Below are positions 1 through 64,000 of a stretch of 64,000 bases of DNA, in pieces. The DNA lies in the IMG/VR virus record IMGVR_UViG_3300042261_002390, positions 182,150 to 246,149 of that record, one strand, 5' to 3'. Each line of letters begins with the position of its first letter. Positions within the stretch are counted from its first letter, which is position 1. The position numbers and the translations under genes are program-made. The notes beneath the pieces were generated by a model. It had not been told where the DNA came from, ran no database searches, and saw only the letters and a list, made by a program, of their open reading frames with translations.

Positions 1-220
1 TAATTAATCTAAAAATCAGTCTGATTGGTAACTCAAATGCATTAGCTGTAATATATATGAATTTAACATATTTTGCATCAACATAATTTGGTATTTTTAA
101 GTCTGAAATTATTTCAATTTTGTTTTTGATTTCGTTATAGCTTTCGTCTTCAATTTGATTGTTTGGATATACAGTAATTGCAAACAACAATAAAATCATT
201 AGTACTGTTTTTTTCATCAT
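1..220 (-). CDS. 5' part of a secreted protein running off the window edge, possibly an SLT-like transglycosylase
   Basis: Manual translation MMKKTVLMILLLFAITVYPNN...IPNYVDAKYVKFIYITANAFELPIRLIFRLI is open to the edge; has a signal-peptide-like N-terminus. Confidence 0.45.
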   Translation of the reverse strand, partial: MMKKTVLMILLLFAITVYPNNQIEDESYNEIKNKIEIISDLKIPNYVDAKYVKFIYITANAFELPIRLIFRLI

Positions 221-428
221 ATTTTTTGATTTAAATTGTGATTATTTTTGACTACCAATTAGTTGGGTAGTTTAAAAAGAATAAAATGCCCGGAAAATTG
301 TGATTTCCCGGGTATTTTATAAAATTTATTTGAAGTATATTGTATATTTGTTAGTTTTCTTATATGATTCATTCTTTTGTCTGTATAAATACTATAAAAT
401 ATGGTTTTCTGTACAATGTACGTTTTTA

Positions 429-1199
429 TTAGTTTTCAATTCTTGGTATCTCATATTTACTTAGCAATCGATTTACTGTTTTAGTTGGGGAGAATTTAAA
501 TATATGTGTATCTCCGATTCTATTAAAACCGCATCTAGTCGCTACCGAAAATAATTTATATTCGTTAATTTCAGTATCGTCTTTTGTTTCAAAATCTTTG
601 AGCGAATAATAATCACTAGCTGTTATATTTTCAAAATTATTCGTATCTTTAACTGCACTTAACAGTTTAAGTAGCTTCTCTTCGTAATATTCTTTATCGT
701 TTCCGTTATTTTGATATGGCTTTACTAATGCTAAAATTGCGACCCCATCATCGTAATAATCCCTATATATCGATTCGATATATTCTTCAGTAACGAACAT
801 TTTACGGTAATCAGCATGAACTACTAAAGAATGTAGTAAAACTATCTTTTTATATTTCATCATGTCGAATAACCCTGAATCAACTATTGATTTCAATTCA
901 TCATAAGTATCTTCACTATGAAATTTTTTCAACAATTTATATAGGTCAAATTTTAACATATTAGCCAATTCGATATTCCAGATTGAAAAAGCATATTCAC
1001 CAATTATAAGCGGATGCTTTTTTTCCTTTAATCTGAGAACCGATATTGTTCCTTCACATTCGGTAATAATATTCTCATCTTGAGTGATGAAATCGTAATT
1101 TTTCCTATATGCTGTTGTTTTAAATGTTAATTTAGATAAAAATCTAATATCATTATACATCGTTTCATTAATTTTTGCAAAATTAGTTATTAATTCCAT
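429..1199 (-). CDS. hypothetical protein (weak GNAT-like motif LHSLVVHADYRK)
   Basis: 256-aa ORF in a tightly packed minus-strand run. Confidence 0.7.
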   Translation of the reverse strand: MELITNFAKINETMYNDIRFLSKLTFKTTAYRKNYDFITQDENIITECEGTISVLRLKEKKHPLIIGEYAFSIWNIELANMLKFDLYKLLKKFHSEDTYDELKSIVDSGLFDMMKYKKIVLLHSLVVHADYRKMFVTEEYIESIYRDYYDDGVAILALVKPYQNNGNDKEYYEEKLLKLLSAVKDTNNFENITASDYYSLKDFETKDDTEINEYKLFSVATRCGFNRIGDTHIFKFSPTKTVNRLLSKYEIPRIEN

Positions 1200-1214
1200 A
1201 TTAACAAGATAAAA

Positions 1215-1643
1215 TTATAACAATTCATGTGATTTATCCATTTTAGCTAGTAAATCGACGTAATATTGACGAATATTCTCATTGTTGAGGTATTCTTGTG
1301 GTTCAAAATTTTCGTCAATCCAATCGCCCCAATATAACTGAACATTGTACTTACACATGTCATTTATAAATTCATTGAGCGATTTAGGAAATGGTAGTGT
1401 TTGTTTTATCTTATTATATGGAAGTAGTATATTATATTCGTTTGAATAAAACTCCAATACGACATTATCGTCACTGGTATATCTATACCAAGTTCCCATG
1501 TCTTTCCCTCTCCAACCATCAAACAAAACAATAATATTGCTATCTGATTTTTGAAATAACATATTAATGTTAAATGGTTGTGTGAGAAACTTTTTATATT
1601 TCTCACACCCAATTGTTTCAATATATGACGATACCTTAATCAT
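1215..1643 (-). CDS. hypothetical protein
   Basis: 142-aa ORF, operon packing. Confidence 0.7.
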   Translation of the reverse strand: MIKVSSYIETIGCEKYKKFLTQPFNINMLFQKSDSNIIVLFDGWRGKDMGTWYRYTSDDNVVLEFYSNEYNILLPYNKIKQTLPFPKSLNEFINDMCKYNVQLYWGDWIDENFEPQEYLNNENIRQYYVDLLAKMDKSHELL

Positions 1644-1869
1644 CGGTCAAATTAAATTCACCAACAGCAATAACTAGTACTGATTTAGGTAATTCTTTGT
1701 TTTTCAACTCGTTTCGAATTATAGTGTTTGCAACATAATCACTGAAAATTTCTCCGACGTTCATGATGTTTCTATCTTTAATTTCGAACAATGTTTCATC
1801 AGTTTCATTATCGATAAATTTGACAGTGATTCTTGGCGTTTCTTTGATATATCTTTGATTATCGCTCAT
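1636..1869 (-). CDS. hypothetical protein
   Basis: ORF; internal ATG (MSDNQRY) chosen to limit overlap with the upstream gene. Confidence 0.6.
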   Translation of the reverse strand: MSDNQRYIKETPRITVKFIDNETDETLFEIKDRNIMNVGEIFSDYVANTIIRNELKNKELPKSVLVIAVGEFNLTDD

Positions 1870-2104
1870 CGTTATTCGTTTTATTTTTTTCTTTATCTGC
1901 ATCAATCATTGCAGCAAATTTGAATACATCAAAAAAGATAACTTTAATCATCCAAATAATCAGTACCCAATGAATATACAGTATTTCAAAGTTAAATTTG
2001 GGTGCGAAAAAGAACTTCCAAATCAAATTTATTGGAGTTGCTGATATGATTGACTCAATAAAGTAATATAACATTACTGGAATTATATAAAATAATTGCT
2101 TCAT
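1859..2104 (-). CDS. small membrane protein
   Basis: 81 aa with two hydrophobic segments. Confidence 0.65.
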   Translation of the reverse strand: MKQLFYIIPVMLYYFIESIISATPINLIWKFFFAPKFNFEILYIHWVLIIWMIKVIFFDVFKFAAMIDADKEKNKTNNDER

Positions 2105-2114
2105 ACGTTTTTAT

Positions 2115-2633
2115 TTATTTCGTGTTAATTTTTAATCCCATTTCTTTCATTCTGAGCAATGCTTCTGCATTGCCTTTAGCGTCATCTATAGGGTGATGAG
2201 TATGTTTTGTCGTTCTAAGATGTTTCCATTTAGCGAAAGTATCTTTAACCATTCCACAATATAGGTCACCAATCCGTCTTGAAGTCCAATTAAAAGGATT
2301 TGAGCCATAATAAACATGGAAATAGTAGTTTATCCATGAAGCATCAAATCCATTATTGTCTGCGAATAAAACAGGTTTTCCTTTAGAGTTTTCAATAACC
2401 CATTTAGCAAAATTAGCCATAACGATTGAAGGTTCATCGAATGTAAGATGCTCTTCCCTACTAATACCACTAATGGCAAGCGTTTCAGGGTCATATTTAT
2501 CTGAAATTGGCTTTATTTTACCGTAGAACATAGTATCGAGTTTTGGCGTTAGTTTTACAACGCCAAAACATACCATACTATTCATCCCAATAATTTGACC
2601 ATCAGTTTCAATATCGATTACAAAGTTACTCAT
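2115..2633 (-). CDS. DEDDh 3'-5' exonuclease (DnaQ-like)
   Basis: Motifs VIDIETDG, DNNGFDASW, HHPIDDA. Confidence 0.85.
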   Translation of the reverse strand: MSNFVIDIETDGQIIGMNSMVCFGVVKLTPKLDTMFYGKIKPISDKYDPETLAISGISREEHLTFDEPSIVMANFAKWVIENSKGKPVLFADNNGFDASWINYYFHVYYGSNPFNWTSRRIGDLYCGMVKDTFAKWKHLRTTKHTHHPIDDAKGNAEALLRMKEMGLKINTK

Positions 2634-2634
2634 C

Positions 2635-2883
2635 CTATACTTTCAGTGCTAATTTCTGTAGATTAGCTTTGAATGTTTTTCTTGCAAAGATAAATAAAAA
2701 TATTTCATACAAGGTATGCATTAAAGCAAAAATATAGTGAAATAATGAAACACATATTGCAACCAATAACCCAAATGTGAATTTATTGAGCCAACCTTCA
2801 AATTTTTCGAACATTGTGCCAATTCGTTTCCAGTGATTTACCTCTTTTTTCCAGAGGATATTTAATAATGTTACTTTTTTCAT
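2635..2883 (-). CDS. small membrane protein
   Basis: 82 aa with a hydrophobic segment; packed between neighbours. Confidence 0.6.
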   Translation of the reverse strand: MKKVTLLNILWKKEVNHWKRIGTMFEKFEGWLNKFTFGLLVAICVSLFHYIFALMHTLYEIFLFIFARKTFKANLQKLALKV

Positions 2884-2884
2884 G

Positions 2885-3511
2885 TTAATAAGGTGCTTTA
2901 TGAATTAATGAATCAGGTATAGCTGCATATAGACTAGGTGGGAGATAAATGATGTCAATTGTTGAAATGCTTGGCATACTTAAGTCAAATGTCCATCTAT
3001 TGTCTATCACATAGTCTAATTCCTTTTTACAATAATACGCAACGCTGTCGTTTAAACTGTTCTCAATATAAACATCATTTAAATATGATGTATATCTAGA
3101 ATCATCACTAACAAATCCTAGTTTTAGTTTATTATAATTACTTTTATCAATATAGATTATAAATTTAACTGGAATTTGATGTTTATCTTTTTTATTTAAC
3201 TTGAATTTATCTAATTTCCCATCAGTAAAATCAAAGTTTTTAATAATGTCGATATTTGGAAGTGAATCCGAGCCGTAGACATAATATTTAAGTGAATCTT
3301 GAATATAAAATGTCGAAAACTCAGATTTATCGTAAACAACTGTTTTAGTTAATTGTTTATTGCGTAAGCTGTAGTTAACGGTAAGGGTGGCAATTAATGC
3401 CACACCTGTCCCGGTAACCAATATCATGTAACGATATTCCCAAAATCTTTTTTTTACGAAACACATCCATATGAAAGAAACAAGAAGTATTGAAATTATA
3501 AAAGTATACAT
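2885..3511 (-). CDS. membrane-anchored hypothetical protein
   Basis: 208 aa, two N-terminal TM segments. Confidence 0.7.
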   Translation of the reverse strand: MYTFIISILLVSFIWMCFVKKRFWEYRYMILVTGTGVALIATLTVNYSLRNKQLTKTVVYDKSEFSTFYIQDSLKYYVYGSDSLPNIDIIKNFDFTDGKLDKFKLNKKDKHQIPVKFIIYIDKSNYNKLKLGFVSDDSRYTSYLNDVYIENSLNDSVAYYCKKELDYVIDNRWTFDLSMPSISTIDIIYLPPSLYAAIPDSLIHKAPY

Positions 3512-3540
3512 AGTTTTAAAGTCTTAAAAGTTAATAATAA

Positions 3541-4935
3541 TTATTTTTCGTCGTCAGTATCTGCCCATTCAAGACCCGGACAGTAATCGGTGTAACTAGC
3601 ACTAAAATATTCACCAAAAATACCTGTACTACCATAAATTCCACGACCGATTGCACACAATCCACGCCAAACAGCCAATGCCAATGGTACTATAATTTTC
3701 ATAGCAAACCAAATTGCAGGTTTAATCAAGATGTATAGGAAGCTGTATGCAATACCCAATGCAACATATTTTATTGGGTAATATAACCAAATTAATGGCT
3801 CAACATACCAAACCTTTTTACCTGTTTTATACTTATTTACAATTTTTTGCCCGAAACCAATAATAAAGAAACCGATTAGATATGCAATACCAACAATTGA
3901 TAATCCCGCTAAAACATAAACATACAATAACCAATTAGTTGCTGACCAGTCAATAACAATTGTTAATAGGTGTGCAATTAAATTCACTATAAAGAATGAG
4001 GCTGTGAGAAAAAATAACGTAATCAATCCACCAACGAACTGTTTAGTTCTTCTGATGATGTTCTTCCAATCTAAATCAAATGTGAATGCATCAACAAAAA
4101 AATCAATTAGTTTATTCAATGCATTATTAATTGGTTTCATTCTAGCATCCCATTTTTCTTTCTTGATTGCTTCTTTACGTTCAATTTCTCGTTGTTTAAG
4201 AAGACGTTTTTGGTAATCTTCTCGTTTTTTCGCATTAATTTGCGTACTCCATGCGTTCCACTTTAATTCAAGTTCTTTTCTTTTTCCCAAGTATTCTTTT
4301 TGATTAGTACCATATTCTAAGCCATACTTTTCAAGCAGAAAATAATTTAGAATATCGGTGTCTTTGTTTTTTAAATAAAACTTGGCTGTTGTAGGCAATT
4401 TTAAATTACCCCTGTAATAGTACTCGTAGACTTCTTCTTCTTCAATACTTAACAACCAGCTATTAATGAATTTTTCCAGTGACCAGATTAAAATTCTTGG
4501 GAAAAGCATGATTAGCGAATATATAACTTCCCCAATCACTTTAAATGGAACAACTAAAACTGAAAAAATCAGCAACCAAAAGTACGGACAGCCATTTTGC
4601 ATAGTTTTAGGTGTCGGAGCATTTGAGCCAAGCACGTATTTCACCAAACGATAGTGCCATGATTTCATGCTTACACGCATCAATTTAGGCTTTTCTGCCT
4701 GAACAATGTACGCATCATCGCCAGTTTGAAGGTAAATTTTACTGTTTAATGATAACGAACCAACAATAGTTTCAACTACTTTAATATAGTAGCCTTCATA
4801 GTCTTTGTAAAGGAAGCCTTTACAATACAAGATGTTAGGTTTGTTGAATTCAACAACCTTATTCATCAATAACTCTAATTTTTCAAGTTTGTCGGTAATG
4901 TTTCCGACAACAGCTTTTTTAGTTATTTTTCCCAT
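3541..4935 (-). CDS. multi-pass membrane protein with central coiled coil
   Basis: 464 aa; several TM stretches and a charged K/E/R-rich helix. Confidence 0.75.
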   Translation of the reverse strand: MGKITKKAVVGNITDKLEKLELLMNKVVEFNKPNILYCKGFLYKDYEGYYIKVVETIVGSLSLNSKIYLQTGDDAYIVQAEKPKLMRVSMKSWHYRLVKYVLGSNAPTPKTMQNGCPYFWLLIFSVLVVPFKVIGEVIYSLIMLFPRILIWSLEKFINSWLLSIEEEEVYEYYYRGNLKLPTTAKFYLKNKDTDILNYFLLEKYGLEYGTNQKEYLGKRKELELKWNAWSTQINAKKREDYQKRLLKQREIERKEAIKKEKWDARMKPINNALNKLIDFFVDAFTFDLDWKNIIRRTKQFVGGLITLFFLTASFFIVNLIAHLLTIVIDWSATNWLLYVYVLAGLSIVGIAYLIGFFIIGFGQKIVNKYKTGKKVWYVEPLIWLYYPIKYVALGIAYSFLYILIKPAIWFAMKIIVPLALAVWRGLCAIGRGIYGSTGIFGEYFSASYTDYCPGLEWADTDDEK

Positions 4936-5440
4936 TTTGAAATTGATTTAATTTATTAATAATTTTATCTTTAATTCCTGTTTGTTTAATACCTTCAAGA
5001 GCACGTGGTGTTCTGACAAAATTCTCATCCGGGAGAAAATTCGATAGATTTAAATCATCGACAGCCACATAATGTTGAACATTGTTCGTTTTAACATATT
5101 CAAGTATTTCACTTGCACGACAATTTTCTAATTCACTCAAACTTTTGAACAATGTACCCCAATGATTGGGTGTGATGTCTGATATTGTACAATTAATGTT
5201 ATTAACTGCAAATATCTGATTCAACATGTTCAAATCATATTCATTTTTCCAATCACTACTTAAAACAACAATAGGATTGGTTGCTTCAATAATTTCGTTA
5301 AAAACTTTAACACATTTCGCATCAAACAAGTATGAATTGTACAATGGACACCACTTCTTAGGGTTCACGTTAAATTGAATCAATGTGGCTAAAACACCAT
5401 CGATGTCGAGCATGAGGTATGGTTTATTCATCGAGTTCAT
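4919..5440 (-). CDS. HAD-family phosphatase (RNA-repair HAD_SAK-like)
   Basis: LDIDGVL, VLSSDW and AVDD motifs. Confidence 0.8.
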   Translation of the reverse strand: MNSMNKPYLMLDIDGVLATLIQFNVNPKKWCPLYNSYLFDAKCVKVFNEIIEATNPIVVLSSDWKNEYDLNMLNQIFAVNNINCTISDITPNHWGTLFKSLSELENCRASEILEYVKTNNVQHYVAVDDLNLSNFLPDENFVRTPRALEGIKQTGIKDKIINKLNQFQNGKNN

Positions 5441-6215
5441 TTAATAATTTTCTTACATTGTCCAGATGTTTATTATCCATCGGCTTACCGCAAGTGTTCA
5501 ATTTAATGAAGGTTTCGTAAATGTCTTTTTTCGACGGATTTCTTAATGTTCCATATACGATTCCGTGTTCTTCAAATTTATGTCTATCTCTGAAAGATAA
5601 TTCAGAAAACTTATAACCTTTGTATTTGAATCGGTCTTCATAGAACTCACAAATTGCGGTAAGTCGTTGTTTACCGTCGATAATTTCAAATGCTTCGGCA
5701 CGTTTATCGGAATATGGTCGCTCAACGAAAACAAATTTACCAATATCAACATTGTTGAAAATGCTATCGATTAACGCAATCTTATCGCTGAGTTCCCAAA
5801 CATGTTCACGCTGATACTCAACGTCAAAATCAACACCATTAAAATGTACCATGTGAATAAGTGAACGTATGCCTGAATTAGATTGATTGATGCGACAAGT
5901 TTCTTCTTTCCTAAATGTTGTTGGTTTTGCCGTATCATATGGAAACAACTCATACCATTCAACAATTTGTATTGGCTGTGACTGCGATTTAACATTAAAG
6001 TTTTCAACCTTATAGAACAATCCATTTTCATAGATTTCACGAATATAGGTTTCATCATGTGCCCCATAGAATACACGGTCACCTATATTGAAAAATCTTG
6101 TTGGATTTTGTGATAATATTCCGTCTGCGATTTTTTTGCGCAAATCACGAATATCATTCTCCAACAAGATTTTCTGATGTTCTTCAGGTGAAATTGTATT
6201 TTTTTTCTTAGCCAT
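5424..6215 (-). CDS. DUF262 (ParB-like/GmrS-type) domain protein
   Basis: YQREHVW, IIDGKQRLTAI, FIKLNTCGKP motifs. Confidence 0.8.
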   Translation of the reverse strand: MAKKKNTISPEEHQKILLENDIRDLRKKIADGILSQNPTRFFNIGDRVFYGAHDETYIREIYENGLFYKVENFNVKSQSQPIQIVEWYELFPYDTAKPTTFRKEETCRINQSNSGIRSLIHMVHFNGVDFDVEYQREHVWELSDKIALIDSIFNNVDIGKFVFVERPYSDKRAEAFEIIDGKQRLTAICEFYEDRFKYKGYKFSELSFRDRHKFEEHGIVYGTLRNPSKKDIYETFIKLNTCGKPMDNKHLDNVRKLLNELDE

Positions 6216-6236
6216 AACAAAAGTTTTTGCTTATTG

Positions 6237-6263
6237 TACGTTAAGCCTGAAGAAAATGTTACA
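6237..6263 (-). promoter_or_regulatory. ECF-type phage promoter TGTAAC-N17-CGTA
   Basis: Reverse-strand copy of the recurrent motif, 22 nt upstream of the 6215 start. Confidence 0.7.
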
Positions 6264-6267
6264 AATA

Positions 6268-6624
6268 TTATTCGTTATTTGCAACAAAAATTTCAGCAAT
6301 TGCTTTTTTTATTTGTTCTTTAGGTAATACACCCACTGCTAATTGTGGTTCAGCACCGATTGGGATGAACAACATTGAGGGAACATTTCTGATTCCGAAT
6401 GTCATAGCTAATTCACTTTCAGCATCGGTATCGATTTTATATACATCGATTTCCGGATGTTCTGCAGCGACTTCTTCCAAAATAGGTGCAAGCACTTTAC
6501 ATGGTTGACACCATTCTGCTTCGAACTTTAATATTGTTGGCTTAGTACCTTTGAATGACCACTCATCGCCATTGGTGTAGTCAAATACTTTTTCTTTAAA
6601 ACTTTCAACAGTTAAATTTTCCAT
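6268..6624 (-). CDS. trxA: thioredoxin
   Basis: WCQPCK active site; IRNVP cis-Pro motif. Confidence 0.9.
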   Translation of the reverse strand: MENLTVESFKEKVFDYTNGDEWSFKGTKPTILKFEAEWCQPCKVLAPILEEVAAEHPEIDVYKIDTDAESELAMTFGIRNVPSMLFIPIGAEPQLAVGVLPKEQIKKAIAEIFVANNE

Positions 6625-6650
6625 TTTCTAATTTTTATTTAAGATTATTA

Positions 6651-7226
6651 TTATTTTAATTCTGGATGTAATTTATTCCAGATTTTTGTACAATAGTTTA
6701 TTTGAAACCTACAATCATCTAAAGGATGGTGTTCAGTACCTATGTTAGGTTCATTAGCTTTAATCTCCGGCGAGAAGAATTCGAATGTTCTGACATCAAG
6801 TTCTTTTCTAAAATCCCAAGGTATTGCTTCATAATTCCATAAAACATATGCATCCTTAAGTATTCCGCAGTCAAATCTAGGACTTCTGCCGTAAACATAT
6901 ATATCCTTACCGCCTATTTCGCCCATGTATGACTTGAATTTTTCCAGAACATTTTTTATGTTATCAGAAGGTTTGCACATTTCTTTACGTGCTTCTTCAT
7001 TTTGTTGAAGCCACCAATAGATTGTACTACCGTTAATTTTCATACCAGAGTTTAAACATGATTGAATATCAATTCTTTCATAGAAAGTTCTACCATATTC
7101 GCCAGTATTTAAATCAAATTCGACAGCACCTATTGATGTAATGACAGAATAGCTATCATTACCCATAGTTTCAAGGTCGAGCATTACGTGACCTAAATTT
7201 TTTTGAGGAAATCTTTTACTTACCAT
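6651..7226 (-). CDS. 3'-5' exoribonuclease (DEDD, Rv2179c-like)
   Basis: MLDLETMG, FDCGIL, HHPLDDC. Confidence 0.85.
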   Translation of the reverse strand: MVSKRFPQKNLGHVMLDLETMGNDSYSVITSIGAVEFDLNTGEYGRTFYERIDIQSCLNSGMKINGSTIYWWLQQNEEARKEMCKPSDNIKNVLEKFKSYMGEIGGKDIYVYGRSPRFDCGILKDAYVLWNYEAIPWDFRKELDVRTFEFFSPEIKANEPNIGTEHHPLDDCRFQINYCTKIWNKLHPELK

Positions 7227-7795
7227 TTATAATCAGGATTATGAATGTTATCAAGTTCTTCCCACATCGACGCTAATATATTCTGATTGAGTTCAGCAGC
7301 ATATGATTCTAAGGCAATCTGAAATATTGGCTTGCGATATCGATATTCTTTCACATATTTTTTGTACATTGAATCACCGTTAAGCTTCGAGTACAATGCA
7401 TTAGCGTGAATATCGCACATCTTTAGAATAATTGCACGATGGTCTTTAATGGTTTTAGGCATTGTTAATAAATGTCTAAGCAATCTGGTTTCGGCTGGAA
7501 CATCAGTTACTGCTAATATTACATCAGCAATATCTTTATTAGATTTTTCTTTGATGTTGTTGTAGGTTTGCTTAGCATCTTCAATCAAATCATGTCCATT
7601 GGCTGCTGCTTTGGTAGCAAGGAAATCTTCTTGGTATTTAAAAACATTTCTGAACTTATGAACAGTACTAACTACCATCAATACGTGTGTATCGTAATAA
7701 TTTTTACCGTCATATTCACAATTAGCATTGTTATGACTCTCACGAGCGTAACTAGCAAAACTCTCAATATTAATCTTAGTCATAGATTTATGCAT
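7220..7795 (-). CDS. HD-domain phosphohydrolase, SpoT/Mesh1-like
   Basis: HDLIED, AVTD and LKMCDIHAN motifs typical of (p)ppGpp-hydrolase-like HD proteins. Confidence 0.75.
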   Translation of the reverse strand: MHKSMTKINIESFASYARESHNNANCEYDGKNYYDTHVLMVVSTVHKFRNVFKYQEDFLATKAAANGHDLIEDAKQTYNNIKEKSNKDIADVILAVTDVPAETRLLRHLLTMPKTIKDHRAIILKMCDIHANALYSKLNGDSMYKKYVKEYRYRKPIFQIALESYAAELNQNILASMWEELDNIHNPDYKW

Positions 7796-7806
7796 TAAAA
7801 TTTCGA

Positions 7807-7883
7807 CAAATATAACACTATAAAATTAATATCCAAAAATATTTAAAAATTATTTGCATTGTAATGAATTTTATTTAATTTTG
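7807..7883. promoter_or_regulatory. divergent Bacteroidota sigma70-type -7 boxes (TAnnTTTG) at the strand switch
   Basis: TATATTTG on the minus strand at 7807-7814 and TAATTTTG on the plus strand at 7876-7883, between divergent genes. Confidence 0.55.
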
Positions 7884-7903
7884 CTGCATATAAAATTCAA
7901 AAT

Positions 7904-8374
7904 ATGAAAACAGGCAAACGAATTCCAATTACTGCAGCTAAACAAATTGCAGATACATATGGATATACACAAGTAATCATTCATGCATATGACGGAGAAC
8001 AATCCGGGGTACAATGTGTTGCAACATACGGCAAAACAGTCGATGATTGTAATAATGCAGCCAATGGTGGTAATCACATCAAGAAATTATTAGGCTGGTC
8101 GCCTCATCTATGCAATACACTTCCACGTAGAAGAAAAAAAGAAGAAGTTGACAATAGCTTAGATAAACCAGAAACATTAATGAAACAAGGGTTTGAAAGT
8201 CTAAGTGCAACTCGTAGCTACTTTAAAAATGCCGTTGTTGAGTATCAAAAAAGAAACTCAAGTGCTAAAGCTGACCCAGAAAATGCTAAGAATGTCCAAG
8301 AAGCAATCAATTTATTAAACAAAGCCTATGATGAAATTTCCGCTATTTGGGAAAATGATATCATGGATTCTTAA
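7904..8374 (+). CDS. hypothetical protein
   Basis: 156-aa ORF, first plus-strand gene. Confidence 0.7.
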   Translation: MKTGKRIPITAAKQIADTYGYTQVIIHAYDGEQSGVQCVATYGKTVDDCNNAANGGNHIKKLLGWSPHLCNTLPRRRKKEEVDNSLDKPETLMKQGFESLSATRSYFKNAVVEYQKRNSSAKADPENAKNVQEAINLLNKAYDEISAIWENDIMDS

Positions 8375-8383
8375 TTAAAAAGC

Positions 8384-8644
8384 ATGCCGAAATATTATAT
8401 TACACAAGAACAATTCGAAGAGATTCAACATTATAAAAGAATGTTCGAATATGATGCTGAAGAAATTAAGGATTTATGTGGTTCTGAAAAGGATGACATT
8501 GTTTATGGATTTAGGCTCGGTGAGCTACATACACATTTACGGCAATGTTTTATGGATATGATGGAACTTGAAAGTAGTATCCGGGAGCAAGAAATACATC
8601 AAACTGAAAAAATAGTACATCAGGATGAAAAACAAACTAATTAA
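8384..8644 (+). CDS. hypothetical protein
   Basis: 86-aa ORF. Confidence 0.65.
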   Translation: MPKYYITQEQFEEIQHYKRMFEYDAEEIKDLCGSEKDDIVYGFRLGELHTHLRQCFMDMMELESSIREQEIHQTEKIVHQDEKQTN

Positions 8645-8981
8645 ATCCATATTTAAGTTCTTTAACATTAATCCCGGGAAACTGGAATATGTCGTTACCG
8701 TTGTAAATGTTAGCGGGGAAGTTAAGAAATATACATTTAAAAATATTAAAGACGTTAATGGATTTGTTACCGACGTTAACAGTGAAACGTATTGGAATAT
8801 TCAAAGTATAGAGAAAATTAAACGATATGAGTTTACTTATAATCGTGAAGTAATTCACTCACCATTATTTTTCACAATGGAAAATGTGACTGAGAAACAA
8901 TATGTTGACGACCACGACTATAGCTTTTTAATTAAAAACAGTAGTTTGAAAAATATAAGACGAGTGACGTTGAAAGATTAA
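8625..8981 (+). CDS. hypothetical protein
   Basis: 118-aa ORF. Confidence 0.65.
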   Translation: MKNKLIKSIFKFFNINPGKLEYVVTVVNVSGEVKKYTFKNIKDVNGFVTDVNSETYWNIQSIEKIKRYEFTYNREVIHSPLFFTMENVTEKQYVDDHDYSFLIKNSSLKNIRRVTLKD

Positions 8982-8988
8982 TATTTTT

Positions 8989-9014
8989 TGTAACATTTCT
9001 AAATTGTAAACGTA
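8989..9014 (+). promoter_or_regulatory. ECF-type promoter TGTAAC-N16-CGTA
   Basis: Recurrent intergenic motif. Confidence 0.7.
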
Positions 9015-9037
9015 TTATTCGCCGAAAAATTAACCGA

Positions 9038-9229
9038 ATGAAAAATAAAATTAATATACTTGAACCACCAAAACCGCCTCTAGGTAGGGCGTTACGAGAA
9101 GGTGTTGGGCATTTTTGTAATAATTGTGGCTCGACTGTATCTAAAAACGGCTTTCTTGGATTATTTGGTGAAATGTTATGCTATAATCAAGAATGCCCGA
9201 ACAGTAAATCAAAAAAATATGGATTATAA
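9038..9229 (+). CDS. small Cys-rich (zinc-ribbon-like) protein
   Basis: CNNCG and CYNQEC motifs. Confidence 0.6.
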   Translation: MKNKINILEPPKPPLGRALREGVGHFCNNCGSTVSKNGFLGLFGEMLCYNQECPNSKSKKYGL

Positions 9230-9443
9230 AAAGCTAAGTACTGATGAACTTTGTGACATTATTGTAACTAAGATTGGCGTACCGTTACCAACATATAGTT
9301 ATGACTATAGGAAATATGTTTCTGTAGTACCTCAAAATATTAGTTTTGGTGATGGTGTTAAGGGAATTGAAAATGCTGATTTACACAATACATTTAGAGA
9401 GGCATGTATGCGTATAATATTTTGGGATTTGGATAAAACGTAA
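9219..9443 (+). CDS. hypothetical protein
   Basis: Internal ATG (MDYKKLST) of the 9102-9443 ORF, coupled to the upstream stop. Confidence 0.6.
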   Translation: MDYKKLSTDELCDIIVTKIGVPLPTYSYDYRKYVSVVPQNISFGDGVKGIENADLHNTFREACMRIIFWDLDKT

Positions 9444-9484
9444 ATAGTTAAAATTCTTTACTATTTATATATAAAAAAATTTCT

Positions 9485-10000
9485 ATGAGTAATGAAATAC
9501 GAGAAATGATTGATAGAGTTAAAAATTTTAAACAATTCATAAACGAACAATCAGAACAAAAAAACAATGTGATATATCATTTTGTTGATGAAAAGAAATT
9601 GGTTAATATCTTAATTAAAAATGAATTAAAGCCAAGGTGGAAACATTATATAGAAAGTGAAGATAGAATTGTTGTTGGGACATCTTTTACTTGGGATTTA
9701 AAACATAGCACAATTTCTAATATGGAATATCCAATAAAACTGATATTTAATAGAAATAAATTAGAAACTGATTATAATTCATTTTTAATTAATAGCAATA
9801 GAGTACATCTACAAACAATGGCACAATTGAAGCCTAATTTATATGACCCAACAGCATATAAATATGAAGATGAAACACCAAATGAGTTGTTTGTAGAAGG
9901 AATAATTAAACCATTGAGTACATATATGATAGATATTGAAATATTAAAACCAATTTCAAAAGAAACTGAACAACTCATTCTTAATTTTAAGCGTGGGTAA
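9485..10000 (+). CDS. hypothetical protein with N-terminal MSNEIREMIDRVKNFKQFINE leader; possible ADP-ribosyltransferase-like fold
   Basis: Spacing of YHF...TSFT...NELF resembles the H-S-E ART triad; TATTTATA box at 9462. Confidence 0.6.
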   Translation: MSNEIREMIDRVKNFKQFINEQSEQKNNVIYHFVDEKKLVNILIKNELKPRWKHYIESEDRIVVGTSFTWDLKHSTISNMEYPIKLIFNRNKLETDYNSFLINSNRVHLQTMAQLKPNLYDPTAYKYEDETPNELFVEGIIKPLSTYMIDIEILKPISKETEQLILNFKRG

Positions 10001-10015
10001 ACTTTTTAAAGTTTT

Positions 10016-10041
10016 TGTAACAAAACGTTAATTAGAACGTA
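10016..10041 (+). promoter_or_regulatory. ECF-type promoter TGTAAC-N16-CGTA
   Basis: Recurrent intergenic motif. Confidence 0.7.
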
Positions 10042-10091
10042 TAATACAATATTCTTATTCACTTAATATTTAAAGACATGAAGAAATTATT

Positions 10092-10259
10092 ATGTATAAA
10101 GAAAATGTAAAATATAAGCTAATCGGATACCAACCAGCAGGAATTGACTATAATGTGCCAAGAACAGAAATTGCTGAATGGAAAAATGGTTATTGGTATC
10201 CATATGGATGTGGGAAAAGAATAGTCAATTTCGTAATTGAAGAAGTAGTAGAACTTTAA
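10092..10259 (+). CDS. small hypothetical protein (55 aa)
   Basis: Manual translation MYKENVKYKLIGYQPAG...VVEL*; the stop lies just before the first attC-like site. Confidence 0.55.
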   Translation: MYKENVKYKLIGYQPAGIDYNVPRTEIAEWKNGYWYPYGCGKRIVNFVIEEVVEL

Positions 10260-10264
10260 ATGTT

Positions 10265-10399
10265 TTATAACATGATGTAGCTAACCGAAGTTGGCGATTA
10301 CGAAGCACAAACTTTCAAACTAAAAAAATGTTTAATCGAAGCACAACAGTTCATATCAGCACTATACCGCCAATTTTGGTTAGCTGCATCACGTTATGT
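10265..10399 (+). mobile_element. attC-like palindromic site 1
   Basis: TTATAAC...GTTATGT ends; arms 10267-10286 and 10378-10397 are complementary at 18/20 positions. Confidence 0.7.
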
Positions 10400-10420
10400 G
10401 CCGTTTTTAAATAAATTATT

Positions 10421-11047
10421 ATGGCTGGAATTGATAAAACTTACACAGACTCTTATAAAGATTATAAAGAGTTTAAAACTTGGGCTGATAACCAAAAATT
10501 AACGTTTTTTGACGGATTAACTGTATGTATTGGTGATTGGGTTTGGCAATATGAAAAGGACGATTTTACAAATGGTGAAATTCCTATTATGAATACTCCA
10601 ACTTGGTTGGATATTTACTTAATTCAAAATTGTAAAACTTGGTTTGTTTTAGATAGAATGAAGTCTGTTTATGGTGAAGAATCATATAAAGAATTTCAAA
10701 ATATTGATTTAACAGCAAAACCACCATCCGACTTTAAGCAGAATAGAAAAATTACAATAAAGCCGAATAAAAATTGCAAGTTTCCATTTAAGAAAAGAAT
10801 GTTTAGCAAGCCAATTGGAGGTAAAACTAAATGGTGGCTGCAATGTGAAAATGATTTTTGGTATAATAATGAAACTAAAAGATGGGTGAGTTATGAAACA
10901 CAATATCCACATAACACTAATACTGCTCATATTACTTCTACTAAAGCATTAGTAAGACATCTACGAAATCAATATTTACCTAAAGGGGTTGTATTTACAA
11001 TTTCGGGTAGATATGTTGGAGAAGAATACATTGCGGTAGTGTCTTAA
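10421..11047 (+). CDS. hypothetical cassette-borne protein
   Basis: 208 aa; bounded by GTTATGTGCC (10393) and its exact reverse complement GGCACATAAC (11050). Confidence 0.75.
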   Translation: MAGIDKTYTDSYKDYKEFKTWADNQKLTFFDGLTVCIGDWVWQYEKDDFTNGEIPIMNTPTWLDIYLIQNCKTWFVLDRMKSVYGEESYKEFQNIDLTAKPPSDFKQNRKITIKPNKNCKFPFKKRMFSKPIGGKTKWWLQCENDFWYNNETKRWVSYETQYPHNTNTAHITSTKALVRHLRNQYLPKGVVFTISGRYVGEEYIAVVS

Positions 11048-11052
11048 ATGGC

Positions 11053-11185
11053 ACATAACGTGTTGCAGCTATGCGCTGAATGGGGATTGTACCCACGAAA
11101 CTTAAAACGAATAACAAAACTATGAATACTAACAATTTATCCAACGAGAGCGAAAACCCCATTTTGCGTATAGGTGCGGTTAGCT
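11053..11185 (+). mobile_element. attC-like palindromic site 2
   Basis: ACATAAC...GTTAGCT ends; internal imperfect inverted repeat CTATGCGCTGAATGGGG / CCCCATTTTGCGTATAG. Confidence 0.7.
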
Positions 11186-11694
11186 GCTGCCGTTTTATTT
11201 TTCTCGATATTGACGGGGTGATAGCTACACCAAAAACGGTAGAGCATGGAATGTGGGCTTTAACACCTGAAAAACAAGATTTACTTGGAATGATAATAGA
11301 AAAAACAGGTGCAAAGATTGTGCTTAGTAGTAGCTGGCGAAAACATACAATTGAAGATACTATTGAACACATGAAAGAACATGGGTTTAGATTCTGTGAT
11401 GAAATTGTAGGCATAACAATTAGAGCTTATCAATATTTACAAAAAGGCGTTCATTTATCAATTCCGAGAGGTGTAGAGATTAAGCAATGGATTGATACGA
11501 ATATTCATTCAAATAATGGTAAAGATTGGAACAGAAAGGAATTAGGCAAAGATTGGAATTATGTGATTTTGGATGATGATTCCGATATGCTTTTAGAACA
11601 CAAAGATAATTTTATATGTTGCGATTCAATGGAAGGTTTAACTCTCGAACAAGCAAACAAAGCTATCGAGGTGCTTTCTTACGGTTGCAGCTAA
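11122..11694 (+). CDS. HAD-family phosphatase (HAD_SAK-like); start lies inside the attC-like site
   Basis: FLDIDGV, LSSSWR and ILDDD motifs; the N-terminus MNTNNLSNESENPILRIGAVSCC is encoded by the palindrome. Confidence 0.8.
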   Translation: MNTNNLSNESENPILRIGAVSCCRFIFLDIDGVIATPKTVEHGMWALTPEKQDLLGMIIEKTGAKIVLSSSWRKHTIEDTIEHMKEHGFRFCDEIVGITIRAYQYLQKGVHLSIPRGVEIKQWIDTNIHSNNGKDWNRKELGKDWNYVILDDDSDMLLEHKDNFICCDSMEGLTLEQANKAIEVLSYGCS

Positions 11695-11976
11695 CGGTTG
11701 GCGGTATGGCATAGTTATTTTTTCTATCACAAAACTAAATTAAAAGATATGGCTTATGATATTTATGGACAAAACTTAGCGAGCGGACACTGTGAGGTGC
11801 ATCCGTGGGTGGGAGAAAGTTACCCTTGCTCTTTGTGTTACGCAGAAAGCAAGCCTAAGCACGACCCAAGACAAAAAGAGTATGAACGTGCGGAGGCAGA
11901 ATACTACGCTGAAATGGAGCGAGCGCACTACGAAGAACTGGCAAGAAAAAATAATTTGCTATACCGCATGTTATGC
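11689..11976 (+). mobile_element. attC-like site 3 with an unusually long, gene-containing loop
   Basis: AGCTAAC...GTTATGC ends; arms GCGGTATGGCATAGTTATTTTTT (11701) and AAAAAATAATTTGCTATACCGC (11946-11967). Confidence 0.6.
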
Positions 11977-12066
11977 TATGTGGCACTTGCAGTAAGCAAA
12001 TTAAATGAGCGAGTTCAGAAATACAAGGAAAAAATGTTAAGCAGAGTGGTGCAAAAGCGCCATTGA
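11749..12066 (+). CDS. hypothetical protein spanning attC-like site 3
   Basis: MAYDIYGQ start with CEVH/CSLC Cys-His motifs; reads through the right arm. Confidence 0.6.
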   Translation: MAYDIYGQNLASGHCEVHPWVGESYPCSLCYAESKPKHDPRQKEYERAEAEYYAEMERAHYEELARKNNLLYRMLCYVALAVSKLNERVQKYKEKMLSRVVQKRH

Positions 12067-12095
12067 GCATAACTCCCAAATATACGCAATATTAC
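12066..12095 (+). mobile_element. orphan attC-like left half-site
   Basis: AGCATAAC is the exact reverse complement of GTTATGCT at 11970; followed by an L-box-like ATATACGCAAT with no partner found nearby. Confidence 0.45.
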
Positions 12096-12110
12096 CAAAG
12101 ATTAATTATC

Positions 12111-12335
12111 ATGAAATCAATTACATATACCATTGAAATTAAATGGATAATTATTGGATATGATAATTATGGATTTGGTAGTGATAAGATTCTTTATAAT
12201 TTGAAAACTAATAGAAGATTAAAACAATCATATAATTCAGGAAGTATTGGTTATTGGTTTGGGAAACGATTTATTCCATTATCGAAACTAAGAAATTTAT
12301 TAAAAAAACCAACAATAGAATTTTGTCCTTTTTAA
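12111..12335 (+). CDS. hypothetical protein
   Basis: Internal ATG MKSITYTIE of the 12063 ORF. Confidence 0.6.
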   Translation: MKSITYTIEIKWIIIGYDNYGFGSDKILYNLKTNRRLKQSYNSGSIGYWFGKRFIPLSKLRNLLKKPTIEFCPF

Positions 12336-12336
12336 T

Positions 12337-12362
12337 TGTAACCTTTTTGATTGTGATTCGTA
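12337..12362 (+). promoter_or_regulatory. ECF-type promoter TGTAAC-N16-CGTA
   Basis: Recurrent intergenic motif. Confidence 0.7.
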
Positions 12363-12386
12363 TAAGTAGGAAACCATTAAAAATAA

Positions 12387-12728
12387 ATGATGAAAAAGAT
12401 TTTATTATCGATACTAATTGTGGTGGCATTTACTTCATGTGAAGAAATGAAAAAGACCAAAGAATTTTATGCCGACGAGCAAAAAAAATTAAGTCCTGCA
12501 AGTACTGAATATACTAAAATCAGGCTCGTAGAATTAAAAGACTTCGAAGGTTATAATCAAAATGTTGGTGGCTTTGATTTTGTGAGAGATAGTTGTGAAT
12601 ATACCTATCTTTGGACAGGTGCTGGAAATGGTGGCGGTACAATTTTCCATAAAGGCAATTGTAAGTATTGTCAAGAACGCAATAAAAAAATGATTGAAAA
12701 CCTTTTAAAGAAATATTACCATGAATAA
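12387..12728 (+). CDS. putative lipoprotein
   Basis: Signal peptide ending AFTSC (lipobox-like). Confidence 0.7.
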   Translation: MMKKILLSILIVVAFTSCEEMKKTKEFYADEQKKLSPASTEYTKIRLVELKDFEGYNQNVGGFDFVRDSCEYTYLWTGAGNGGGTIFHKGNCKYCQERNKKMIENLLKKYYHE

Positions 12729-12987
12729 TTTATCATATCCGAAAGATTTCGGAAAAACCGTTGAGAGTGTTGAAATAATCAGTAATGAAGTTAACGATGA
12801 TAGAGTTATCATTAGCATTGAAAATGATGGCAATTTTGGTCACTTCTTAGCGTCAGAAGGTAAACCATTTGTATTTGCCAATGAAGAAGCTGCTGAAGAA
12901 TTTGCTAAAGAACACGCACTTGAAAACTACAATATTGAACCATTTGTTGATTATGATTTTTCCGGCATAGAACTAATCGAACTATAA
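12721..12987 (+). CDS. hypothetical acidic protein
   Basis: 88-aa ORF, overlaps the upstream stop. Confidence 0.65.
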   Translation: MNNLSYPKDFGKTVESVEIISNEVNDDRVIISIENDGNFGHFLASEGKPFVFANEEAAEEFAKEHALENYNIEPFVDYDFSGIELIEL

Positions 12988-13001
12988 TCTCATGAAAGAA
13001 T

Positions 13002-13310
13002 ATGAAGTTAAGTGCAAATGCAAAATTTTGGTCGAGTATTGGTGCAATAATGGTTATACTCATCATATTGCTATTTCTACTGAAAAAAGGAATTGATAGC
13101 CAATTAGACAAGGAAGCTAAGGAAAGTTATCAAGCAATCGAAGCAGCATCTGCTGAATCATATGAACGTGGATTGTGGGATGGTTTTAATCTCACCGTTA
13201 AGTATCTAAACGATAAAAAGTATCTGAAAGACAACGATACTATAAAAATCGAGATTACTGAATTAATTGATGTATTACACTCAAAAAATAATCAAAATGC
13301 CAAGAATTAA
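13002..13310 (+). CDS. membrane-anchored hypothetical protein
   Basis: N-terminal TM helix. Confidence 0.65.
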   Translation: MKLSANAKFWSSIGAIMVILIILLFLLKKGIDSQLDKEAKESYQAIEAASAESYERGLWDGFNLTVKYLNDKKYLKDNDTIKIEITELIDVLHSKNNQNAKN

Positions 13311-13485
13311 AAGTGTTGTTAAGAATGAAGAGGTTTATGTACGTCTAAGTGATATAATGTTATCACTACGAGAAGATTTAGATAATGTTAAGTCTGATGA
13401 GGTGAAAGAATATATCCGGGATGACATTAAAGTGTGGAAAAAATATGAAAAAGATATTTTAGAACAAGCAGGTATAAAATTTTAA
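13297..13485 (+). CDS. hypothetical protein
   Basis: Internal ATG MPRIKSVV. Confidence 0.6.
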   Translation: MPRIKSVVKNEEVYVRLSDIMLSLREDLDNVKSDEVKEYIRDDIKVWKKYEKDILEQAGIKF

Positions 13486-13494
13486 TTAAAAACT

Positions 13495-14382
13495 ATGACA
13501 GATATTGAATTAATCGAAAAAATATTGGCATCTAAAAAGCCATCAGATATCTTTCCGGATGATTGGAAAAAAGACTATCTTCGCTACAGTAAAATGATTT
13601 ATCCTGATTTTTGTAAGCATCCTAAAGCGAGTGATGCTATGGCAAAAATTAATCATTATAAAGATTTGATTGAGAACGGTACAATATATACTGATGAAGC
13701 CGGAGAATTTCGAGTCTTTGAGAAGAAAATTGAATATCAAATAACTGATACTAATCGTACTATTCTAAGATGGTCATACGAAAATTATCGTAAACTCAAA
13801 TCTAAAACTGATGAAGCATCGTTGAAATTTCATCGATATTTGCCGGAAGATATGATTATGAATAACGATAAGTTAACTATTGTATTAAAAGACCGGGCAG
13901 TTCCATTATCAAATAATCAGCTTGAACAAATTCATGTAAATTGGATATTTAGCCGAATGTTTGAGTTTAGTATGTGGATGCAACAGATTGGTATGGTTCA
14001 TATGGGTTTAAACCCTACGACTGTATTTGTTGTTCCTGAAACACATGGAATTATTGTCGTTTCTTTTTATCATATGTGCCCGATTGGGAAGAAAGCTGAA
14101 ACTATTTCAGCTAAGTACAAAACATGGTATCCAACAACGTTGTTTAGTAAAAAGATTGCAACATCTGATATTGATTTAGAATTGTGTAAGAAAATTGCCA
14201 TATATTTATTGGGCGATAGGTCAGCAGCAGGTACTAAATTAAAAATGGATAAAAAAAATATAAATCAGGATGTTTTGACATTCTTGTTAACTAAACATGA
14301 AAATAGTATTGAGATATATAAAAAATATCGTGATTTGTTGGCAAAACACTTTGAAAGAAAATTTTATCCATTTTCTTTGTAG
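13495..14382 (+). CDS. J-domain-like N-terminus plus protein-kinase-like domain
   Basis: YSKMIYPD (HPD-like) helix; MVHMGLNPTTVFVVPETHG resembles a degenerate kinase catalytic loop. Confidence 0.6.
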   Translation: MTDIELIEKILASKKPSDIFPDDWKKDYLRYSKMIYPDFCKHPKASDAMAKINHYKDLIENGTIYTDEAGEFRVFEKKIEYQITDTNRTILRWSYENYRKLKSKTDEASLKFHRYLPEDMIMNNDKLTIVLKDRAVPLSNNQLEQIHVNWIFSRMFEFSMWMQQIGMVHMGLNPTTVFVVPETHGIIVVSFYHMCPIGKKAETISAKYKTWYPTTLFSKKIATSDIDLELCKKIAIYLLGDRSAAGTKLKMDKKNINQDVLTFLLTKHENSIEIYKKYRDLLAKHFERKFYPFSL

Positions 14383-14386
14383 AAAA

Positions 14387-14412
14387 TGTAACCTTTTTAA
14401 GTTCTAAACGTA
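14387..14412 (+). promoter_or_regulatory. ECF-type promoter TGTAAC-N16-CGTA
   Basis: Recurrent intergenic motif. Confidence 0.7.
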
Positions 14413-14468
14413 TAAGAGGTATTGGATTTAAAAATCATATTAGTATTAACAATTAAAAATTAAAAAAC

Positions 14469-14594
14469 ATGGGATTTCCAAATCATTCAAACGATGTAAA
14501 CACTGCAAAGTCATTCGAAGAAATGGCTGCAATGGAAGAAGCTGCTGAAGCAGAAGTAAATAACGCTCCGGAAACCGAGGCTAAACCTGAGTAA
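14469..14594 (+). CDS. small acidic protein (41 aa)
   Basis: Manual translation MGFPNHSNDVNTAKSFEEMAAMEEAAEAEVNNAPETEAKPE*; 2 nt before the vWA gene. Confidence 0.55.
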   Translation: MGFPNHSNDVNTAKSFEEMAAMEEAAEAEVNNAPETEAKPE

Positions 14595-14596
14595 TC

Positions 14597-15514
14597 ATGG
14601 GGTATAGTAATTGGTCGGATGATGCATATACTAATATTAGCAATAGTAAAAGTTATGCATCAAAATCTGCTGACGATATTTTCAGTAGCACACCTAAAAG
14701 CGATATGCTTCCGAACAAAATTGTTGTTCGTGAATCTCGTGATAGTGTTGCACACCCAAATTCGTTAGCAGTTATGTTCTTTCTTGATGATACCGGAAGT
14801 ATGGGAAGAATCCCGGAAGATATCATCAAAAATGAACTTCCTACTTTGATGAACACCATCATCGACAATGGTATCCAAGACCCTCAGATTCTTTTTGGTA
14901 CGATTAACGACCATAAGTGTATCGATACACCGATTCAGGTTGGTCAGTTTGAATCTGGAACTGAAGAACTTGATAAATGGTTGTCCGGAATGGCAATTCA
15001 AAGTGGTGGCGGCGGTCAAGATAGAGAAAGTTATCTTTTGGCTTGGTATGTTGCAGGTCGTCACACTTCAATTGATTGCTTCGAAAAACGAAATCAAAAA
15101 GGATTTTTGATTACTGTTGGCGATGAAGCTAGTTGGGATACTCTTAGCGGTGATACTTTGAAAAAAGTATTTGGTGCTAATAGCGATGAAAGTGTTACCG
15201 ATAAACAGCTTCTTGAAGAAGCACAAAGACTTTATCACGTATATCACATTCACGTCAATGAAGCAAGCTATAAAGACGACCCTGATGTATTAGGGTATTG
15301 GGAAAAAATGCTTGGTGAAAGACTTATTGTGTTGAATGATTATCATGCAATTTGTGCAACAGTTGCAACATTGATTGCAGTACAACATGGCGTTGACATG
15401 GCGAAAGTCGTGAGCAGATTCGATGCAAGAACAGCAGGTATGGTTACAACTGCACTTGCAAAAGTCACAACCACATTGGTTGTAACACCGGACGAAGGCA
15501 TCATGAAGCTTTAA
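14597..15514 (+). CDS. von Willebrand factor A (vWA) domain protein
   Basis: MIDAS motif DDTGSMG; GGGGQDRESY; TVGDE. Confidence 0.85.
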   Translation: MGYSNWSDDAYTNISNSKSYASKSADDIFSSTPKSDMLPNKIVVRESRDSVAHPNSLAVMFFLDDTGSMGRIPEDIIKNELPTLMNTIIDNGIQDPQILFGTINDHKCIDTPIQVGQFESGTEELDKWLSGMAIQSGGGGQDRESYLLAWYVAGRHTSIDCFEKRNQKGFLITVGDEASWDTLSGDTLKKVFGANSDESVTDKQLLEEAQRLYHVYHIHVNEASYKDDPDVLGYWEKMLGERLIVLNDYHAICATVATLIAVQHGVDMAKVVSRFDARTAGMVTTALAKVTTTLVVTPDEGIMKL

Positions 15515-15533
15515 ACGCTACTACGAGACTATT

Positions 15534-15568
15534 AAAAGGGGATATATGTAAATATATCCCTTTTTTTT
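15534..15568 (+). terminator. intrinsic terminator
   Basis: GGGATATAT-GTAA-ATATATCCC hairpin followed by a T8 run. Confidence 0.8.
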
Positions 15569-15594
15569 GTAACATTTTATTAGAATATAACGTA
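15568..15594 (+). promoter_or_regulatory. ECF-type promoter TGTAAC-N17-CGTA
   Basis: Recurrent intergenic motif. Confidence 0.7.
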
Positions 15595-15666
15595 TAATAA
15601 TGAAAAATCAATATCTTTTGTGTTAGGTTTTAATTTTCGTGGTATTTATATTAAAATACAAATATT

Positions 15667-16407
15667 ATGGAAATTTATAAAATTACGAACACGATAACAA
15701 ACGATTTTTATATTGGTTCTGCTGTGAACTTTAAAAATAGAAGGTGGGGTCACATTAGTTCTTTGAGAAAAAATAAGCATAAGAATCGATTTATTCAAAA
15801 TTCTTGGAATAAATATGGTGAAAATGCATTTATTTTTGAAATTATTGAAATTGTTGATGCTAAAGAAAATTTGATTGATAGAGAGCAATATTGGATTGAT
15901 ATCTTATCACCAACATTTAATTTGGCTAAGAAGGCAGGTAGTCCTTTAGGTGTTAAACATTCTGAAAAATCAAGAAAGAATATGTCATTAGCACATAAAG
16001 GATTGTCTAAAGAACAACGAGGACATAAAGAAAATTGTAATTGTTGTATTTGTAATCGTAAAAATGGTAATAATAGTCCACGATATATACAACGTGAAGA
16101 AAGAACATGCATTTGTGGATGTGGTACTAAATTTACTTGTAGAATTAATAGTAATAGAAAATTTATTTCAGGTCACAATAAATCACAATTAGGTAAGAAA
16201 AAAAGTTATGAAGCTATCGAAAAACAAAGAAACAAAATATTAACCCCAATATTACAATTTGATATTAATGGCAATTTAATTAAGGAATGGAAGGGCGTTA
16301 TTATTGCAGCAAATGAATTAAATATTGATAATACTGCAATTTCTGCCTGTTTAAGGGGAAAATCAAAAACATCTGGTGGATATATTTGGAAATATAAATT
16401 TAAATAA
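15667..16407 (+). CDS. free-standing GIY-YIG homing endonuclease with NUMOD3/NUMOD1-like DNA-binding modules
   Basis: EIYKITN...FYIGSA, R..H..L, FEIIE; KHSEKSRKNMS; C-terminal ILQFD...AISACLRGK...GGYIWKYK. Confidence 0.9.
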   Translation: MEIYKITNTITNDFYIGSAVNFKNRRWGHISSLRKNKHKNRFIQNSWNKYGENAFIFEIIEIVDAKENLIDREQYWIDILSPTFNLAKKAGSPLGVKHSEKSRKNMSLAHKGLSKEQRGHKENCNCCICNRKNGNNSPRYIQREERTCICGCGTKFTCRINSNRKFISGHNKSQLGKKKSYEAIEKQRNKILTPILQFDINGNLIKEWKGVIIAANELNIDNTAISACLRGKSKTSGGYIWKYKFK

Positions 16408-16414
16408 TTTAATT

Positions 16415-17566
16415 ATGAAGATAAGTATAATTCTTGGCGCATGTTTCGGAGACGAGGGTAAAGGTGCTTTCGTCAATTATCTGTGTAATAAAACAGACAA
16501 ACCATTGGTTGTTAGGTTTAACGGTGGTCAGCAATGTGGACATACTGTAGTATATAATGGAAACAGACACGTATTTTCAAATTTCGGTTCTGGAAGCCTT
16601 CGAGGTGTTCCGACATATTGGTCAGAGTATTGTACCTTAGACCCGATTGGTTTTAAAAATGAATTAGCATCGTTGAACCAAATTGGTATTATGCCAAAAA
16701 TAGTTTATAATGCTAATGCAATGGTGACTACACCTTTTGATAAATATCAGAACCATAAGCTCAATGCAATAAACAAACACGGTAGTGTTGGAGTTGGTTT
16801 TGGAACAACTATTCAACGAAACGAAGACCATTATCACTTATATGTGAGGGACTTACTGTATCCTAAAATCAGGGATGCTAAACTCGAAAATATTTGGAAG
16901 CAGTATTATAAGATATCTGAAATGTCAGGGGATTGGGAAGTTATAATGAATAAGTTTATCGAAGCATGTGATGTTTTTATTAACTATGCGCATTGCGGTA
17001 TAGTAAATTCAATTGATGAGATTTTATACTACGACCATTTAATTTTCGAAGGTGGTCAGGGCATATTACTTGACCAAAATTATGGATTCTTCCCAAATGT
17101 CACACGTAGCAATACAACATCAAAAAATGCAATTGAAATCATCAATAAATTGCCATTGTTTGAAGGCGATAAAGTAATTGATACATATTATATCACCAGA
17201 GCATATCAAACAAGGCATGGCAATGGTTATATGACGAATCAAGATTTAGATATCTCATATATTAAAGAAAATCCTAATGAAACCAATGTGATGGGTTTTC
17301 AGGGTGAATTCAGGAAATCTGTTCTTGATTTAGATTTGTTGAAATATGCTGTTCAATGTGACAAATATCACAATCCTAAGTCAAGGAAGAATCTCGTAAT
17401 TACGTGCCTAGACCAAATTCCAAGTAAGAATGCCGTACCACTTACTTTTGAAGGTAAATTAACACACATGAAACCTAAACAAATAAGTGAATTCTTGCTT
17501 GGAAACAGTATGGAAAGATGTTATCCAACATATTCAGATACCGGATATTCGGATGTACTTCCATAA
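16415..17566 (+). CDS. purA: adenylosuccinate synthetase-like protein (divergent PurA family)
   Basis: GACFGDEGKG, RFNGGQQCGHT, FEGGQGILLD, TRAYQTRHGNG; start moved to MKISIILG. Confidence 0.85.
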   Translation: MKISIILGACFGDEGKGAFVNYLCNKTDKPLVVRFNGGQQCGHTVVYNGNRHVFSNFGSGSLRGVPTYWSEYCTLDPIGFKNELASLNQIGIMPKIVYNANAMVTTPFDKYQNHKLNAINKHGSVGVGFGTTIQRNEDHYHLYVRDLLYPKIRDAKLENIWKQYYKISEMSGDWEVIMNKFIEACDVFINYAHCGIVNSIDEILYYDHLIFEGGQGILLDQNYGFFPNVTRSNTTSKNAIEIINKLPLFEGDKVIDTYYITRAYQTRHGNGYMTNQDLDISYIKENPNETNVMGFQGEFRKSVLDLDLLKYAVQCDKYHNPKSRKNLVITCLDQIPSKNAVPLTFEGKLTHMKPKQISEFLLGNSMERCYPTYSDTGYSDVLP

Positions 17567-17596
17567 TATTTTACTATATTTGCAAAAAAGATTGAT

Positions 17597-18358
17597 ATGA
17601 AATTCTTAATACAAAAAATAAACGGTCAGATTAAACATGATTTTGCATTCACGTTATTACAGTCAATTGATTTTAAAAATTGGTTGAATCGTGGTAATTC
17701 AAAAGATAAGATTATTGTGAAATATGCTAATACTGAAGAAGGTAAGCCAATTGGAATGAATTTTAAATTGATTCATGCCGATTATGTACCTGTCGGAAGT
17801 GTTGAATTTGTATCATCGTTTTGTGATATTTATCATCATGTTATTCCAAAACCAATTAACGTGCCAGAAGATTTATTCGTTGGCACATTTCAACATACTC
17901 GCCGGGAAATCTTTAACGGTACTGAGAAAGACTTGAAAAGATTGGACTCAGGTAAATGGTTTGTGAAAAGTAACGACAAGATTAAGGGGTTTAGTGACAT
18001 TTTTAAAATTGATAATAACCATGTTTGGGATATACCAAAGGGTAATTATCAGTTTTCGAGATTTATCAGCATTGATAGTGAATGGCGTGCTTTTGTTTAT
18101 AAAGGAAAATTGGTCGGTTTACAAAACTACGCAGGTGAATTCACCAAATTTCCAAAGGTCGATAGAATTGAATCAATGATTCTCGCATATAAATCAGCAC
18201 CAGTTGCATATACACTTGATGTTGGTGTGAATGATTACGATACATTTGTTATTGAATGTCATGACATGTTCTCCTGCGGATTATATGGTTTTGCTGACCA
18301 CTCAATATATCCGAATATGCTTAATGGTTGGTTTAGAGAATATTTAAGAAAGCAATAA
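17597..18358 (+). CDS. ATP-grasp domain protein (R2K/DUF4343-like)
   Basis: WFVKS, SEWRAFVY, YTLDVG, VIECHD...GLYG. Confidence 0.75.
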   Translation: MKFLIQKINGQIKHDFAFTLLQSIDFKNWLNRGNSKDKIIVKYANTEEGKPIGMNFKLIHADYVPVGSVEFVSSFCDIYHHVIPKPINVPEDLFVGTFQHTRREIFNGTEKDLKRLDSGKWFVKSNDKIKGFSDIFKIDNNHVWDIPKGNYQFSRFISIDSEWRAFVYKGKLVGLQNYAGEFTKFPKVDRIESMILAYKSAPVAYTLDVGVNDYDTFVIECHDMFSCGLYGFADHSIYPNMLNGWFREYLRKQ

Positions 18359-18359
18359 G

Positions 18360-18734
18360 ATGAGTTGGAAATGTATTAACGATATCTACAACGAAAAAGA
18401 TGTAATATTATTTTTTGAGAATGTGTCCTATGAAGAACAGGATGATAGGGGCGAGTCTGATGATATTGCGATTTGCCTTTGTGATGAGCTTGGCATTAAA
18501 CAGTATTTGGTTGACCAATTTGTTAGGAATAATTTTATCGAAGAACTGGATGAAGAACCAGATGTGGTTGAATTACTGAAGAAAAACATTCATGATGTAA
18601 TGATTGCAAACGGACGAAGTGAAAAATACTTTAGTATTTATTGGGCAATCTGGTGGTCAAAGGTGAGCATCGAATGTAAAATTGGTTTGTTTAAAACATT
18701 TGAACAAATAAAAAATAAAAACGATGACAATTAA
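18360..18734 (+). CDS. hypothetical acidic protein
   Basis: 124-aa ORF. Confidence 0.65.
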   Translation: MSWKCINDIYNEKDVILFFENVSYEEQDDRGESDDIAICLCDELGIKQYLVDQFVRNNFIEELDEEPDVVELLKKNIHDVMIANGRSEKYFSIYWAIWWSKVSIECKIGLFKTFEQIKNKNDDN

Positions 18735-20100
18735 ACGAATATTAGACGAAATTGCTAACGAATCCAGTACTTTAAAGAAAACGGAAATCGTTACTAAGTA
18801 TAAGGACAACGAATTGTTTAAACGTGTATTGTACTTGGCTAACTCGAAAAGGGTTAAGTTCTATATCAAACAAATCCCTGAGTATGATAAAACAAAGGGT
18901 AAATCTGATAATTTGTTGATTGGTTTAGAACAATTATTGGTGCTGAGTAACAGGGAGCTAACAGGTGCAAATGCAATTCATCATCTAAAACAGATATTGG
19001 AATTTCTTACACCTGATAATGCATACGTTATCGAACGTGTCATTGAAAAAGATTGTAAGATTAATTTCGGTACTCGAATGATTAACAAAGTCTTCCCGGA
19101 TTTGATTGAACGTACTGGTTATATGGGATGCAAACCATATTCTAAAGATTTGGTGTTAAAGCTATTGGCAAAGGGTAGCGTTTACAGTCAGGAAAAAATG
19201 GATGGTAGATATATGAATTCTATTATTCAAGGTGGCGAAATTTTAAACGAATCACGTCAAGGTGAGCCGACAATACTTGAAAATCCGTATTTTTTCACTG
19301 AATTATCACAATTAAAAGATTGTGTATTAAATGGTGAGTTGACGATGAATGGCGTAAATCGCTACGAATCAAATGGTATTATTTCATCGTTAATAACCAT
19401 TGCAACCAAAAAGAGCGAAGGAAAAGACGCATCTAAAGACATTGCAAAACTTGAAAAAAAACATATGCCTTATCAACAGGCACTGGATTTGGTTCGATTC
19501 ACAGCATGGGATATCTTGACAATTGATGAATATTTTACACGAAAATGTAAAAGACCATACAGTGAAAGGCTTGAAGATTTGAATGAAACATTAAAGGATT
19601 GTAAAATGCTTTCAGTTGTTGAAACACGTGAAGTATCAACCATTGAAGAAGTAATGCAACATTTCAATGAAATTCTTGAACAGGGTGGTGAAGGTACTGT
19701 TGTTAAATCAAAAGATGGTGTTTGGGCAGATTCAAAACCAGCCTATCAAATTAAGGTAAAAAAAGAAATGAATCTGGACTTACGTATTATCGGTTTTAAT
19801 TACGGCACTAAGGGCACTAAAAACGAAAACGTGATTTCTTCACTGGTTTGCCAATCTGAAGATGGATTATTAGTAACGTCTCCCGGTGGTATGGATGAAG
19901 ATACAATGGATTACGTCACTGAAAATATGGATAAACTATTTGGAACAATAGAAGAAATGAAATGTTCAGGTCTATCCAAAGACAATGAAGGTAATTATTC
20001 AACATTACATCCTAGACATTCTAAGTTTAGAGATGATAAGAATATTGCAAATACTTTGGCTGAATGTATTGAAATTGATAAATCTTGTTCATTGTTATAG
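18724..20100 (+). CDS. lig: ATP-dependent DNA ligase (T4 gp30-like)
   Basis: EKMDGRY (KxDG), LNGEL, EGTVVK, KVKKE and a C-terminal OB-fold with HPR..FRDDK. Confidence 0.92.
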   Translation: MTIKRILDEIANESSTLKKTEIVTKYKDNELFKRVLYLANSKRVKFYIKQIPEYDKTKGKSDNLLIGLEQLLVLSNRELTGANAIHHLKQILEFLTPDNAYVIERVIEKDCKINFGTRMINKVFPDLIERTGYMGCKPYSKDLVLKLLAKGSVYSQEKMDGRYMNSIIQGGEILNESRQGEPTILENPYFFTELSQLKDCVLNGELTMNGVNRYESNGIISSLITIATKKSEGKDASKDIAKLEKKHMPYQQALDLVRFTAWDILTIDEYFTRKCKRPYSERLEDLNETLKDCKMLSVVETREVSTIEEVMQHFNEILEQGGEGTVVKSKDGVWADSKPAYQIKVKKEMNLDLRIIGFNYGTKGTKNENVISSLVCQSEDGLLVTSPGGMDEDTMDYVTENMDKLFGTIEEMKCSGLSKDNEGNYSTLHPRHSKFRDDKNIANTLAECIEIDKSCSLL

Positions 20101-20101
20101 C

Positions 20102-20485
20102 ATGAAATTCAAAGCATTAAGACGAAAAGACACCAAAGAATTTGTTATATTTCGAAGATACAACAATGTCGATATGTTGTTCACAGCAGAATTTCCAACA
20201 TTGTTGGCTGAGACTGCCGATATTGAATATTTAAAGAAGAAAAATGAATTTATTGATTTCGAACAATTTGAATTGGTTGAAATTGATGTGTTTGTAAAAG
20301 GTGACGATGACTCAATCGGTGCAGATATCAGGAATAAACTAACACCGATTAAGAATTTATTAGCATTACTTACGGCATATGATAAAGAACCAACTGAAAG
20401 TAAAAAATATCTACTTAAAATATACATATATTCTGAAATGAAAAATTGTAAAAATTCATTAAAATATTTGCAGGACTTATTGTAA
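20102..20485 (+). CDS. hypothetical protein
   Basis: Internal ATG MKFKALRR directly after the ligase stop. Confidence 0.65.
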   Translation: MKFKALRRKDTKEFVIFRRYNNVDMLFTAEFPTLLAETADIEYLKKKNEFIDFEQFELVEIDVFVKGDDDSIGADIRNKLTPIKNLLALLTAYDKEPTESKKYLLKIYIYSEMKNCKNSLKYLQDLL

Positions 20486-20524
20486 TATTTTATATATTTG
20501 CAACGTAATATAAATAAATGTATT

Positions 20525-20812
20525 ATGAAAAGCTTATTTTTATCTTACTGTACAGAATATGAAGCAGGTTGGGGTTCAAAACCTGATGGATTTATTCTTG
20601 CCGATAATCTTGAAGCCTGTGAAGCTGAGATTAAACGTGTTGAAGATATCGGTTCACATGAAATGTATTGGCGTTATAGTAAACCAGAAGAAGTGTTTTG
20701 TGAAGATGAAACATATGCCAAATATGAATCATTAAAACCTGAAGGAAATCAATATGTTGGTTTCAACAGTAACAAAAGTATAAAAGATTTTGTGTTGTAT
20801 AGGAGAATATGA
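20525..20812 (+). CDS. hypothetical protein
   Basis: MKSLFLSY start; TATATTTG box at 20493-20500. Confidence 0.65.
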   Translation: MKSLFLSYCTEYEAGWGSKPDGFILADNLEACEAEIKRVEDIGSHEMYWRYSKPEEVFCEDETYAKYESLKPEGNQYVGFNSNKSIKDFVLYRRI

Positions 20813-20969
20813 GCGTAGATGACGGAATTGGTAGACGTAAGATGGCGTGGCACAAAAGTGTACATCTAGTATTAAATAGGACACGAGGGAAAGTTGGTAG
20901 TGTAATCTATGACGATAGATAAGAGAATCCAATCGTTTAATACTGCAGGTTCGAGTCCTGCTCTACGCA
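20813..20969 (+). ncRNA. tRNA-like RNA (Leu/Ser-type D and T arms) with an 18-nt anticodon loop and a 77-nt variable arm
   Basis: Acceptor GCGTAGA/TCTACGC, D arm ACG-GAATTGGTAGA-CGT, AGATG/CATCT stem, AGTATTAAA/TTTAATACT stem, T arm GCAGG-TTCGAGT-CCTGC; no CCA. Confidence 0.75.
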
Positions 20970-21139
20970 CGATTACTAACATTGGTGGCTGCATGTTGAA
21001 ATTGTCGGATAACGTGCCATGATAGTTTAAAGACTGTAAAAAAGGAAGCACCGACTGAAAGGAAAGTTCACAACTAAACCTAAGTTTTAGTTGGGTTTGA
21101 TAAATTAAACCTGACAAATTTTAATTAAAAACAGATTGT

Positions 21140-22012
21140 ATGGCTTATCTAAACATTGACAATTTATATTTAGCACAGGAAATTCTTTTATTTAAGGAAG
21201 CTTATGCGTTGGAAAAAATTCATGGAACATGCACACACATTGGATGGAATGCTGAAAATAAGCAAGTTCATTACTTTAGTGGTGGTGAAGAACACACAGC
21301 ATTTGTCGAATTATTTGATACAGTAAATATAAGGGCAAAATTCGAAGAATTGTTTCCGGATAAGAAAGTTGTAATCTATGGCGAATGCTATGGTGGAAAG
21401 CAGCAGGGCATGTCACATGTCTATGGAAAACAATTAAAGTTCATTGCTTTTGATGTGAAGGTTGATGGCGTGTGGTTAAACGTACCAAATGCTGAAGACG
21501 TTGCAAGTAAATTCGGACTTGAATTTGTTCATTATGACCGGATTGATGTTACATTAGAAAACCTTAAAGCTTATATGGAAGCACCTTCTGTTCAAGCTAT
21601 TCGTAATGGTATGGGTGACAATAAGCCACGTGAGGGTGTTGTATTGCGACCATTGATTGAATTGAAAATGAACAATGGCGAAAGGGTTATTGCTAAATAT
21701 AAGCCTGAAAAGAACATGGAAACAAAAACCAAGCGTGAAGTCAGTCCGGAACAATTAAAGATATTAACTGATGCTAAGGATATTGCAGAGGAATGGGTTG
21801 TTCCAAACAGGTTAGACCATGTATTGCAAAAATTTCCTGTCGATGTTAGCATGGAATCAATGGGCGATATTGTTAAAGCAATGATTGCCGACGTTTATCG
21901 TGAAGGTAGAAACGAGATTGTTGAATCTCAAGCTGTTTCCAAAGCGATTGGCAAAGAAACTGTTATATTGTTTAAACGAAGGCTTGAAGCAAAATTGAAA
22001 AACAATTTTTAA
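21140..22012 (+). CDS. RNA ligase, Rnl2 family
   Basis: EKIHGT (motif I), IYGE, FIAFDV, EGVVLRP, IAKYK. Confidence 0.85.
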   Translation: MAYLNIDNLYLAQEILLFKEAYALEKIHGTCTHIGWNAENKQVHYFSGGEEHTAFVELFDTVNIRAKFEELFPDKKVVIYGECYGGKQQGMSHVYGKQLKFIAFDVKVDGVWLNVPNAEDVASKFGLEFVHYDRIDVTLENLKAYMEAPSVQAIRNGMGDNKPREGVVLRPLIELKMNNGERVIAKYKPEKNMETKTKREVSPEQLKILTDAKDIAEEWVVPNRLDHVLQKFPVDVSMESMGDIVKAMIADVYREGRNEIVESQAVSKAIGKETVILFKRRLEAKLKNNF

Positions 22013-22122
22013 TTAAAAATGTAAACGAATATTATGAAAATAACTATCATGTATCATGATTCAACAACATATTTAGATAGAAAATATTGTAAATATTGTG
22101 ATATTGTAAAAACAAATAAATC

Positions 22123-22371
22123 ATGGAACAAGAATTATTAAAATACATTAAGCTTGGAATAAGCATATCAGGAAATCCTGTTGATGGTTATGAAGTGTTT
22201 ACAGTGCCAACACAACATTTTAAAGTTGCATCGTTGGATGATTTGACCCCGGAAAGGTTCGAACAAGAAACTCAAAGACAAAAAGACTTAAGTGATTTTG
22301 AAATAATTTCGGCAATTATTCCTGTTGAAAATAAAACTATTCCTTATCCGATTTTCAGAGAATTTCATTGA
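22123..22371 (+). CDS. hypothetical protein
   Basis: 82-aa ORF. Confidence 0.6.
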   Translation: MEQELLKYIKLGISISGNPVDGYEVFTVPTQHFKVASLDDLTPERFEQETQRQKDLSDFEIISAIIPVENKTIPYPIFREFH

Positions 22372-22377
22372 AATATA

Positions 22378-22428
22378 AGGTTGTAGCCTAATAAACAACA
22401 ATTATTAGGTTATAGCCTTATTTTTTTG
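22378..22428 (+). terminator. intrinsic terminator
   Basis: AGGTTGTAGCCTAATAA / TTATTAGGTTATAGCCT hairpin followed by a T7 run. Confidence 0.65.
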
Positions 22429-22436
22429 TAAAAATA

Positions 22437-22462
22437 TGTAACAAATTCAATTTAATTACGTA
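22437..22462 (+). promoter_or_regulatory. ECF-type promoter TGTAAC-N16-CGTA
   Basis: Recurrent intergenic motif. Confidence 0.65.
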
Positions 22463-22481
22463 ATATTGTAAAAACATTCAC

Positions 22482-22916
22482 ATGGAATTATATTTAGTTA
22501 GAAATAAAGAAGGCAAGTACTTAAGAGCCAAAGGTTATAATGGTTATGGTGATTCTTGGGTTGAAGATATCAATAAGGCAAAAATATATCCCCGAAAAGG
22601 CACAGCATTATCACAAATTACTTGGTGGGGTAGAAAATATCCTGAATATGGTGTTCCTGACTTAATTCCACTTATTTGCACAGCAGGTGAACCTATTGAC
22701 CAGACTAAAAGGGTTAGTGATTCCATTAGAAAGAAAGCAATCAATGAAGCTAAACGTAAATTGAAATGGGCAAAGTATCAATTAGATTTAGCTGCTATTG
22801 ATTTAAAGCATAAAGGTGCTAATTATTACCAAAGCAAATATGATACTGCAAATGCAACATATAATAATGCAGTTAAAGTATTAGAAAATCTAGATGTTAA
22901 ACATAAAAATATTTAA
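22482..22916 (+). CDS. hypothetical protein
   Basis: 144-aa ORF. Confidence 0.7.
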   Translation: MELYLVRNKEGKYLRAKGYNGYGDSWVEDINKAKIYPRKGTALSQITWWGRKYPEYGVPDLIPLICTAGEPIDQTKRVSDSIRKKAINEAKRKLKWAKYQLDLAAIDLKHKGANYYQSKYDTANATYNNAVKVLENLDVKHKNI

Positions 22917-22917
22917 A

Positions 22918-23853
22918 ATGAGAAGAGCGTATAATGATTTCGGATTAATTGAAGTTGAAGATAAATTCATTGGTGTTTCATTGGGTTATGACCATTGTGC
23001 TGAACACGAATGGGGCGTTCGTGAACTTAAAGATATGTTTGGCGTTCCCGAAGCAAATAAGGAAAATATGGGCGTAAAATCACGTACTATAACAAAATGC
23101 CCCACACTTGTTTTCAGAACTGGTAAGCATAAAGGCGTTAATCACGCACTATTGTATACTGGCGTAAGTTGGCGTAGTGATGAAGAAAATGCTAAATATA
23201 CTCCACGTGATTTCGAAAAATATCCAGAACAAATATTGGATAACATCAAATGGGTGGTTGAAGACAATAAAAAGCCACGCAATGCAGGTTGTCAAAGAGA
23301 AATGCCAGAACCTGTGATTACTGCATGGTCTAGTAGTGATTTTGGTGTTGCGGTTTACGGAGATAAGGAAACTGAACAGCTTAAAGAACTATATGAAGCA
23401 TTTAGGGCAAATAATGTGACTATTGCCGTATCAAATTTAAAAGCAAAAAATCCATTTGCTGGTTCATCATTGTGCTTGTTGATTACTGATAGAATCCCGA
23501 AAGAAACTCTTGACCTAATGTATGCAGGCGATAAAGAATATTTCGACCGTGAAGATTATGAGGAAGAAATTGGCATGAAGAAAATCATCGAAAAGTACGG
23601 AAATAAAAACGGTTATCATGGTTTGCATTATTTTATGGCATGTTCACCTAAATGGATTAGTTATAGTGATACTGAAGCACGTGAAGTACAAAGAGCTAAA
23701 TATGGTACTCAATATGATATTATGTATTGGGTTAACTACAGCGATGATGAACATAATTATGGTTGGTTTACTGTTGAGGAAATCCGTGAATGGTTAACTG
23801 GCACGAAAAAATTAAGTAAAATTAAAGAAGAACGTAAGTCAAAAAAAAACTAG
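22918..23853 (+). CDS. hypothetical protein
   Basis: 311 aa from MRRAYNDF. Confidence 0.75.
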   Translation: MRRAYNDFGLIEVEDKFIGVSLGYDHCAEHEWGVRELKDMFGVPEANKENMGVKSRTITKCPTLVFRTGKHKGVNHALLYTGVSWRSDEENAKYTPRDFEKYPEQILDNIKWVVEDNKKPRNAGCQREMPEPVITAWSSSDFGVAVYGDKETEQLKELYEAFRANNVTIAVSNLKAKNPFAGSSLCLLITDRIPKETLDLMYAGDKEYFDREDYEEEIGMKKIIEKYGNKNGYHGLHYFMACSPKWISYSDTEAREVQRAKYGTQYDIMYWVNYSDDEHNYGWFTVEEIREWLTGTKKLSKIKEERKSKKN

Positions 23854-23855
23854 CA

Positions 23856-24050
23856 ATGAAAAATAGGAGAAAAACTTGTTGGTATGAAATGTGCCCGGGA
23901 TATGTTTTTAAAGCAGTATCACTAGGTATTGTGAGAAAAAGATGGTTTAGCCGTCCAGAACACTTAGTACTTTATCGTGCTAAATTCGGCAAAAATCACT
24001 ATTGTGTGATTGATTGGGTTAACGAAAAATATTTGGTAGAAAGGAGTTAA
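23856..24050 (+). CDS. small basic hypothetical protein
   Basis: 64 aa, packed between genes. Confidence 0.55.
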   Translation: MKNRRKTCWYEMCPGYVFKAVSLGIVRKRWFSRPEHLVLYRAKFGKNHYCVIDWVNEKYLVERS

Positions 24051-24051
24051 G

Positions 24052-24603
24052 ATGGAAGAAAAAGAATTAAAATTAAGAATGTATTTTTTCACAGTATCGT
24101 CACTTCAAGGCATATCTCAAGGTATAATGTGTGGTCATGCAGCTTTAAGATACGCAAGATTATTTTCTGAAAAAGACCCACAAGTGTGGCAATTCGTGGA
24201 CAACCATGAAACTTGGGTGATTTTAAACGGTGGGACAACAAATTCTGAATATGATTTTGATGGTACGCCTAAAGGTAGCCTCAATCAAATCGCTGAGTCA
24301 CTGCATGAAAACGACATACAGTTCTCATATTTCGTTGAACCTGACTTAAACAATGCATTAAGTGCAGTTTGTTTTATTACGGACGAGCGAGTATTTAATA
24401 GGAAAGATTATCCCGAATTTCAGGATTATTTGGTCGATGTTAAGAACCTCTATGATGCCGAACAGAAATTTCGCATATATAGAACACCAATTGATGTTTT
24501 AAAAGAAAAGCATCCTGATGAATATAAGGAATGGGTACGTCTTATTGGTGGTGTGAAGAATGTTTTTCTTCGTGAATTATTAAGAGATAAGAAAAAAGCA
24601 TAA
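24052..24603 (+). CDS. peptidyl-tRNA hydrolase type 2 (Pth2)-like protein
   Basis: MYFFT...GIMCGHAAL, VILNGG, FVEPDLNNALSAVCF pattern. Confidence 0.65.
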   Translation: MEEKELKLRMYFFTVSSLQGISQGIMCGHAALRYARLFSEKDPQVWQFVDNHETWVILNGGTTNSEYDFDGTPKGSLNQIAESLHENDIQFSYFVEPDLNNALSAVCFITDERVFNRKDYPEFQDYLVDVKNLYDAEQKFRIYRTPIDVLKEKHPDEYKEWVRLIGGVKNVFLRELLRDKKKA

Positions 24604-24612
24604 AAAAATAAA

Positions 24613-25191
24613 ATGAACTTACGTAAATTTTTCAATTATCCTGATACTAAACAAAAATCATTAATTTCTAATGATATTAATACTATCATGAAGAAATGTG
24701 GCGATATTGCATATGCCGAGCAACGTGAACAACGTGACTTAAAGATAAGACACGATAGTAAATGCCAAAACGGAAAATGTAAGAGCAATGATATTGTTAA
24801 TAAAATAAGGGATGTACAGGGTAGGGGAAATGTTTCCGGTACATTTTATTTAGGCTTTGGTGATGTTTCTGGTAATTTAATGGTTGATACGTTAGAAGTA
24901 AATCATTGTAACGTGTGCGGTCATGAATGGAGAAAATTTAAAGAAAAATCAATTAGCAGTGAGCAGATTTTGGTTGTAGCGTTAAATTATTTGGCTGATA
25001 TTTTAACTAAGCCAATTGAAAAGGAAGATTTTCCTTGGAAAGCTGATGCTATAAAAGTGTTTGATGATTGTTGTGCAGAATCAATATATAGCTTAGTGAT
25101 AAAAAACAAATCTAATATTTTTATCAATACTGCATCTAAATTGAATCGTAATCAGTTGAGAAAGCACTATAAATCTGTTTTTGATAATTAG
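24613..25191 (+). CDS. hypothetical protein with a zinc-ribbon-like motif
   Basis: CQNGKC and CNVCGHEW. Confidence 0.65.
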   Translation: MNLRKFFNYPDTKQKSLISNDINTIMKKCGDIAYAEQREQRDLKIRHDSKCQNGKCKSNDIVNKIRDVQGRGNVSGTFYLGFGDVSGNLMVDTLEVNHCNVCGHEWRKFKEKSISSEQILVVALNYLADILTKPIEKEDFPWKADAIKVFDDCCAESIYSLVIKNKSNIFINTASKLNRNQLRKHYKSVFDN

Positions 25192-25237
25192 TATAAAGAA
25201 TCTATTATTATTTTATTAACTTCACAGTTTTAATCAA

Positions 25238-25756
25238 ATGAAAAATTTTAAAATTATTGCCATAGCTGCAGTTAGTGTAGATGGCGTTATTGGTATTGGT
25301 GATAAAATACCTTGGCATATCTCTGAAGACTTCAAACATTTTAGAGATACCACAATGGGAAGTACGTTGATTATCGGGTATAATACGTATTTAACACTTC
25401 CTGAAAAAGCGTTTGAAGGCAGAAATTATTTTGTGTTGAATGGCGGTGTGAAATTTGAACATAATCGCAGAAATGTATTCCAATTTGATTCGTTAGATTC
25501 ATTGATAGCTGCACTTCCGGATAATGCCGATTTGTTTAAAAATAACGTCTATGTTGCGGGTGGCGCAATGGTTTATGAGTCTGCAATTGATTATTGCGAT
25601 GAAGCAATAATTACTTGGGTTAATAAAATCTATCCGGATGGGACTAAGTACTTTCCTATCGAAAAATTATTCAATAATTTTGAAATTTACGATGACCAAG
25701 ACTGGCAAAAAAGTCAATCTGGACTATCATACAAAATAACTAAATATAAAAAATAG
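25238..25756 (+). CDS. folA: dihydrofolate reductase
   Basis: VIGIGDKIPWHISEDFKHFR, IIGYNTY, VAGGAMVY. Confidence 0.92.
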   Translation: MKNFKIIAIAAVSVDGVIGIGDKIPWHISEDFKHFRDTTMGSTLIIGYNTYLTLPEKAFEGRNYFVLNGGVKFEHNRRNVFQFDSLDSLIAALPDNADLFKNNVYVAGGAMVYESAIDYCDEAIITWVNKIYPDGTKYFPIEKLFNNFEIYDDQDWQKSQSGLSYKITKYKK

Positions 25757-25760
25757 TATT

Positions 25761-26042
25761 ATGAGCAAAGAATTGTCAGTTATTATTTTAGGCGGTGCAA
25801 ATTCTGGAAAGTCTGCGATGATGCTGCAGATTGAAAAACTGCTTAAAGAAAATGGTTTCAATGTTGAATTGTCATTCGAAGGTCATCCCGACTATTCTGG
25901 AAATAACACCGTTCATTTTCACGAAAGAGAAGGTAAAAATTTTGAGAATAAAATTGAGGCAATCAAGAAAAAAACAAAAATTATTTTAAAAGAAGCACAA
26001 TTAAAACATGTCCCCGTCTACCATCTCCAACCAGAAGACTAA
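25761..26042 (+). CDS. small protein with a P-loop-like motif
   Basis: GGANSGKS near the N-terminus. Confidence 0.6.
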   Translation: MSKELSVIILGGANSGKSAMMLQIEKLLKENGFNVELSFEGHPDYSGNNTVHFHEREGKNFENKIEAIKKKTKIILKEAQLKHVPVYHLQPED

Positions 26043-26523
26043 ACCAATTAGTACTCAAGAAATGGAAGTAGCGATAGCTACGATGTTTGGCATTAGAACA
26101 CACGTTATAGTGCCAAACATCTCTTGGGGATTGCCGGGAATGCATGAATGTGATTTATTTGTGATTCCTAAGTCTGGTTGTGCTAAAGAAGTTGAAATTA
26201 AAAGAAGCAAGTCAGATTTTTTAGCTGATTTTAAAAAGGGGCATAATCATGTGGATAGACAAAAAAGGATAAGTGAGTTCTATTATGCCTTTCCTGCTGA
26301 TTTAGTTGATAAATGCATTGATTTAGTTCCTGAAAACGCAGGTATTATTGTATGTGAACGTTATAAAAATTATCGTGGTATCGAATCAGTTAGAGCTAGT
26401 ATTAAACGTAAAGCGAAATGGATTAAAGATTCGAGAAAGCTAACACTTGAAGAACAATTTAAAATCGCACGCTTAGGTTGCATGAGGATTTGGGGTCTTA
26501 AACAAAAATTAAATAAAAAATGA
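26008..26523 (+). CDS. MmcB-like PD-(D/E)XK nuclease
   Basis: ECDLFVI...EVEIKRSKSDFLADFKK, YYAFP. Confidence 0.7.
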   Translation: MSPSTISNQKTKPISTQEMEVAIATMFGIRTHVIVPNISWGLPGMHECDLFVIPKSGCAKEVEIKRSKSDFLADFKKGHNHVDRQKRISEFYYAFPADLVDKCIDLVPENAGIIVCERYKNYRGIESVRASIKRKAKWIKDSRKLTLEEQFKIARLGCMRIWGLKQKLNKK

Positions 26524-26807
26524 GAAAGATTTTAGCCGTAATATGTTTGTTGGTTTTGGCTTCTTGCATGGGTAAACCAAAAGATAAATCCACACCTACT
26601 ACAGATTTTTGGGAAATGAAGAAAGACAGTAAATATGAAATTTTCATTTCTGGTGGGGAAGATATAATATATGTTAAGTCATATGAGTTTATGGATAATG
26701 GTTGCTGTAAAGCAGAATATTTAAGGAAAAAAGGTTCTGGTGGAGCAAGATGGGACACCACAATTATTTGCGGTTCGTTTGCAATAAGAACATATGAAAA
26801 ACGATAA
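26520..26807 (+). CDS. putative lipoprotein
   Basis: Signal peptide ending VLASC. Confidence 0.65.
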   Translation: MRKILAVICLLVLASCMGKPKDKSTPTTDFWEMKKDSKYEIFISGGEDIIYVKSYEFMDNGCCKAEYLRKKGSGGARWDTTIICGSFAIRTYEKR

Positions 26808-27426
26808 GAAACTTTTAAATAAAAAACAAATGACAATTCCAAAATTCAATAACGTTCCTAACGAACGAATTCAATTAAGATACACCACTAATTCAGGTAA
26901 ACAAGTTGATTTAGATTATTTTATTTCAAGGTCGGTTGCAGTCGTTGGTGTTGTGATTGCCAGTACATTAAATGGTATGTATGTGCTGATAGCACAAAGG
27001 TCAAAAAATATGCGTGATGAAGCACTTAAGTTTGGTGTGCCTTGTGGTTACCTTGACTGGAATGAAAATGCACATGAAGCAATGGTTAGGGAAATTTGTG
27101 AAGAAACTTCATTACATTTGCCGGATTTCGAAAAATATATTATCTTTGACAACAATAAGCAGCCATACTGTGTAAAGTCGAGTCCTAGTGAGAATCATCA
27201 AAATGTATCGTTGTTATTTGTGACTGTTGTGGATTTATATGCCGAAATGCAATTATTTCCATACGATATTGAGAAATTTACTTGTCATGAAACCTCTATG
27301 GTTAAATGGATGCCTTTTGTTGAATTCATAACCAATCGTAAAAACATTGAATGGGCGTTTAATCATGATGAAACAATTATGGGTGCGTTAAAACATTTCA
27401 ACGAGAATTATAAAGCAAATGGATGA
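26794..27426 (+). CDS. NUDIX hydrolase
   Basis: Nudix box CGYLDWNENAHEAMVREICEETSL. Confidence 0.85.
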   Translation: MKNDKKLLNKKQMTIPKFNNVPNERIQLRYTTNSGKQVDLDYFISRSVAVVGVVIASTLNGMYVLIAQRSKNMRDEALKFGVPCGYLDWNENAHEAMVREICEETSLHLPDFEKYIIFDNNKQPYCVKSSPSENHQNVSLLFVTVVDLYAEMQLFPYDIEKFTCHETSMVKWMPFVEFITNRKNIEWAFNHDETIMGALKHFNENYKANG

Positions 27427-28837
27427 TAATAAACTATTACTTCCATCTGGAAAACTCATTACATTTAATGATGAGCAATATGATGGGATTAATAACATAC
27501 GGAATTGGTTAAAAATAAGGAAGAATAATAATTATTTCACTCTTGCAGGTTATGCAGGTACAGGTAAATCAACGATAATCAAGAAGATTCTTGACCAGTT
27601 TCGTGGTGGAGTTGTTGTATCAGCACCAACACATAAAGCTAAAAAGGTTGTTATGAATACAACCAATAGAGATGGTCAGACCTTACATGGATTGTTGGGT
27701 TTAAGACCTGATTTGGATTTAGATAATTTTAATCCAAATGACCCTAAATTTAATCCGATTGCTTTACCAAAAATTAATGATTATAATCTTGTGATTATTG
27801 ATGAAGCATCTATGATTAATAAAGAGTTATATGATTTAATTTTAGAACAAACTGAAGATGGTTGGACAAAAATATTGTTTGTTGGTGACCCGGCGCAAAT
27901 TCCACCTGTTGGTGAAAAAGAAAGTGCTGTTTTTAGTGCAAAAACCAATTTATTTCATCAATTAACTAAAATCGAAAGGCAGAATGATACCAATCCTCTG
28001 GCATATATTTATGATGCATTGAGAAACAATTTAACCACCGTTGATGGCGGTTTTAAGCGCATTAGTAACATTAATGAACATGGTGAAGGAATTCGGTTCA
28101 CTTTGAAAAAACGTGAGTTTAGAACGGCTGTTCTCGATAAGTTTTCATCTGAAGAATTTAAAAAGGATACTGACTATGCAAAAGTAATTGCATGGAAAAA
28201 TGATACTGTTATTAGCTCAAATCATGTGATTCGAAATGCGTTGTTAAATAACACATCTGAAATGATTGAAGTCAATGACATATTAATGGGATATCGTAGC
28301 GTTAGCGATGATAAGGGAAGATACAATATTATCGAAAATTCTGCTGATTATCGTGTTGTTGATAAATTGAAGAGAGAAACTAATGCTTATGGCATTCAAG
28401 GCTATCAAGTTAAATTGAGAGAAGATTTAGCTAAGGGCGAGTTTAAATTTATTGATGTTTTTATCATCGACACTAATGATAATGATAACTTACATTTATA
28501 TGCTGAAATGCACGATTTTTTGCGTGACATGGGTAAGGCAAATAAAGGTATGTGGAAAAAGTATTATGAGTTTAGACGTTGTAATTTATTGATGAAAACA
28601 ATCAATGTATATAGAAACGGATTGCTTCGTAGTTCTGGCGATATTATTGTTAAGGATTTGGACTATGGTTATGCAATCACCGGGCATAAATCACAGGGTA
28701 GTACATACAGTCATGTATTTGTGATGGAGAATGATATTAATAATAATTGGGTGCTTAAAGAAAGAAATCAAATAAAATATGTTGCATTAACCAGACCTAG
28801 TTTAACTGCAACAGTGTTAACAACTAAATTAGATTAA
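27419..28837 (+). CDS. dda: SF1B helicase, T4 Dda/RecD-like
   Basis: GYAGTGKS, IIDEASM, GDPAQIPPV, YAITGHKSQGST, YVALTR. Confidence 0.88.
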   Translation: MDDNKLLLPSGKLITFNDEQYDGINNIRNWLKIRKNNNYFTLAGYAGTGKSTIIKKILDQFRGGVVVSAPTHKAKKVVMNTTNRDGQTLHGLLGLRPDLDLDNFNPNDPKFNPIALPKINDYNLVIIDEASMINKELYDLILEQTEDGWTKILFVGDPAQIPPVGEKESAVFSAKTNLFHQLTKIERQNDTNPLAYIYDALRNNLTTVDGGFKRISNINEHGEGIRFTLKKREFRTAVLDKFSSEEFKKDTDYAKVIAWKNDTVISSNHVIRNALLNNTSEMIEVNDILMGYRSVSDDKGRYNIIENSADYRVVDKLKRETNAYGIQGYQVKLREDLAKGEFKFIDVFIIDTNDNDNLHLYAEMHDFLRDMGKANKGMWKKYYEFRRCNLLMKTINVYRNGLLRSSGDIIVKDLDYGYAITGHKSQGSTYSHVFVMENDINNNWVLKERNQIKYVALTRPSLTATVLTTKLD

Positions 28838-29094
28838 TGATGGAAAAATTTACACACGGAATTATGGTAGTTAATCCTAAAATAACGGATGAGAATGGTG
28901 ATGTTAATGTTCTTCATTTTGCTGGATATTGGGAACAACCTACATCAGAAGATGTACTCTCGTTAATGGATGAACTTGAAACCGATGAAACTTTTGGCTT
29001 AACAGAAATGGCACAAGCAGGTGAACTTGAATACTACCCGGCAAGTCCTGAAATTCTTGACCACTTCAATGGTTTAAACTTTGAAGAAGAATAG
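28837..29094 (+). CDS. hypothetical acidic protein
   Basis: 85 aa, stop/start overlap. Confidence 0.65.
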   Translation: MMEKFTHGIMVVNPKITDENGDVNVLHFAGYWEQPTSEDVLSLMDELETDETFGLTEMAQAGELEYYPASPEILDHFNGLNFEEE

Positions 29095-29096
29095 CC

Positions 29097-29354
29097 GTGA
29101 AAGACTTTCTTAAATCAATTAATTGGAGATATCTGATTAAATATGAGCTAATTGTAATAGTGACAATTGGCTCATTGTATACTGTATCGAAGAATAAGTT
29201 TCCTGAAAAGATTGGATATGCCTTATTGTTGTTTGTATTGTGGACGCTATTGGTGTTTATTTCAGCATTTTCCAATTATATTCTGAAGAAAAATGTAACA
29301 AATCGGAAAGATTCAACGTATAAGAGCAAAAAAGAAAATAATGAACATCGATAA
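29097..29354 (+). CDS. small membrane protein
   Basis: Two TM segments; GTG start. Confidence 0.55.
   Translation: MKDFLKSINWRYLIKYELIVIVTIGSLYTVSKNKFPEKIGYALLLFVLWTLLVFISAFSNYILKKNVTNRKDSTYKSKKENNEHR
29294..29320 (+). promoter_or_regulatory. ECF-type promoter TGTAAC-N17-CGTA
   Basis: Recurrent motif, here inside the end of the upstream ORF. Confidence 0.6.
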
Positions 29355-29589
29355 TAATATATTAGGTTTTAAGAAAGCATATGGTGAAGAAATTTACCGT
29401 GAAAAAGAACAACTGTCTTTCTGTACATCTAATGTTCAGTTAAAATCAAATTCTGAGTTTATTGGTGTCGTTAAATGTTTATGGCTGCCATCCAATGAGA
29501 ACCGTAACAGAAAAAATGATTTATGGTGGGTTGAATGGAATAATGGTAAGTTTGGGATTGTTGAAGAAAAAGACGTTATTATAATATAA
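29341..29589 (+). CDS. hypothetical protein
   Basis: 82-aa ORF. Confidence 0.6.
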   Translation: MNIDNNILGFKKAYGEEIYREKEQLSFCTSNVQLKSNSEFIGVVKCLWLPSNENRNRKNDLWWVEWNNGKFGIVEEKDVIII

Positions 29590-29598
29590 ATAAACATC

Positions 29599-29952
29599 AT
29601 GGAAAATGCAGACAATATAAAAGTATTGGATAAAATTGATGAATTACTTTCTTTGAGAGAATCTAAGAAATTATCATTACTTCATTTGAATAGGGTAATA
29701 CGTGAAGGTATTGCCACTTCCAGAAGACTGCCTAGACGTTGGTATGTTAAGAATCCCAATGATGATATTATTGAATATCTCGGCAAAAAATATAACCGAG
29801 ATTTAAGTCAATACTCGAACTATATGCTTCCTATCGGATTAGGTGAAATTCATGGCGAATTTGCGTTAATTCCTCATGATATCGATTATTCGTGGGAAAT
29901 CACTCATGAAGAATTTGATTTAGCAATTAAATTACAGAACAATGGAGAATAA
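29599..29952 (+). CDS. hypothetical protein
   Basis: 117-aa ORF. Confidence 0.65.
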   Translation: MENADNIKVLDKIDELLSLRESKKLSLLHLNRVIREGIATSRRLPRRWYVKNPNDDIIEYLGKKYNRDLSQYSNYMLPIGLGEIHGEFALIPHDIDYSWEITHEEFDLAIKLQNNGE

Positions 29953-30631
29953 ATTAGATAATCTGATTAAGGATATTGCCCGGGTTAATCAAATAGATAA
30001 TAAATCTATTCCGGAAAGAGTTATGAAATTCAACGAAGAGTTTGGTGAATACATAACTGAAACTATTAAGCTAATGGGTTTTACATATAAACCTTTTGAC
30101 CGTGAGCATTTTATTGAAGAAGGTGCTGATTCACTTCAAACATTATTGTCGATTCAACTAGCTGCATGTGAAAAAGCAGGTGTTGATTTTCAGGAAGTGC
30201 TTGATAGAATGCCGGAGAAGAATCGTAAATGGGAAGATAAATCAAGGCAATATACTAGGAATGCTAATGAACCTAAAATTATTCGTATTGCATTCTATAA
30301 ACAATATTCTGCAGATGGAAAATTATTTAGCTGGTATGTTGATTTGCCAGATTATCCCGGAAATCAAGGCGATTTGCAAATGGTAATGGGTGCTGATACA
30401 TTATTAACTATGCTATCAGATGGTAAGCCATTCGTTTTGTTAAATGTTTCCTTAGACTATTTCGAAGGAAGTAATTGTCTTGAATTTATGGCTGACGATA
30501 TGATTTCGGGTGCTGATTATTTTATTCATCAATTGAATGGCATTCAAATCAGTTTAAACGTTTGGCTTTGTGAGGTTGTTAAAAAAGTATTTACTGACTA
30601 TCCAAAACTGATTTATTTTAAGAAAGCATAA
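29942..30631 (+). CDS. MazG-like nucleotide pyrophosphohydrolase fused to a C-terminal domain of unknown function
   Basis: KFNEEFGE...EEGAD MazG signature; second domain WYVDLPDY...LQMVMGAD. Confidence 0.65.
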   Translation: MENKLDNLIKDIARVNQIDNKSIPERVMKFNEEFGEYITETIKLMGFTYKPFDREHFIEEGADSLQTLLSIQLAACEKAGVDFQEVLDRMPEKNRKWEDKSRQYTRNANEPKIIRIAFYKQYSADGKLFSWYVDLPDYPGNQGDLQMVMGADTLLTMLSDGKPFVLLNVSLDYFEGSNCLEFMADDMISGADYFIHQLNGIQISLNVWLCEVVKKVFTDYPKLIYFKKA

Positions 30632-31179
30632 TGAGCAAATTAATTGAAGATATTGTTAAACCAATTTCAGACCTTGAGCGAAGAATAATAGCTGACCCTG
30701 ATTTTATCGAGGGTGCTCAATATGGACGACCAAGGCGTGGACACCCTGAAGGTGAAGTCATCTATCACATCAAGGAAGTTCTTGAAAATATTGATAAGTA
30801 TTATGGAGATGATACTTACTATGATGAATTACGCATAATAGCATTGGTTCATGATACGTTTAAGCATAAGGTTGACAGGAACTTGCCAAAAGCTGGTGAA
30901 AATCATCATGGGATGATTGCCAGACGATTTGCTGAAAAGTTTCAAATGTATGGCTCTGTCTATACTGTTATCGAAATGCATGATGATGCATATAATGCAT
31001 GGTCTAAGGGCAATAGAAACAATGATTGGTATGGTGCTAAGAAAAAGGCAACCAATTTAATTAACGGATTATTAATTGAAAATGCATTGGATTTGTTTGT
31101 TAAGTTCTACAAATGTGATAACTTTACAGGCGATAAATCTAATGATGATTATTTTTGGTTTACTAAATTAATAAAATAA
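30631..31179 (+). CDS. HD-domain phosphohydrolase
   Basis: GHPEG...YHI, ALVHDTFK, NHHG, MHDD. Confidence 0.8.
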   Translation: MSKLIEDIVKPISDLERRIIADPDFIEGAQYGRPRRGHPEGEVIYHIKEVLENIDKYYGDDTYYDELRIIALVHDTFKHKVDRNLPKAGENHHGMIARRFAEKFQMYGSVYTVIEMHDDAYNAWSKGNRNNDWYGAKKKATNLINGLLIENALDLFVKFYKCDNFTGDKSNDDYFWFTKLIK

Positions 31180-31665
31180 ATGTTTGGATTAGAATTTACA
31201 TCGAAATTTCCTTTTATTCGTATAACAGGTATTGTTAAATACGTTAATCAGCATGCAAATGCTGAAATTAATTCGTATCAGAAGAATCTAATTAATCTTA
31301 ACAGAAATTTACTGTTATTTAATCAAGTGCCGATAAATAAGATTCGTTTTGTTTTTCAACCAACATTCATTTATGAAGTCGATGCAGACAGGGTGAATCC
31401 AGAATATGATGTTTTGACCCCGACAAATAGAATTACCGGGAATGTTATAAGTAGTTTGCCTAAAATCGAAATGAATAAGCCGTTGAATATAATTTATATC
31501 ACCGTTAACACATATCGTACTATCAATAATTATGACTTGTTGAAACAATTATTGAAAAAGAGTAAAAGAGGGGTGGTAATATATATCTCTGATGTTGAGA
31601 GTGTTAATAATGATATGATTAGATTCATCAATTTAGATGAAGAAATAATTAACCGTAATATTTAA
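31180..31665 (+). CDS. hypothetical protein
   Basis: 161-aa ORF. Confidence 0.65.
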   Translation: MFGLEFTSKFPFIRITGIVKYVNQHANAEINSYQKNLINLNRNLLLFNQVPINKIRFVFQPTFIYEVDADRVNPEYDVLTPTNRITGNVISSLPKIEMNKPLNIIYITVNTYRTINNYDLLKQLLKKSKRGVVIYISDVESVNNDMIRFINLDEEIINRNI

Positions 31666-31670
31666 AAAAT

Positions 31671-32003
31671 ATGGCACAGAAATTTATAATTAATGACGGT
31701 GTTTTAATTTTGGGTAACGTAGAATTGCATGAGCAATTATTACGAGGTGGTCTTGAACGCAATAAAACAGTTGGTGGTGGCTATTGGTTAAAAGACCATA
31801 GAACAAACACACTATATTTTTACAGCAAATCACATGACTTTGGGCGTGTAACTGAAGAACAGTTTAATAATGCTATAAAATCGCCATTTGTACAAGCAGC
31901 TTCGAAAATTGTCTTTAGTTTAGAAGATAGTTTAGATGCGGTATTATCTGCAGAATCAGCAAAAGAAGAACAACTTTTAAATAAAAAAGATGGGAACGAT
32001 TAA
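31671..32003 (+). CDS. hypothetical protein
   Basis: 110-aa ORF. Confidence 0.65.
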   Translation: MAQKFIINDGVLILGNVELHEQLLRGGLERNKTVGGGYWLKDHRTNTLYFYSKSHDFGRVTEEQFNNAIKSPFVQAASKIVFSLEDSLDAVLSAESAKEEQLLNKKDGND

Positions 32004-32472
32004 TAAAAAAGCGTATTGTGATTTAATTGAACAGGATTTAGCTGCATTGAAGAAATATATGCCGGAATGCTCTCTTGAAAGACAGCACATATCAAATATT
32101 TTGGAGTGGAGCATTAAACAACTATTTCCCGAATCAGAAAAACCTATTGTAGGTATTTTTCTGCTTGGTGAAAAATATTCGCTTGATTTAGGTTCGTCTG
32201 CACCTGTTGAAGTTAAACCTCTCAGATATACTGAAAAAGGTGTGGTTTGTAGATATTTATGTTCGTCTGCGGGTAGGGTTGAAACAATCTCATATGGTTT
32301 ATTAAAATCCAATGGTTTTGGAAAAACAAAAGTTAGAGTTGAATGGTTTACTGGCGATGTTACAATTGAACATCTTTTTGGTGAATTTGGTGATAACTAT
32401 TACTTCAATCCTAGCGAGAATCAAAGCTTTATTGCCCCTAAAGAATGGTGTGAAATAATTGATGGTGAGTAA
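31990..32472 (+). CDS. hypothetical protein
   Basis: 160-aa ORF. Confidence 0.65.
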   Translation: MGTINKKAYCDLIEQDLAALKKYMPECSLERQHISNILEWSIKQLFPESEKPIVGIFLLGEKYSLDLGSSAPVEVKPLRYTEKGVVCRYLCSSAGRVETISYGLLKSNGFGKTKVRVEWFTGDVTIEHLFGEFGDNYYFNPSENQSFIAPKEWCEIIDGE

Positions 32473-32475
32473 GAT

Positions 32476-32673
32476 ATGCAAAAATTTCAAGGCAATATCA
32501 AAACTAAATTTATTTGGATTATTCCGTTATTGATTGGCGTAAGCAAAAACAATATAGATAATAAGGCAAATGTATATGCAGTTCACATTACACCTTTTTT
32601 AGAAATTGGTTTTAATTGGAAAGGTACTAGGAATGGATATGAAAAAATCAAACAGAGTGATAATCACGAATAG
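32476..32673 (+). CDS. small hypothetical protein
   Basis: 65-aa ORF. Confidence 0.5.
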   Translation: MQKFQGNIKTKFIWIIPLLIGVSKNNIDNKANVYAVHITPFLEIGFNWKGTRNGYEKIKQSDNHE

Positions 32674-32815
32674 AAAAGTAATTTTTGATGATTTTGAAAC
32701 CAGACTCGATAAAATATTTGAAGAAGGTAATCCAACAAAGGCACAGATTTTTGATGCATTGCATAAGTCATTGAATGTGTATGAAACCACCCAAACCGTC
32801 AAAAAAAGAAGTTGA
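32633..32815 (+). CDS. small hypothetical protein
   Basis: Internal ATG MDMKKSNR; fills the gap up to the promoter. Confidence 0.5.
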   Translation: MDMKKSNRVIITNRKVIFDDFETRLDKIFEEGNPTKAQIFDALHKSLNVYETTQTVKKRS

Positions 32816-32828
32816 TTTAACGGTAAAT

Positions 32829-32855
32829 TGTAACCTTTTTATTAGTTGTAACGTA
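32829..32855 (+). promoter_or_regulatory. ECF-type promoter TGTAAC-N17-CGTA
   Basis: Recurrent intergenic motif. Confidence 0.7.
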
Positions 32856-32879
32856 TAATCAATAGTAAAAATAATAATC

Positions 32880-33383
32880 ATGAATAGAATTGACGAAATT
32901 TTCAAAAAGCATACTCCATCAACTGAGATGGATGCTGATGAGGCTAAGGTATTTATGAACATTTTATTCTCAAAAGACCCAGTAATGGAGACCGATATAG
33001 ATGATTTAGATAAAGAATCTGAATTATATAAACATTTCAAACCATTATTTGAAGCACCACAAATTAAAGTATTTTTAATTAAAATCAAATATCTGACAAG
33101 CTTAAAAATTAGCATGGGTGCATTTATGATATTCTCAATGTGCATTGAGAATTTCGGTCAAGCTACCATGCATGCATATTATTTACACTCTAAGCTTCCA
33201 GCAAATACTTTAGTCACACTTAAACATATTGGTGAGTCATTATTCCCAATGGGATTCTTTTCAGAATCACAGTTGAAGCAAATTTGGGATGAACAAAAAA
33301 CCAACAGGAAAGAAGCTGCGGGTTTAACATGCATTGGTGCATTTGATAATTTATTGGACTATAAAGAAATGTGGGAGAAATAA
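32880..33383 (+). CDS. hypothetical protein
   Basis: 167-aa ORF. Confidence 0.7.
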   Translation: MNRIDEIFKKHTPSTEMDADEAKVFMNILFSKDPVMETDIDDLDKESELYKHFKPLFEAPQIKVFLIKIKYLTSLKISMGAFMIFSMCIENFGQATMHAYYLHSKLPANTLVTLKHIGESLFPMGFFSESQLKQIWDEQKTNRKEAAGLTCIGAFDNLLDYKEMWEK

Positions 33384-33385
33384 TC

Positions 33386-33796
33386 ATGGGACGTATTAGC
33401 ATAAATTACGACGAAGGTAATAAGGAAAACTTAGGATATGAATCGGTCGAAATTAAGTTTAGGAATGAGAAATACAACAAAAGCTTTTCATCAGGTGATT
33501 TTATTAAAGACTGGTATGATATGCGTAAATACATGATTAATGATGTTGATATGTCTGATGATGAACCTTATTTTATACATTCATCATCAGTTGACCATTT
33601 CATCATGGATGGTGCTCCATATGATAGTGCATATCTGCATATTGTTGATGATAAGCCAGTTTTGAAATATTTCGACAGAACTGACCCTAATTGGTTTTTA
33701 CAAGGTGTTGATGAAGGTGGTATTGAATTTTTCGTGCCGGAAAATACCCAACCAACATGGGAAGAATTTCGTGATAAATATAAAGACGAAGAGTAA
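33386..33796 (+). CDS. hypothetical acidic protein
   Basis: From MGRISINY. Confidence 0.65.
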   Translation: MGRISINYDEGNKENLGYESVEIKFRNEKYNKSFSSGDFIKDWYDMRKYMINDVDMSDDEPYFIHSSSVDHFIMDGAPYDSAYLHIVDDKPVLKYFDRTDPNWFLQGVDEGGIEFFVPENTQPTWEEFRDKYKDEE

Positions 33797-33797
33797 T

Positions 33798-34094
33798 ATG
33801 AGCAAAAAATATTTCATGTATGGAACTAAGCTTCCGGTAAGTTTATTGGAAAACGAAGCATTTGTGAATAAGATTAAAGAATTAAAGTATGGGATAACCA
33901 ATAAAATTCGTAATAATTTAGAAGGTTCATTCATAATTGTTGGAAGGAAAATGTATTGTTCTGAGGATATGGTTGTTCCTGAAATACATGGCTCAATTAA
34001 AATCCTCACTGAATTTCAAATCGATACTATATTGGCTGAGTTTAATATCGAAAAAACTGATAGGTATAATTACTATTTCATAATCGAAGAATAA
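33798..34094 (+). CDS. hypothetical protein
   Basis: From MSKKYFMY, 1 nt after the upstream stop. Confidence 0.65.
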   Translation: MSKKYFMYGTKLPVSLLENEAFVNKIKELKYGITNKIRNNLEGSFIIVGRKMYCSEDMVVPEIHGSIKILTEFQIDTILAEFNIEKTDRYNYYFIIEE

Positions 34095-34390
34095 TGTCAG
34101 TAGCTAAAACAAAAATAGGTAAACTTGAGTTTACATTCGTATATCGTTATCGTTACGAAAAATATAAAGACAATAGTGAAAGATTATTCAAACATCACAC
34201 TATGTGGCGTGAATGGCAGCTTGGTTTATTCTTTAGACGCAATAAAATTGTTGGAAAAAAGAATTTCAATAAGCCTAAAGAATGGGGAAATAACCTAGTG
34301 ACACAATATATGGTAGGTATTGACCTGCTTATTTGGAAATTGTGGTTCACCGTACATAAAGGTGGAATGAGTTTCAAATTAAATGAATAA
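34094..34390 (+). CDS. hypothetical protein
   Basis: 98 aa, stop/start overlap. Confidence 0.65.
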   Translation: MSVAKTKIGKLEFTFVYRYRYEKYKDNSERLFKHHTMWREWQLGLFFRRNKIVGKKNFNKPKEWGNNLVTQYMVGIDLLIWKLWFTVHKGGMSFKLNE

Positions 34391-34392
34391 TT

Positions 34393-34418
34393 TGTAACAT
34401 TTTAAATTCACCAACGTA
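34393..34418 (+). promoter_or_regulatory. ECF-type promoter TGTAAC-N16-CGTA
   Basis: Recurrent intergenic motif. Confidence 0.7.
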
Positions 34419-34440
34419 TAAGCAAGAAAAATTACTTATT

Positions 34441-34791
34441 ATGAGAATGTGGTGTATTAATCCAGAGTTATTGTGCAAGAATCACTTACTTGGTGAGCAT
34501 GGAGAAATTCATAAACACAGACACAATTTTGTGAAGAAGCATAAAATAACTAATCGTATCACGCCAGTGGTTCAAATTGAACCGGAAAGCATGGAAAAAA
34601 GACATGACGAATTGGTAGCTGAAATGATTAAACGTGGATATAATCACGCATCCCCATATGAACAGCCTGACATTTCTTATTTAAAAAAAGAAGAAAGATA
34701 TGCTAAGGTTGATTTAAGTATTTCTTTAAGCGATTTAATATGTCGCTGTCCTGAGTGTGCTGAAAAAATTAATAACATTAAAACCTTTTAA
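34441..34791 (+). CDS. pyrimidine-dimer DNA glycosylase family (DenV/Pyr_excise-like)
   Basis: MRMW...LCKNHLLGEHGEIH...RHDELVAEMIKRGYNHASP. Confidence 0.75.
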   Translation: MRMWCINPELLCKNHLLGEHGEIHKHRHNFVKKHKITNRITPVVQIEPESMEKRHDELVAEMIKRGYNHASPYEQPDISYLKKEERYAKVDLSISLSDLICRCPECAEKINNIKTF

Positions 34792-34793
34792 AA

Positions 34794-35363
34794 ATGGATA
34801 CTTCAAAATTTCTTTCAGTTGGTGATGTAATCGTATTAAACGATGGAATGAAAGTTTATGGCAAAATACCTGAAAAATTTGTTCATGTTAATTGCGCATT
34901 AAACAATAAAATGGTTGGTGCTGAAATTACTGTTGGGAGACGGTATCGTTCATTAAATTCGTCTGAAATTTTAAATGACAAACAGCAACTTGCACTCGAA
35001 ATTGCAAATAAATTTGAAAGTCATTTAGGCATCAGACCGAAATTGAACGATGCATTGAAATATGTTGAGTCTGTCATTGCTAATGTTTATGGTGATGTTA
35101 AAGAAGAAACATTTGTGTTTAATTCCGGTGATGAGTTTGTTGTAGTGAAAACTGCAATTGAGGGTGGTAGTACCGGATATGATGCTTATCCTGATGGTTA
35201 CAATGTTTATTGCAAAAAATTGAATGCTGACGGTACTTACAATCCGGATGGTGCTGAGATTCAATTTTATCAATCTGGTTGCTTTACAATTGTGATTACT
35301 CCCGATAAAATCAAACCAGTGAGAAAAATGAAAATGGTTATGACACCACCAACATTTGTATAA
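34794..35363 (+). CDS. hypothetical protein
   Basis: 189-aa ORF. Confidence 0.7.
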   Translation: MDTSKFLSVGDVIVLNDGMKVYGKIPEKFVHVNCALNNKMVGAEITVGRRYRSLNSSEILNDKQQLALEIANKFESHLGIRPKLNDALKYVESVIANVYGDVKEETFVFNSGDEFVVVKTAIEGGSTGYDAYPDGYNVYCKKLNADGTYNPDGAEIQFYQSGCFTIVITPDKIKPVRKMKMVMTPPTFV

Positions 35364-35364
35364 G

Positions 35365-35670
35365 ATGAAAAATAGAATCAAAACAATTCTTATTCTTAGT
35401 GCTGTGTTTGTATATGTGTGGGCAATTACACATGTATTAACGGATTTCGAAACCAAAAAAAAGACAGAAAATCTGGGAAAATTTTCCACATCAATTAAGG
35501 TCTTGATGGAAACAGCATATGCCGAAGGACAAAAGGATGCACTTAAAGGTAATATTAAAATTAAAAGCATCAATTTTGGTAGATATGTTTGGACTAAATC
35601 ACCTTGGGTAGATGGTAGCAAAACAATTACTGACACATTAAAAGTTAACGAAGATGGGCATTTTAGATAA
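35365..35670 (+). CDS. membrane-anchored hypothetical protein
   Basis: N-terminal TM helix; AYAEGQKDAL...YVWTKSPW. Confidence 0.65.
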   Translation: MKNRIKTILILSAVFVYVWAITHVLTDFETKKKTENLGKFSTSIKVLMETAYAEGQKDALKGNIKIKSINFGRYVWTKSPWVDGSKTITDTLKVNEDGHFR

Positions 35671-35899
35671 GTTATTAAATAAAAATCACAGTAACATGGA
35701 ATTAGTAAAAATTTATTCTCCGGTGGAAGATAAAAACATTCGTGAAAACCTTAATGATTCACCAATTTGGAAAAAGGCATATCACGAAGAAGATTTGCCG
35801 AAATTAAAAGCAAGTCATCAGGTGATATTTGAATATGGTATTAAGTTCGATGGACTTAAACCAGTTCAGGTAACTGGTGTAAAAAAGATTAAGAATTAA
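35654..35899 (+). CDS. hypothetical protein
   Basis: 81-aa ORF. Confidence 0.6.
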   Translation: MGILDKLLNKNHSNMELVKIYSPVEDKNIRENLNDSPIWKKAYHEEDLPKLKASHQVIFEYGIKFDGLKPVQVTGVKKIKN

Positions 35900-35948
35900 T
35901 TATTGTGACAGTGGGGATTGCTCATTGTCACATTTTTATTTAAAATTT

Positions 35949-36332
35949 ATGAAGTTAAGGGAAGGTGATGAAATATTCCTTGAAGGAGGCATTGGTGTCG
36001 TTTGTTTAGATTGTAACGACCGGGTATATTTTAGATGGGAAAATGGTGACTTATGTTGGGTATATCGTAGAAATATATTACGGCACAGACGAAAATTCTC
36101 TATTAACAAAAAAGATGTGTCTGAAATACAACTTGATATAACTGAATGGGCAAAAGAAATTCGTAAACAGAAAATTCTTGAACTTAAAGCACTCATAGCT
36201 GAAAAGCAAGCGGAATACGATAATTTATCGTTAGCCAAATTATTAAACGAAAATAAGATAGTTGAAAAATGCGTATTAGCGATTAAGCTTATTAATTTAA
36301 AGGAAAAGTTAAATTTCTTATTAAATTTGTAA
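35949..36332 (+). CDS. hypothetical protein
   Basis: From MKLREGDE. Confidence 0.6.
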   Translation: MKLREGDEIFLEGGIGVVCLDCNDRVYFRWENGDLCWVYRRNILRHRRKFSINKKDVSEIQLDITEWAKEIRKQKILELKALIAEKQAEYDNLSLAKLLNENKIVEKCVLAIKLINLKEKLNFLLNL

Positions 36333-36353
36333 CCTTATTAATGCTATAACGTA
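36328..36353 (+). promoter_or_regulatory. ECF-type promoter TGTAAC-N16-CGTA
   Basis: Recurrent motif overlapping the upstream stop. Confidence 0.7.
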
Positions 36354-36383
36354 TAAGAAGTACAAACCTTAAAATTTACGACT

Positions 36384-36863
36384 ATGTTTGCTGAAATTGA
36401 AAAATTTAAAGATGTAATGAAAGAAGGCATGATTAAGAACTTCGAAGCCGATGGTTGTTTAATGCCTGTCTTATTTTTCATTGACAATGGCGAATTAGTA
36501 ATATCGCAAATTCCTAATTTTATTTTTATGACAGAAGCAGGAAAAGATAGCCTTGCAAATCTAATTAAAGATAAATGTGTTAACCCAAGTATACAGGCTG
36601 CAGGTATGGTTATTGAAGCATGGGGTGCTAAAATCGATGCCAAAAGTGATGCAGCTAAAGCATTACTAAATAACGAAATTTCTGTTAGCGAGTTAGATGA
36701 AAAACAAGATATCATTATGTTGATTTTCAGTACCCCGACAAAATCAGAAACCATCGCATATGTTGTTGATGCCGACAATAAAAAAATAATCAAAGAATTT
36801 GGTGAAGGAATCGACCTCATTAGCGGTAGATTCGCAAACTTTTTTCAATGGTCACAAAATTAA
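36384..36863 (+). CDS. hypothetical protein
   Basis: 159-aa ORF. Confidence 0.7.
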   Translation: MFAEIEKFKDVMKEGMIKNFEADGCLMPVLFFIDNGELVISQIPNFIFMTEAGKDSLANLIKDKCVNPSIQAAGMVIEAWGAKIDAKSDAAKALLNNEISVSELDEKQDIIMLIFSTPTKSETIAYVVDADNKKIIKEFGEGIDLISGRFANFFQWSQN

Positions 36864-36867
36864 AAAT

Positions 36868-37206
36868 ATGGAAAAAATTCAGCCAATAAAACCGAGTGAA
36901 ATTGTTGAGAAAAAAATCAAAACAATTCCAAATGATATGATTAAAGCAGTTAATGATTTGATTGTTAAAAATTGGAATGGTAAGTCTTCGACAGTAAAAC
37001 AAGATGCTATTATTAATGCGTATTTGGATAATTTAACACTGTCTGAACACCCGAATGAAATAAATCAAAGTGCTGAACGTGATAAAATATTTGAAAATCA
37101 TTTTCTTGATTTCGAAGACATTTATCGTAAAGCCGGATGGAAAGTCGAATACGATAAACCCGGGTTTAATGAATCCTATGAACCATTTTTTGTTTTCAAA
37201 AAATAA
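36868..37206 (+). CDS. hypothetical protein
   Basis: From MEKIQP; YRKAGWKVEYDKPG motif. Confidence 0.7.
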   Translation: MEKIQPIKPSEIVEKKIKTIPNDMIKAVNDLIVKNWNGKSSTVKQDAIINAYLDNLTLSEHPNEINQSAERDKIFENHFLDFEDIYRKAGWKVEYDKPGFNESYEPFFVFKK

Positions 37207-37242
37207 AAAAAGTATTGCAGATTAAAAAAATTCATCTATTTT

Positions 37243-37268
37243 TGTAACAAATTCAAATCATAAACGTA
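37243..37268 (+). promoter_or_regulatory. ECF-type promoter TGTAAC-N16-CGTA
   Basis: Recurrent intergenic motif. Confidence 0.7.
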
Positions 37269-37291
37269 TAACAAATAAAAACATTATAACT

Positions 37292-38227
37292 ATGAGAAAA
37301 AACGCATTAACCGTCAACGATGGTTTAAGTCTGTCACAGGCACAATCAATTTCAAACCTTTGTAACCAAAGAGCAAGAGAAATTGACACAACACTTGAAG
37401 GTATTAATAACTGTTCAAAATCAGTTGCAGTCGATGGAAATTCGCTGAATATTATGGTGGGTAAAAAAATTCCATCAAATGTATTGGAACTTCTTCTTGA
37501 AAAGTCCGAGTTGCATGGATGTCAGGCATTTTTGATGGAAAACATTAAGGCTAAAGACCTTATGATTAAGGAAATGCAAAAATCGAAAGCTGACATTTCT
37601 TCTGTTGAAATTCCTGAAAAACCTGTTGTGTTAAATGCAGCACCAGTTCTTCTTCGTGAAGTTAGTGAAGAATGGGGTTGGGAACAACTCACATCTGCAG
37701 ACCTTGCTAAGTATTACGAAGCAGAAGCATATGCTGCCCATATTGGTCAGTTTATTCATGCGGGGTCAACTTTGGATAATTTGAGAAAAGAATTACCACG
37801 TATTGTTCCTGTTGAGTGGATGACTATTGTGGAAGGAAAGAAAAGTCCTGTTAAAGTAACAGTACACCACACTTCAGCAGAATTGCTTGAAATTCACGAA
37901 AAACTCGCTGCCGAACACCGTAAATACGAACAGGTAGTGAATTACTACAAGGCAAAGGTTAAAAACCTTGTTACCGAAGAAAATGCACGTATTGCCAAAT
38001 TGAATGCCGATGTTCAGCATAACATTCAAAAGCAAAACAATGACAATCAGCTTGTCTACGAAACCGGAGTAAAAGCTGCTAACGAAAAAATCAGAACCAT
38101 TCAGTTGGATTACGAAAAACTCCGTCAGGATGAAATCAAAAAGATTGCTTCAATGCGTATATCGGTTGACGCTAGGTTTCAAAAGGTTGTTGATATTTTT
38201 CTCGAAAAATTAGAGCCTGAGAAATAA
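37292..38227 (+). CDS. coiled-coil-rich hypothetical protein
   Basis: 311-aa ORF with strongly biased codon usage. Confidence 0.8.
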   Translation: MRKNALTVNDGLSLSQAQSISNLCNQRAREIDTTLEGINNCSKSVAVDGNSLNIMVGKKIPSNVLELLLEKSELHGCQAFLMENIKAKDLMIKEMQKSKADISSVEIPEKPVVLNAAPVLLREVSEEWGWEQLTSADLAKYYEAEAYAAHIGQFIHAGSTLDNLRKELPRIVPVEWMTIVEGKKSPVKVTVHHTSAELLEIHEKLAAEHRKYEQVVNYYKAKVKNLVTEENARIAKLNADVQHNIQKQNNDNQLVYETGVKAANEKIRTIQLDYEKLRQDEIKKIASMRISVDARFQKVVDIFLEKLEPEK

Positions 38228-38234
38228 GATATTA

Positions 38235-38580
38235 AGGTGGTAGGTAAATAGAGCACAAGCCGAGTTTACCTATCTTTATGTCTGGTGATGGGTTTATAAC
38301 TTTTCTATTCATGACCCGAAAGGACATGAACAGAAGTCGTTATGGAAAAGATTAAGTTATAAATTTAATTAATTTAAAAATCGCCTTTCTGCAAAAAACC
38401 AATGTTTTATGGCGTTCATAAAAAACGACCAGTGAGTATAACAGGTTACCGCACCTCGGTTTAGTAGGTCGGATAATTGGTATACAAAACAGACTTGGTA
38501 TTTGTCTTTGTCCTTGATGCAGAAAGGGTCTGTGACATTGATTTTGATTTTGACATTATCTATACAACCCATTCATCAGG
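38235..38580 (+). ncRNA. candidate large structured ncRNA
   Basis: ORF-free; stems GGTAGGTAAA/TTTACCTATC, TTATAACTT/AAGTTATAA, TTCATG/CATGAA, CCTTTCTGCA/TGCAGAAAGG and closing GATGGGTT/AACCCATT. Confidence 0.55.
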
Positions 38581-38610
38581 CAACTTTTTTTATTTAAAAA
38601 CCAATTAGTC

Positions 38611-38799
38611 ATGACAGAACAAGAAGAACTAAACATGTACTTGGATGAAATGATGATTCAAGAACTACGTGAAGAAAAACGAAGGGAAGAAGAACTGGCA
38701 CAAATTGAGTACTTGGAAGAAATGAAAAAGGGTTTTGAATTATTATCAACTGATATGGAAAATCACATATACGATATTACCGAAAACTATGAATATTAA
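38611..38799 (+). CDS. small acidic protein
   Basis: 62 aa, E-rich. Confidence 0.6.
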   Translation: MTEQEELNMYLDEMMIQELREEKRREEELAQIEYLEEMKKGFELLSTDMENHIYDITENYEY

Positions 38800-39079
38800 T
38801 TGGAAGCTTGATAAGCTTCAAAAGGGTGAATCGTTTACGACCAGTGAAAAAGGTAATTCGATGATTCCGTTAATAAAATCCGGACAAGAACATGTTTTAG
38901 CACCAGTTAAGCTTGAAGATGTCAAATGTGATGATATTGTTTACTGCAAAGTTAAGGGCAAATTTTATACACATTTGGTGAAAGCAGTTGGCGAACGTGG
39001 TGTTCTTATTGGGAACAATCGTGGCGGTATTAATGGATGGACTAAACAAGTTTACGGCAAAGTAATACAAATACTATAA
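38789..39079 (+). CDS. S24/S26 peptidase-like domain protein
   Basis: KGNSMIPLIKSGQ (Ser) and FYTHLVK; internal ATG MNINWK. Confidence 0.65.
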   Translation: MNINWKLDKLQKGESFTTSEKGNSMIPLIKSGQEHVLAPVKLEDVKCDDIVYCKVKGKFYTHLVKAVGERGVLIGNNRGGINGWTKQVYGKVIQIL

Positions 39080-39083
39080 GATT

Positions 39084-39266
39084 ATGAATATTGATTTAAC
39101 AGAAAAGGAACGTGAAGCCTTCGATAAATTTATCGAAAACTTACCTCAGAAATATAAATATGAGAAGGTTAAATTAATTTTTACTTATAGTAGCGGTATT
39201 GGTCGTGGAGTTAGTGTCAAAGTGAAGAAATTGAAAAAAGATATTACCGATTACGATTCGTGGTAA
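39084..39266 (+). CDS. small hypothetical protein
   Basis: 60 aa; YSSGIGRGV...KDITDYDSW. Confidence 0.6.
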   Translation: MNIDLTEKEREAFDKFIENLPQKYKYEKVKLIFTYSSGIGRGVSVKVKKLKKDITDYDSW

Positions 39267-39277
39267 TCTAAAAATAT

Positions 39278-39462
39278 ATAACAAATCCGCAGCAGTAGTT
39301 TATTTGTTCTATGAAATGTTCGTGATGGATGTTAGGTGAAAGCTGACTGAGACATTCGGATAAAAAGTCAGAAATGATGAAGCAACCGACAGTAGCATTG
39401 AAGCGCAAAATGTGTGTAGTAAAGTAAGAGAGCATTTAAATTATCCCAAACGGATTTGTTAT
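39278..39462 (+). ncRNA. candidate structured ncRNA
   Basis: ORF-free 185 nt closed by a perfect 12-bp ATAACAAATCCG/CGGATTTGTTAT stem. Confidence 0.5.
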
Positions 39463-39475
39463 TTTTTATGAAATT

Positions 39476-39501
39476 TGTAACCTTTTTATAACTGAAACGT
39501 A
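39476..39501 (+). promoter_or_regulatory. ECF-type promoter TGTAAC-N16-CGTA
   Basis: Recurrent intergenic motif. Confidence 0.7.
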
Positions 39502-39536
39502 TAAGAGAAAAAATATAACAATTAAAACTTTTTGAA

Positions 39537-40115
39537 ATGAAAAAATTACTGATTTTACTTTTGACTTTAATGGTAACATTTATCACAGTAAATGCTCAAA
39601 CAACAGCAGCACAGCCTGTTGAGCAAATTTTAGTTAATGCTACCGACCTCACTCCTGCACAATTACAGAAAATTAAAACAGATGCCGAACTTTCCGATTT
39701 GAAAAAGAAAGTTGAAACCTATGGAAATTGGGTTGGCGTTGGTAAAGAAGTTGGCATTGCTATCAAAGAAGGTTTGCTTGCCGTAGTTGACGTATCCGAA
39801 AAATTTGGAAACACTAAGGTTGGCACATTTACAATGGTAATGGTCGCATATAAAATCATTGGTCGTGATATGATTCGAATTGCTATTGGAATATTGTTCT
39901 TATTAGTTTTTATTCCTTTCCTGTGGCGATATTACAGAACTACATTTATGACTCACCGGGTTAAACAATCTGATAATGGGTGGAAATTCTGGCTTCCTAA
40001 TAAATATACTTTAGTCGAACCTGATACATATGATGGCTACGAGTTTGTGAAATTCTTAACTGTTGTAGCATTAGCGGGTGGATTCGGTATTGCTTATATG
40101 ATTATGTTCGCATAA
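39537..40115 (+). CDS. secreted/membrane protein
   Basis: Signal peptide (VNAQ) and C-terminal TM helices. Confidence 0.75.
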   Translation: MKKLLILLLTLMVTFITVNAQTTAAQPVEQILVNATDLTPAQLQKIKTDAELSDLKKKVETYGNWVGVGKEVGIAIKEGLLAVVDVSEKFGNTKVGTFTMVMVAYKIIGRDMIRIAIGILFLLVFIPFLWRYYRTTFMTHRVKQSDNGWKFWLPNKYTLVEPDTYDGYEFVKFLTVVALAGGFGIAYMIMFA

Positions 40116-40136
40116 AACATTAAAAATCAAAAAATT

Positions 40137-40331
40137 ATGAAATACTTTTTAATAGTTCTTGCATTCATTTTAGGCTTATTTGCTTCACATTACATTTTCA
40201 ACGATGTAAATGTATGGTTGGGATGGATTGCTTACATCGCAACAATCGGATTAACATTACGGTACGTCATTAAGAAGCTAATATCCTTAGCTAAGGGCGA
40301 CCAAACCAAAGTTGACTCAAAAAAGAATTAA
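40137..40331 (+). CDS. small membrane protein
   Basis: Two TM segments. Confidence 0.65.
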   Translation: MKYFLIVLAFILGLFASHYIFNDVNVWLGWIAYIATIGLTLRYVIKKLISLAKGDQTKVDSKKN

Positions 40332-40364
40332 TTAATATTATTAACATTTAAAAAATCAATTAAA

Positions 40365-41174
40365 ATGAGAAATTTGTTTATTTTACTTACAGTATTTGCT
40401 CTTGCAGTATTAACCTCTTGTGAGAGGGTTGCTCCTAACTATCAGGGTGTCTTGATGGAAAATTACGGAAAAAACGGTAAATCCGACTTTAAATTAGAAA
40501 AGGGACGTGTTAACACAATGATGCCGGGAACAGAATTGTTTCAAGTACCTCTATGGGAACAGCGTGGTGTATTTCAAAACGAAGATGGTAGCGACCGGGT
40601 TTTACATTTGAAAGCAGCCGATAATACCGATTTTACTTCTCGCCCGATGTACAGCTATAAAGTAATTGAAAGTTCTGCCGTTGATGTAGTTTTCGATAAT
40701 AAACAGCTTGGTGCAGGTGAGGATTTCATGGCATCGTTGGAGAATAACGTGTTAGAGCCACATATCTATGATTTAATGAAAGAAGAAAGCCGGAAATTTA
40801 AGACCGATGAACTTATGGCTGATGGCGGGTCATTAAAATTTGAAACTGCATTGCAGGAAGTAGTTCAAAATGATTTCAAAAAACGTGGATTGGAATTGTT
40901 GACATTCTCGGCACAGCTTGAATTTACCGATAAGGTTAAAGAGCGTATTGATACCCGAAATGAAGTAAATACCAATATTAGCGTAATTGACCAACAGATT
41001 GAAGAACAGAAGAAAAAGAATGAACTTGCTGCATTGAAAGCACAAGAAAATCTTATCCTGTCAAAAGGTCTTACCCAAGAAATTCTGTTACAGCAGTTTA
41101 TCGCTAAGTGGGATGGTGCAACACCGATTTACACCAATACACCAATAAGTGCTTTGGTTAGCGGAAAGAAATAA
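40365..41174 (+). CDS. SPFH/Band 7 domain lipoprotein
   Basis: LTSCERV lipobox, GVLMENYGK, C-terminal coiled coil ending QFIAKWDG. Confidence 0.85.
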   Translation: MRNLFILLTVFALAVLTSCERVAPNYQGVLMENYGKNGKSDFKLEKGRVNTMMPGTELFQVPLWEQRGVFQNEDGSDRVLHLKAADNTDFTSRPMYSYKVIESSAVDVVFDNKQLGAGEDFMASLENNVLEPHIYDLMKEESRKFKTDELMADGGSLKFETALQEVVQNDFKKRGLELLTFSAQLEFTDKVKERIDTRNEVNTNISVIDQQIEEQKKKNELAALKAQENLILSKGLTQEILLQQFIAKWDGATPIYTNTPISALVSGKK

Positions 41175-41197
41175 GAAAAGAAAAAGATTAGATTATG

Positions 41198-41231
41198 AAA
41201 CCACACTAGTGAAAATTAGTGTGGTTTTTTT
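41198..41231 (+). terminator. intrinsic terminator
   Basis: AAACCACACTA / TAGTGTGGTTT hairpin plus a T run. Confidence 0.75.
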
Positions 41232-41257
41232 GTAACATTTATTATCTTTGTGACGTA
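41231..41257 (+). promoter_or_regulatory. ECF-type promoter TGTAAC-N17-CGTA
   Basis: Recurrent intergenic motif. Confidence 0.7.
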
Positions 41258-41278
41258 TAAGTAGCAAATAATTAAATC

Positions 41279-42094
41279 ATGATTAAGAGCATTACAATTA
41301 AAAGAACTGGCGCACATAATTTTACAAATAAGTTATATCATAATAAAAATAAGGATGTTACTTATGAGTTTACTGATGGCGTTAATATAGTTACCGGAAG
41401 AAATGGTAGTGGTAAATCAGTTTTATTAAACCTGATTAAGACTAGTTGCGGAGGAACTAAAGACGTTTCTTACCCAACTATGCCTAATCCATTTGATGCA
41501 CACCCAATTGGTAGTAATATTTGGCATACCATGCCTGAAATCATAAAAAAAAGGTTGAAAAATCGAGATTATCCCAATACTGACATTAGTTGGGATGGAA
41601 CTATGTTTCATCATTTAACTGCTGATTTTTTCAATCCAAAAGCAGCATGGGATAGATTAGATAACCCGATGCAGGTAATTAAAAATGAACTTTTTAGTGG
41701 TGGTGAGTCTTTATCGTTAATGATGAGTAATAATTCAAAAGGTGAATCTGCAATTGGATTATTGATTAAATTATATGATTTGGGTAGCGATTTTGAACGC
41801 AGACTGACTAAACGTGATGCCAATGATGTATGGGTTAAATCTAGCGATGTTTTTCACGATTGGCTTGAATCATTCACAAGTGAGAAAGGCAAACCTACAC
41901 TATTGATTGATGAACTTGATACTCATTTGGATTTAGATAATCAAAAAGTTTATTGGGATTACATTAATCATTTGACAAAAAAATGGCAAGTAATTGTCGT
42001 TAGTCATTCAATATTTGCATTTCATGTTAAAGATGCAAATTACATCAACTTGAATCCGGAATACTACAACAAAGTAAAAAAAATCATATTATGA
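41279..42094 (+). CDS. ABC/SMC-type AAA ATPase
   Basis: Walker A GRNGSGKS, Walker B LLIDE, H-loop VVSHS. Confidence 0.85.
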   Translation: MIKSITIKRTGAHNFTNKLYHNKNKDVTYEFTDGVNIVTGRNGSGKSVLLNLIKTSCGGTKDVSYPTMPNPFDAHPIGSNIWHTMPEIIKKRLKNRDYPNTDISWDGTMFHHLTADFFNPKAAWDRLDNPMQVIKNELFSGGESLSLMMSNNSKGESAIGLLIKLYDLGSDFERRLTKRDANDVWVKSSDVFHDWLESFTSEKGKPTLLIDELDTHLDLDNQKVYWDYINHLTKKWQVIVVSHSIFAFHVKDANYINLNPEYYNKVKKIIL

Positions 42095-43035
42095 GTTGGA
42101 AAACATTGAATATTGAATTAGCACCGTTAAAATATAAGCCTGAGATTGGGGATTTTATTTTATCAAAAATAGTTGAGCCTATTGAGTTTGGCGATTATTA
42201 TAGTGCAGGAATTAAGATTTGCGAACCATATAATTGTAAAACAATAAACTATGGTGTATATATTTTGTCTGATGAGCCATATAAAAAAGGTGAACCTATT
42301 TTCTCATATATTCATAATGAAGCATCGTATGCATTTAGTGCTTCATCAGGTAACTCAACAGTAAATAAGAAGATTATTGCTACTAACGATAAATCGTTAA
42401 AAGTAATAAGAGGTTATGAAGATATTTCTCACATGCCGATATATTCAGCGTTACCTAAAATACATGCCAATTGGTTCGAAGTATATGTTTCGAGATTGAA
42501 TTTTGACGAAAAAATCACTAAGGTTAATGTTGAATATGTTGAGAAACATTCATATCGTAAAAGTGGTAAATTTGATATTAATGGTGTTGAAATTATCGAA
42601 GGAAGTATAATCAATGGCGATGGTTATAAATCAGACTTGAATGAGCACTATTTTCATTGCGTTGAATATTGTGATGGTATATTCGGAAGCGATATTTATT
42701 CGGATTTCGAAGCCTTGTCAACATATAAAAAGATTGAAGTTATTGGTCATATAAGCGATTATCCCGAAATTGTTAATAATTATGTTCCCGAAGATTGGTC
42801 TGGAAACTTAGGTGCATGTTTATATGGTAGTGATGTGAGCGACGTACTAGCATTAGATTCAAATAATTGCGTTAAATTAATGATTCCTTCGGACTCAAAT
42901 GCATTACCAATAGATGCTATCAAAAATATTATTGGGTATGTTGACACACCCATTGGGAGAAGAAAATATCCTCAAGAAGTTGTCGAATCAGTACAAGAGT
43001 TGAAGAAATGGATTGAAAACAATAAATTAAATTAA
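42091..43035 (+). CDS. hypothetical protein with an inserted YopX-like segment; paralog of 58279-58920
   Basis: DINGVEIIEGSII...IEVIGHISDYPE; shares YILSDE..KKG, KKIIAT.D.SL and KV.VEY with the 58279 gene. Confidence 0.65.
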   Translation: MSWKTLNIELAPLKYKPEIGDFILSKIVEPIEFGDYYSAGIKICEPYNCKTINYGVYILSDEPYKKGEPIFSYIHNEASYAFSASSGNSTVNKKIIATNDKSLKVIRGYEDISHMPIYSALPKIHANWFEVYVSRLNFDEKITKVNVEYVEKHSYRKSGKFDINGVEIIEGSIINGDGYKSDLNEHYFHCVEYCDGIFGSDIYSDFEALSTYKKIEVIGHISDYPEIVNNYVPEDWSGNLGACLYGSDVSDVLALDSNNCVKLMIPSDSNALPIDAIKNIIGYVDTPIGRRKYPQEVVESVQELKKWIENNKLN

Positions 43036-43037
43036 TC

Positions 43038-43220
43038 ATGATTACAAAAATTTTATTTGCTGCAGCATGTGTGCTTGCATTTTTAGGGAATTTCGATTTT
43101 ATCACCTACACATTAAAGAGTGCACCAAAAATTTCAATATTTCCGAGATGGTTTTGGTTTTTGAGTTTTGTTTCTGATGCGGTTTTGGCGTATTGGTATC
43201 TTAACGGAATGAAGTTTTAA
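43038..43220 (+). CDS. small membrane protein
   Basis: 60 aa, hydrophobic. Confidence 0.6.
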   Translation: MITKILFAAACVLAFLGNFDFITYTLKSAPKISIFPRWFWFLSFVSDAVLAYWYLNGMKF

Positions 43221-43230
43221 ATTAAAAACA

Positions 43231-44253
43231 ATGCAGCCGATATTATTAACACGTGATGATTTCCGGAATGGCGTTTTTGAGCGTGATTCTCATAAATGCG
43301 TTATCTGCAAGAAACCTGCAGTTGACGCACATCACATTATTGAGCGCAGACTATTTTCAAATGGTGGATACTACATCGAGAATGGCGCATCGCTTTGCGC
43401 TGAACACCATGTTGAAGCAGAGCAAACCACATTATCTTGTGATGTGATTCGTGAAAAATGTGGCATTGAAACTATCGTATTGCCTGACCATTTTTATGAT
43501 GATAATGAATACGATAAGTGGGGAAATATCATATTGCCGAATGGTAACAGGGTTAAAGGCGAATTATTCTATGATGAAAGCGTTCAGAAGATACTGAAAC
43601 AAGGTGGCGTGTTGGATTTATTTGTTAAGTATGTAAAGTACCAAAGAACTTTCCATTTACCGTGGAGTAATCTGTTGAAAGACGATAGAATTCTTGAAAA
43701 CGATAATCATTTTCACGGTAAACGTGTCGTCGTGACACTTAAAATGGATGGTGAAAATACTACTATGTATAACGACCATATTCATGCACGTTCATTAGAA
43801 TCAGCTAGTCATGAAACACGTAATTGGGCTAAGGGTTTATGGTCTAGGATTTCATATTTACTTGATGATAACATGCGCATTTGTGGTGAAAACCTATATG
43901 CAGTTCATTCTGTTAAGTATGAGGAATTACCAACGTATTTTATGATGTTTTCAATCTGGATTGATAACAAATGCTTGTCTTGGGATGAAACCCAAGAATA
44001 TGCCAAAATTCTTGGATTAGAGACAGTCCCGGTCTTCTATGATGGAATTTACGATAAAGACAAAATAATCGCCGAATTCGAGAAATACAGGCTTAAAAAC
44101 GAAGGATATGTTATTCGTTTAGCTGATGAATTTTATTATCAGGATTTCCGCAAATCTATTGCAAAATACGTGCGTCCAGAGTTTAGACAAATCGTCAATA
44201 ACTCACATGGACACTGGATTTCGAAAAAAGTTGAACCAAATAAATTAAAATAA
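43231..44253 (+). CDS. HNH domain fused to an ATP-dependent RNA ligase domain
   Basis: CVIC...DAHHII...NGASLCAEHH; TLKMDGENTT, ICGEN, FSIW, EGYVIR, AKYVR. Confidence 0.85.
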   Translation: MQPILLTRDDFRNGVFERDSHKCVICKKPAVDAHHIIERRLFSNGGYYIENGASLCAEHHVEAEQTTLSCDVIREKCGIETIVLPDHFYDDNEYDKWGNIILPNGNRVKGELFYDESVQKILKQGGVLDLFVKYVKYQRTFHLPWSNLLKDDRILENDNHFHGKRVVVTLKMDGENTTMYNDHIHARSLESASHETRNWAKGLWSRISYLLDDNMRICGENLYAVHSVKYEELPTYFMMFSIWIDNKCLSWDETQEYAKILGLETVPVFYDGIYDKDKIIAEFEKYRLKNEGYVIRLADEFYYQDFRKSIAKYVRPEFRQIVNNSHGHWISKKVEPNKLK

Positions 44254-44801
44254 TGAAGGAGCAGAAATATAAATTAGTTGAAAAAGCATATTGTATTGAT
44301 TTAATTCGTATTAAACATGGATATGAATATTCTCTAGTAGTTTGTCACGCAAAAAACCTGAACGCAGCTAAATCGATTATCTATAAATTGATTAAAAACG
44401 AGGGAATGGAAAACTGCTATGATGAACCAATATCACTCGCAAATATTCCGGTTATTAGATATGAAAATTCAGACCACTATTTTTTCGAAAATAAGATTAT
44501 GACTCTTAGGGAAATTAATGGTACTGTTAAAGAAAGACTAAGGATAGCTAAACTCGAACGATTGTTGAATGATGAATCAATTAAATTCTGCCACATTTGT
44601 AAACATGGTTCGTATTATCGCCCAAATTCTGCCGGATATACCGATTATCTTTCTCGTGCAGGTGTATATGAAAAAAAGGAAGCGATTGAGCATGCCAGAC
44701 GTTGCGATGAACTATCGCTAATCCCTATCAATATTGAAACCCACAACAAATTAATATACGATGAAATTAAAGATTTGCAGTTATTATTAATTTCTGAATA
44801 A
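44253..44801 (+). CDS. hypothetical protein
   Basis: 182 aa; YYRPNSAGYT motif. Confidence 0.7.
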   Translation: MKEQKYKLVEKAYCIDLIRIKHGYEYSLVVCHAKNLNAAKSIIYKLIKNEGMENCYDEPISLANIPVIRYENSDHYFFENKIMTLREINGTVKERLRIAKLERLLNDESIKFCHICKHGSYYRPNSAGYTDYLSRAGVYEKKEAIEHARRCDELSLIPINIETHNKLIYDEIKDLQLLLISE

Positions 44802-44805
44802 TAAT

Positions 44806-44832
44806 TGTAACATTTAATACATTTCATACGTA
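44806..44832 (+). promoter_or_regulatory. ECF-type promoter TGTAAC-N17-CGTA
   Basis: Recurrent intergenic motif. Confidence 0.65.
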
Positions 44833-44857
44833 GAAGAGAAAAACAAATTAAAATTAT

Positions 44858-45292
44858 ATGTCATTCAATCCAGAAGAAATTAAACAAGGTAATGAAATCA
44901 TCGCCAAAGCATTGGGGTGGTTTCAGGAAGAAGGTCAGGATGGTACGTGGTTTAAAATATTCGGAAATCGCATAGTAGTCGCATACTCAATTCATAACAA
45001 TTATCCGCATAAAGACCTTCCATTTCATCGTGATTGGAATGCATTGTATGAAATAATCGAAGTCATTGAGTCATTAGACCAAGGTGAGGCATATGATTGC
45101 GGATTATCACATATGTACACTATTGAAACTACTCGTAATGGCAGCACAGCATACAGAAACTATAGAACTCGTGAACATAACGGCATTATCTGCCGGAGAA
45201 ACACCAGAGATAATCGTATTGAAAACACATGGTACGTTGTAGTTGAGTTTATTAAATGGTATCAGAAAGAAAATAATATAAGCAATGGATAG
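44858..45292 (+). CDS. hypothetical protein
   Basis: 144 aa; FHRDWNALYEIIEVIE motif. Confidence 0.7.
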   Translation: MSFNPEEIKQGNEIIAKALGWFQEEGQDGTWFKIFGNRIVVAYSIHNNYPHKDLPFHRDWNALYEIIEVIESLDQGEAYDCGLSHMYTIETTRNGSTAYRNYRTREHNGIICRRNTRDNRIENTWYVVVEFIKWYQKENNISNG

Positions 45293-45521
45293 TCTATTAA
45301 GCGGTTATTTATCATTTGGCTTGACGATGTTGAGCGATATGAAAAGACAAAACAAAGCGTGGAAAGATAGGATTCGTAAACAGTGGAAAGAATCTCAAAA
45401 TCTTCCTAGAAAGAAGAAGAAAAGTGTCCGTAAAAATCTGCTGCTTGAATGGCAAATTGCTAATTATGACCCAATGGGGTTGTATGACAATGATTTTGAT
45501 GAAATTCTTACCTTTTTGTAA
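45285..45521 (+). CDS. hypothetical protein
   Basis: 78-aa ORF. Confidence 0.6.
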   Translation: MDSLLSGYLSFGLTMLSDMKRQNKAWKDRIRKQWKESQNLPRKKKKSVRKNLLLEWQIANYDPMGLYDNDFDEILTFL

Positions 45522-45542
45522 CAAAATTTAATTCAAAACGTA
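45517..45542 (+). promoter_or_regulatory. ECF-type promoter TGTAAC-N16-CGTA
   Basis: Recurrent motif overlapping the upstream stop. Confidence 0.65.
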
Positions 45543-45551
45543 TAGGTTATT

Positions 45552-45845
45552 ATGGATAAATGGATTACATATGACGGAAGAGTTGTTGATATGAATGAAA
45601 TGTCGCATCAGCACATGAGTAACATTTATTGGTTCATAAATGTATTATTTCCCGAATCATATAATGTTTATATTCGGCATAATATCAGAACTTGGTTGAA
45701 TCTAAGATTTAAGGGTGAAGTATTACCTTACTCTCCCAAACCTGAATTTGTTGCAGAATTAAATTACTTGCGAATGAAAGGTTATCTTAAAGAAAATAAT
45801 AAAATTGTAATTGACGGTCAAGAAATTGGCAAATATAAACTTTAA
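45552..45845 (+). CDS. hypothetical protein
   Basis: 97-aa ORF. Confidence 0.65.
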   Translation: MDKWITYDGRVVDMNEMSHQHMSNIYWFINVLFPESYNVYIRHNIRTWLNLRFKGEVLPYSPKPEFVAELNYLRMKGYLKENNKIVIDGQEIGKYKL

Positions 45846-45859
45846 AAAATTTAAGTGTT

Positions 45860-46225
45860 ATGAGAAACGGTATTAAAACATTTTTTGTATTAATCATTGC
45901 GTTGGTTATTGTTGGTTCAGTATCTAAACTTTATTTTACAACAATGACTGAAGTGGTTAATAATTGCAAAGTAGAACGTTTAGTTCAGCAGCAAATTATC
46001 TCCAATGGCGATAATGGCAGTATTTCAACAGGTTACAGATATTTGGTAATAACCAATAAAGAAACCTTCATTTGTGAGAGTTCGCTATTGAATGGCAAAT
46101 TCAACAATTCAGACATTTTTTTCAGATTGAAAGAAGGCGAGACTTATAACTTTAAGGTTGCGGGTTACGGCAAAACGTTTTTCACAGACTATCGTAATCT
46201 ACTTGACATAGAACCGAAACAGTAA
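45860..46225 (+). CDS. membrane-anchored OB-fold-like protein
   Basis: N-terminal TM; YRYLVITNKETF...LKEGETYNFKVAG. Confidence 0.7.
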   Translation: MRNGIKTFFVLIIALVIVGSVSKLYFTTMTEVVNNCKVERLVQQQIISNGDNGSISTGYRYLVITNKETFICESSLLNGKFNNSDIFFRLKEGETYNFKVAGYGKTFFTDYRNLLDIEPKQ

Positions 46226-46605
46226 TGAACTACTACAAAGAAATATTATCGATTATTGAAGTATTCAGTAAAAATACTACCTTAGTTAAATCATCAGAAT
46301 ACTCAATGCTCACGCATCTGATTAAGTTATTGGGTGAGGACAGATTCAATATGATATTCAAAAGAGATTTTATTGAATCTGAAGATGATTTCGGAACTAA
46401 ATTCTGTAAATTTCATAAATCAATGCGTCAGGTTGATTTCTATAATATTTCTGATTTTGAGGGTAATGGACACTTAGATATGTTATTTTGGAATTTTATA
46501 TACATATCCAACATTCCGGAAATTATATTCAAAGCATTGTTGGAGTATATTAGCGATTGGGAATATGAACACCCGGATAATGTTGTAAGGGATTTTGCCA
46601 AATAA
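46225..46605 (+). CDS. hypothetical protein
   Basis: 126 aa, stop/start overlap. Confidence 0.65.
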   Translation: MNYYKEILSIIEVFSKNTTLVKSSEYSMLTHLIKLLGEDRFNMIFKRDFIESEDDFGTKFCKFHKSMRQVDFYNISDFEGNGHLDMLFWNFIYISNIPEIIFKALLEYISDWEYEHPDNVVRDFAK

Positions 46606-46607
46606 TT

Positions 46608-46633
46608 TGTAACTTTTTTTAATTAATTTCGTA
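46608..46633 (+). promoter_or_regulatory. ECF-type promoter TGTAAC-N16-CGTA
   Basis: Recurrent intergenic motif. Confidence 0.65.
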
Positions 46634-46654
46634 TAACAAGAAAAAAAGATTAGT

Positions 46655-47095
46655 ATGGCGTTAAGTTATAAATTTGCTAAAATTGCTGCTAGAATTCGTA
46701 GACGTTTCAGAACGAAAACGAAACGTAGCAGAGAAAAGGTAGCATTCAAATCATTATCTGCTGAACAGCTTAAAGTTTTTAATATTGTTAAAGATTTAGC
46801 TATGCAGAATAATGATGCAATTAAGTTCGACCCTAAATCAAGCGAGTCGTTAATTGTTATTCCCGATAAATTATTGGTGACTATGAAGAACGAACAGGTG
46901 CGTATTGATAATTCTAGAGGGTTTATGTCAATTCAAATGCCTAGTGAAGCATTTGATATGTTGATTGAAATTGTTGAAGCAGAAGCACATAAAGACCGGA
47001 GAAAAATAAAACAAGATGTGAAGCTTAGACTCCATTCTTTCTTGGACGATATTATTGAAAACGAAATAAAAAACACCGAAAATGAGCATAGGTAA
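46655..47095 (+). CDS. basic hypothetical protein
   Basis: 146-aa ORF. Confidence 0.7.
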   Translation: MALSYKFAKIAARIRRRFRTKTKRSREKVAFKSLSAEQLKVFNIVKDLAMQNNDAIKFDPKSSESLIVIPDKLLVTMKNEQVRIDNSRGFMSIQMPSEAFDMLIEIVEAEAHKDRRKIKQDVKLRLHSFLDDIIENEIKNTENEHR

Positions 47096-47498
47096 TACTG
47101 AAATGTACCGCAAGGTAAGTGAATTTTATCGTGAGTTAAAAGAAGATGGTGCGTATTATTCTTCTTTCGAAGCACTTGAATATATGTATCAAGCTGCTCT
47201 CGAAAAAATGGAAAATCAATCAAAAGTTATTGGCGAAATTGATAACGATTACGTTGCTGATATACTTACTAAAAGTTTTAGCAATTATGGTATTAAGTTC
47301 GTTAAACCCGAAGACAATAGGGTATTACCAACCATTAGAATTATTGTTACCGGAAACAAGTATCTTAAAGAAGATTCGTCAATAAGCCTTAGCGACGATT
47401 TTTATCGTGAACTGAGAACCATATTGGTAAGATTGAAAATAAATGATATTCAGTGGAACAACAACAGAACATCGTTTTGGTGGAATCCAAAAAAATAA
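47082..47498 (+). CDS. hypothetical protein
   Basis: 138-aa ORF. Confidence 0.65.
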   Translation: MSIGNTEMYRKVSEFYRELKEDGAYYSSFEALEYMYQAALEKMENQSKVIGEIDNDYVADILTKSFSNYGIKFVKPEDNRVLPTIRIIVTGNKYLKEDSSISLSDDFYRELRTILVRLKINDIQWNNNRTSFWWNPKK

Positions 47499-47500
47499 TT

Positions 47501-47764
47501 ATGAAACACGTAGCAGTTATATGTAGTTCGGTTGAAGACTTTAATAATTGGAAGAAAGAACAAAAACATACTTCTTTAATTAGTTCAGCCTTAAAATATG
47601 TGTTTGATGGGACGATGTATATCCGTATATCGAAAAAATATCAAATGTGTGGATATAGTTTTGATGAAATTGTTGAAACCCGGGATGCTGCAAATAATCC
47701 TGAATACCATCAGATTATGGATAACATTAAGACATGCATTAAATCAAAGGCTGATGTAAAATAG
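47501..47764 (+). CDS. hypothetical protein
   Basis: From MKHVAVIC. Confidence 0.6.
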   Translation: MKHVAVICSSVEDFNNWKKEQKHTSLISSALKYVFDGTMYIRISKKYQMCGYSFDEIVETRDAANNPEYHQIMDNIKTCIKSKADVK

Positions 47765-47775
47765 TTGCAAATAAT

Positions 47776-47802
47776 TGTAACCTTTTCATTAATACAAACG
47801 TA
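47776..47802 (+). promoter_or_regulatory. ECF-type promoter TGTAAC-N17-CGTA, upstream of the CRISPR locus
   Basis: Recurrent motif, 10 nt upstream of scaffold 1. Confidence 0.7.
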
Positions 47803-47812
47803 TAAGAAAAAA

Positions 47813-47982
47813 GTTCATTGAAAATATTAAGTATTTGCATATTTTATTATGCAAAGTGCGTGTTGTGACGCACATAGTGATTCTCGAAGAGACGAGAATG
47901 AGTTTAAACTCAGGGAAATTTCCACTCACTAACAACCAACAAATTTGTATGTTGTTATTTGTCAACACGTTATAGATAATAT
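47813..47982 (+). ncRNA. tracrRNA-like scaffold 1 (also serves as array leader)
   Basis: Near-duplicate of 49604-49776; hairpin loop GTTGTG (47862-47867) complements repeat end CACAAC; TGTCAAC (47960-47966) complements repeat GTTGACA. Confidence 0.8.
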
Positions 47983-48243
47983 GGTGTAACTAATCACAAT
48001 TTGAGAGGTTGACACAACGCTAGTCCGTAAACCCACCCCCCCAAAGGCGGTGTAACTAATCACAATTTGAGAGGTTGACACAACGCAAGCTATCAACACT
48101 AAAAAAATAATATGGTGTAACTAATCACAATTTGAGAGGTTGACACAACCAGACAGAATTACTTAAAGGTGTAACTAATCACAATTTGAGAGGTTGACAC
48201 AACTTCGGATGACCTTTAGGTGGTGTAACTAATCACAATTTGA
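47983..48243 (+). CRISPR. CRISPR array 1: 4 full 36-nt repeats plus one truncated; spacers 30, 29, 18, 18 nt
   Basis: Repeat GGTGTAACTAATCACAATTTGAGAGGTTGACACAAC at 47983, 48049, 48114, 48168; first 22 nt only at 48222. Confidence 0.93.
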
Positions 48244-48261
48244 TTAAAAACAAAAAAAAAA

Positions 48262-49602
48262 ATGGAAAATTATTGTATTAAAACAAGAAAGATTACGATA
48301 ATTCCTTCAGGGGATAATCGGAATGATGTTTATTCGTATATTCGAAAAATGGCATCAGATTTAGCAAGAATTGGTAATGGCGTGATTAGGCTTCACTTTA
48401 ACAATCAATACGATATTGATGAAATATCGAAGTCACGTAATATTACTAAGTCGGATGCAAAGAAATTTGTTGAAGAAAAGCTTGGTACGTCAATTCGTAA
48501 TTCTGGTTATCAATCATTGACTGAGTTGATTGACATATCTTCAAATATTCGCACATCGTTTAATTCATTGATTTTTAAAACAACACAAAATAATTTCTTT
48601 GATGTTTTAACGGGGAAAATGAGTATTCCTTCATTCAGGAAGACCAACATCAATATTCCGTTTCAATTTAAGGGAGATGCTCCGTTTAGTCTGGATGAAA
48701 AAGAATACTATTATTTCAATTTACCCTCAACCAAACACACTAAAGAAACAATCGGTGAACTGAAATTATCGTTGTTCTTTGGAAAAGATAGAAGCAATAA
48801 TCGTATTATTGTCGAACGCATTCTTAGTGGCGAATATGAAATATGCGATAGCTCAATTCAAGTAAAGGATAAAGATTTGTTTTTGTTGCTAACATATAAA
48901 CAGCCAATAAGCGAAAAGCTATTAAAACCTGAAAAAGTAATGGGTATTGATATCGGCATTAATCGTCCGGTAAGTTTTTACATCAGTGATGAAAAACATC
49001 AGCCAAGACAGTTTAATCTTAACGAGCATATACAGCATGAGAGGCTTAAATTGTTGAAACAAAGAAAATCGCTTCAACAATCATTAAAATTTTCTGTTGG
49101 TGGTCATGGTAGAAATCGAAAATTAGTGGCACTGAATGTATTAAAAGAAAAAGAATTACGTTGGGCAAAAAATAAGAATCATCAAATCACTAAAGCAATT
49201 ATTGATATTGCGCTACAGTATGGTGTTGGGGTGATTAAAATGGAAGATTTGACTGGTATTACTCAAGATACTAAAAATTATTTCTTGAAGTCTTGGGCAT
49301 ATTATCAACTGCAAAGCTTCTTGGAATATAAAGCCAAATCCTATGGTATTAAAATCTTATGGGTTGACCCAAAAAATACGTCTAGAACATGTCCTGTTTG
49401 TGGTAATGTCGATAAAGAAAACAGACATAGCACAGTCTTTAAATGTGTAAATGAATCATGTCCAGACCACGATGTTGAAAAAGATGCCGATATTGTCGCA
49501 GCTTTGAATATATCAAAATCAATTGGTTCTGATGTGAAACCTAAATCGAAAAAGGGAATTATCAGTGCTAAGACAAAACAAAAAGATATTGTTGAAGCAT
49601 AA
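48262..49602 (+). CDS. cas12f: compact type V effector, Cas12f-like (TnpB-derived RuvC nuclease)
   Basis: RuvC D230 (GIDIG), E328 (MEDL), D410 (DAD..AALNI); Zn finger CPVC/CVNESC; GGHGRNRKL and ERILSGEY segments typical of Cas12f1; flanked by two arrays. Confidence 0.88.
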   Translation: MENYCIKTRKITIIPSGDNRNDVYSYIRKMASDLARIGNGVIRLHFNNQYDIDEISKSRNITKSDAKKFVEEKLGTSIRNSGYQSLTELIDISSNIRTSFNSLIFKTTQNNFFDVLTGKMSIPSFRKTNINIPFQFKGDAPFSLDEKEYYYFNLPSTKHTKETIGELKLSLFFGKDRSNNRIIVERILSGEYEICDSSIQVKDKDLFLLLTYKQPISEKLLKPEKVMGIDIGINRPVSFYISDEKHQPRQFNLNEHIQHERLKLLKQRKSLQQSLKFSVGGHGRNRKLVALNVLKEKELRWAKNKNHQITKAIIDIALQYGVGVIKMEDLTGITQDTKNYFLKSWAYYQLQSFLEYKAKSYGIKILWVDPKNTSRTCPVCGNVDKENRHSTVFKCVNESCPDHDVEKDADIVAALNISKSIGSDVKPKSKKGIISAKTKQKDIVEA

Positions 49603-49603
49603 C

Positions 49604-49776
49604 GTTCATTGAAAATATTAAGTATTTGCATATTAATTATGCAAAGTGCGTGTTGTGACGCACATAGTGACTTGTGAATAAACACAAGGGTTAATAAATA
49701 ACCGGAAGCTATGCTTCACTCACTAACAACCAACAAAATTGTATGTTGTTTTATGTCAACACGTTATTGGTAATAG
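49604..49776 (+). ncRNA. tracrRNA-like scaffold 2 (also serves as array leader)
   Basis: Starts 2 nt after the cas12f stop; same hairpins as scaffold 1 with compensatory changes; GTTGTG loop 49652-49657, TGTCAAC 49754-49760. Confidence 0.8.
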
Positions 49777-50241
49777 GTTGTGACAAGACACAATTTTTGG
49801 GGTTGACACAACACTACCGAGTTTGAGCAACGATGTGAAGAAGTTGTGACAAGACACAATTTTTGGGGTTGACACAACAACTGTTCAGTAGCTATTGTAG
49901 ATGAACTAGTTGTGACAAGACACAATTTTTGGGGTTGACACAACTAGTGCTTTATAGCTGCCGAAGTGATTTCAGTTGTGACAAGACACAATTTTTGGGG
50001 TTGACACAACACAAGGATGACTGGTTTTTTCTTTGCTGGTTGTGACAAGACACAATTTTTGGGGTTGACACAACAGCATGATGACAGGCAAAACAGTCGA
50101 TTTTGTTGTGACAAGACACAATTTTTGGGGTTGACACAACAGATTAACAACGAAGAATGGATTACGAGCAGTTGTGACAAGACACAATTTTTGGGGTTGA
50201 CACAACTATAAGGGCAATATCGTTCTGATAAGACACAATTT
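49777..50241 (+). CRISPR. CRISPR array 2: 7 full 36-nt repeats plus a degenerate terminal repeat; spacers 30, 30, 30, 28, 30, 30, 15 nt
   Basis: Repeat GTTGTGACAAGACACAATTTTTGGGGTTGACACAAC at 49777, 49843, 49909, 49975, 50039, 50105, 50171; partial copy at 50222. Confidence 0.96.
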
Positions 50242-50299
50242 CGAATATGTTTTGTATTTATAAACAACACAGTTTGAATAGTTGATACAACATACAATC

Positions 50300-50461
50300 A
50301 TGAAAAAGAACATGCTCGATATTATTAATGAAGAGATTGAGGCAGATAGTAATCAAGATGTCTTGAATGAAATCCTTGATAATCTTGAAGGTCTTGATGA
50401 TTCAAGTCCAAATCTTCCTTTATATGGTGACCATTTAAAAAGTATTAGCGAAGCTGATTAA
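50300..50461 (+). CDS. small very acidic protein (53 aa)
   Basis: Manual translation MKKNMLDIINEEIEADSNQDVLNEILDNLEGLDDSSPNLPLYGDHLKSISEAD*. Confidence 0.55.
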   Translation: MKKNMLDIINEEIEADSNQDVLNEILDNLEGLDDSSPNLPLYGDHLKSISEAD

Positions 50462-50464
50462 TTT

Positions 50465-50491
50465 TGTAACCTTTCTTTATTGTCTAACGTA
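50465..50491 (+). promoter_or_regulatory. ECF-type promoter TGTAAC-N17-CGTA
   Basis: Recurrent intergenic motif. Confidence 0.7.
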
Positions 50492-50510
50492 TAATTTAGA
50501 AAAAATTATC

Positions 50511-50813
50511 ATGAAAAAGACAGGCATAACATTAAATTTAATTATTCGTAAAGAATATCCGGTTATTGTCAAGGAGATAAGAGTTGATGAGTTGGATAGA
50601 GCTAAATGCAGCAATAAATTTTTGAAACACATCGACAATATGCTTCAAAGCAATCCCGAAGTAAAGGTTTATGTTAAAGTATCGAACAACGGTGATGTTG
50701 ATTATCGTAAAAAAAGTGGCGATAAATTAGAGTATCGTATTTTCGATATTAGTAAGCATGAAGCTATCAGTCATTCGTTTTTCCTGCCGGAAGGTAAAAA
50801 AATTATATTCTAA
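50511..50813 (+). CDS. hypothetical protein
   Basis: 100-aa ORF. Confidence 0.65.
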   Translation: MKKTGITLNLIIRKEYPVIVKEIRVDELDRAKCSNKFLKHIDNMLQSNPEVKVYVKVSNNGDVDYRKKSGDKLEYRIFDISKHEAISHSFFLPEGKKIIF

Positions 50814-51055
50814 TGAAAAAAATCACACACACTACACAGTATTGGTTATTCAAAGAAATACCAAGTGAGTATGAAAAAAAATATTACTACGTAAGATGTA
50901 TGGTACGTGGTTTAACTGCTGTTTGGTTCATGGGATATGAAAACCACATGAATCTAGTATCAAGAATTGGGGGTGATTTAAGCGAAGAACTTGCCAATAA
51001 ACTTGAAGCAGAATTTCAGGAGTACATCAAAAATAATCCCGAAGAACAAGTTTAA
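50813..51055 (+). CDS. hypothetical protein
   Basis: 80 aa, stop/start overlap. Confidence 0.6.
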   Translation: MKKITHTTQYWLFKEIPSEYEKKYYYVRCMVRGLTAVWFMGYENHMNLVSRIGGDLSEELANKLEAEFQEYIKNNPEEQV

Positions 51056-51064
51056 TTAAAAGTT

Positions 51065-51091
51065 TGTAACCTTTTATCAACACTAAACGTA
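51065..51091 (+). promoter_or_regulatory. ECF-type promoter TGTAAC-N17-CGTA
   Basis: Recurrent intergenic motif. Confidence 0.65.
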
Positions 51092-51133
51092 CAAGTAGTT
51101 GATAAAAATATTGTAGAACTAAAAATTATTGCC

Positions 51134-51694
51134 ATGTTTTATAAATTTGACAAGAATGAATTGAAATACATTAAGGTAAAGTGGACGACAATTGGATTGA
51201 ATACCTTAGCTGTATTATCAATCATTGTTTTTATTTTTGGTTGGACGTTTAAGCGTGAAAACAAACAGTCATACAATGAAGAAGAAGTATTGATATTCAC
51301 TGCAAAGCAAAATGCCTTTACCAACGAAAAATTTATTGACGAAATCAAGCACATGAATTTTAAATTTCCACACATCGTTTATGCACAAGCATTACTTGAG
51401 ACCGGACGATTTAAAAAGCCAATTTTCGTCGAAAATAACAATCTCTTCGGAATGAAAGAAGCTATAATTAGAGTTAATACTTCTTTAGGTACTGAGAACG
51501 GTCATGCTACATATAAAAATTGGAGAGAGTCATTAATCGATTATGCACTATACTATGCAACGTATTTGAGCCGGATTGATAATGAAGATGATTATATTTC
51601 GTATCTCTCTCAAAAATATGCTGAAGACCCTAATTATGCAAATAAATTACGTGAGTTAATTAAAACCGAAAATCTTAAACAAAAATTAAATTAG
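51134..51694 (+). CDS. membrane-anchored glucosaminidase (GH73-like peptidoglycan hydrolase)
   Basis: AQALLETG, NNLFGMK, YAEDPNY motifs; N-terminal TM helix. Confidence 0.85.
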   Translation: MFYKFDKNELKYIKVKWTTIGLNTLAVLSIIVFIFGWTFKRENKQSYNEEEVLIFTAKQNAFTNEKFIDEIKHMNFKFPHIVYAQALLETGRFKKPIFVENNNLFGMKEAIIRVNTSLGTENGHATYKNWRESLIDYALYYATYLSRIDNEDDYISYLSQKYAEDPNYANKLRELIKTENLKQKLN

Positions 51695-51696
51695 TC

Positions 51697-52005
51697 ATGG
51701 GAGAAAATAACAATAAGCCAATTATTCATGTTAAGACATTTACAAATGAAGAACTTGACTCAATGTATGGTAAGAGAAAAATTGAAGTTGGTAAATGTTT
51801 TAAATCAGAATCCGGTCATTTATATAAGCAATTATCAAACAGTGTGTTGCATTTGAATATTCAGTCTGAAACCGAATTTTTAGCCAATACGCTACATGTT
51901 GGGTTTTTAAATGATAGGAGTTATTATCACTTTATCGAAATCGATGGGAATGAGTTTAATAATAAATTGGTTGATATTATTTTAAAATTATCATCGATGG
52001 CGTAA
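51697..52005 (+). CDS. hypothetical protein
   Basis: 102-aa ORF. Confidence 0.6.
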   Translation: MGENNNKPIIHVKTFTNEELDSMYGKRKIEVGKCFKSESGHLYKQLSNSVLHLNIQSETEFLANTLHVGFLNDRSYYHFIEIDGNEFNNKLVDIILKLSSMA

Positions 52006-52020
52006 ATAACATCAATATTT

Positions 52021-52047
52021 TGTAACATTTCAATAGGTTTATTCGTA
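52021..52047 (+). promoter_or_regulatory. ECF-type promoter TGTAAC-N17-CGTA
   Basis: Recurrent intergenic motif. Confidence 0.65.
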
Positions 52048-52086
52048 TTATATAAAAACGAATAAACCTTTTTAACATTTTTGACT

Positions 52087-52647
52087 ATGAAAAACTTTAT
52101 AAAAAAAATCAGTGTTTTGATTGCTGTTATGATGATTCCTATTGCTTATTTAACAGGTGTGCTTATTCTATATTGGAATTATGGGTATACTAATAGACCA
52201 TTCGTGGAATATTTATTGAATACCAATATCGTTATAATATTAAGTTATTTTTGTGTTGGTATTTTAGCTTGGGCATTTATCTTATATTTTGCTTACATGA
52301 TTAATTTCTTCATCAACGAGTTATTAGGCAAACCGACAAAACCTGCGCCTAAGTTTGATGTCACCAAGCATGGAGATTTTCGTAGGTATTACGATAGGAC
52401 TAGAAAAAGAAACTATTGGGTTTTAGGCTATTTTGGTGGTGGTAGTGTCAATGTTGTTGACGCATATGAAGTAGCTAAACAATTTAGCATCGCTGTTAAT
52501 GTACCGATTAATACAGTACATATTGATGAGATATTTAAATCTAGAAGATTTAAAGGTTTCAAATACGTATATTCAAATGTTGAAAATCAAATACCTGAAA
52601 AAAATTCTGATGTCATGAATGATGTTTGGAATTGGTTAGGTGATTAA
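52087..52647 (+). CDS. membrane protein with a soluble C-terminal domain
   Basis: Two TM segments followed by GYFGGGSV...SRRFKGFK. Confidence 0.7.
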   Translation: MKNFIKKISVLIAVMMIPIAYLTGVLILYWNYGYTNRPFVEYLLNTNIVIILSYFCVGILAWAFILYFAYMINFFINELLGKPTKPAPKFDVTKHGDFRRYYDRTRKRNYWVLGYFGGGSVNVVDAYEVAKQFSIAVNVPINTVHIDEIFKSRRFKGFKYVYSNVENQIPEKNSDVMNDVWNWLGD

Positions 52648-52680
52648 AAATAATGTTAAGATTTTAAAACTATATTCACT

Positions 52681-52980
52681 ATGGAATTAAATTTAATTAT
52701 TTATCTGTTGGGAGTAATGTTTATGTTCTCATTCCTATTGATTGGTTGGGGATTAAATGTTGCAAACATACAACAATTTCTATCGGTTGAAAAGTTTAGT
52801 ATTATAGGCGTTGTTGGTTCATTATTTTTATGTGCATTAGTATTTCCATTCACAATTGCCATATCAGTTGTTTTTTTACTGTTCATGCTTTGTTGTGGGA
52901 AATCTATAAAAAAACAAGAGAATATAAAAAATACTCATCACAAGAAAAATATTAAGCATGAAACAAGAAAAAAAACTTAG
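52681..52980 (+). CDS. small membrane protein
   Basis: Two TM segments and a basic tail. Confidence 0.6.
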   Translation: MELNLIIYLLGVMFMFSFLLIGWGLNVANIQQFLSVEKFSIIGVVGSLFLCALVFPFTIAISVVFLLFMLCCGKSIKKQENIKNTHHKKNIKHETRKKT

Positions 52981-53407
52981 AAGACTTAAGCATCTTGTTC
53001 ACAAATATGATATGATGCTTGCCATATATTTTCGTTCGTATGAGAAAGGTAAGCTAAACTATGACCTTATTGCATATTTTGACGAAAGAATAGAATCGTA
53101 TTCTGATTTTGGTGACTCTCGTTCAGTAGAATGGTTTAAGGCATTTAGTGAGATTAAAGCATTGGTTCTGGACTTATCACTAACCAAAGAAGAGTATTTT
53201 AAAATATGTACTGAGGAAAGAAAAAAAATAAACGATGCCCAAGACTTACTGCGTGTAAATAATCTCAAGGAAACACGTGATAATAAGGGTGTTTATGTAG
53301 GAAGTGGTGGGTCTAATAAGAACAGAATTCGATATCCGAAGAAAGCAAGGTCTAAACGAGTTTGGAGAATATTTTATGAAATGTTCCCTAATTTAGTGAA
53401 AAAATAA
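52958..53407 (+). CDS. hypothetical protein
   Basis: 149-aa ORF. Confidence 0.65.
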   Translation: MKQEKKLRRLKHLVHKYDMMLAIYFRSYEKGKLNYDLIAYFDERIESYSDFGDSRSVEWFKAFSEIKALVLDLSLTKEEYFKICTEERKKINDAQDLLRVNNLKETRDNKGVYVGSGGSNKNRIRYPKKARSKRVWRIFYEMFPNLVKK

Positions 53408-53422
53408 TCAAATCGTAAATAA

Positions 53423-53791
53423 ATGGAAAGAATATATAAAGCAGTTGATGGAACTGAATTTAAGTCGAAACTTGATTGTAAAAATCATGAGGCTAAACTC
53501 AACGAATTAAAAAACGTAGTGTTAAATGCTTTAAATTCGGGAGTATTTGGCGTTATGAAAAGTCCGGAACGTAAAGATGTGCCCTTGCTGGATTCACGCA
53601 ATAAGCCTAGTGATTATAGATATAATTGTGGCGATGGATTCTCCGGTTTTAAAATCTATGACAGATATGGTTATAAAATCCATATTGTTTTTAAACTAAG
53701 AGGTAGAAGATTAAAAATTCTTAGGTATGCTTATGATGAATGTGAAACATGGGTTAAATATTGTGGTAGTGTATATCTTAAAAAGCTATAA
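53423..53791 (+). CDS. hypothetical protein
   Basis: YKAVDGTEFKSKLDCKNHE N-terminal motif. Confidence 0.65.
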   Translation: MERIYKAVDGTEFKSKLDCKNHEAKLNELKNVVLNALNSGVFGVMKSPERKDVPLLDSRNKPSDYRYNCGDGFSGFKIYDRYGYKIHIVFKLRGRRLKILRYAYDECETWVKYCGSVYLKKL

Positions 53792-53793
53792 TT

Positions 53794-54186
53794 ATGTGGG
53801 ATGATATTATAATTGGAAGCGGGACTAAGTATTGTAGTTCATTTATTTTTTATCGGAGCGTAAAAACTGACATCAGTATTTCACAAAATAAATCATCATA
53901 TTGGGTTAGTCATTGTATCTTCGATAAGGGCATTACCATCTATAAAGACTGTAGGGAAGGGGAAAAGCTCACTAAATTGCTTGAACTTCCTGAAGACAAA
54001 GACCAAACTGTTTTTACGCCAAAAAAATCGAAAGACAGCCAGATTGTTGAGTTTTTAAATAAGCTCGTCATAAAACATTTGTCTTACGAAGCAATGATTA
54101 CTTCAATCGAAGAAATTCGAAAAAAAGCTTTTGATGAAGGTCAAAATGCTAAAGCTGAGGAAATTCGTAATGCATTATTTCTTTAA
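53794..54186 (+). CDS. hypothetical protein
   Basis: 130-aa ORF. Confidence 0.65.
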   Translation: MWDDIIIGSGTKYCSSFIFYRSVKTDISISQNKSSYWVSHCIFDKGITIYKDCREGEKLTKLLELPEDKDQTVFTPKKSKDSQIVEFLNKLVIKHLSYEAMITSIEEIRKKAFDEGQNAKAEEIRNALFL

Positions 54187-54228
54187 AAAACAATTTATTT
54201 ATTTATATACTTTATTTTTTTTATTATT

Positions 54229-55029
54229 ATGGAAAAAGAATCGTTAGATTATGTTAATGTTTTAAATGATTTTCCTAAATTATCTAAAACATTGGATGTT
54301 ACTTCTCTTGGCACGAAATATAATTTTCATGCTGCTACTGTTAAGAATCATGAAAGAGCTTTCGGTGAGCTTGAATTTAAGTTGAAAGGCAACAAAACAG
54401 CCTTCAAGAATATTCTAAAATGTTTAGATTACAATGGAAAGCAAACACGTATTGCAACAAAACATCACATCAGTACTTCTATGTCGGGTGATTTTTTAGA
54501 ATATTTAGGTATTATTAAGAAAATCGAAAATTCCGATGACTATACATGGAATGATTGCAATAGGAGTCCCGAAGAAATCACCTTGTATTACCTTACTGCA
54601 TTGAAAAATGTAAGTGAATTCCAAAAAGCAAGAAAAGCCGTCGATAAAAGTAGTGAAACTACTGTAATAATGCGGAACGGGTCAATATCTGAATCGGTTC
54701 AGTCTGAAATTAATTTTCCTGAGCAAGCTGATAATCAAGTGGAAACAATTGACACTTTCACTATTGATGATGAAGTGATTGAAAACCAGAGTGACGAATC
54801 AGTATCAGAACTTGAAATGATGGATATGATAATCAGTGCATTAACTAGTCAGTCAAAAGAGAATAGTGTGTTGATTGCAAATGCCATTAGTAATTTAGCA
54901 TCAGCGATTAATGGTAATACTGAGGCTATTAAAAAATATGGCGAAAAAATTGAAGGAAACACTGTCGCTACATATAAATTAGCTAAAACCATTAAGGAGA
55001 TTAAAGAATTAGCAGAAACAGGTAAATAA
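54229..55029 (+). CDS. hypothetical protein with acidic linker and C-terminal coiled coil
   Basis: 266-aa ORF; TATTTATA box at about 54200. Confidence 0.7.
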   Translation: MEKESLDYVNVLNDFPKLSKTLDVTSLGTKYNFHAATVKNHERAFGELEFKLKGNKTAFKNILKCLDYNGKQTRIATKHHISTSMSGDFLEYLGIIKKIENSDDYTWNDCNRSPEEITLYYLTALKNVSEFQKARKAVDKSSETTVIMRNGSISESVQSEINFPEQADNQVETIDTFTIDDEVIENQSDESVSELEMMDMIISALTSQSKENSVLIANAISNLASAINGNTEAIKKYGEKIEGNTVATYKLAKTIKEIKELAETGK

Positions 55030-55046
55030 TATTTTATTGCTCAACT

Positions 55047-55078
55047 AAAAACCCTTGCAATATTGTAAGGGTTTTTTT
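55047..55078 (+). terminator. intrinsic terminator
   Basis: AAACCCTTGCAA-TA-TTGTAAGGGTTT hairpin plus a T run. Confidence 0.7.
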
Positions 55079-55112
55079 ATATTTGTGCTATAAATTTAAA
55101 ACATAAAATATT

Positions 55113-55529
55113 ATGAGTAGAAATCATGAAGCAACAAGTGAAAGAAATGATGTTGGTGGCGAAAGAGATGAAAGAATAACAAGAAATTTGGTTGAAGCTG
55201 AAGCCGAAGATGGCAACGGCAGAATGATTGTGAATGGTCATATCACCAATGCTGGTGAATGTGACAATAGTGGCAATGTTTTTATCGGCGGTAGTGAGCC
55301 TGCACCAGTTATTACGTCTGGAAGACCGGAAAAAATAAGGAATATCAGTATTAGTGGTCTTAATTTCGGTTATGTAGTTGAAATTGGTTGTCAGAGTTTT
55401 GCTGTTGAAACACCCGAAAAACTTTGTGCTAAGTTACTTGAATACATGAAAAATCCTCAAACCGTTGAAAGAGAATGGTTTAATGGGGGATTTAAATTGA
55501 ACGATGAAGCCAAAACTAGCGAACAGTAA
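55113..55529 (+). CDS. hypothetical protein
   Basis: 138 aa; GYVVEIGCQSFAVE motif; TATATTTG box at 55078. Confidence 0.7.
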   Translation: MSRNHEATSERNDVGGERDERITRNLVEAEAEDGNGRMIVNGHITNAGECDNSGNVFIGGSEPAPVITSGRPEKIRNISISGLNFGYVVEIGCQSFAVETPEKLCAKLLEYMKNPQTVEREWFNGGFKLNDEAKTSEQ

Positions 55530-55530
55530 A

Positions 55531-55617
55531 TATTGGTATTATTCTGAGGTATCTTATTGTGTATTGTGCGGGAGAGAAGATAAACATCGAACTCGCCAAT
55601 ACACAAAAAAACCAATA
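55531..55617 (+). ncRNA. candidate structured intergenic RNA
   Basis: Nested stems TATTGGT/ACCAATA and TTGTGTATTG/CAATACACAA. Confidence 0.35.
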
Positions 55618-55702
55618 AATCCTTCCGAAAGAACTACGTGGAGGGAAACTGCATGTCATAGTCATTTTTTTTAACCTTATCGTCGAAATATTATCGAAAA
55701 TT

Positions 55703-55728
55703 TGTAACCTTTAGATATATTCAACGTA
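55703..55728 (+). promoter_or_regulatory. ECF-type promoter TGTAAC-N16-CGTA
   Basis: Recurrent intergenic motif. Confidence 0.7.
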
Positions 55729-55748
55729 TAAGTAAGAAACGTCATTTT

Positions 55749-56162
55749 ATGAAAAAGTTACTTGATGATTTATTTGTGCCACTTGATATCTCTATAAAGT
55801 TAAGTGAAATTGGATTCAATGAACCTTGTATGGCACATAGAATTAAGGAAAATGGAATATTATTAGACTTATTTCCCGGCAGTTTATACTACAAACAATC
55901 GCCAAGCAGTGAAAATGTTGACCCTGAATATTCTATAAACACACCAACATTTCAACAAGTGAGTGAATGGTTTTTAACTAAAAACATACATGTCACATAT
56001 ACTCCAATTTTTGTCAATATGGCATTTGGATTTACTACAATAGATTCATACGTTCCTCATTGTAACACTGATAATTATTTTGTTGAATATAAAACTCCAA
56101 GAGAAGCATATATTGCAGCGATTAATGAAGCAATTGATAGTATCAAATCAACAAACACATAA
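55749..56162 (+). CDS. hypothetical protein, paralog family A
   Basis: VPLDISIKLSEIGFNEPC...PTFQQVSEW shared with the 57953 and 58902 genes. Confidence 0.7.
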   Translation: MKKLLDDLFVPLDISIKLSEIGFNEPCMAHRIKENGILLDLFPGSLYYKQSPSSENVDPEYSINTPTFQQVSEWFLTKNIHVTYTPIFVNMAFGFTTIDSYVPHCNTDNYFVEYKTPREAYIAAINEAIDSIKSTNT

Positions 56163-56314
56163 AAAATATAGAACATCATGAAATATGTAATGATACCCAT
56201 ACTAGAATTATTTCGTCGATAAGGCAAATGACGAAAGCTTTGAAATAAACAAAGAAGTTGAAGTCTTAATTAAAACAAAGACCCCAAGTAAAAATCAATC
56301 ATTAATTTAGAAAT

Positions 56315-57532
56315 ATGAAAAGATATAAACACATCAGAACAGATATGGTTGTTATTCTTGATGAAAGGGAAGATATATATCGTATTGTCGATAAAACATA
56401 TTCTTTCCTCACCATACCTGTATGTCTTGTTGAAAATTCTAATGACTGGAAACTAATACCTGAAAGAGAATGGGAAGTAATTGCATTTAAATCTAGTAAA
56501 CCTGAATTTAAAGTTGATTACTCACCAGAATATCTTCAAAGCATTGGTGCTAGTATTACAAAATTGAAACGAATTTCAGATGGAATGGAATTTGGTATTG
56601 GCGATTTAATTAGTTGGGATGATATAAATGGTACTACTTATCATGACTCATGCACTGGATTGAAATATATTTGTATTGATAAATTCGTATATGAAAATTC
56701 GACTGAAGATATGATTATTAACTACAAATATTCTCTTAATAGTATATTAGCCAGAAATCCTAAACGTTTTGATGAAACACCTGATTTTGAGATATTGAAA
56801 TTTAAGGATATTCATAATGAATATTTTAAGAAAGAAAACGGTAAATTTACAATTAATCTTCAATATGAATATACTGTTGAGAACTTATTGGGAATAGCTA
56901 AAATTAGTTCAGTTAAACGCATTAGAGATAATGAAGTCTTTTCTATTGGTGACATAACCAATTTTGGTACTATTACCGGATTCTCCTTTGATAATAAAAT
57001 ACCAGAGCCTGTAAGAATGGAGGTTAAATTTAAAGGGTTTAGACCTCAACCAGATAAAAATATTGAAATAACAACTGTTCAATATTTGACAAATGTGACA
57101 AAACTCAAACCAATTTTCACCACCGAAGATGATGTCGATATATATCAAGGCGACGAATGTTGGTACGCATTACCTAGAAATAGTTTTGAAGGTAAATATA
57201 CGCTGAAAAGAAGAAAATGTAATGGTAAGGCAGTCAATGGCAAATACTTCTATCATAAAGAAAATGCTGAAAAATACATCTTTACCAATACAGATGCTTT
57301 TTATGTTGTCGATAGAATTAATTGGGTTGCATTGAAAAGTACTGATTTGGAGGATTTTAAAAATGTGGCTACTATGCCTAAGTTTAATACCAAAGAAGAA
57401 GCAGAAAAATATATTGCTGAAAATGAGCCTAAGTACAGTGCAAACGATATTAAGAAGTTCATCAACACTCATGTTAGTGAGGTTTTTGCCGATGTATTGT
57501 ATGCTAAATTTTTAGAAACAACAAAGAAATGA
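56315..57532 (+). CDS. modular hypothetical protein with an internal duplication
   Basis: 405 aa; EVIAFK...KRISDGMEFGIGD and EILKFK...KRIRDNEVFSIGD repeats. Confidence 0.75.
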   Translation: MKRYKHIRTDMVVILDEREDIYRIVDKTYSFLTIPVCLVENSNDWKLIPEREWEVIAFKSSKPEFKVDYSPEYLQSIGASITKLKRISDGMEFGIGDLISWDDINGTTYHDSCTGLKYICIDKFVYENSTEDMIINYKYSLNSILARNPKRFDETPDFEILKFKDIHNEYFKKENGKFTINLQYEYTVENLLGIAKISSVKRIRDNEVFSIGDITNFGTITGFSFDNKIPEPVRMEVKFKGFRPQPDKNIEITTVQYLTNVTKLKPIFTTEDDVDIYQGDECWYALPRNSFEGKYTLKRRKCNGKAVNGKYFYHKENAEKYIFTNTDAFYVVDRINWVALKSTDLEDFKNVATMPKFNTKEEAEKYIAENEPKYSANDIKKFINTHVSEVFADVLYAKFLETTKK

Positions 57533-57948
57533 AAATAATAACACTAGGTAATATTAAATTTAGAGTCATCCCAATCATAATTAACGACGGCATATACATC
57601 ATTAACGAAAACGATGATTTGACTAATGAAGAGATGTCGTCAGATACTGTTTATTTGTTTAACGACATGACCGATGAAGAAGCTAAATTGTTTGTTGAGA
57701 AGGTTGAAGTATCTTTAGATAACACAGCATTTAAAAGCTATGGAGTAAATACTTCATTATATTTTATGAATGCAAAAGAAAGCCTGAAATCGTTGTTAAT
57801 CGACAACAGCATTAATATTAAAGCTTGGATTAAGGATAAATATTATCCTTCGCAACAAGAATCTGAACAGACACACGGACATGCTGATGAATCATATGCT
57901 GATATGTTACAGAAAGCATCTGATGATTTATTGTTAATTAAATATTGA
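57529..57948 (+). CDS. hypothetical protein
   Basis: 139-aa ORF. Confidence 0.65.
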   Translation: MKIITLGNIKFRVIPIIINDGIYIINENDDLTNEEMSSDTVYLFNDMTDEEAKLFVEKVEVSLDNTAFKSYGVNTSLYFMNAKESLKSLLIDNSINIKAWIKDKYYPSQQESEQTHGHADESYADMLQKASDDLLLIKY

Positions 57949-57952
57949 TAAT

Positions 57953-58294
57953 ATGAAAGAGCAGTTTGTTACATACGATATTAGCTTGAAGCTCAAAGAG
58001 TTAGGTTTTGATGAGCCATGTTTTGGATATTTTAACATATCAACAAAATCTTTTTATTTTGCAGATAATGGTGAATATATGCTATCAAAAAATCTGCCGT
58101 CAATAATTGTCTCTGCTCCGTTGTGGCAGCAAGTAATCGACTGGCTTAAAAGAGAATATAGTATTTGTGTAACTCAAACACCCTCAATTGTTGTAGATAG
58201 TTGGATTGTTGTTACATCAGATTCTAAAACTATTTTTAGTGGTTCAAAAGAACAAGCAATTTTAAATGCAATCGGATTATGCAAGAAGAATTAA
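57953..58294 (+). CDS. hypothetical protein, paralog family A
   Basis: FVTYDISLKLKELGFDEPC...APLWQQVIDWL. Confidence 0.7.
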   Translation: MKEQFVTYDISLKLKELGFDEPCFGYFNISTKSFYFADNGEYMLSKNLPSIIVSAPLWQQVIDWLKREYSICVTQTPSIVVDSWIVVTSDSKTIFSGSKEQAILNAIGLCKKN

Positions 58295-58920
58295 AAGTGG
58301 TAATTCTATCATCCGATAATAAAAGCGACATTATTACTTGGGGAAAACATTTAAAAAAATCATCAGGGAAAATTAAAGATGATTATGATATTGCTTTTGC
58401 TATATGTGCAAAATACCAACAGCTTTATTTTATATCTGATGAAGAAATAAAAAAAGGTGATTGGGCAGTCATATTAACAGATGAAAAACCTATAATTGTA
58501 AATGTTAAAACAATAGGAAAAGAAGTTACTGCCCAAAAACAAGAGGGAGGATATATTGTTACCCATACTAATTTCCTTAAGAAAATCATTGCTACTACAG
58601 ATACTTCACTTAAAAGAATCTGTCCATCTTGTAATGGTAGAGGGCAATTTGATAATGATGGATATAATCAATGTAAAAGATGTAAAACATCTGGTGAAAT
58701 TAATCTTCCTCGACCATCTGAAAAGTGGATTGAGTATTTCATTACTGAATGGAACAAGAGCAATCAAATTGAAAAAGTAATGGTTGAATATCATGGAACA
58801 CATATTTCAGGTGCATATGATATTGAAGATATGTTTGAATTTGGTGGATATGATATTGAGAAACTAATAATAAATTCAGATAATACAATTAATATTGAAT
58901 TATGCAAGAAGAAAGAATAA
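58279..58920 (+). CDS. hypothetical protein with a DnaJ-type zinc finger; paralog of 42091-43035
   Basis: CPSCNGRG...CKRCKTSG; YFISDEEIKKGD, KKIIATTD, EKVMVEY. Confidence 0.7.
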   Translation: MQEELKVVILSSDNKSDIITWGKHLKKSSGKIKDDYDIAFAICAKYQQLYFISDEEIKKGDWAVILTDEKPIIVNVKTIGKEVTAQKQEGGYIVTHTNFLKKIIATTDTSLKRICPSCNGRGQFDNDGYNQCKRCKTSGEINLPRPSEKWIEYFITEWNKSNQIEKVMVEYHGTHISGAYDIEDMFEFGGYDIEKLIINSDNTINIELCKKKE

Positions 58921-59318
58921 CGTTTGAAACAGCTAAAATTGCTAAAGAAAAGGGTTTTGATATCGATACAAATGGATTCTTCTATCCATTGAGGGAAGAA
59001 ACAAAAAATATCGACGGATTAGCTAAGGTCGGTAAATTAAGATACTCGTTAGTTGATTCTGCAGGTGTCGAATTCAAAAAAGATAATAATTACGCATTAG
59101 CACCAACTCAAAGTGAATTGCAGAAATGGCTCAGGGAAGTACATGGTGAAGATGTGTTTGTTATTAAGAGTGTTGATAGATATTACCCGGTAAATAATAG
59201 TGCGGGATTAAGCATTAATGATATTGCTCATTTAATGAAGGCATTAAATTGGAAATCTTATTCAACATACGAAGAAGCTTTGGAAAAAGTTTTATTCGAA
59301 ACTTTGAAACAAATTTAG
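58902..59318 (+). CDS. hypothetical protein, paralog family A
   Basis: ITFETAKIAKEKGFD...APTQSELQKWLRE...TYEEAL. Confidence 0.7.
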   Translation: MQEERITFETAKIAKEKGFDIDTNGFFYPLREETKNIDGLAKVGKLRYSLVDSAGVEFKKDNNYALAPTQSELQKWLREVHGEDVFVIKSVDRYYPVNNSAGLSINDIAHLMKALNWKSYSTYEEALEKVLFETLKQI

Positions 59319-59330
59319 TTGAAAAACGTA
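59305..59330 (+). promoter_or_regulatory. ECF-type promoter variant TGAAAC-N16-CGTA
   Basis: Single-base variant of the recurrent motif, at the end of the upstream gene. Confidence 0.55.
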
Positions 59331-59344
59331 TAAGAACTAAAAAC

Positions 59345-59773
59345 ATGAATATGTCATTCGAAATTAATGAAAAAGAAAAAACAGTTATAGTTAAAAAAGA
59401 CTGTAAACGATGTTCACATCTTAAAGTTTGTAAGTTTCATTCTAAAATGTCTGAACTCTGTAAATCAAACGAATTTTACGGGATGAACGAATATCTTGAA
59501 TCGAATAATACTCTGGAAGTGTTTGAATTACATGCCAGATGCGGTCAGTATAAAGTTAAATTTAACACCGCAAAGAATTCACCTGTTGGACTCGATACCG
59601 AGCGCAATATTTTGGAAAAGATTGCGTATGCTGAGTTTAAAGCTAGGATTAAAGATGGAGTTTCTTCATACAGCATTGACGAAAAAAACGACACTTGTTT
59701 TTGTAATCCAAGAAACGGTGAAAAACAAACATTTAAACTATCGGAATTAATTTCTGAGTATAAATTTGGCTAA
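59345..59773 (+). CDS. Cys-rich hypothetical protein
   Basis: From MNMSFEIN; CKRCSHLKVC. Confidence 0.65.
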   Translation: MNMSFEINEKEKTVIVKKDCKRCSHLKVCKFHSKMSELCKSNEFYGMNEYLESNNTLEVFELHARCGQYKVKFNTAKNSPVGLDTERNILEKIAYAEFKARIKDGVSSYSIDEKNDTCFCNPRNGEKQTFKLSELISEYKFG

Positions 59774-60017
59774 AATGAGAATTGACGAATTAGAAGAATA
59801 TGCTAAAGAACATGGTTTCGACTCGTTAGAGTTCGAGTTTACAAACCTTAAAGGCGAAGTAAAGAAATGTAAATGGTTGGATGCCTACATGGGTTTGTTT
59901 GTAATTGAAGGTAGCGGTGGCTTTATTAAAACTAGCGACTGGAAACAATATACCGGGGATGTGTTTGAATTTCGAATTTGTGACGAGCAAAACACTTTTG
60001 ATTTCAATAAAGTGTAA
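59766..60017 (+). CDS. hypothetical protein
   Basis: 83-aa ORF. Confidence 0.6.
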   Translation: MAKMRIDELEEYAKEHGFDSLEFEFTNLKGEVKKCKWLDAYMGLFVIEGSGGFIKTSDWKQYTGDVFEFRICDEQNTFDFNKV

Positions 60018-60038
60018 CCTTTTAGAAAAGTAAACGTA
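60013..60038 (+). promoter_or_regulatory. ECF-type promoter TGTAAC-N16-CGTA
   Basis: Recurrent motif overlapping the upstream stop. Confidence 0.7.
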
Positions 60039-60061
60039 TAATATATTAAAACTACAATATC

Positions 60062-60562
60062 ATGAAAAAATTATTCTTTTTGTTAATTATTTTGTTGTCA
60101 ATTATTTTGTTGTCAATGGATTGTTTTTCACAAACAACCAAAGCACAACGTTACGAAATCTATAAAGCAAAGTGCAACATTATCGATACGTTGACAATTG
60201 AAAACTCGGGGTATCTCAAAATCGATACACTGATACTATCAACACTTCCAACGAAAGATACTTATTATGGAAAGGTCATTATAAGTTCAATAAAAGTATC
60301 ATCAACAAAATCATTAATTGTTGTAGTTGATACTGTTTGGACTGTATCGCCTAAGCCACTGTCATATATGTTTGGAAATGTGCCGAAAACCGTAACATCA
60401 AACTATGATACAGATTATAGACGTTGGGTTTATAAGAATGTGAAGGTGGCAGTTAAACGTTGTAAACCAGTCACATATACTGTTTGGACGAAAAATGAAA
60501 ATTATTATGTGACGCTATTAGACAGTATTGAAAAATATATTAACGATTATTATAAAAAGTAG
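60062..60562 (+). CDS. secreted hypothetical protein
   Basis: Signal peptide ending CFSQ. Confidence 0.7.
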   Translation: MKKLFFLLIILLSIILLSMDCFSQTTKAQRYEIYKAKCNIIDTLTIENSGYLKIDTLILSTLPTKDTYYGKVIISSIKVSSTKSLIVVVDTVWTVSPKPLSYMFGNVPKTVTSNYDTDYRRWVYKNVKVAVKRCKPVTYTVWTKNENYYVTLLDSIEKYINDYYKK

Positions 60563-60795
60563 TATCTATACACACCCAATTCATAACTGAACAAATGGTA
60601 AATACATAAACCCTATGTTAGAGTGTATGGGTTCTAACTATCATTAGTCCTCAGTCAAAGGTTGTTTGGTTTGAATAATATGAAAAGCAAGGATGTGGAA
60701 ACACATTGCGATAACTTCAGAGGATATGCTTGGATTATTCCACGATGACAAGTGGTGGGTTTGTTTTTAATTAAAACAGTTAATGAAATAAATAC

Positions 60796-61005
60796 ATGTG
60801 CGATTTAAGTGCTGATGATTATAGAGAAAAATTAGACCTCCCATTCATATATCGTGATGAATATGAGAAGCTAAGTAATTCTAAAAGAAATCGGCTTGAA
60901 TACTCCAATCCTTGTTCAACAAACGACCCAAATGTTTTAAGGGTTGGTCAGGTGTTTGATGGTGATTTAGGACGTTGGAGAGGTGCTTATAAATCTGATT
61001 TTTAA
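60796..61005 (+). CDS. small hypothetical protein
   Basis: 69-aa ORF. Confidence 0.55.
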   Translation: MCDLSADDYREKLDLPFIYRDEYEKLSNSKRNRLEYSNPCSTNDPNVLRVGQVFDGDLGRWRGAYKSDF

Positions 61006-61224
61006 AGATATTGACATAAACAAATTGCTGTAATCAAGTTTTCTAATACAAGTAAGTGGTAGCTGCATGGTAGGTGTGGAGTTCGAATCTCCATTTGTAT
61101 ATATTCCAATTTGATTGAGGAATAAGAAAATATTGGTTGGTATTGACAAGAAATAAAAATAAGCATAGCAGACGCATTCTGCCGTTGTAATATCTATCAA
61201 ACAGTAATTTGTTTTTAAAAATAT

Positions 61225-61330
61225 TTGAGTTGTATTGCTGTAAAGCGGGTGCTACCCCGGTGTAGAGAGTATAAACAAGTAGTATTTAAGTGCACGCATA
61301 CTCTAAAATATCACAGCAATTACAACTCAA
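61225..61330 (+). ncRNA. candidate structured RNA (long closing stem)
   Basis: TTGAGTTGTA(-)TTGCTGT / ACAGCAATTACAACTCAA 17-bp stem with internal AGAGTAT/ATACTCT and GGGT/ACCC hairpins. Confidence 0.45.
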
Positions 61331-61335
61331 TGTTT

Positions 61336-61470
61336 GAAACAGGGTTTATTAAAAATTGCGGGTAGTAGTCGAAGGTCGTGCTGCAGTCCAAATGCTAATA
61401 GACCCCTCTTCAGGATAGGAATATACCTCAGAGCAATATGAAGTATCGATTATAAAACAAATCTTGTTTC
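61336..61470 (+). ncRNA. candidate structured RNA
   Basis: GAAACAGGGTTT/AAATCTTGTTTC closing stem; internal ATTGC/GCAAT, GGGT/ACCC and a GGAA-capped hairpin. Confidence 0.35.
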
Positions 61471-61784
61471 TTTTGTAACCTTTTTAAACTTGAAACGTAT
61501 AGTAAGTAAATAAAACATACTACTTATGAAACAGTGGAAAAGATTATAATTAAAAATGATATTGAGTTTGTTTGTTTTGTGACTGAAATATAGTAACTAT
61601 GTATTGCATTATTTAGCTCAGAGCAGAGCGATATCTTTATGGGGTATAGGTCGATGATGCGAACATCAATAATGAAACATAGTGTGGAAGAAGTACAATT
61701 CTTACAGGTAATCAATCCTGTCAAAACAACAAACTCATTTTTTTGTAACCTTTTTAAGCTTGAAACGTATAGTAAGTAAATAAA
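61471..61784 (+). repeat. 44-bp direct repeat of a promoter module (61471-61514 and 61741-61784)
   Basis: TTTTGTAACCTTTTTAA(A/G)CTTGAAACGTATAGTAAGTAAATAAA, 1 mismatch, 270 bp apart; each copy contains TGTAAC-N16-CGTA. Confidence 0.85.
61607..61675 (+). tRNA. degenerate tRNA-like cloverleaf (apparent anticodon UAU) inside a larger hairpin
   Basis: Acceptor CATTATT/AATAATG, TA, D arm GCTC-AGAGCA-GAGC, anticodon arm ATATC-TTTATGG-GGTAT, non-canonical T arm GATG-ATGCGAA-CATC. Confidence 0.45.
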
Positions 61785-61790
61785 TATATC

Positions 61791-62750
61791 ATGGGAAGTT
61801 GGAACGGTACATGTATGATTAGTAACTTACCTATTTTATCAGGTGAAGAAGTCAAATTAGTGTTTTTACACAGACCATATAGCAGTGGGCAATTACATAA
61901 ACCTGCCTATTGTTATCCGAATGGAATTTTTCACCCGGCAGCATTTGCATTAAATGGCAAATATGATGATTATGGTAGCGTGGAAGATATTGAAGAAGAC
62001 TTTAATTATAATCTAGTTAATCTGTTTTTCAAACTCACATTTAAAGCAATTGAAGTCGAGGGTAAAATACTTGAAGATTTTAATTTATATAATATCTTGG
62101 AGGGTATTGAAAGAGGTTCATTAAAAGTTCTTGCTGAAGGTGATGCTGAAAGGAAAAAAATTGCGGAAGGAGCAATTGAAGCATATTCAAAACACGGTTT
62201 TTCATCAAAGAAAGTCGAAGAAGAATGGAGAAAATTAGCTGATGAAGATGTTAGTGAAATTTGGCGTGAATCGACACTGAATTTCGTTATGATTAGGAAA
62301 GATGTTTGGGATGGCATTATCGCTGGACATAAAACCGAATATTGGATTGAAGACGAAAAAGATAGAAAAGAGCCGAACGTTTGCTATCAGACCGCACAGG
62401 AATGGGTTGAAAAAAGATTTAAAAAATTTAAGAATATTGAGAATTCTTTATTTAAGAGATTTTTAAATCCAATATCGACTGCAGGATATGCGGGTGGCAC
62501 TAAAATGCTACTCGATAATTATTATCAAGAAGCACTTCTTCATGGAACTGATGAACAAATTGATATCTTTCAGAAATTATTTACTGAAATGACAATCATT
62601 GAGTCATTTCTATCTGCAACAAGAAAAGGATGGATGATTACTTGTGGTAGCGGTTCACAATCCAATGAATGGAGCGAATATCAGTTGTTAAATAAAATCG
62701 TTAACGATATTTGTGTTAAAGAATTACAGGAATATGATGAAGAATCGTAA
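61791..62750 (+). CDS. hypothetical protein
   Basis: 319 aa; MGSWNGTCMISNLPI...GKYDDYG motif. Confidence 0.8.
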   Translation: MGSWNGTCMISNLPILSGEEVKLVFLHRPYSSGQLHKPAYCYPNGIFHPAAFALNGKYDDYGSVEDIEEDFNYNLVNLFFKLTFKAIEVEGKILEDFNLYNILEGIERGSLKVLAEGDAERKKIAEGAIEAYSKHGFSSKKVEEEWRKLADEDVSEIWRESTLNFVMIRKDVWDGIIAGHKTEYWIEDEKDRKEPNVCYQTAQEWVEKRFKKFKNIENSLFKRFLNPISTAGYAGGTKMLLDNYYQEALLHGTDEQIDIFQKLFTEMTIIESFLSATRKGWMITCGSGSQSNEWSEYQLLNKIVNDICVKELQEYDEES

Positions 62751-62771
62751 CCTTTTTAAATTACAAACGTA
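62746..62771 (+). promoter_or_regulatory. ECF-type promoter variant CGTAAC-N16-CGTA
   Basis: Variant of the recurrent motif overlapping the upstream stop. Confidence 0.6.
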
Positions 62772-62788
62772 TAAGACATTGAAGCAAA

Positions 62789-62894
62789 TGTTTCGATAAT
62801 GTGAATTAAAAGGATGTTAGATGAAATAAGAAAGTAGTGCCAAGCAGTGAATAAGACTCACCTACATCGAAACAGATTGGCGTTAATTCACATT
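62789..62894 (+). ncRNA. candidate pseudoknotted leader RNA
   Basis: Crossing perfect stems TGTTTCGAT/ATCGAAACA (9 bp) and AATGTGAATTAA/TTAATTCACATT (12 bp). Confidence 0.45.
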
Positions 62895-62943
62895 TATTGA
62901 TAAACGATAAATTTTTATTATTAAACAATAAAATTAAAACAAA

Positions 62944-63690
62944 ATGGTTGAAGTATTAATTCATTATTCAGTCAACAATTCACAGCTAACAATTGATGTG
63001 AATAAACAATCGTTCAAAAATTCAACGAACGAAAATGTTGCCAAATATTTAAAGGGTGTGTATCGTAACGATGATGAGTTTAAAACCTTCATCGAAAAGG
63101 TAAGTAAAATTCGTGAAGAACACAAAGAATTTGACGTGAGGGACTTCGTAAAGGAATTTGAAACACTTTACAATGAAGCTAAACCCTTCACATATAAAGA
63201 AGCTTTTGCTATCGAAGATAATGCGTTCAAAGCATTGGTATTTGGTAGTATCGATGTTGGTGAAATGATTCAAAATTTAGGTGCTACTCGTCTCAAAACC
63301 GATGGTAAAGAATCTGTTCAGAAATTATTCGATAAACAAGGTAATTTCTTGGGTACAACAAACATTACCAACGTCTATGAAGTCTACGAAGTCAATGGCG
63401 AACAACTTGGCGTTACCGAAAAGCTTTATGCTTTAAAATGTTGGTGTACTTCAACAAGCAACGAACACTGGTTGTGGATTGAAGAAAATTACAAAGACCA
63501 ACCATTGGAAGCCGTAGCATCTACCTTCCGTATTCATTCCGACTTGATTGATAAAATCAAAGAAATTAAACGTCAGGGTGATGTTTTATTGGTCGAAATC
63601 AAAGAAGAATTCAAGGATTATGAACCTACTGGCGAAATCGTGCCGTTAACTGCTGACCAATACTTTGGATTGCTTACTACTCAAGCATAA
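62944..63690 (+). CDS. hypothetical protein (C-terminus DUF6745-like)
   Basis: 248 aa; LYALKCWCTSTSNEHWLWI motif. Confidence 0.75.
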   Translation: MVEVLIHYSVNNSQLTIDVNKQSFKNSTNENVAKYLKGVYRNDDEFKTFIEKVSKIREEHKEFDVRDFVKEFETLYNEAKPFTYKEAFAIEDNAFKALVFGSIDVGEMIQNLGATRLKTDGKESVQKLFDKQGNFLGTTNITNVYEVYEVNGEQLGVTEKLYALKCWCTSTSNEHWLWIEENYKDQPLEAVASTFRIHSDLIDKIKEIKRQGDVLLVEIKEEFKDYEPTGEIVPLTADQYFGLLTTQA

Positions 63691-63769
63691 TAGTGAAAAC
63701 AAAAATATTTTATTTTTGTAGGTATTATAAAAACATTTATTATATTTGTAGCAAATTAATTTCATAACT

Positions 63770-64000
63770 ATGGAAAAAGTTATCTTAGAAAAATCGACCA
63801 ACACACATGTTCTCGAATCTGAAACAAGTGTAGATGTAAAAAATCTTGACGAATCAACACTCTTGTTAAAAGTTAAAGGTAAAGGTGTCGTTACTCATGG
63901 TCAACATGGTACAGTTGTTACTGAATCTCCTACTGTTATCAAATACGTACAGAAGGAATTGAATCCGGTGACAAGGATGATGCAAAATGCATACGACTAA
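63770..64000 (+). CDS. small beta-rich hypothetical protein
   Basis: 76 aa; HVL...VTHGQHG...QKELNPV; TATATTTG box at 63741. Confidence 0.7.
   Translation: MEKVILEKSTNTHVLESETSVDVKNLDESTLLLKVKGKGVVTHGQHGTVVTESPTVIKYVQKELNPVTRMMQNAYD

What the first reader, a model, noticed from the sequence alone, without database searches (positions are those of the whole stretch)
47813..49776. The two scaffolds covary in three hairpins of a multiway junction and carry the two-part repeat:anti-repeat pairing of Cas12f
Seen: the copies are nearly identical at both ends but differ in the middle, where pairing is preserved. Inside a TAGTGA/TCACTA closing stem, copy 1 has TTCTCG/CGAGAA, TGAGT/ACTCA and GGAA/TTCC; copy 2 has CTTGTG/CACAAG, GGTTA/TAACC and GAAGC/GCTTC. 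Both keep TTTGCATA/TATGCAAA and GTGCGT-GTTGTG-ACGCAC. The GTTGTG loop is the exact complement of the repeat end CACAAC, and the 3' TGTCAAC complements repeat GTTGACA. These are the repeat positions conserved between the two arrays. Established: Cas12f and TnpB guide RNAs use a pseudoknot next to the guide plus a second repeat:anti-repeat duplex. Inference: both scaffolds are under selection as functional RNAs, and this pair supplies a natural alignment for designing a minimal sgRNA.
Basis: partly seen in the sequence, partly recalled or inferred. Interest (0 to 1): 0.8.

Follow-up and report, generated by a model that had tools for sequence, protein, structure and literature searches.

The report
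Twin tracrRNAs of a phage Cas12f
Two copies of the guide-scaffold RNA (tracrRNA) of the miniature CRISPR nuclease Cas12f flank its gene in a giant-phage genome; about 70 relatives keep the same fold, so they are real functional RNAs of a known kind, but one of the two proposed pairings with the CRISPR repeat was put in the wrong place.

Summary
Confirmed. 47813-47967 and 49604-49761 are two same-strand copies of a ~155-nt structured RNA gene. Each lies about 15 nt upstream of its own CRISPR array. They flank a 446-aa Cas12f (closest solved structure: Al3Cas12f, 9NZO). The ends are 93-97% identical and the middle 38%, yet all three junction hairpins persist.

A covariance model built from one copy finds 73 distinct homologues beside Cas12f relatives, all on the gene's strand. 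92-97% of cells pair, against 31-46% in slid controls.

The pseudoknot (GTTGTG loop with repeat end CACAAC) is supported. Loop and repeat end covary across loci (GTTGTA:TACAAC, GTTGGA:TCCAAC). The published Al3Cas12f sgRNA has the same arrangement.

The second pairing is misplaced. GTTGACA overlaps CACAAC by 2 nt. Homologues and Al3Cas12f put the anti-repeat right after the closing stem (CAACC:GGTTG, covarying as ATACC:GGTAT, ATACT:AGTAT, ATCCC:GGGAT). TGTCAAC sits at the far end of the anti-repeat, where relatives pair with the repeat's 5' end.

One phage promoter motif precedes copy 1 and none precedes copy 2, which suggests a single operon. No listed RNA run held the locus.

This is a known kind (type V-F tracrRNA) in a new phage clade. 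The more interesting lead is in relatives: fused single-guide scaffolds and 12-nt mini-repeats.

The parts
47775..47806 (+). Phage promoter-like motif (TTGTAAC, about 17 nt, ACGTATAAG). It ends 6 nt before scaffold copy 1.
   Evidence: ACGTATAA occurs 16 times in the window, all on the + strand, against 3.0 expected. All copies but one share an upstream GTAAC box (the one at 59326 reads GAAAC), and most lie 20-50 nt before an ATG. No copy lies between 47806 and 50487.
47813..47967 (+). tracrRNA gene, copy 1 (5' leader, P1, P2, four-way junction, anti-repeat region).
   Evidence: Covariance model hit of 151.5 bits, E 2.6e-36. Fold z-score -3.65.
47834..47855 (+). P1 hairpin of copy 1 (TTTGCATA/TATGCAAA).
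   Evidence: In the family, helix 1 is 92.5% paired and all 8 pairs show changes on both sides.
47856..47873 (+). P2 hairpin of copy 1. Its loop GTTGTG (47862-47867) is the pseudoknot partner of the repeat's last 6 nt, CACAAC.
   Evidence: Helix 98% paired. Loop and repeat end pair in 96% of cells across 31 scaffold/repeat combinations, against 21-58% in shifted registers.
47875..47931 (+). Four-way junction of copy 1: closing stem 47875-80/47926-31, P3a 47881-98, P3b 47899-912, P3c 47914-23.
47933..47945 (+). Proximal anti-repeat of copy 1. CAACC (47933-37) pairs with repeat GGTTG. CAAATT (47940-45) pairs with repeat AATTTG.
   Evidence: Family covariation, 93% paired against 21-54% shifted. 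RNAduplex optimum. Same position as the anti-repeat in the Al3Cas12f sgRNA.
47960..47966 (+). It lies at the distal end of the anti-repeat region.
   Evidence: Its 7-nt complement GTTGACA is in the repeat, but that target overlaps both conserved targets. In relatives the equivalent tail pairs with the repeat's 5' end.
47983..48243 (+). CRISPR array 1: four 36-nt repeats (starts 47983, 48049, 48114, 48168) and a truncated 22-nt repeat at 48222. Spacers are 30, 29, 18 and 18 nt.
48262..49602 (+). cas12f, 446 aa. It has the RuvC residues D230/E328/D410 and a CxxC...CxxxxC zinc ribbon.
   Evidence: Pfam PF07282, 1e-18. PDB 9NZO (Al3Cas12f) 3.5e-55 and AsCas12f 1e-40. Invariant columns.
49604..49761 (+). 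tracrRNA gene, copy 2. It starts 2 nt after the cas12f stop codon.
   Evidence: This copy was the seed of model R1. Fold z-score -4.11.
49646..49663 (+). P2 hairpin of copy 2, with pseudoknot loop GTTGTG (49652-49657).
49665..49725 (+). Four-way junction of copy 2: closing stem 49665-70/49720-25, P3a 49671-88, P3b 49689-703, P3c 49705-17.
49727..49742 (+). Proximal anti-repeat of copy 2. CAACC (49727-31) pairs with GGTTG. AAAATTGT (49735-42) pairs with ACAATTTT.
49754..49760 (+). TGTCAAC of copy 2.
49777..50241 (+). CRISPR array 2: seven 36-nt repeats (starts 49777 to 50171), spacers of 28-30 nt, and a degenerate terminal repeat from about 50222.

Best explanation
The two scaffolds are paralogous tracrRNA genes of a phage-encoded type V-F (Cas12f) CRISPR system. 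The system is related to the Al3Cas12f/MG119 clade.

Each RNA folds into P1, P2 and a four-way junction, followed by an anti-repeat.

A crRNA made from either array docks through the last 12 nt of its repeat:
- GGTTG pairs with CAACC, which lies 2 nt after the junction's closing stem.
- One A stays unpaired.
- CACAAC pairs with the GTTGTG loop of P2 and forms the pseudoknot next to the guide.

The rest of the 36-nt repeat can continue an interrupted duplex along the tracrRNA 3' region. TGTCAAC lies at the far end of that region.

The three junction hairpins are constrained in shape, not in sequence. That is why two very different versions can serve one protein.

The whole locus (tracr1, array 1, cas12f, tracr2, array 2) is probably one transcription unit driven by the phage promoter at 47775-47806.

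Basis of each step:
- Shown: the anatomy, the conservation, the covariation and the homology.
- Inferred: transcription, processing and nuclease activity.
For: - Cas12f identity.
- 89 model hits (73 distinct), all on the cas12f strand, upstream and/or downstream of the gene in most relatives' loci.
- Structure counts on the model-fitted alignment: 91.8% paired against 66% shuffled and 36-46% slid, with 40 of 44 pairs changed on both sides.
- Structure counts on an independent MAFFT/RNAalifold alignment: 97.4% paired against 31-45% slid, with 14 of 19 pairs compensatory.
- Pseudoknot: 96% paired in register against 21-58% shifted. The sixth pair switches A-U to G-C in the window, L005 and L050. 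The fifth pair switches U-A to G-C in L081 and L070.
- Anti-repeat: 93% paired against 21-54% shifted. Pairings seen are ATACC:GGTAT, ATACT:AGTAT, GTACC:GGTAC, ATCCC:GGGAT and CAACC:GGTTG.
- The published Al3Cas12f sgRNA has the same order of parts and the same 2-nt and 1-nt linkers.
- L081 encodes an Al3Cas12f orthologue (E 1e-270), and its tracrRNA is hit by the window's model.
- RNAduplex puts the optimal tail:repeat duplex at CAACC:GGUUG and onward.
- All 63 scaffolds with enough downstream sequence have a cognate 12-nt unit within 200 nt.
- Promoter motif. No + strand terminator-like site in 47400-50500.
Against: - No listed RNA run holds the locus, so the RNA ends, the processing and even transcription are unproven.
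- Single-strand folding prefers the cis hairpin AACAAC/GTTGTT and a self-folded repeat over the trans duplex.
- CAACC:GGTTG is only 5 bp, and the continuation is interrupted.
- TGTCAAC:GTTGACA is the longest uninterrupted complement of the tail in this window.
- The model's alignment to the Al3-type tracrRNA is good only for the 5' half. The junction is misaligned there.
- No protospacer was found.
Confidence: 0.8

Rival explanations
1. The tracrRNA holds the repeat through the GTTGTG loop with CACAAC, plus the 3' TGTCAAC with GTTGACA.
For: Both complements are exact in both copies and both arrays. TGTCAAC:GTTGACA is the longest uninterrupted tail:repeat helix in the window, at 7 bp.
Against: - The two repeat targets share 2 nt (C-6 and A-5), so both cannot fully form.
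- GTTGACA also covers 4 of the 5 nt of GGTTG. The partner of GGTTG, CAACC, sits where the anti-repeat sits in Al3Cas12f and covaries in 31 combinations.
- In relatives the equivalent tail element pairs with the repeat's 5' end. In L007, TGTTCACAAC pairs with GTTGTGAATA. In L026 the tail follows that locus's unusual repeat 5' part.
- About two thirds of relatives have no such tail at all.
- The global RNAduplex optimum does not use this pairing.
Confidence: 0.12
2. The scaffolds act in cis as omega-RNA-like single guides. The hairpin AACAAC/GTTGTT and the following CAACAC would be a built-in repeat end, and the sequence after it would be the guide. The arrays would be secondary.
For: Roughly two thirds of homologous scaffolds carry a cognate 12-nt repeat end within 45 nt of the closing stem, followed by unique sequence. 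The window's tail aligns with that fused repeat end in L005.
Against: - In the window the built-in element is degenerate. Only 4 of 6 pseudoknot pairs form, and it carries an 8-nt insertion.
- The sequence after it is nearly the same in both copies (GTTATAGATAATAT and GTTATTGGTAATAG). It therefore looks like a leader, not a spacer.
- Intact repeats with perfect targets follow about 15 nt later.
Confidence: 0.08
3. The conserved elements are DNA signals (array leader, promoter or operator palindromes), not RNA structure.
For: The scaffolds occupy the leader position of both arrays. P1 is a perfect palindrome, identical in both copies. A sigma-70-like match overlaps 47818-47845.
Against: - Compensatory changes keep the pairing in every helix, P1 included, and all hits share one strand.
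- P1, P2 and the junction are part of an experimentally used sgRNA in the related Al3Cas12f.
- Promoter-like matches in the region are no more frequent than in shuffles: 12 against 15.0.
Confidence: 0.03

Closest known systems
Al3Cas12f / Cas12f-MG119 guide RNA (tracrRNA plus crRNA; PDB 9NZO; PMC13186708)
   Same: The order of parts is the same:
- P1 hairpin.
- P2 hairpin whose 6-nt loop complements the last 6 nt of the repeat.
- A closing stem that encloses three hairpins.
- A 2-nt linker, then the anti-repeat.
- On the repeat side: the duplex, one unpaired A, the 6-nt pseudoknot partner, then the guide.

The locus layout is also the same, gene then tracrRNA then array, on one strand (L081). 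The 5' leader GTTCTTTGAA is shared. The window's model hits the L081 tracrRNA.
   Different: - The protein is only 34% identical and lacks about 40 residues.
- The junction sequences are not alignable.
- The loop:end pair is GTTGTG:CACAAC rather than GTTGGA:TCCAAC.
- The window has a second tracrRNA-array module upstream of the gene.
- The window lies in a 246-kb viral contig.
Un1Cas12f1 and AsCas12f sgRNAs (PDB 7C7L, 7L48, 8J12)
   Same: An asymmetric-dimer Cas12f with a long tracrRNA. It has a pseudoknot (repeat:anti-repeat 1) next to the guide and a second repeat:anti-repeat stem. This is described in PMC10097598. The protein similarity is significant.
   Different: The tracrRNAs show no detectable sequence similarity. 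The number and arrangement of stems differ. Correspondence with individual stems was not tested here.
ISDra2 TnpB omega-RNA
   Same: The guide-pseudoknot-stem core is shared, and the omega-RNA acts as a natural single guide (PMC10097598). Many relatives of the window's scaffold are fused to a repeat end and a guide in the same way.
   Different: - The window has separate arrays with 36-nt repeats.
- Pfam found no transposase in ten sampled ORFs between 44858 and 52644.
- The scaffold starts after the stop codon rather than overlapping the gene.
Omega-RNA arrays of RpoE-associated inactivated TnpB derived from Cas12f (PMC10691335)
   Same: That paper describes the following sequence: the array is minimised to a half repeat beside the tracrRNA, the two fuse, and the fused unit is duplicated. 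Relatives L031, L032 and L038 carry 4 scaffold modules, each with a fused repeat end and 12-nt mini-repeats.
   Different: Here the nuclease keeps its catalytic residues. The loci are in phage contigs and have no sigma-factor association. The window itself is of the split, classical type.

Membership tests
Type V-F Cas12f effector | A single RuvC domain with the D/E/D catalytic residues, plus a C-terminal zinc ribbon (TNB), in a 400-700 aa protein. | tested here: met
   446 aa. PF07282 at 1e-18. D230, E328, D410 and C377/C380/C395/C400 are invariant in 32 relatives.
Type V-F Cas12f effector | Significant sequence similarity to structurally characterised Cas12f proteins. | tested here: met
   9NZO (Al3Cas12f) 3.5e-55, AsCas12f 8J12 1e-40, Un1Cas12f1 7L48 2.8e-22.
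Type V-F Cas12f effector | Adjacent CRISPR array. Adaptation genes are usually absent. | tested here: met
   Two arrays flank the gene. Pfam found no Cas1, Cas2 or Cas4 in ten sampled ORFs between 44858 and 52644.
Type V-F Cas12f effector | RNA-guided, PAM-dependent dsDNA cleavage by an asymmetric homodimer. | not testable with these tools
   Needs biochemistry or a PAM-depletion assay.
Cas12f tracrRNA (Al3Cas12f/MG119 type) | Encoded beside cas12f on the same strand, between the gene and the array. | tested here: met
   All 89 hits are on the + strand of loci that were oriented by the gene.
Cas12f tracrRNA (Al3Cas12f/MG119 type) | A conserved secondary structure supported by compensatory changes. 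| tested here: met
Cas12f tracrRNA (Al3Cas12f/MG119 type) | A pseudoknot between an internal loop and the repeat nucleotides next to the guide. | tested here: met
   Complementarity and covariation across 31 scaffold/repeat combinations. Physical formation was not tested.
Cas12f tracrRNA (Al3Cas12f/MG119 type) | An anti-repeat that forms a second duplex with the repeat, directly 3' of the scaffold core. | tested here: met
   CAACC:GGTTG, with covariation in the family. Interrupted extension. Same position as in the Al3Cas12f sgRNA.
Cas12f tracrRNA (Al3Cas12f/MG119 type) | Detectable homology to an experimentally validated tracrRNA. | tested here: inconclusive
   The model hits the tracrRNA of the Al3Cas12f orthologue L081 at E 1.6e-4. 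Only the leader, P1, P2 and the start of P3 align convincingly. The rest matches in architecture only.
Cas12f tracrRNA (Al3Cas12f/MG119 type) | Expressed as a discrete small RNA bound by the effector. | tested here: inconclusive
   No listed RNA run holds the stretch. The one metatranscriptome that was laid gave nothing.
TnpB omega-RNA (IS200/IS605) | A single guide fused to the scaffold, no repeat array, overlap with the gene's 3' end and transposon end, and an associated transposase. | tested here: not met
   Arrays are present. The scaffold starts after the stop codon. Pfam found no transposase domain in the sampled neighbouring ORFs.
Any Rfam family | A match at or near the gathering score. 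| tested here: not met
   The only hit is a chance-level ciliate telomerase match on the - strand: 28.6 bits against a gathering score of 52, E 0.12.

The most novel reading that the evidence does not exclude
This phage-borne Cas12f clade may be caught moving in both directions between a split guide (tracrRNA plus array) and a fused one.

About two thirds of its scaffolds are natural single guides: scaffold, short loop, a 12-nt repeat end, then the guide. These are often followed by further guides separated only by 12-nt mini-repeats, and whole modules are multiplied up to four times per locus.

The window's copies would be the split form that still carries a decayed cis repeat (the AACAAC/GTTGTT hairpin and the TGTCAACAC tail).

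If the fused modules are active with a catalytically intact nuclease, they would define in nature the minimal repeat (12 nt) and a ready-made sgRNA design. They would also give a living series for the omega-RNA/tracrRNA splitting and re-fusion scenario.
Probability: 0.45. Interest if true: 0.7.

Novelty: new member of a known kind. Interest (0 to 1): 0.5.

Why it matters
It pins down, by comparative evidence alone, the guide-RNA architecture of an uncharacterised phage clade of very small (about 446 aa) Cas12f nucleases.

It shows which 12 repeat nucleotides matter, which scaffold parts are constrained in sequence (P2 loop, closing stem, proximal anti-repeat), and which only in shape (the junction hairpins, P1).

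That is directly usable for sgRNA design.

The family alignment of 73 scaffolds, and the fused and mini-repeat relatives, bear on how tracrRNA/crRNA pairs and omega-RNAs interconvert.

Tried and rejected
- Rfam scan of 47000-51000 found nothing relevant.
- Megablast of 44000-54000 against deposited phages gave no match. tblastn of the protein against the same collection reached at most 32% identity, so the clade is known only from metagenomes.
- Protospacer searches all found only the array itself or nothing: three spacers as 22-mers in IMG/VR, all spacers against the window and fetched loci with up to 2 mismatches (the one hit is at chance level), and both arrays by blastn against deposited phages.
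- RNA evidence: two run searches and one read-laying. Only DNA runs hold the locus.
- Folding scaffold plus first repeat plus spacer as one strand does not decide between cis and trans pairing, because the repeat's self-complementary ends dominate.
- The idea that each scaffold is matched to its own array is rejected. Duplex energies are -9.6 and -10.8 for copy 1 and -11.9 and -12.9 for copy 2 with repeats 1 and 2. Copy 2 binds both repeats better, and the 12-nt core is identical.
- A leader:tail closing helix (UUGAAAAUA with UAUUUGUCAA) forms in copy 1. In copy 2 it is reduced to 4 bp, so it is not taken as conserved.
- P1 as a DNA operator is rejected on covariation.
- Cas12p ('Cas12 hacker', a phage-encoded enzyme of 500-700 aa) was considered and rejected. 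The E-value to 9JFS is 0.08, and size and PAM biology differ.
Full report
**What is there.** The + strand carries, in order:
- a structured element (47813-47967);
- a CRISPR array of four 36-nt repeats plus a truncated one (47983-48243);
- a 446-aa ORF (48262-49602);
- a second copy of the element, starting 2 nt after the stop codon (49604-49761);
- a second array of seven 36-nt repeats (49777-50241).

The ORF is a Cas12f:
- Pfam Cas12f1-like TNB domain, 1e-18.
- Best solved relatives are Al3Cas12f 9NZO (3.5e-55), AsCas12f (1e-40) and Un1Cas12f1 (2.8e-22).
- The RuvC D/E/D residues and the four zinc-ribbon cysteines are invariant in an alignment of 32 relatives.

The window comes from a 246-kb IMG/VR viral contig. 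It encodes phage-type DNA ligase, Dda-like helicase and RNA ligase. Pfam found no Cas1, Cas2 or Cas4 in ten sampled ORFs between 44858 and 52644.

The minimum-free-energy folds of both copies reproduce P1, P2 and a closing stem that encloses three hairpins. Their z-scores are -3.65 and -4.11.

The copies are 66/68 identical in the 5' part, 18/47 in the three hairpins and 42/45 in the 3' part. Read directly from the sequence, 4 of 6 pairs of the first hairpin and 4 of 5 of the second differ on both sides and remain pairs.

Small corrections:
- Copy 1's third hairpin can only be GGA/UCC with a 4-nt loop.
- There is a further hairpin, AACAAC/GTTGTT.

**Family evidence.** The protein has more than 200 relatives, most at 45-60% identity and about 450 aa long. 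I fetched their loci from metagenomes, viral contigs and genomes.

A covariance model built from copy 2 alone found 89 matches, 73 of them distinct, in those loci. All are on the strand of the cas12f gene. They lie upstream and/or downstream of the gene, with up to four per locus.

On the model-fitted alignment:
- 91.8% of cells form pairs, against 66% after shuffling and 36-46% when partners are slid.
- 40 of 44 pairs show changes on both sides.

Because that alignment leans towards the model, I repeated the test on an independent MAFFT alignment of 26 diverse members with an RNAalifold structure:
- P2, the closing stem, P3a and the base of P3c are recovered.
- 14 of 19 pairs are compensatory.
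- 97.4% of cells pair, against 31-45% slid.

P3b is missing in one subclade. P1 varies freely but stays paired. The scaffolds are therefore RNAs under selection for this fold.

**The pseudoknot.** Repeats in the related loci were found by repetition alone. They end in GGTAT-A-TACAAC in most loci.

| Loci | P2 loop | Repeat end |
|---|---|---|
| Most relatives | GTTGTA | TACAAC |
| Window, L050 | GTTGTG | CACAAC |
| L005 | ATTGTG (first position unpaired) | CACAAC |
| L081, L070 | GTTGGA | TCCAAC |

Over 31 distinct scaffold/repeat combinations, 96% of cells pair in register, against 21-58% in shifted registers. There are two independent double changes.

**The anti-repeat.** The five nucleotides that begin 2 nt after the closing stem pair with repeat positions -12 to -8. 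They covary with them:
- ATACC:GGTAT
- ATACT:AGTAT
- GTACC:GGTAC
- ATCCC:GGGAT
- TTACC:GGTAG
- in the window, CAACC:GGTTG

These are 93% paired, against 21-54% shifted. In long-repeat relatives the duplex continues, as ATACCTTTTA:TGAAAGGTAT. In the window it continues after a small internal loop, as CAAATT:AATTTG in copy 1 and AAAATTGT:ACAATTTT in copy 2.

**Match to a validated guide RNA.** The supplementary table of the Al3Cas12f paper (PMC13186708) gives its 134-nt sgRNA. Read by eye, it has these parts in order:
- a P1 hairpin;
- a P2 hairpin with loop GUUGGA;
- a closing stem around three hairpins;
- two A's;
- the anti-repeat AUUCACUUGA;
- the engineered tetraloop;
- the repeat part UCAAGUGAAU;
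- one A;
- UCCAAC;
- the guide.

This is the same order and the same 2-nt and 1-nt linkers as inferred here.

Locus L081 encodes an Al3Cas12f orthologue (E 1e-270 to 9NZO). It has the same gene-tracrRNA-array layout, and the window's model hits it at E 1.6e-4. Only the leader, P1, P2 and the start of P3 align convincingly.

The general rule, a pseudoknot (repeat:anti-repeat 1) plus a stem (repeat:anti-repeat 2), is stated for Cas12f and TnpB in PMC10097598.

- GTTGACA occupies repeat positions -11 to -5 and CACAAC occupies -6 to -1. The two proposed duplexes compete for two nucleotides.
- GTTGACA also covers four of the five nucleotides of GGTTG.
[quoted passage not shown] In L007, TGTTCACAAC pairs with GTTGTGAATA. 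In L026 the tail has changed along with that locus's unusual repeat 5' part.
- RNAduplex on the window's own sequences finds a different best tail:repeat interaction. It is an interrupted helix that starts at CAACC:GGUUG. With both tails on repeat 2 (-19.2 and -19.0 kcal/mol) and with tail 2 on repeat 1 (-14.5 kcal/mol), the helix runs on until the CAAC or ACAC of the TGTCAACAC tail meets the repeat's 5' end. With tail 1 on repeat 1 (-12.5 kcal/mol) it stops short of the TGTCAAC tail.

TGTCAAC:GTTGACA remains the longest uninterrupted complement. I keep it as a minor rival at about 0.12.

**Nature of the difference between the copies.** In other loci with two or more scaffolds, the paralogues share P2, the closing stem and the anti-repeat almost exactly. 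P1 and the tails are only about 30% identical, and P3a is 60-100% identical.

The window shows the reverse. P1 and the tail are 90-95% identical, while P3a, P3b and P3c are 33-44% identical. Copy 1's middle is 70% like that of the closest relative, L005. Copy 2's middle resembles more distant members at about 60%.

This is a mosaic. Either a recent duplication or gene conversion spared the middle, or a cassette was imported. It is not stepwise compensatory evolution. It still shows that one protein accepts two very different junction sequences with the same shape.

The layout scaffold-array-gene-scaffold-array recurs in at least eight other loci.

**Transcription (inferred).** The octamer ACGTATAA occurs 16 times in the window, all on the + strand, against 3 expected. 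All copies but one are preceded by a GTAAC box, and most lie 20-50 nt before an ATG. This looks like a phage promoter class.

One copy ends 6 nt before scaffold 1, so the conserved unit begins at about the predicted start site. None lies between 47806 and 50487, and no + strand terminator-like site was found.

The simplest reading is one transcript covering tracr1, array 1, cas12f, tracr2 and array 2, which must then be processed.

No listed RNA run holds the locus. The same phage is present in DNA runs from two freshwater studies, and a 90-95% relative is present in wastewater.

**Relatives.** All 63 scaffolds with enough downstream sequence have a cognate 12-nt unit within 200 nt. In about two thirds it lies within 45 nt of the closing stem, which is a fused, single-guide-like form. 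A few of those calls are repeat 5' ends picked up by the relaxed criteria.

In L031, L032 and L038, four such modules follow each other, with extra guides separated only by 12-nt mini-repeats such as AGTATATACAAC.

PMC10691335 describes the same sequence of events (half-repeat, fusion with the tracrRNA, duplication into omega-RNA arrays) for an inactivated, sigma-factor-associated offshoot of Cas12f. Here the nuclease motifs are intact. The window's scaffolds are of the split type. Their AACAAC/GTTGTT hairpin and TGTCAACAC tail align with the fused repeat end of L005, so they may be its decayed remnant.

**Verdict.** The system is a new member of a known kind: type V-F with an Al3Cas12f-type guide RNA, in a phage clade absent from deposited phage genomes. 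Function (targets, PAM, processing) remains untested.

Noticed in passing
window, 16 sites, e.g. 10037, 14408, 37264, 41253, 47798, 50487, 62767 (+ strand): A bipartite promoter-like motif, TTTGTAAC then about 17 nt then ACGTATAA(G/T). It occurs 16 times, all on the + strand, against 3 expected. Most copies lie 20-50 nt upstream of an ATG. A similar TTTACGTATAA motif precedes cas12f, the scaffold and a lone repeat unit in L005.
   Followed up: partly
window 16376-17566 (+): An adenylosuccinate-synthetase homologue (Pfam PF00709, 2e-43). It matches the PHROG family annotated as the PurZ-type enzyme of 2-aminoadenine (Z-base) phages. If the genome carries Z instead of A, that could bear on self-protection from nucleases.
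   Followed up: no
window 48085-48113 and 48150-48221: The second 'spacer' of array 1 (29 nt) resembles the scaffold tail and leader just upstream of the array: TCAACAC, a gap, then ATAATAT directly before the repeat. It looks like a segmental duplication rather than an acquired spacer. Spacers 3 and 4 are only 18 nt.
   Followed up: partly
L031:1984-3269, L032:2554-3841, L038:4354-5295: Four scaffold modules in a row downstream of cas12f. Each is fused to a repeat end and a guide, and is followed by further guides separated by 12-nt mini-repeats. Small ORFs and a GCGGGGGAC motif lie between the modules.
   Followed up: partly
L005:4775-4860: A stand-alone unit: the promoter-like TTTACGTATAAT, then only the 3' part of a repeat (ACAATTTGGTGTTGACACAAC), then unique sequence. 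No scaffold precedes it.
   Followed up: no
window 50262-50299: A decayed copy of the repeat's 3' part (ACAGTTTGAATAGTTGATACAAC) lies about 20 nt after array 2's degenerate terminal repeat. It ends 8 nt before the ATG at 50300.
   Followed up: no
window 47863-47898 (loose ends in runs X1 and X3): In both freshwater DNA runs, another contig matches only P2 and the start of the junction, then continues with different sequence that ends in CACTCACTAAGATA. This is a further scaffold variant from another genome in the same communities.
   Followed up: no
window 47813-47833 / 49604-49624; L081:1950-1972: The 5' leader GTTC(A/T)TTGAA..ATATTA before P1 is conserved from the window to the distant Al3Cas12f-type locus. 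Its role (RNA 5' end, processing site or promoter part) is unknown.
   Followed up: partly

What the first reader, a model, noticed from the sequence alone, without database searches (positions are those of the whole stretch)
49777..50241. Arrays look built by a host type II-C/VI-B-style adaptation module acting in trans
Seen: 36-nt repeats with mostly 30-nt spacers. The array 2 repeat has GTTGTG...CACAAC terminal complementarity. Degenerate repeats lie at the distal end in both arrays, so new spacers appear to enter next to the scaffold. No adaptation genes are in the window. Established: 36-nt GTTG...CAAC repeats with 30-nt spacers are typical of Bacteroidota type II-C and VI-B arrays, and VI-B arrays can be expanded by II-C Cas1-Cas2 in trans. 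Inference: the phage type V locus has adopted repeat ends compatible with host Cas1-Cas2, and the tracr scaffold also serves as leader.
Basis: partly seen in the sequence, partly recalled or inferred. Interest (0 to 1): 0.6.

Follow-up and report, generated by a model that had tools for sequence, protein, structure and literature searches.

The report
Phage Cas12f array lacking adaptation genes
This is a real CRISPR array, one of two flanking a miniature Cas12f nuclease gene in a giant freshwater phage that carries no spacer-acquisition genes in the part sequenced; borrowing the host's acquisition enzymes is plausible but unproven, and nothing shows they are of the proposed II-C type.

Summary
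Window 49777-50241 holds seven identical 36-nt repeats (GTTGTG...CACAAC) with spacers of 30, 30, 30, 28, 30, 30 and 15 nt, then a truncated, degenerate eighth repeat. A sister array lies at 47983-48243. The two arrays flank cas12f (48262-49602; catalytic residues intact). Each array is headed by its own copy of a conserved structured scaffold RNA.

No Cas1, Cas2 or Cas4 was found in the 246-kb record. About 84 kb of the parent contig is unchecked.

- **For:** the 36/30 geometry and a CACAAC repeat end match Bacteroidota type II-C arrays sampled here. Spacers are compositionally foreign. In related phages spacer content turns over, with some change at the slot next to the scaffold.
- **Against:** this phage's arrays are identical in every sample. 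The host is unidentified. No genome holds an array with this repeat core. Similarity to II-C repeats stops at the terminal hexamer, which is also explained by pairing with the scaffold loop. No protospacer was found, so no PAM. A II-C-type PAM would sit 5 nt from where Cas12f needs one. Relatives also show recombination and deletion.

Verdict: a new variant of a known kind, of moderate interest.

The parts
47775..47806 (+). Promoter-like phage motif (TTGTAAC, 16 nt, ACGTATAAG) upstream of module 1
   Evidence: Recurs three times in 44-52 kb of the window (family D6). ACGTATAAT-type boxes precede scaffolds or units in relatives L007 and L068. Function is inferred.
47813..47982 (+). Scaffold 1: tracrRNA/omega-RNA-like structured RNA gene, directly upstream of array 1 and in the same orientation
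   Evidence: 85-93% identical to scaffold 2 (D3, D7, D9). In the alignment of 17 family scaffolds, 10 of 20 predicted pairs keep pairing through changes on both sides. The first hairpin starts at 47856.
47983..48243 (+). CRISPR array 1: four 36-nt repeats plus a truncated fifth (48222-48243); spacers 30, 29, 18, 18 nt
48262..49602 (+). cas12f (446 aa, P0001): RuvC D230/E328/D410 and a CxxC...CxxxxC zinc finger are present
   Evidence: NCBIfam guided_TnpB 1.6e-53. Pfam Cas12f1-like_TNB 1e-18. PDB 9NZO/9NZR, the best-matching Cas12f chains deposited with the Al3Cas12f/OsCas12f/RhCas12f study, 3.5e-55. Motif positions. It is the only copy in the record.
49604..49776 (+). Scaffold 2: second copy of the tracr-like RNA gene, abutting array 2 in the leader position
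49777..50241 (+). CRISPR array 2 (the finding): seven 36-nt repeats; spacers 30, 30, 30, 28, 30, 30, 15 nt; degenerate truncated eighth repeat at 50222-50241
   Evidence: Pooled spacer GC is 39% against 31% for the genome (p about 0.003). No second copy of any spacer exists in the record.
49789..49812 (+). Putative crRNA handle: the 3' 24 nt of each repeat (shown for the first repeat of array 2), shared by both arrays
   Evidence: Shared pattern CACAATTTNNGRGGTTGACACAAC. The last six nt are complementary to the scaffold hairpin loop GTTGTG. GGTTG is complementary to CAACC, which follows the invariant CCACTCACT of the scaffold. Both relations differ together between clades (sequence reading). 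Duplex energy alone is not significant.

Best explanation
Window 49777-50241 is the downstream one of two functional-looking CRISPR arrays that flank a catalytically intact cas12f gene in a giant freshwater phage. The phage is at least 340 kb, has 31% GC, and its translation signals resemble those of Bacteroidota.

Each array is transcribed from, and immediately follows, its own copy of a roughly 170-nt structured scaffold RNA (tracrRNA/omega-RNA-like). The last 24 nt of each repeat is the guide handle that pairs with that scaffold. The following 18-30 nt guide Cas12f, most likely against competing phages.

The regular 36+30 geometry, the family-wide conserved G(T/G)TGT repeat start that the mature guide does not need, the foreign composition of the spacers, and spacer turnover in sister phages all indicate that a Cas1-Cas2 integrase built the arrays. 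No such gene is found in the phage DNA examined. The integrase is therefore most likely supplied in trans during infection, with insertion at the scaffold-repeat junction.

A Bacteroidota type II-C module is the best single candidate on geometry, prevalence and the shared CACAAC end, but the donor type is not established. In this particular phage the arrays appear static.

Shown: the anatomy, the Cas12f identity, scaffold conservation and covariation, absence of cas1/2/4 in 246 kb plus 10 kb, and turnover in relatives. Inferred: guide function, targets, trans-acting integrase, donor type.

Rough odds: Cas12f tracr-led array 0.95; built by an integrase acting in trans 0.55-0.6; that integrase being II-C 0.3.
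For: Anatomy.

Effector.

Scaffold: 17-sequence alignment with three helices, 10 of 20 pairs compensatory. The loop/repeat-end pairs are GTTGTG/CACAAC in the window against GTTGTA/TACAAC in L068, L173 and L188.

No Cas1/Cas2/Cas4. Nothing in the next 10 kb. No cas gene within 2-6 kb in relatives.

Foreign spacers. No self-targets.

Turnover: phages with Cas12f 90-94% identical share no spacers. A population with 99.8-100% identical Cas12f has four array haplotypes, and H1 and H4 differ only in the scaffold-adjacent spacer.

II-C candidacy: Cas9 occurs in 69 of 401 sampled Bacteroidota genomes, against 1 for Cas12a and 1 for a Cas12f homolog. II-C arrays have 36-nt repeats, 29-30-nt spacers and a CACAAC end. 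In-trans use of II-C Cas1 by a cas1-less array has been shown experimentally (PMC8092290).

Bacteroidota-like host: no Shine-Dalgarno enrichment (4%, equal to background) and A-rich positions -14 to -10.
Against: Arrays are identical in two JGI samples, and matching pieces occur in a third study, so no acquisition is seen in this phage.

About 84 kb of the parent contig is unread.

The host is unidentified. No bacterial or archaeal genome of 185,579 species has an array with this repeat core (49 single hits, about the roughly 70 expected by chance).

Interior repeat similarity to II-C equals shuffles.

The CACAAC end is independently explained by scaffold pairing.

A II-C-derived PAM lies at -9 to -6 in guide orientation, not adjacent as Cas12f needs.

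No protospacer was found. The one 20-nt seed hit is probably chance.

Relatives show mosaic arrays and deletions. Some relatives have irregular minimal units that an integrase would not make.
Confidence: 0.5

Rival explanations
1. The arrays are effectively inherited cassettes. They were built elsewhere, in an ancestor or relative that had access to an integrase. They now change only by recombination, deletion and exchange between co-infecting phages, and this phage does not acquire spacers.
For: Arrays are identical across samples for this phage and for every same-protein pair examined. There are clear recombination and deletion products. L191's first repeat is a hybrid of two neighbouring repeats, so a spacer was lost by repeat-repeat recombination. 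Spacer s07 is linked to two different distal blocks. A contig joins scaffold 1 to array 2 content. Distal units are decayed and shortened.
Against: Complete spacer replacement at 6-10% protein divergence needs a source of new spacers somewhere. The seven perfect 36-nt repeats of array 2 look young. H1 and H4 differ only at the scaffold-adjacent slot, the classical mark of polarized gain.
Confidence: 0.2
2. The phage encodes its own adaptation module (cas1-cas2, with or without cas4) in the part of the genome not examined.
For: The IMG/VR record is cut ('provirus', 75% complete). The parent contig is 339,914 bp and continues with phage-like small ORFs. About 84 kb is unread.
Against: There is none in 246 kb plus 10 kb. 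There is none next to cas12f in any of more than 12 related loci. The 1.7-Mb MAG G227 has no Cas1; it includes a 248-kb phage-like contig carrying a homologous locus. From my own knowledge, phage CRISPR systems generally lack adaptation genes.
Confidence: 0.12
3. Spacers are supplied in trans, but by an integrase that selects T-rich 5' PAMs (a type V-A or V-F Cas4-Cas1-Cas2 module of the host or of another mobile element), not by II-C.
For: Cas12f needs an adjacent 5' PAM. The closest solved relatives use T-rich PAMs (PMC13186708). A II-C PAM is offset by 5 nt. From my own knowledge, type V adaptation modules pick compatible PAMs and V-A repeats are also 36 nt.
Against: Cas12a occurs in 1 of 401 and a Cas12f homolog in 1 of 401 sampled Bacteroidota genomes, against Cas9 in 69 of 401. 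The one cellular Cas12f locus examined also lacks adjacent cas1/2.
Confidence: 0.13
4. Guides are renewed without Cas1-Cas2, by a recombination or copy mechanism acting on 'handle plus guide' units inherited from the omega-RNA ancestry of the system.
For: Relatives have scaffolds fused directly to handle plus guide. Some have units with only a 14-26-nt conserved handle and irregular spacing (L007, G227). The scaffold-fused first guide also differs between relatives.
Against: Array 2 has exact 36-nt repeat copies and 28-30-nt spacers, which a ruler-type integrase explains best. The irregular units can be explained as decay of the repeat 5' half, which the guide does not need.
Confidence: 0.05

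Closest known systems
Type V-F1 CRISPR-Cas12f (closest solved chains: 9NZO/9NZR, from the Al3Cas12f/OsCas12f/RhCas12f study)
   Same: A 446-aa TnpB-like RuvC plus zinc-finger effector (3.5e-55 to 9NZO). A long structured tracr-type scaffold. A 36-nt repeat whose 3' end pairs with the scaffold. The guide lies 3' of the repeat.
   Different: It is encoded by a giant phage. Two arrays, each with its own scaffold copy, flank the gene. The scaffold directly abuts the array in the leader position. There is no cas1/cas2/cas4. PAM and activity are untested.
Type VI-B array of Flavobacterium columnare extended in trans by II-C Cas1 (Hoikkala et al. 2021, PMC8092290)
   Same: A cas1-less array with 36-nt repeats, 30-nt spacers and a GTTGT motif at the leader-distal repeat end. 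It is transcribed from the leader into the array. A Bacteroidota context is likely.
   Different: The effector is DNA-targeting Cas12f, which needs an adjacent PAM, whereas VI-B tolerates the displaced II-C PAM. The array is on a phage, not in the same chromosome as the donor. No donor system, shared PAM or strain-level leader-end variation is shown for this phage.
CRISPR-Cas systems of huge phages that lack adaptation modules (CasPhi/Cas12j and others; named from my own knowledge of Al-Shayeb et al. 2020 and Pausch et al. 2020)
   Same: A compact type V effector plus short arrays on a phage genome above 200 kb, no cas1/cas2, and presumed use against competing elements.
   Different: The effector here is Cas12f-like and tracr-dependent, whereas CasPhi needs no tracrRNA. 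It has dual scaffold-led arrays.
TranC, transposon-CRISPR intermediates (Jin et al., Cell 2025, doi 10.1016/j.cell.2025.09.004; cited in PMC13565253)
   Same: The family contains close relatives in which the scaffold is fused to handle plus guide like an omega-RNA, and others in which scaffold and repeat are split.
   Different: In the window the scaffold is not fused to a guide. There are no transposon ends or tnpA. The effector groups with Cas12f. I could not read the TranC paper itself.
Cas12 hacker, a phage-encoded miniature Cas12 (bioRxiv 10.1101/2025.01.20.633832)
   Same: A phage-borne miniature Cas12 with a tracrRNA, a 37-nt repeat, and a pseudoknot between the repeat 3' end and the tracrRNA.
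   Different: It is a different protein family and uses thioredoxin as a cofactor. No relationship was tested here.

Membership tests
Type V-F (Cas12f) CRISPR-Cas | Effector of 400-700 aa with a TnpB-like split RuvC domain and a zinc-finger TNB domain | tested here: met
   Pfam PF07282 1e-18; NCBIfam guided_TnpB 1.6e-53; PDB Cas12f chains to 3.5e-55. D230/E328/D410 and the CxxC...CxxxxC motif are present.
Type V-F (Cas12f) CRISPR-Cas | CRISPR array next to the effector gene | tested here: met
   Two arrays lie 18 bp upstream and 174 bp downstream of the gene.
Type V-F (Cas12f) CRISPR-Cas | tracrRNA with an anti-repeat and a pseudoknot to the repeat 3' end | tested here: inconclusive
   The scaffold is conserved and structured, with compensatory changes. 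Loop and repeat end, and anti-repeat and repeat, differ together between clades (sequence reading). Duplex energy is not better than shuffles (z about -1.2). There is no RNA data.
Type V-F (Cas12f) CRISPR-Cas | PAM-dependent dsDNA targeting (5' T- or C-rich PAM) | not testable with these tools
   No protospacer was found.
Type V-F (Cas12f) CRISPR-Cas | Own adaptation module (cas1, cas2, cas4), present in many but not all V-F loci | tested here: not met
   Negative in the 246-kb record. No hit in the next 10 kb. 84 kb is unread.
Cas1-less array extended in trans by a II-C module (F. columnare VI-B model) | A II-C system (cas9-cas1-cas2) is present in the same cell | not testable with these tools
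   The host is unidentified. There is only indirect Bacteroidota-like signal. Cas9 occurs in 69 of 401 sampled Bacteroidota genomes.
Cas1-less array extended in trans by a II-C module (F. columnare VI-B model) | Repeat and spacer lengths equal to those of the donor arrays | tested here: met
   12 of 18 sampled II-C arrays have 36-nt repeats, and spacers are 29-31 nt in 17 of 18. This matches a class of systems, not an identified donor.
Cas1-less array extended in trans by a II-C module (F. columnare VI-B model) | Shared leader-distal repeat motif (GTTGT on the opposite strand) | tested here: inconclusive
   The phage repeats end in CACAAC, as do 11 of 18 II-C repeats. The same hexamer is complementary to the scaffold loop, and the rest of the repeat is no more similar than shuffles.
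Cas1-less array extended in trans by a II-C module (F. columnare VI-B model) | Protospacers carry the donor's PAM (upstream TTTANNNNN in guide orientation in F. columnare) | not testable with these tools
   No protospacers were found. The PAM geometry comes from PMC8092290.
Cas1-less array extended in trans by a II-C module (F. columnare VI-B model) | Spacer content varies between strains at the leader end | tested here: not met
   This phage is identical in all samples. In a related phage population the scaffold-adjacent slot does vary (s01, s07 or none), but recombination and deletion occur as well.
Type VI-B CRISPR-Cas | Cas13b effector | tested here: not met
   The only effector at the locus is Cas12f.
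TranC / omega-RNA-CRISPR intermediate | Scaffold fused to a guide (omega-RNA-like), used together with CRISPR units | tested here: not met
   In the window the scaffold is followed by a 34-nt linker and a full repeat, with no fused guide. Fused forms exist in relatives L007, L070, L173, L183, L185, L187 and L113.

The most novel reading that the evidence does not exclude
A family of giant freshwater phages carries Cas12f loci in which the tracrRNA gene itself is the CRISPR leader. Close relatives alternate between a natural single guide (scaffold fused to handle plus guide) and a split scaffold plus array. This would catch the omega-RNA to tracrRNA/crRNA split among living relatives. The arrays would grow at the scaffold-repeat junction by hijacking the host's II-C Cas1-Cas2 during infection, which would make this a DNA-targeting phage CRISPR system that depends on host adaptation.
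Probability: 0.2. Interest if true: 0.75.

Novelty: new variant of a known kind. Interest (0 to 1): 0.5.

Why it matters
If phage arrays are extended by host integrases, phages can update their own weapons against rival phages using the immune machinery of the cell they infect. That would be cross-talk between a virus-borne type V system and a host type II system, so far shown only between two systems of one bacterium.

The family also offers natural fused and split guide-RNA architectures around a 446-aa nuclease. This bears on how CRISPR arrays arose from TnpB omega-RNAs and on the design of compact genome editors.

As it stands, the firm result is more modest. This is a well-formed phage Cas12f locus with two scaffold-led arrays and no adaptation genes in the DNA examined, and the source of its spacers is open.

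Tried and rejected
- Rfam and tRNA scans of the window found nothing.
- blastn of the locus and of both arrays against GenBank phages found no match. The same was true for arrays of three relatives.
- Exact 20-nt spacer-prefix scans of IMG/VR: three spacers gave no hits. The sixth spacer of array 2 hit 28 contigs, but only the first 20 nt match. The hits lie in two unrelated genes, terminase-like and portal-like, both encoding INNEEW. I judged this probably a codon-level coincidence, so no PAM could be taken from it.
- Repeat-pattern scans gave no hits in viral contigs or metagenome contigs or single, chance-level hits in viral contigs and species genomes.
- Reads: only Logan contigs from freshwater, lake and wastewater runs were available. 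They break at the repeats, show the same spacers and contain no RNA.
- BLAST of the locus against 401 Flavobacteriaceae genomes found no spacer targets and no similar arrays. It found one homologous locus on a 248-kb phage-like contig of a MAG, which is not accepted as host evidence.
- A cellular Bacteroidota Cas12f locus (G487) was examined as a comparator. It also has no adjacent cas1/2, and its repeat is unrelated to ours.
- A scan for degenerate terminal repeats in II-C arrays, meant to fix leader polarity, was uninformative apart from one locus.
- RNAduplex of scaffold against repeat was no better than shuffles.
- A Cas13b direct-repeat sequence recalled from memory was not found in the paper library and was not used as evidence.
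- The idea that the short 18-nt spacers regulate the phage's own genes was rejected for this phage, because no second match exists in the 246-kb record.
- The parent contig could not be searched by handle. One contig look-up failed.

Full report
**What is there**

The window is the last 64 kb of a 246,149-bp IMG/VR virus record. The same sequence lies on a 339,914-bp JGI metagenome contig and on a 32-kb contig from a second sample.

At 49777-50241 there are seven identical 36-nt repeats, starting GTTGTG and ending CACAAC. Spacers are 30, 30, 30, 28, 30 and 30 nt. A 15-nt stretch follows, then a 20-nt truncated copy with two substitutions.

A second array lies at 47983-48243. It has four identical 36-nt repeats and a 22-nt truncated fifth, with spacers of 30, 29, 18 and 18 nt. 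The two repeat types differ in their 5' part but share the 3' 24 nt. No other array or scaffold copy exists in the record.

**The effector**

Between the arrays lies a 446-aa ORF (48262-49602).
- It matches the RNA-guided TnpB family (1.6e-53) and the Cas12f1-like TNB domain (1e-18).
- It matches solved Cas12f structures. The best is 9NZO/9NZR at 3.5e-55; these chains were deposited with the study of Al3Cas12f, OsCas12f and RhCas12f.
- The RuvC triad (D230, E328, D410) and the zinc-finger cysteines are in place, so an active nuclease is expected.
- The newly identified Cas12f-MG119 family that includes Al3Cas12f uses T-rich 5' PAMs (PMC13186708).

**The scaffold**

Each array is preceded, on the same strand, by a copy of a roughly 170-nt element (47813-47982 and 49604-49776; 85-93% identical).

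I aligned 17 such elements from this and ten related loci. They share two 6-bp hairpins and a long-range helix, and 10 of 20 predicted pairs keep pairing through changes on both sides.

The loop of the first hairpin is GTTGTG in the window, complementary to the repeat end CACAAC. In relatives whose repeats end TACAAC the loop is GTTGTA. The stretch after the invariant CCACTCACT is CAACC in the window, where the repeat has GGTTG. It is ATACCTTT in the relatives, where the repeat has AAAGGTAT.

This is the pseudoknot plus repeat:anti-repeat layout described for Cas12f, TnpB and other miniature Cas12 RNAs. The register rests on these clade-level co-changes only, because duplex energies are not better than shuffles and no RNA run holds the locus.

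The scaffold thus occupies the place of a leader. In array 2, 34 nt separate its last conserved part from the first repeat.

**Phage and host**

Neighbouring genes hit phage families: RNA ligase, endolysin and unknown-function PHROGs. The parent contig continues beyond the record's end with small ORFs that have no family, so the 'provirus' cut looks like an artefact.

The runs that hold the sequence are freshwater and lake metagenomes.

The record has 31% GC. It shows no Shine-Dalgarno enrichment (4%, equal to background) and has A-rich positions -14 to -10. From general knowledge this fits Bacteroidota and their phages. It is the only host evidence.

A homologous locus on a 248-kb contig of a Flavobacteriaceae MAG looks like a mis-binned phage, and I do not count it.

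**Adaptation genes**

Cas1, Cas2 and Cas4 profiles find nothing in the 246 kb, while the control genomes ring. The next 10 kb has no Cas hit. None of more than a dozen related loci has a cas gene within 2-6 kb. About 84 kb of the parent contig could not be read.

In one sample of 401 Bacteroidota genomes:
- 69 have Cas9;
- 1 has Cas12a;
- 1 has a homolog of this Cas12f.

Of 20 cas9 loci fetched, 18 have arrays.
- Twelve have 36-nt repeats, one has 44-nt repeats and five have 46-nt repeats.
- Spacers are 29-31 nt in 17 of the 18.
- Eleven repeats end exactly in CACAAC, which reads GTTGTG on the other strand.

Hoikkala et al. (PMC8092290) report the following for F. columnare. II-C and VI-B repeats are both 36 bp and share GTTGT at the leader-distal end. 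New spacers are mostly 30 bp. VI-B acquires spacers through II-C Cas1.

So the premise is sound. The phage repeats share length, spacer length and the leader-distal hexamer with II-C arrays.

The resemblance stops there.
- II-C repeats carry the motif at one end only.
- The other 30 positions match the phage repeats no better than shuffled sequence: 8-12 of 30, against 8 with a standard deviation of 2.4.
- The hexamer is already required for pairing with the scaffold loop.
- No array with the phage's repeat core occurs in one genome each of 185,579 species: 49 single hits, about the roughly 70 expected by chance.

**Are the arrays dynamic?**

For this phage, no. Both arrays are identical in two JGI samples, and the pieces present in a third study carry the same spacers. 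The same holds for every pair of contigs that encode an identical Cas12f. These are near-clonal copies, so the test is weak.

Over slightly longer distances turnover is complete. Four phages whose Cas12f proteins are 90-94% identical share no spacers.

One population has 99.8-100% identical Cas12f, 54% identical to ours. It shows four array haplotypes:

| Haplotype | Order from the scaffold | Loci |
|---|---|---|
| H1 | s01 s02 s03 s04 s05 s06 | L188, L194 |
| H2 | s07 s02 s08 s09 s10 | L189, L190, L195 |
| H3 | s02 s08 s10 | L191 |
| H4 | s07 s02 s03 s04 s05 s06 | L197 |

- H1 and H4 differ only in the spacer next to the scaffold, which is the classical sign of leader-end gain.
- H2 and H4 share the first two spacers and differ distally, which needs recombination.
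- H3's first repeat is a hybrid of two H2 repeats, so it lost s07 by repeat-repeat recombination.
- These are short-read assemblies, so a chimeric path cannot be fully excluded for H4.

Polarity toward the scaffold is therefore suggested in relatives but not clean, and it is not shown for this phage.

**Spacers and targets**

Pooled spacer GC is 39% against 31% for the genome (p about 0.003). No spacer has a second match in the record. The spacers are therefore foreign.

No protospacer was found in GenBank phages, in IMG/VR prefix scans or among the held loci.

One spacer's first 20 nt match terminase-like and portal-like genes of freshwater viral contigs, but the last 10 nt do not. Both genes encode INNEEW there, so I treat the match as probable coincidence. 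Hence there is no PAM.

[quoted passage not shown] Cas12f needs an adjacent PAM. Only a minority of such spacers would work unless the donor's PAM differs.

**Conclusion**

An integrase acting in trans is the best explanation for how such arrays arise in a phage without cas1/cas2. A Bacteroidota II-C module is the best single candidate on geometry and prevalence.

The specific claim that the repeat ends were adopted for that module is not demonstrated. For the 3' end it has a simpler explanation in scaffold pairing. Static inheritance with recombination, an unseen phage-encoded module, and a T-rich-PAM donor all remain open.

Noticed in passing
L007:7740-7960; window 37292-38227: In a relative (Cas12f 74% identical) the last array unit has its own ACGTATAAT-type promoter. 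Its 18-nt guide equals codons about 12-18 of the gene immediately downstream. With 1-2 mismatches it also equals the homologous window ORF 37292-38227. It could serve self-regulation or targeting of sister phages; the PAM status is unknown.
   Followed up: partly
L007:7434-7562; L070:6390-6517 and 6883-7011; L173:3921-4042 and 4432-4557: In several relatives the scaffold ends directly in a repeat-3'-handle followed by a guide, a natural single-guide RNA like an omega-RNA. Ordinary repeat-spacer units follow. The window, L067, L068 and L188 have the split form. Both forms occur among close relatives.
   Followed up: partly
L113:9780-9990 and 11340-11560 (G227 contig C1): A 248-kb contig binned into a 1.7-Mb Flavobacteriaceae MAG carries a cas12f (54% identical) flanked by two scaffolds. 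Their units keep only a 14-nt handle and have irregular spacing. The MAG has no Cas1. The contig is probably a mis-binned giant phage.
   Followed up: partly
window 48150-48167, 48204-48221, 50207-50221: The distal spacers are short (18, 18 and 15 nt) although the flanking repeats are intact. Similar 18-20-nt spacers occur in relatives (L070, L188 s03). This is about the guide length that Cas12f uses, so shortening may be tolerated.
   Followed up: no
window 48019-48048: The first spacer of array 1 has 63% GC and a run of seven C, very unlike the 31% GC phage. Its source is probably a quite different genome.
   Followed up: no
window 50280-50291: AGTTGATACAAC differs from the repeat's 3' handle at two positions. 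It lies after the truncated last repeat, ten bases before the ATG of the next small ORF. It may be a decayed further unit.
   Followed up: no
window 44800-44857, 47770-47827, 52015-52072: A motif recurs before genes and before scaffold 1: TTGTAAC, about 16 nt, then ACGTA or TCGTA. Related ACGTATAAT boxes occur in relatives. It is likely a phage-specific promoter.
   Followed up: no
window 63690-64000; L115:10748-20747: The IMG/VR record ends here as a 'provirus', but the parent 339,914-bp contig continues with dozens of small ORFs that have no family hits. The boundary looks like a classification artefact, and the phage is at least 340 kb.
   Followed up: partly
L180:1608-1917 versus L173:3847-4860: One contig joins scaffold 1 directly to the contents of array 2. 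This is either a deletion between the two scaffold copies or an assembly collapse. Duplicated scaffolds make the locus prone to such events.
   Followed up: partly
L118:8942-9430 and L121:9006-9373 (genome G487): A cellular Bacteroidota Cas12f (37% identical) is also a stand-alone gene plus array. Its repeat starts GTTTCA, like the repeat of the Cas1-linked array elsewhere in the same genome, which also has a II-C locus. It is a possible cellular case of an orphan Cas12f array matched to a resident adaptation module.
   Followed up: partly
window 50141-50160; L072-L099: The first 20 nt of the sixth spacer of array 2 are identical to a stretch encoding INNEEW in terminase-like and portal-like genes of 28 freshwater viral contigs. 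The remaining 10 nt do not match.
   Followed up: yes
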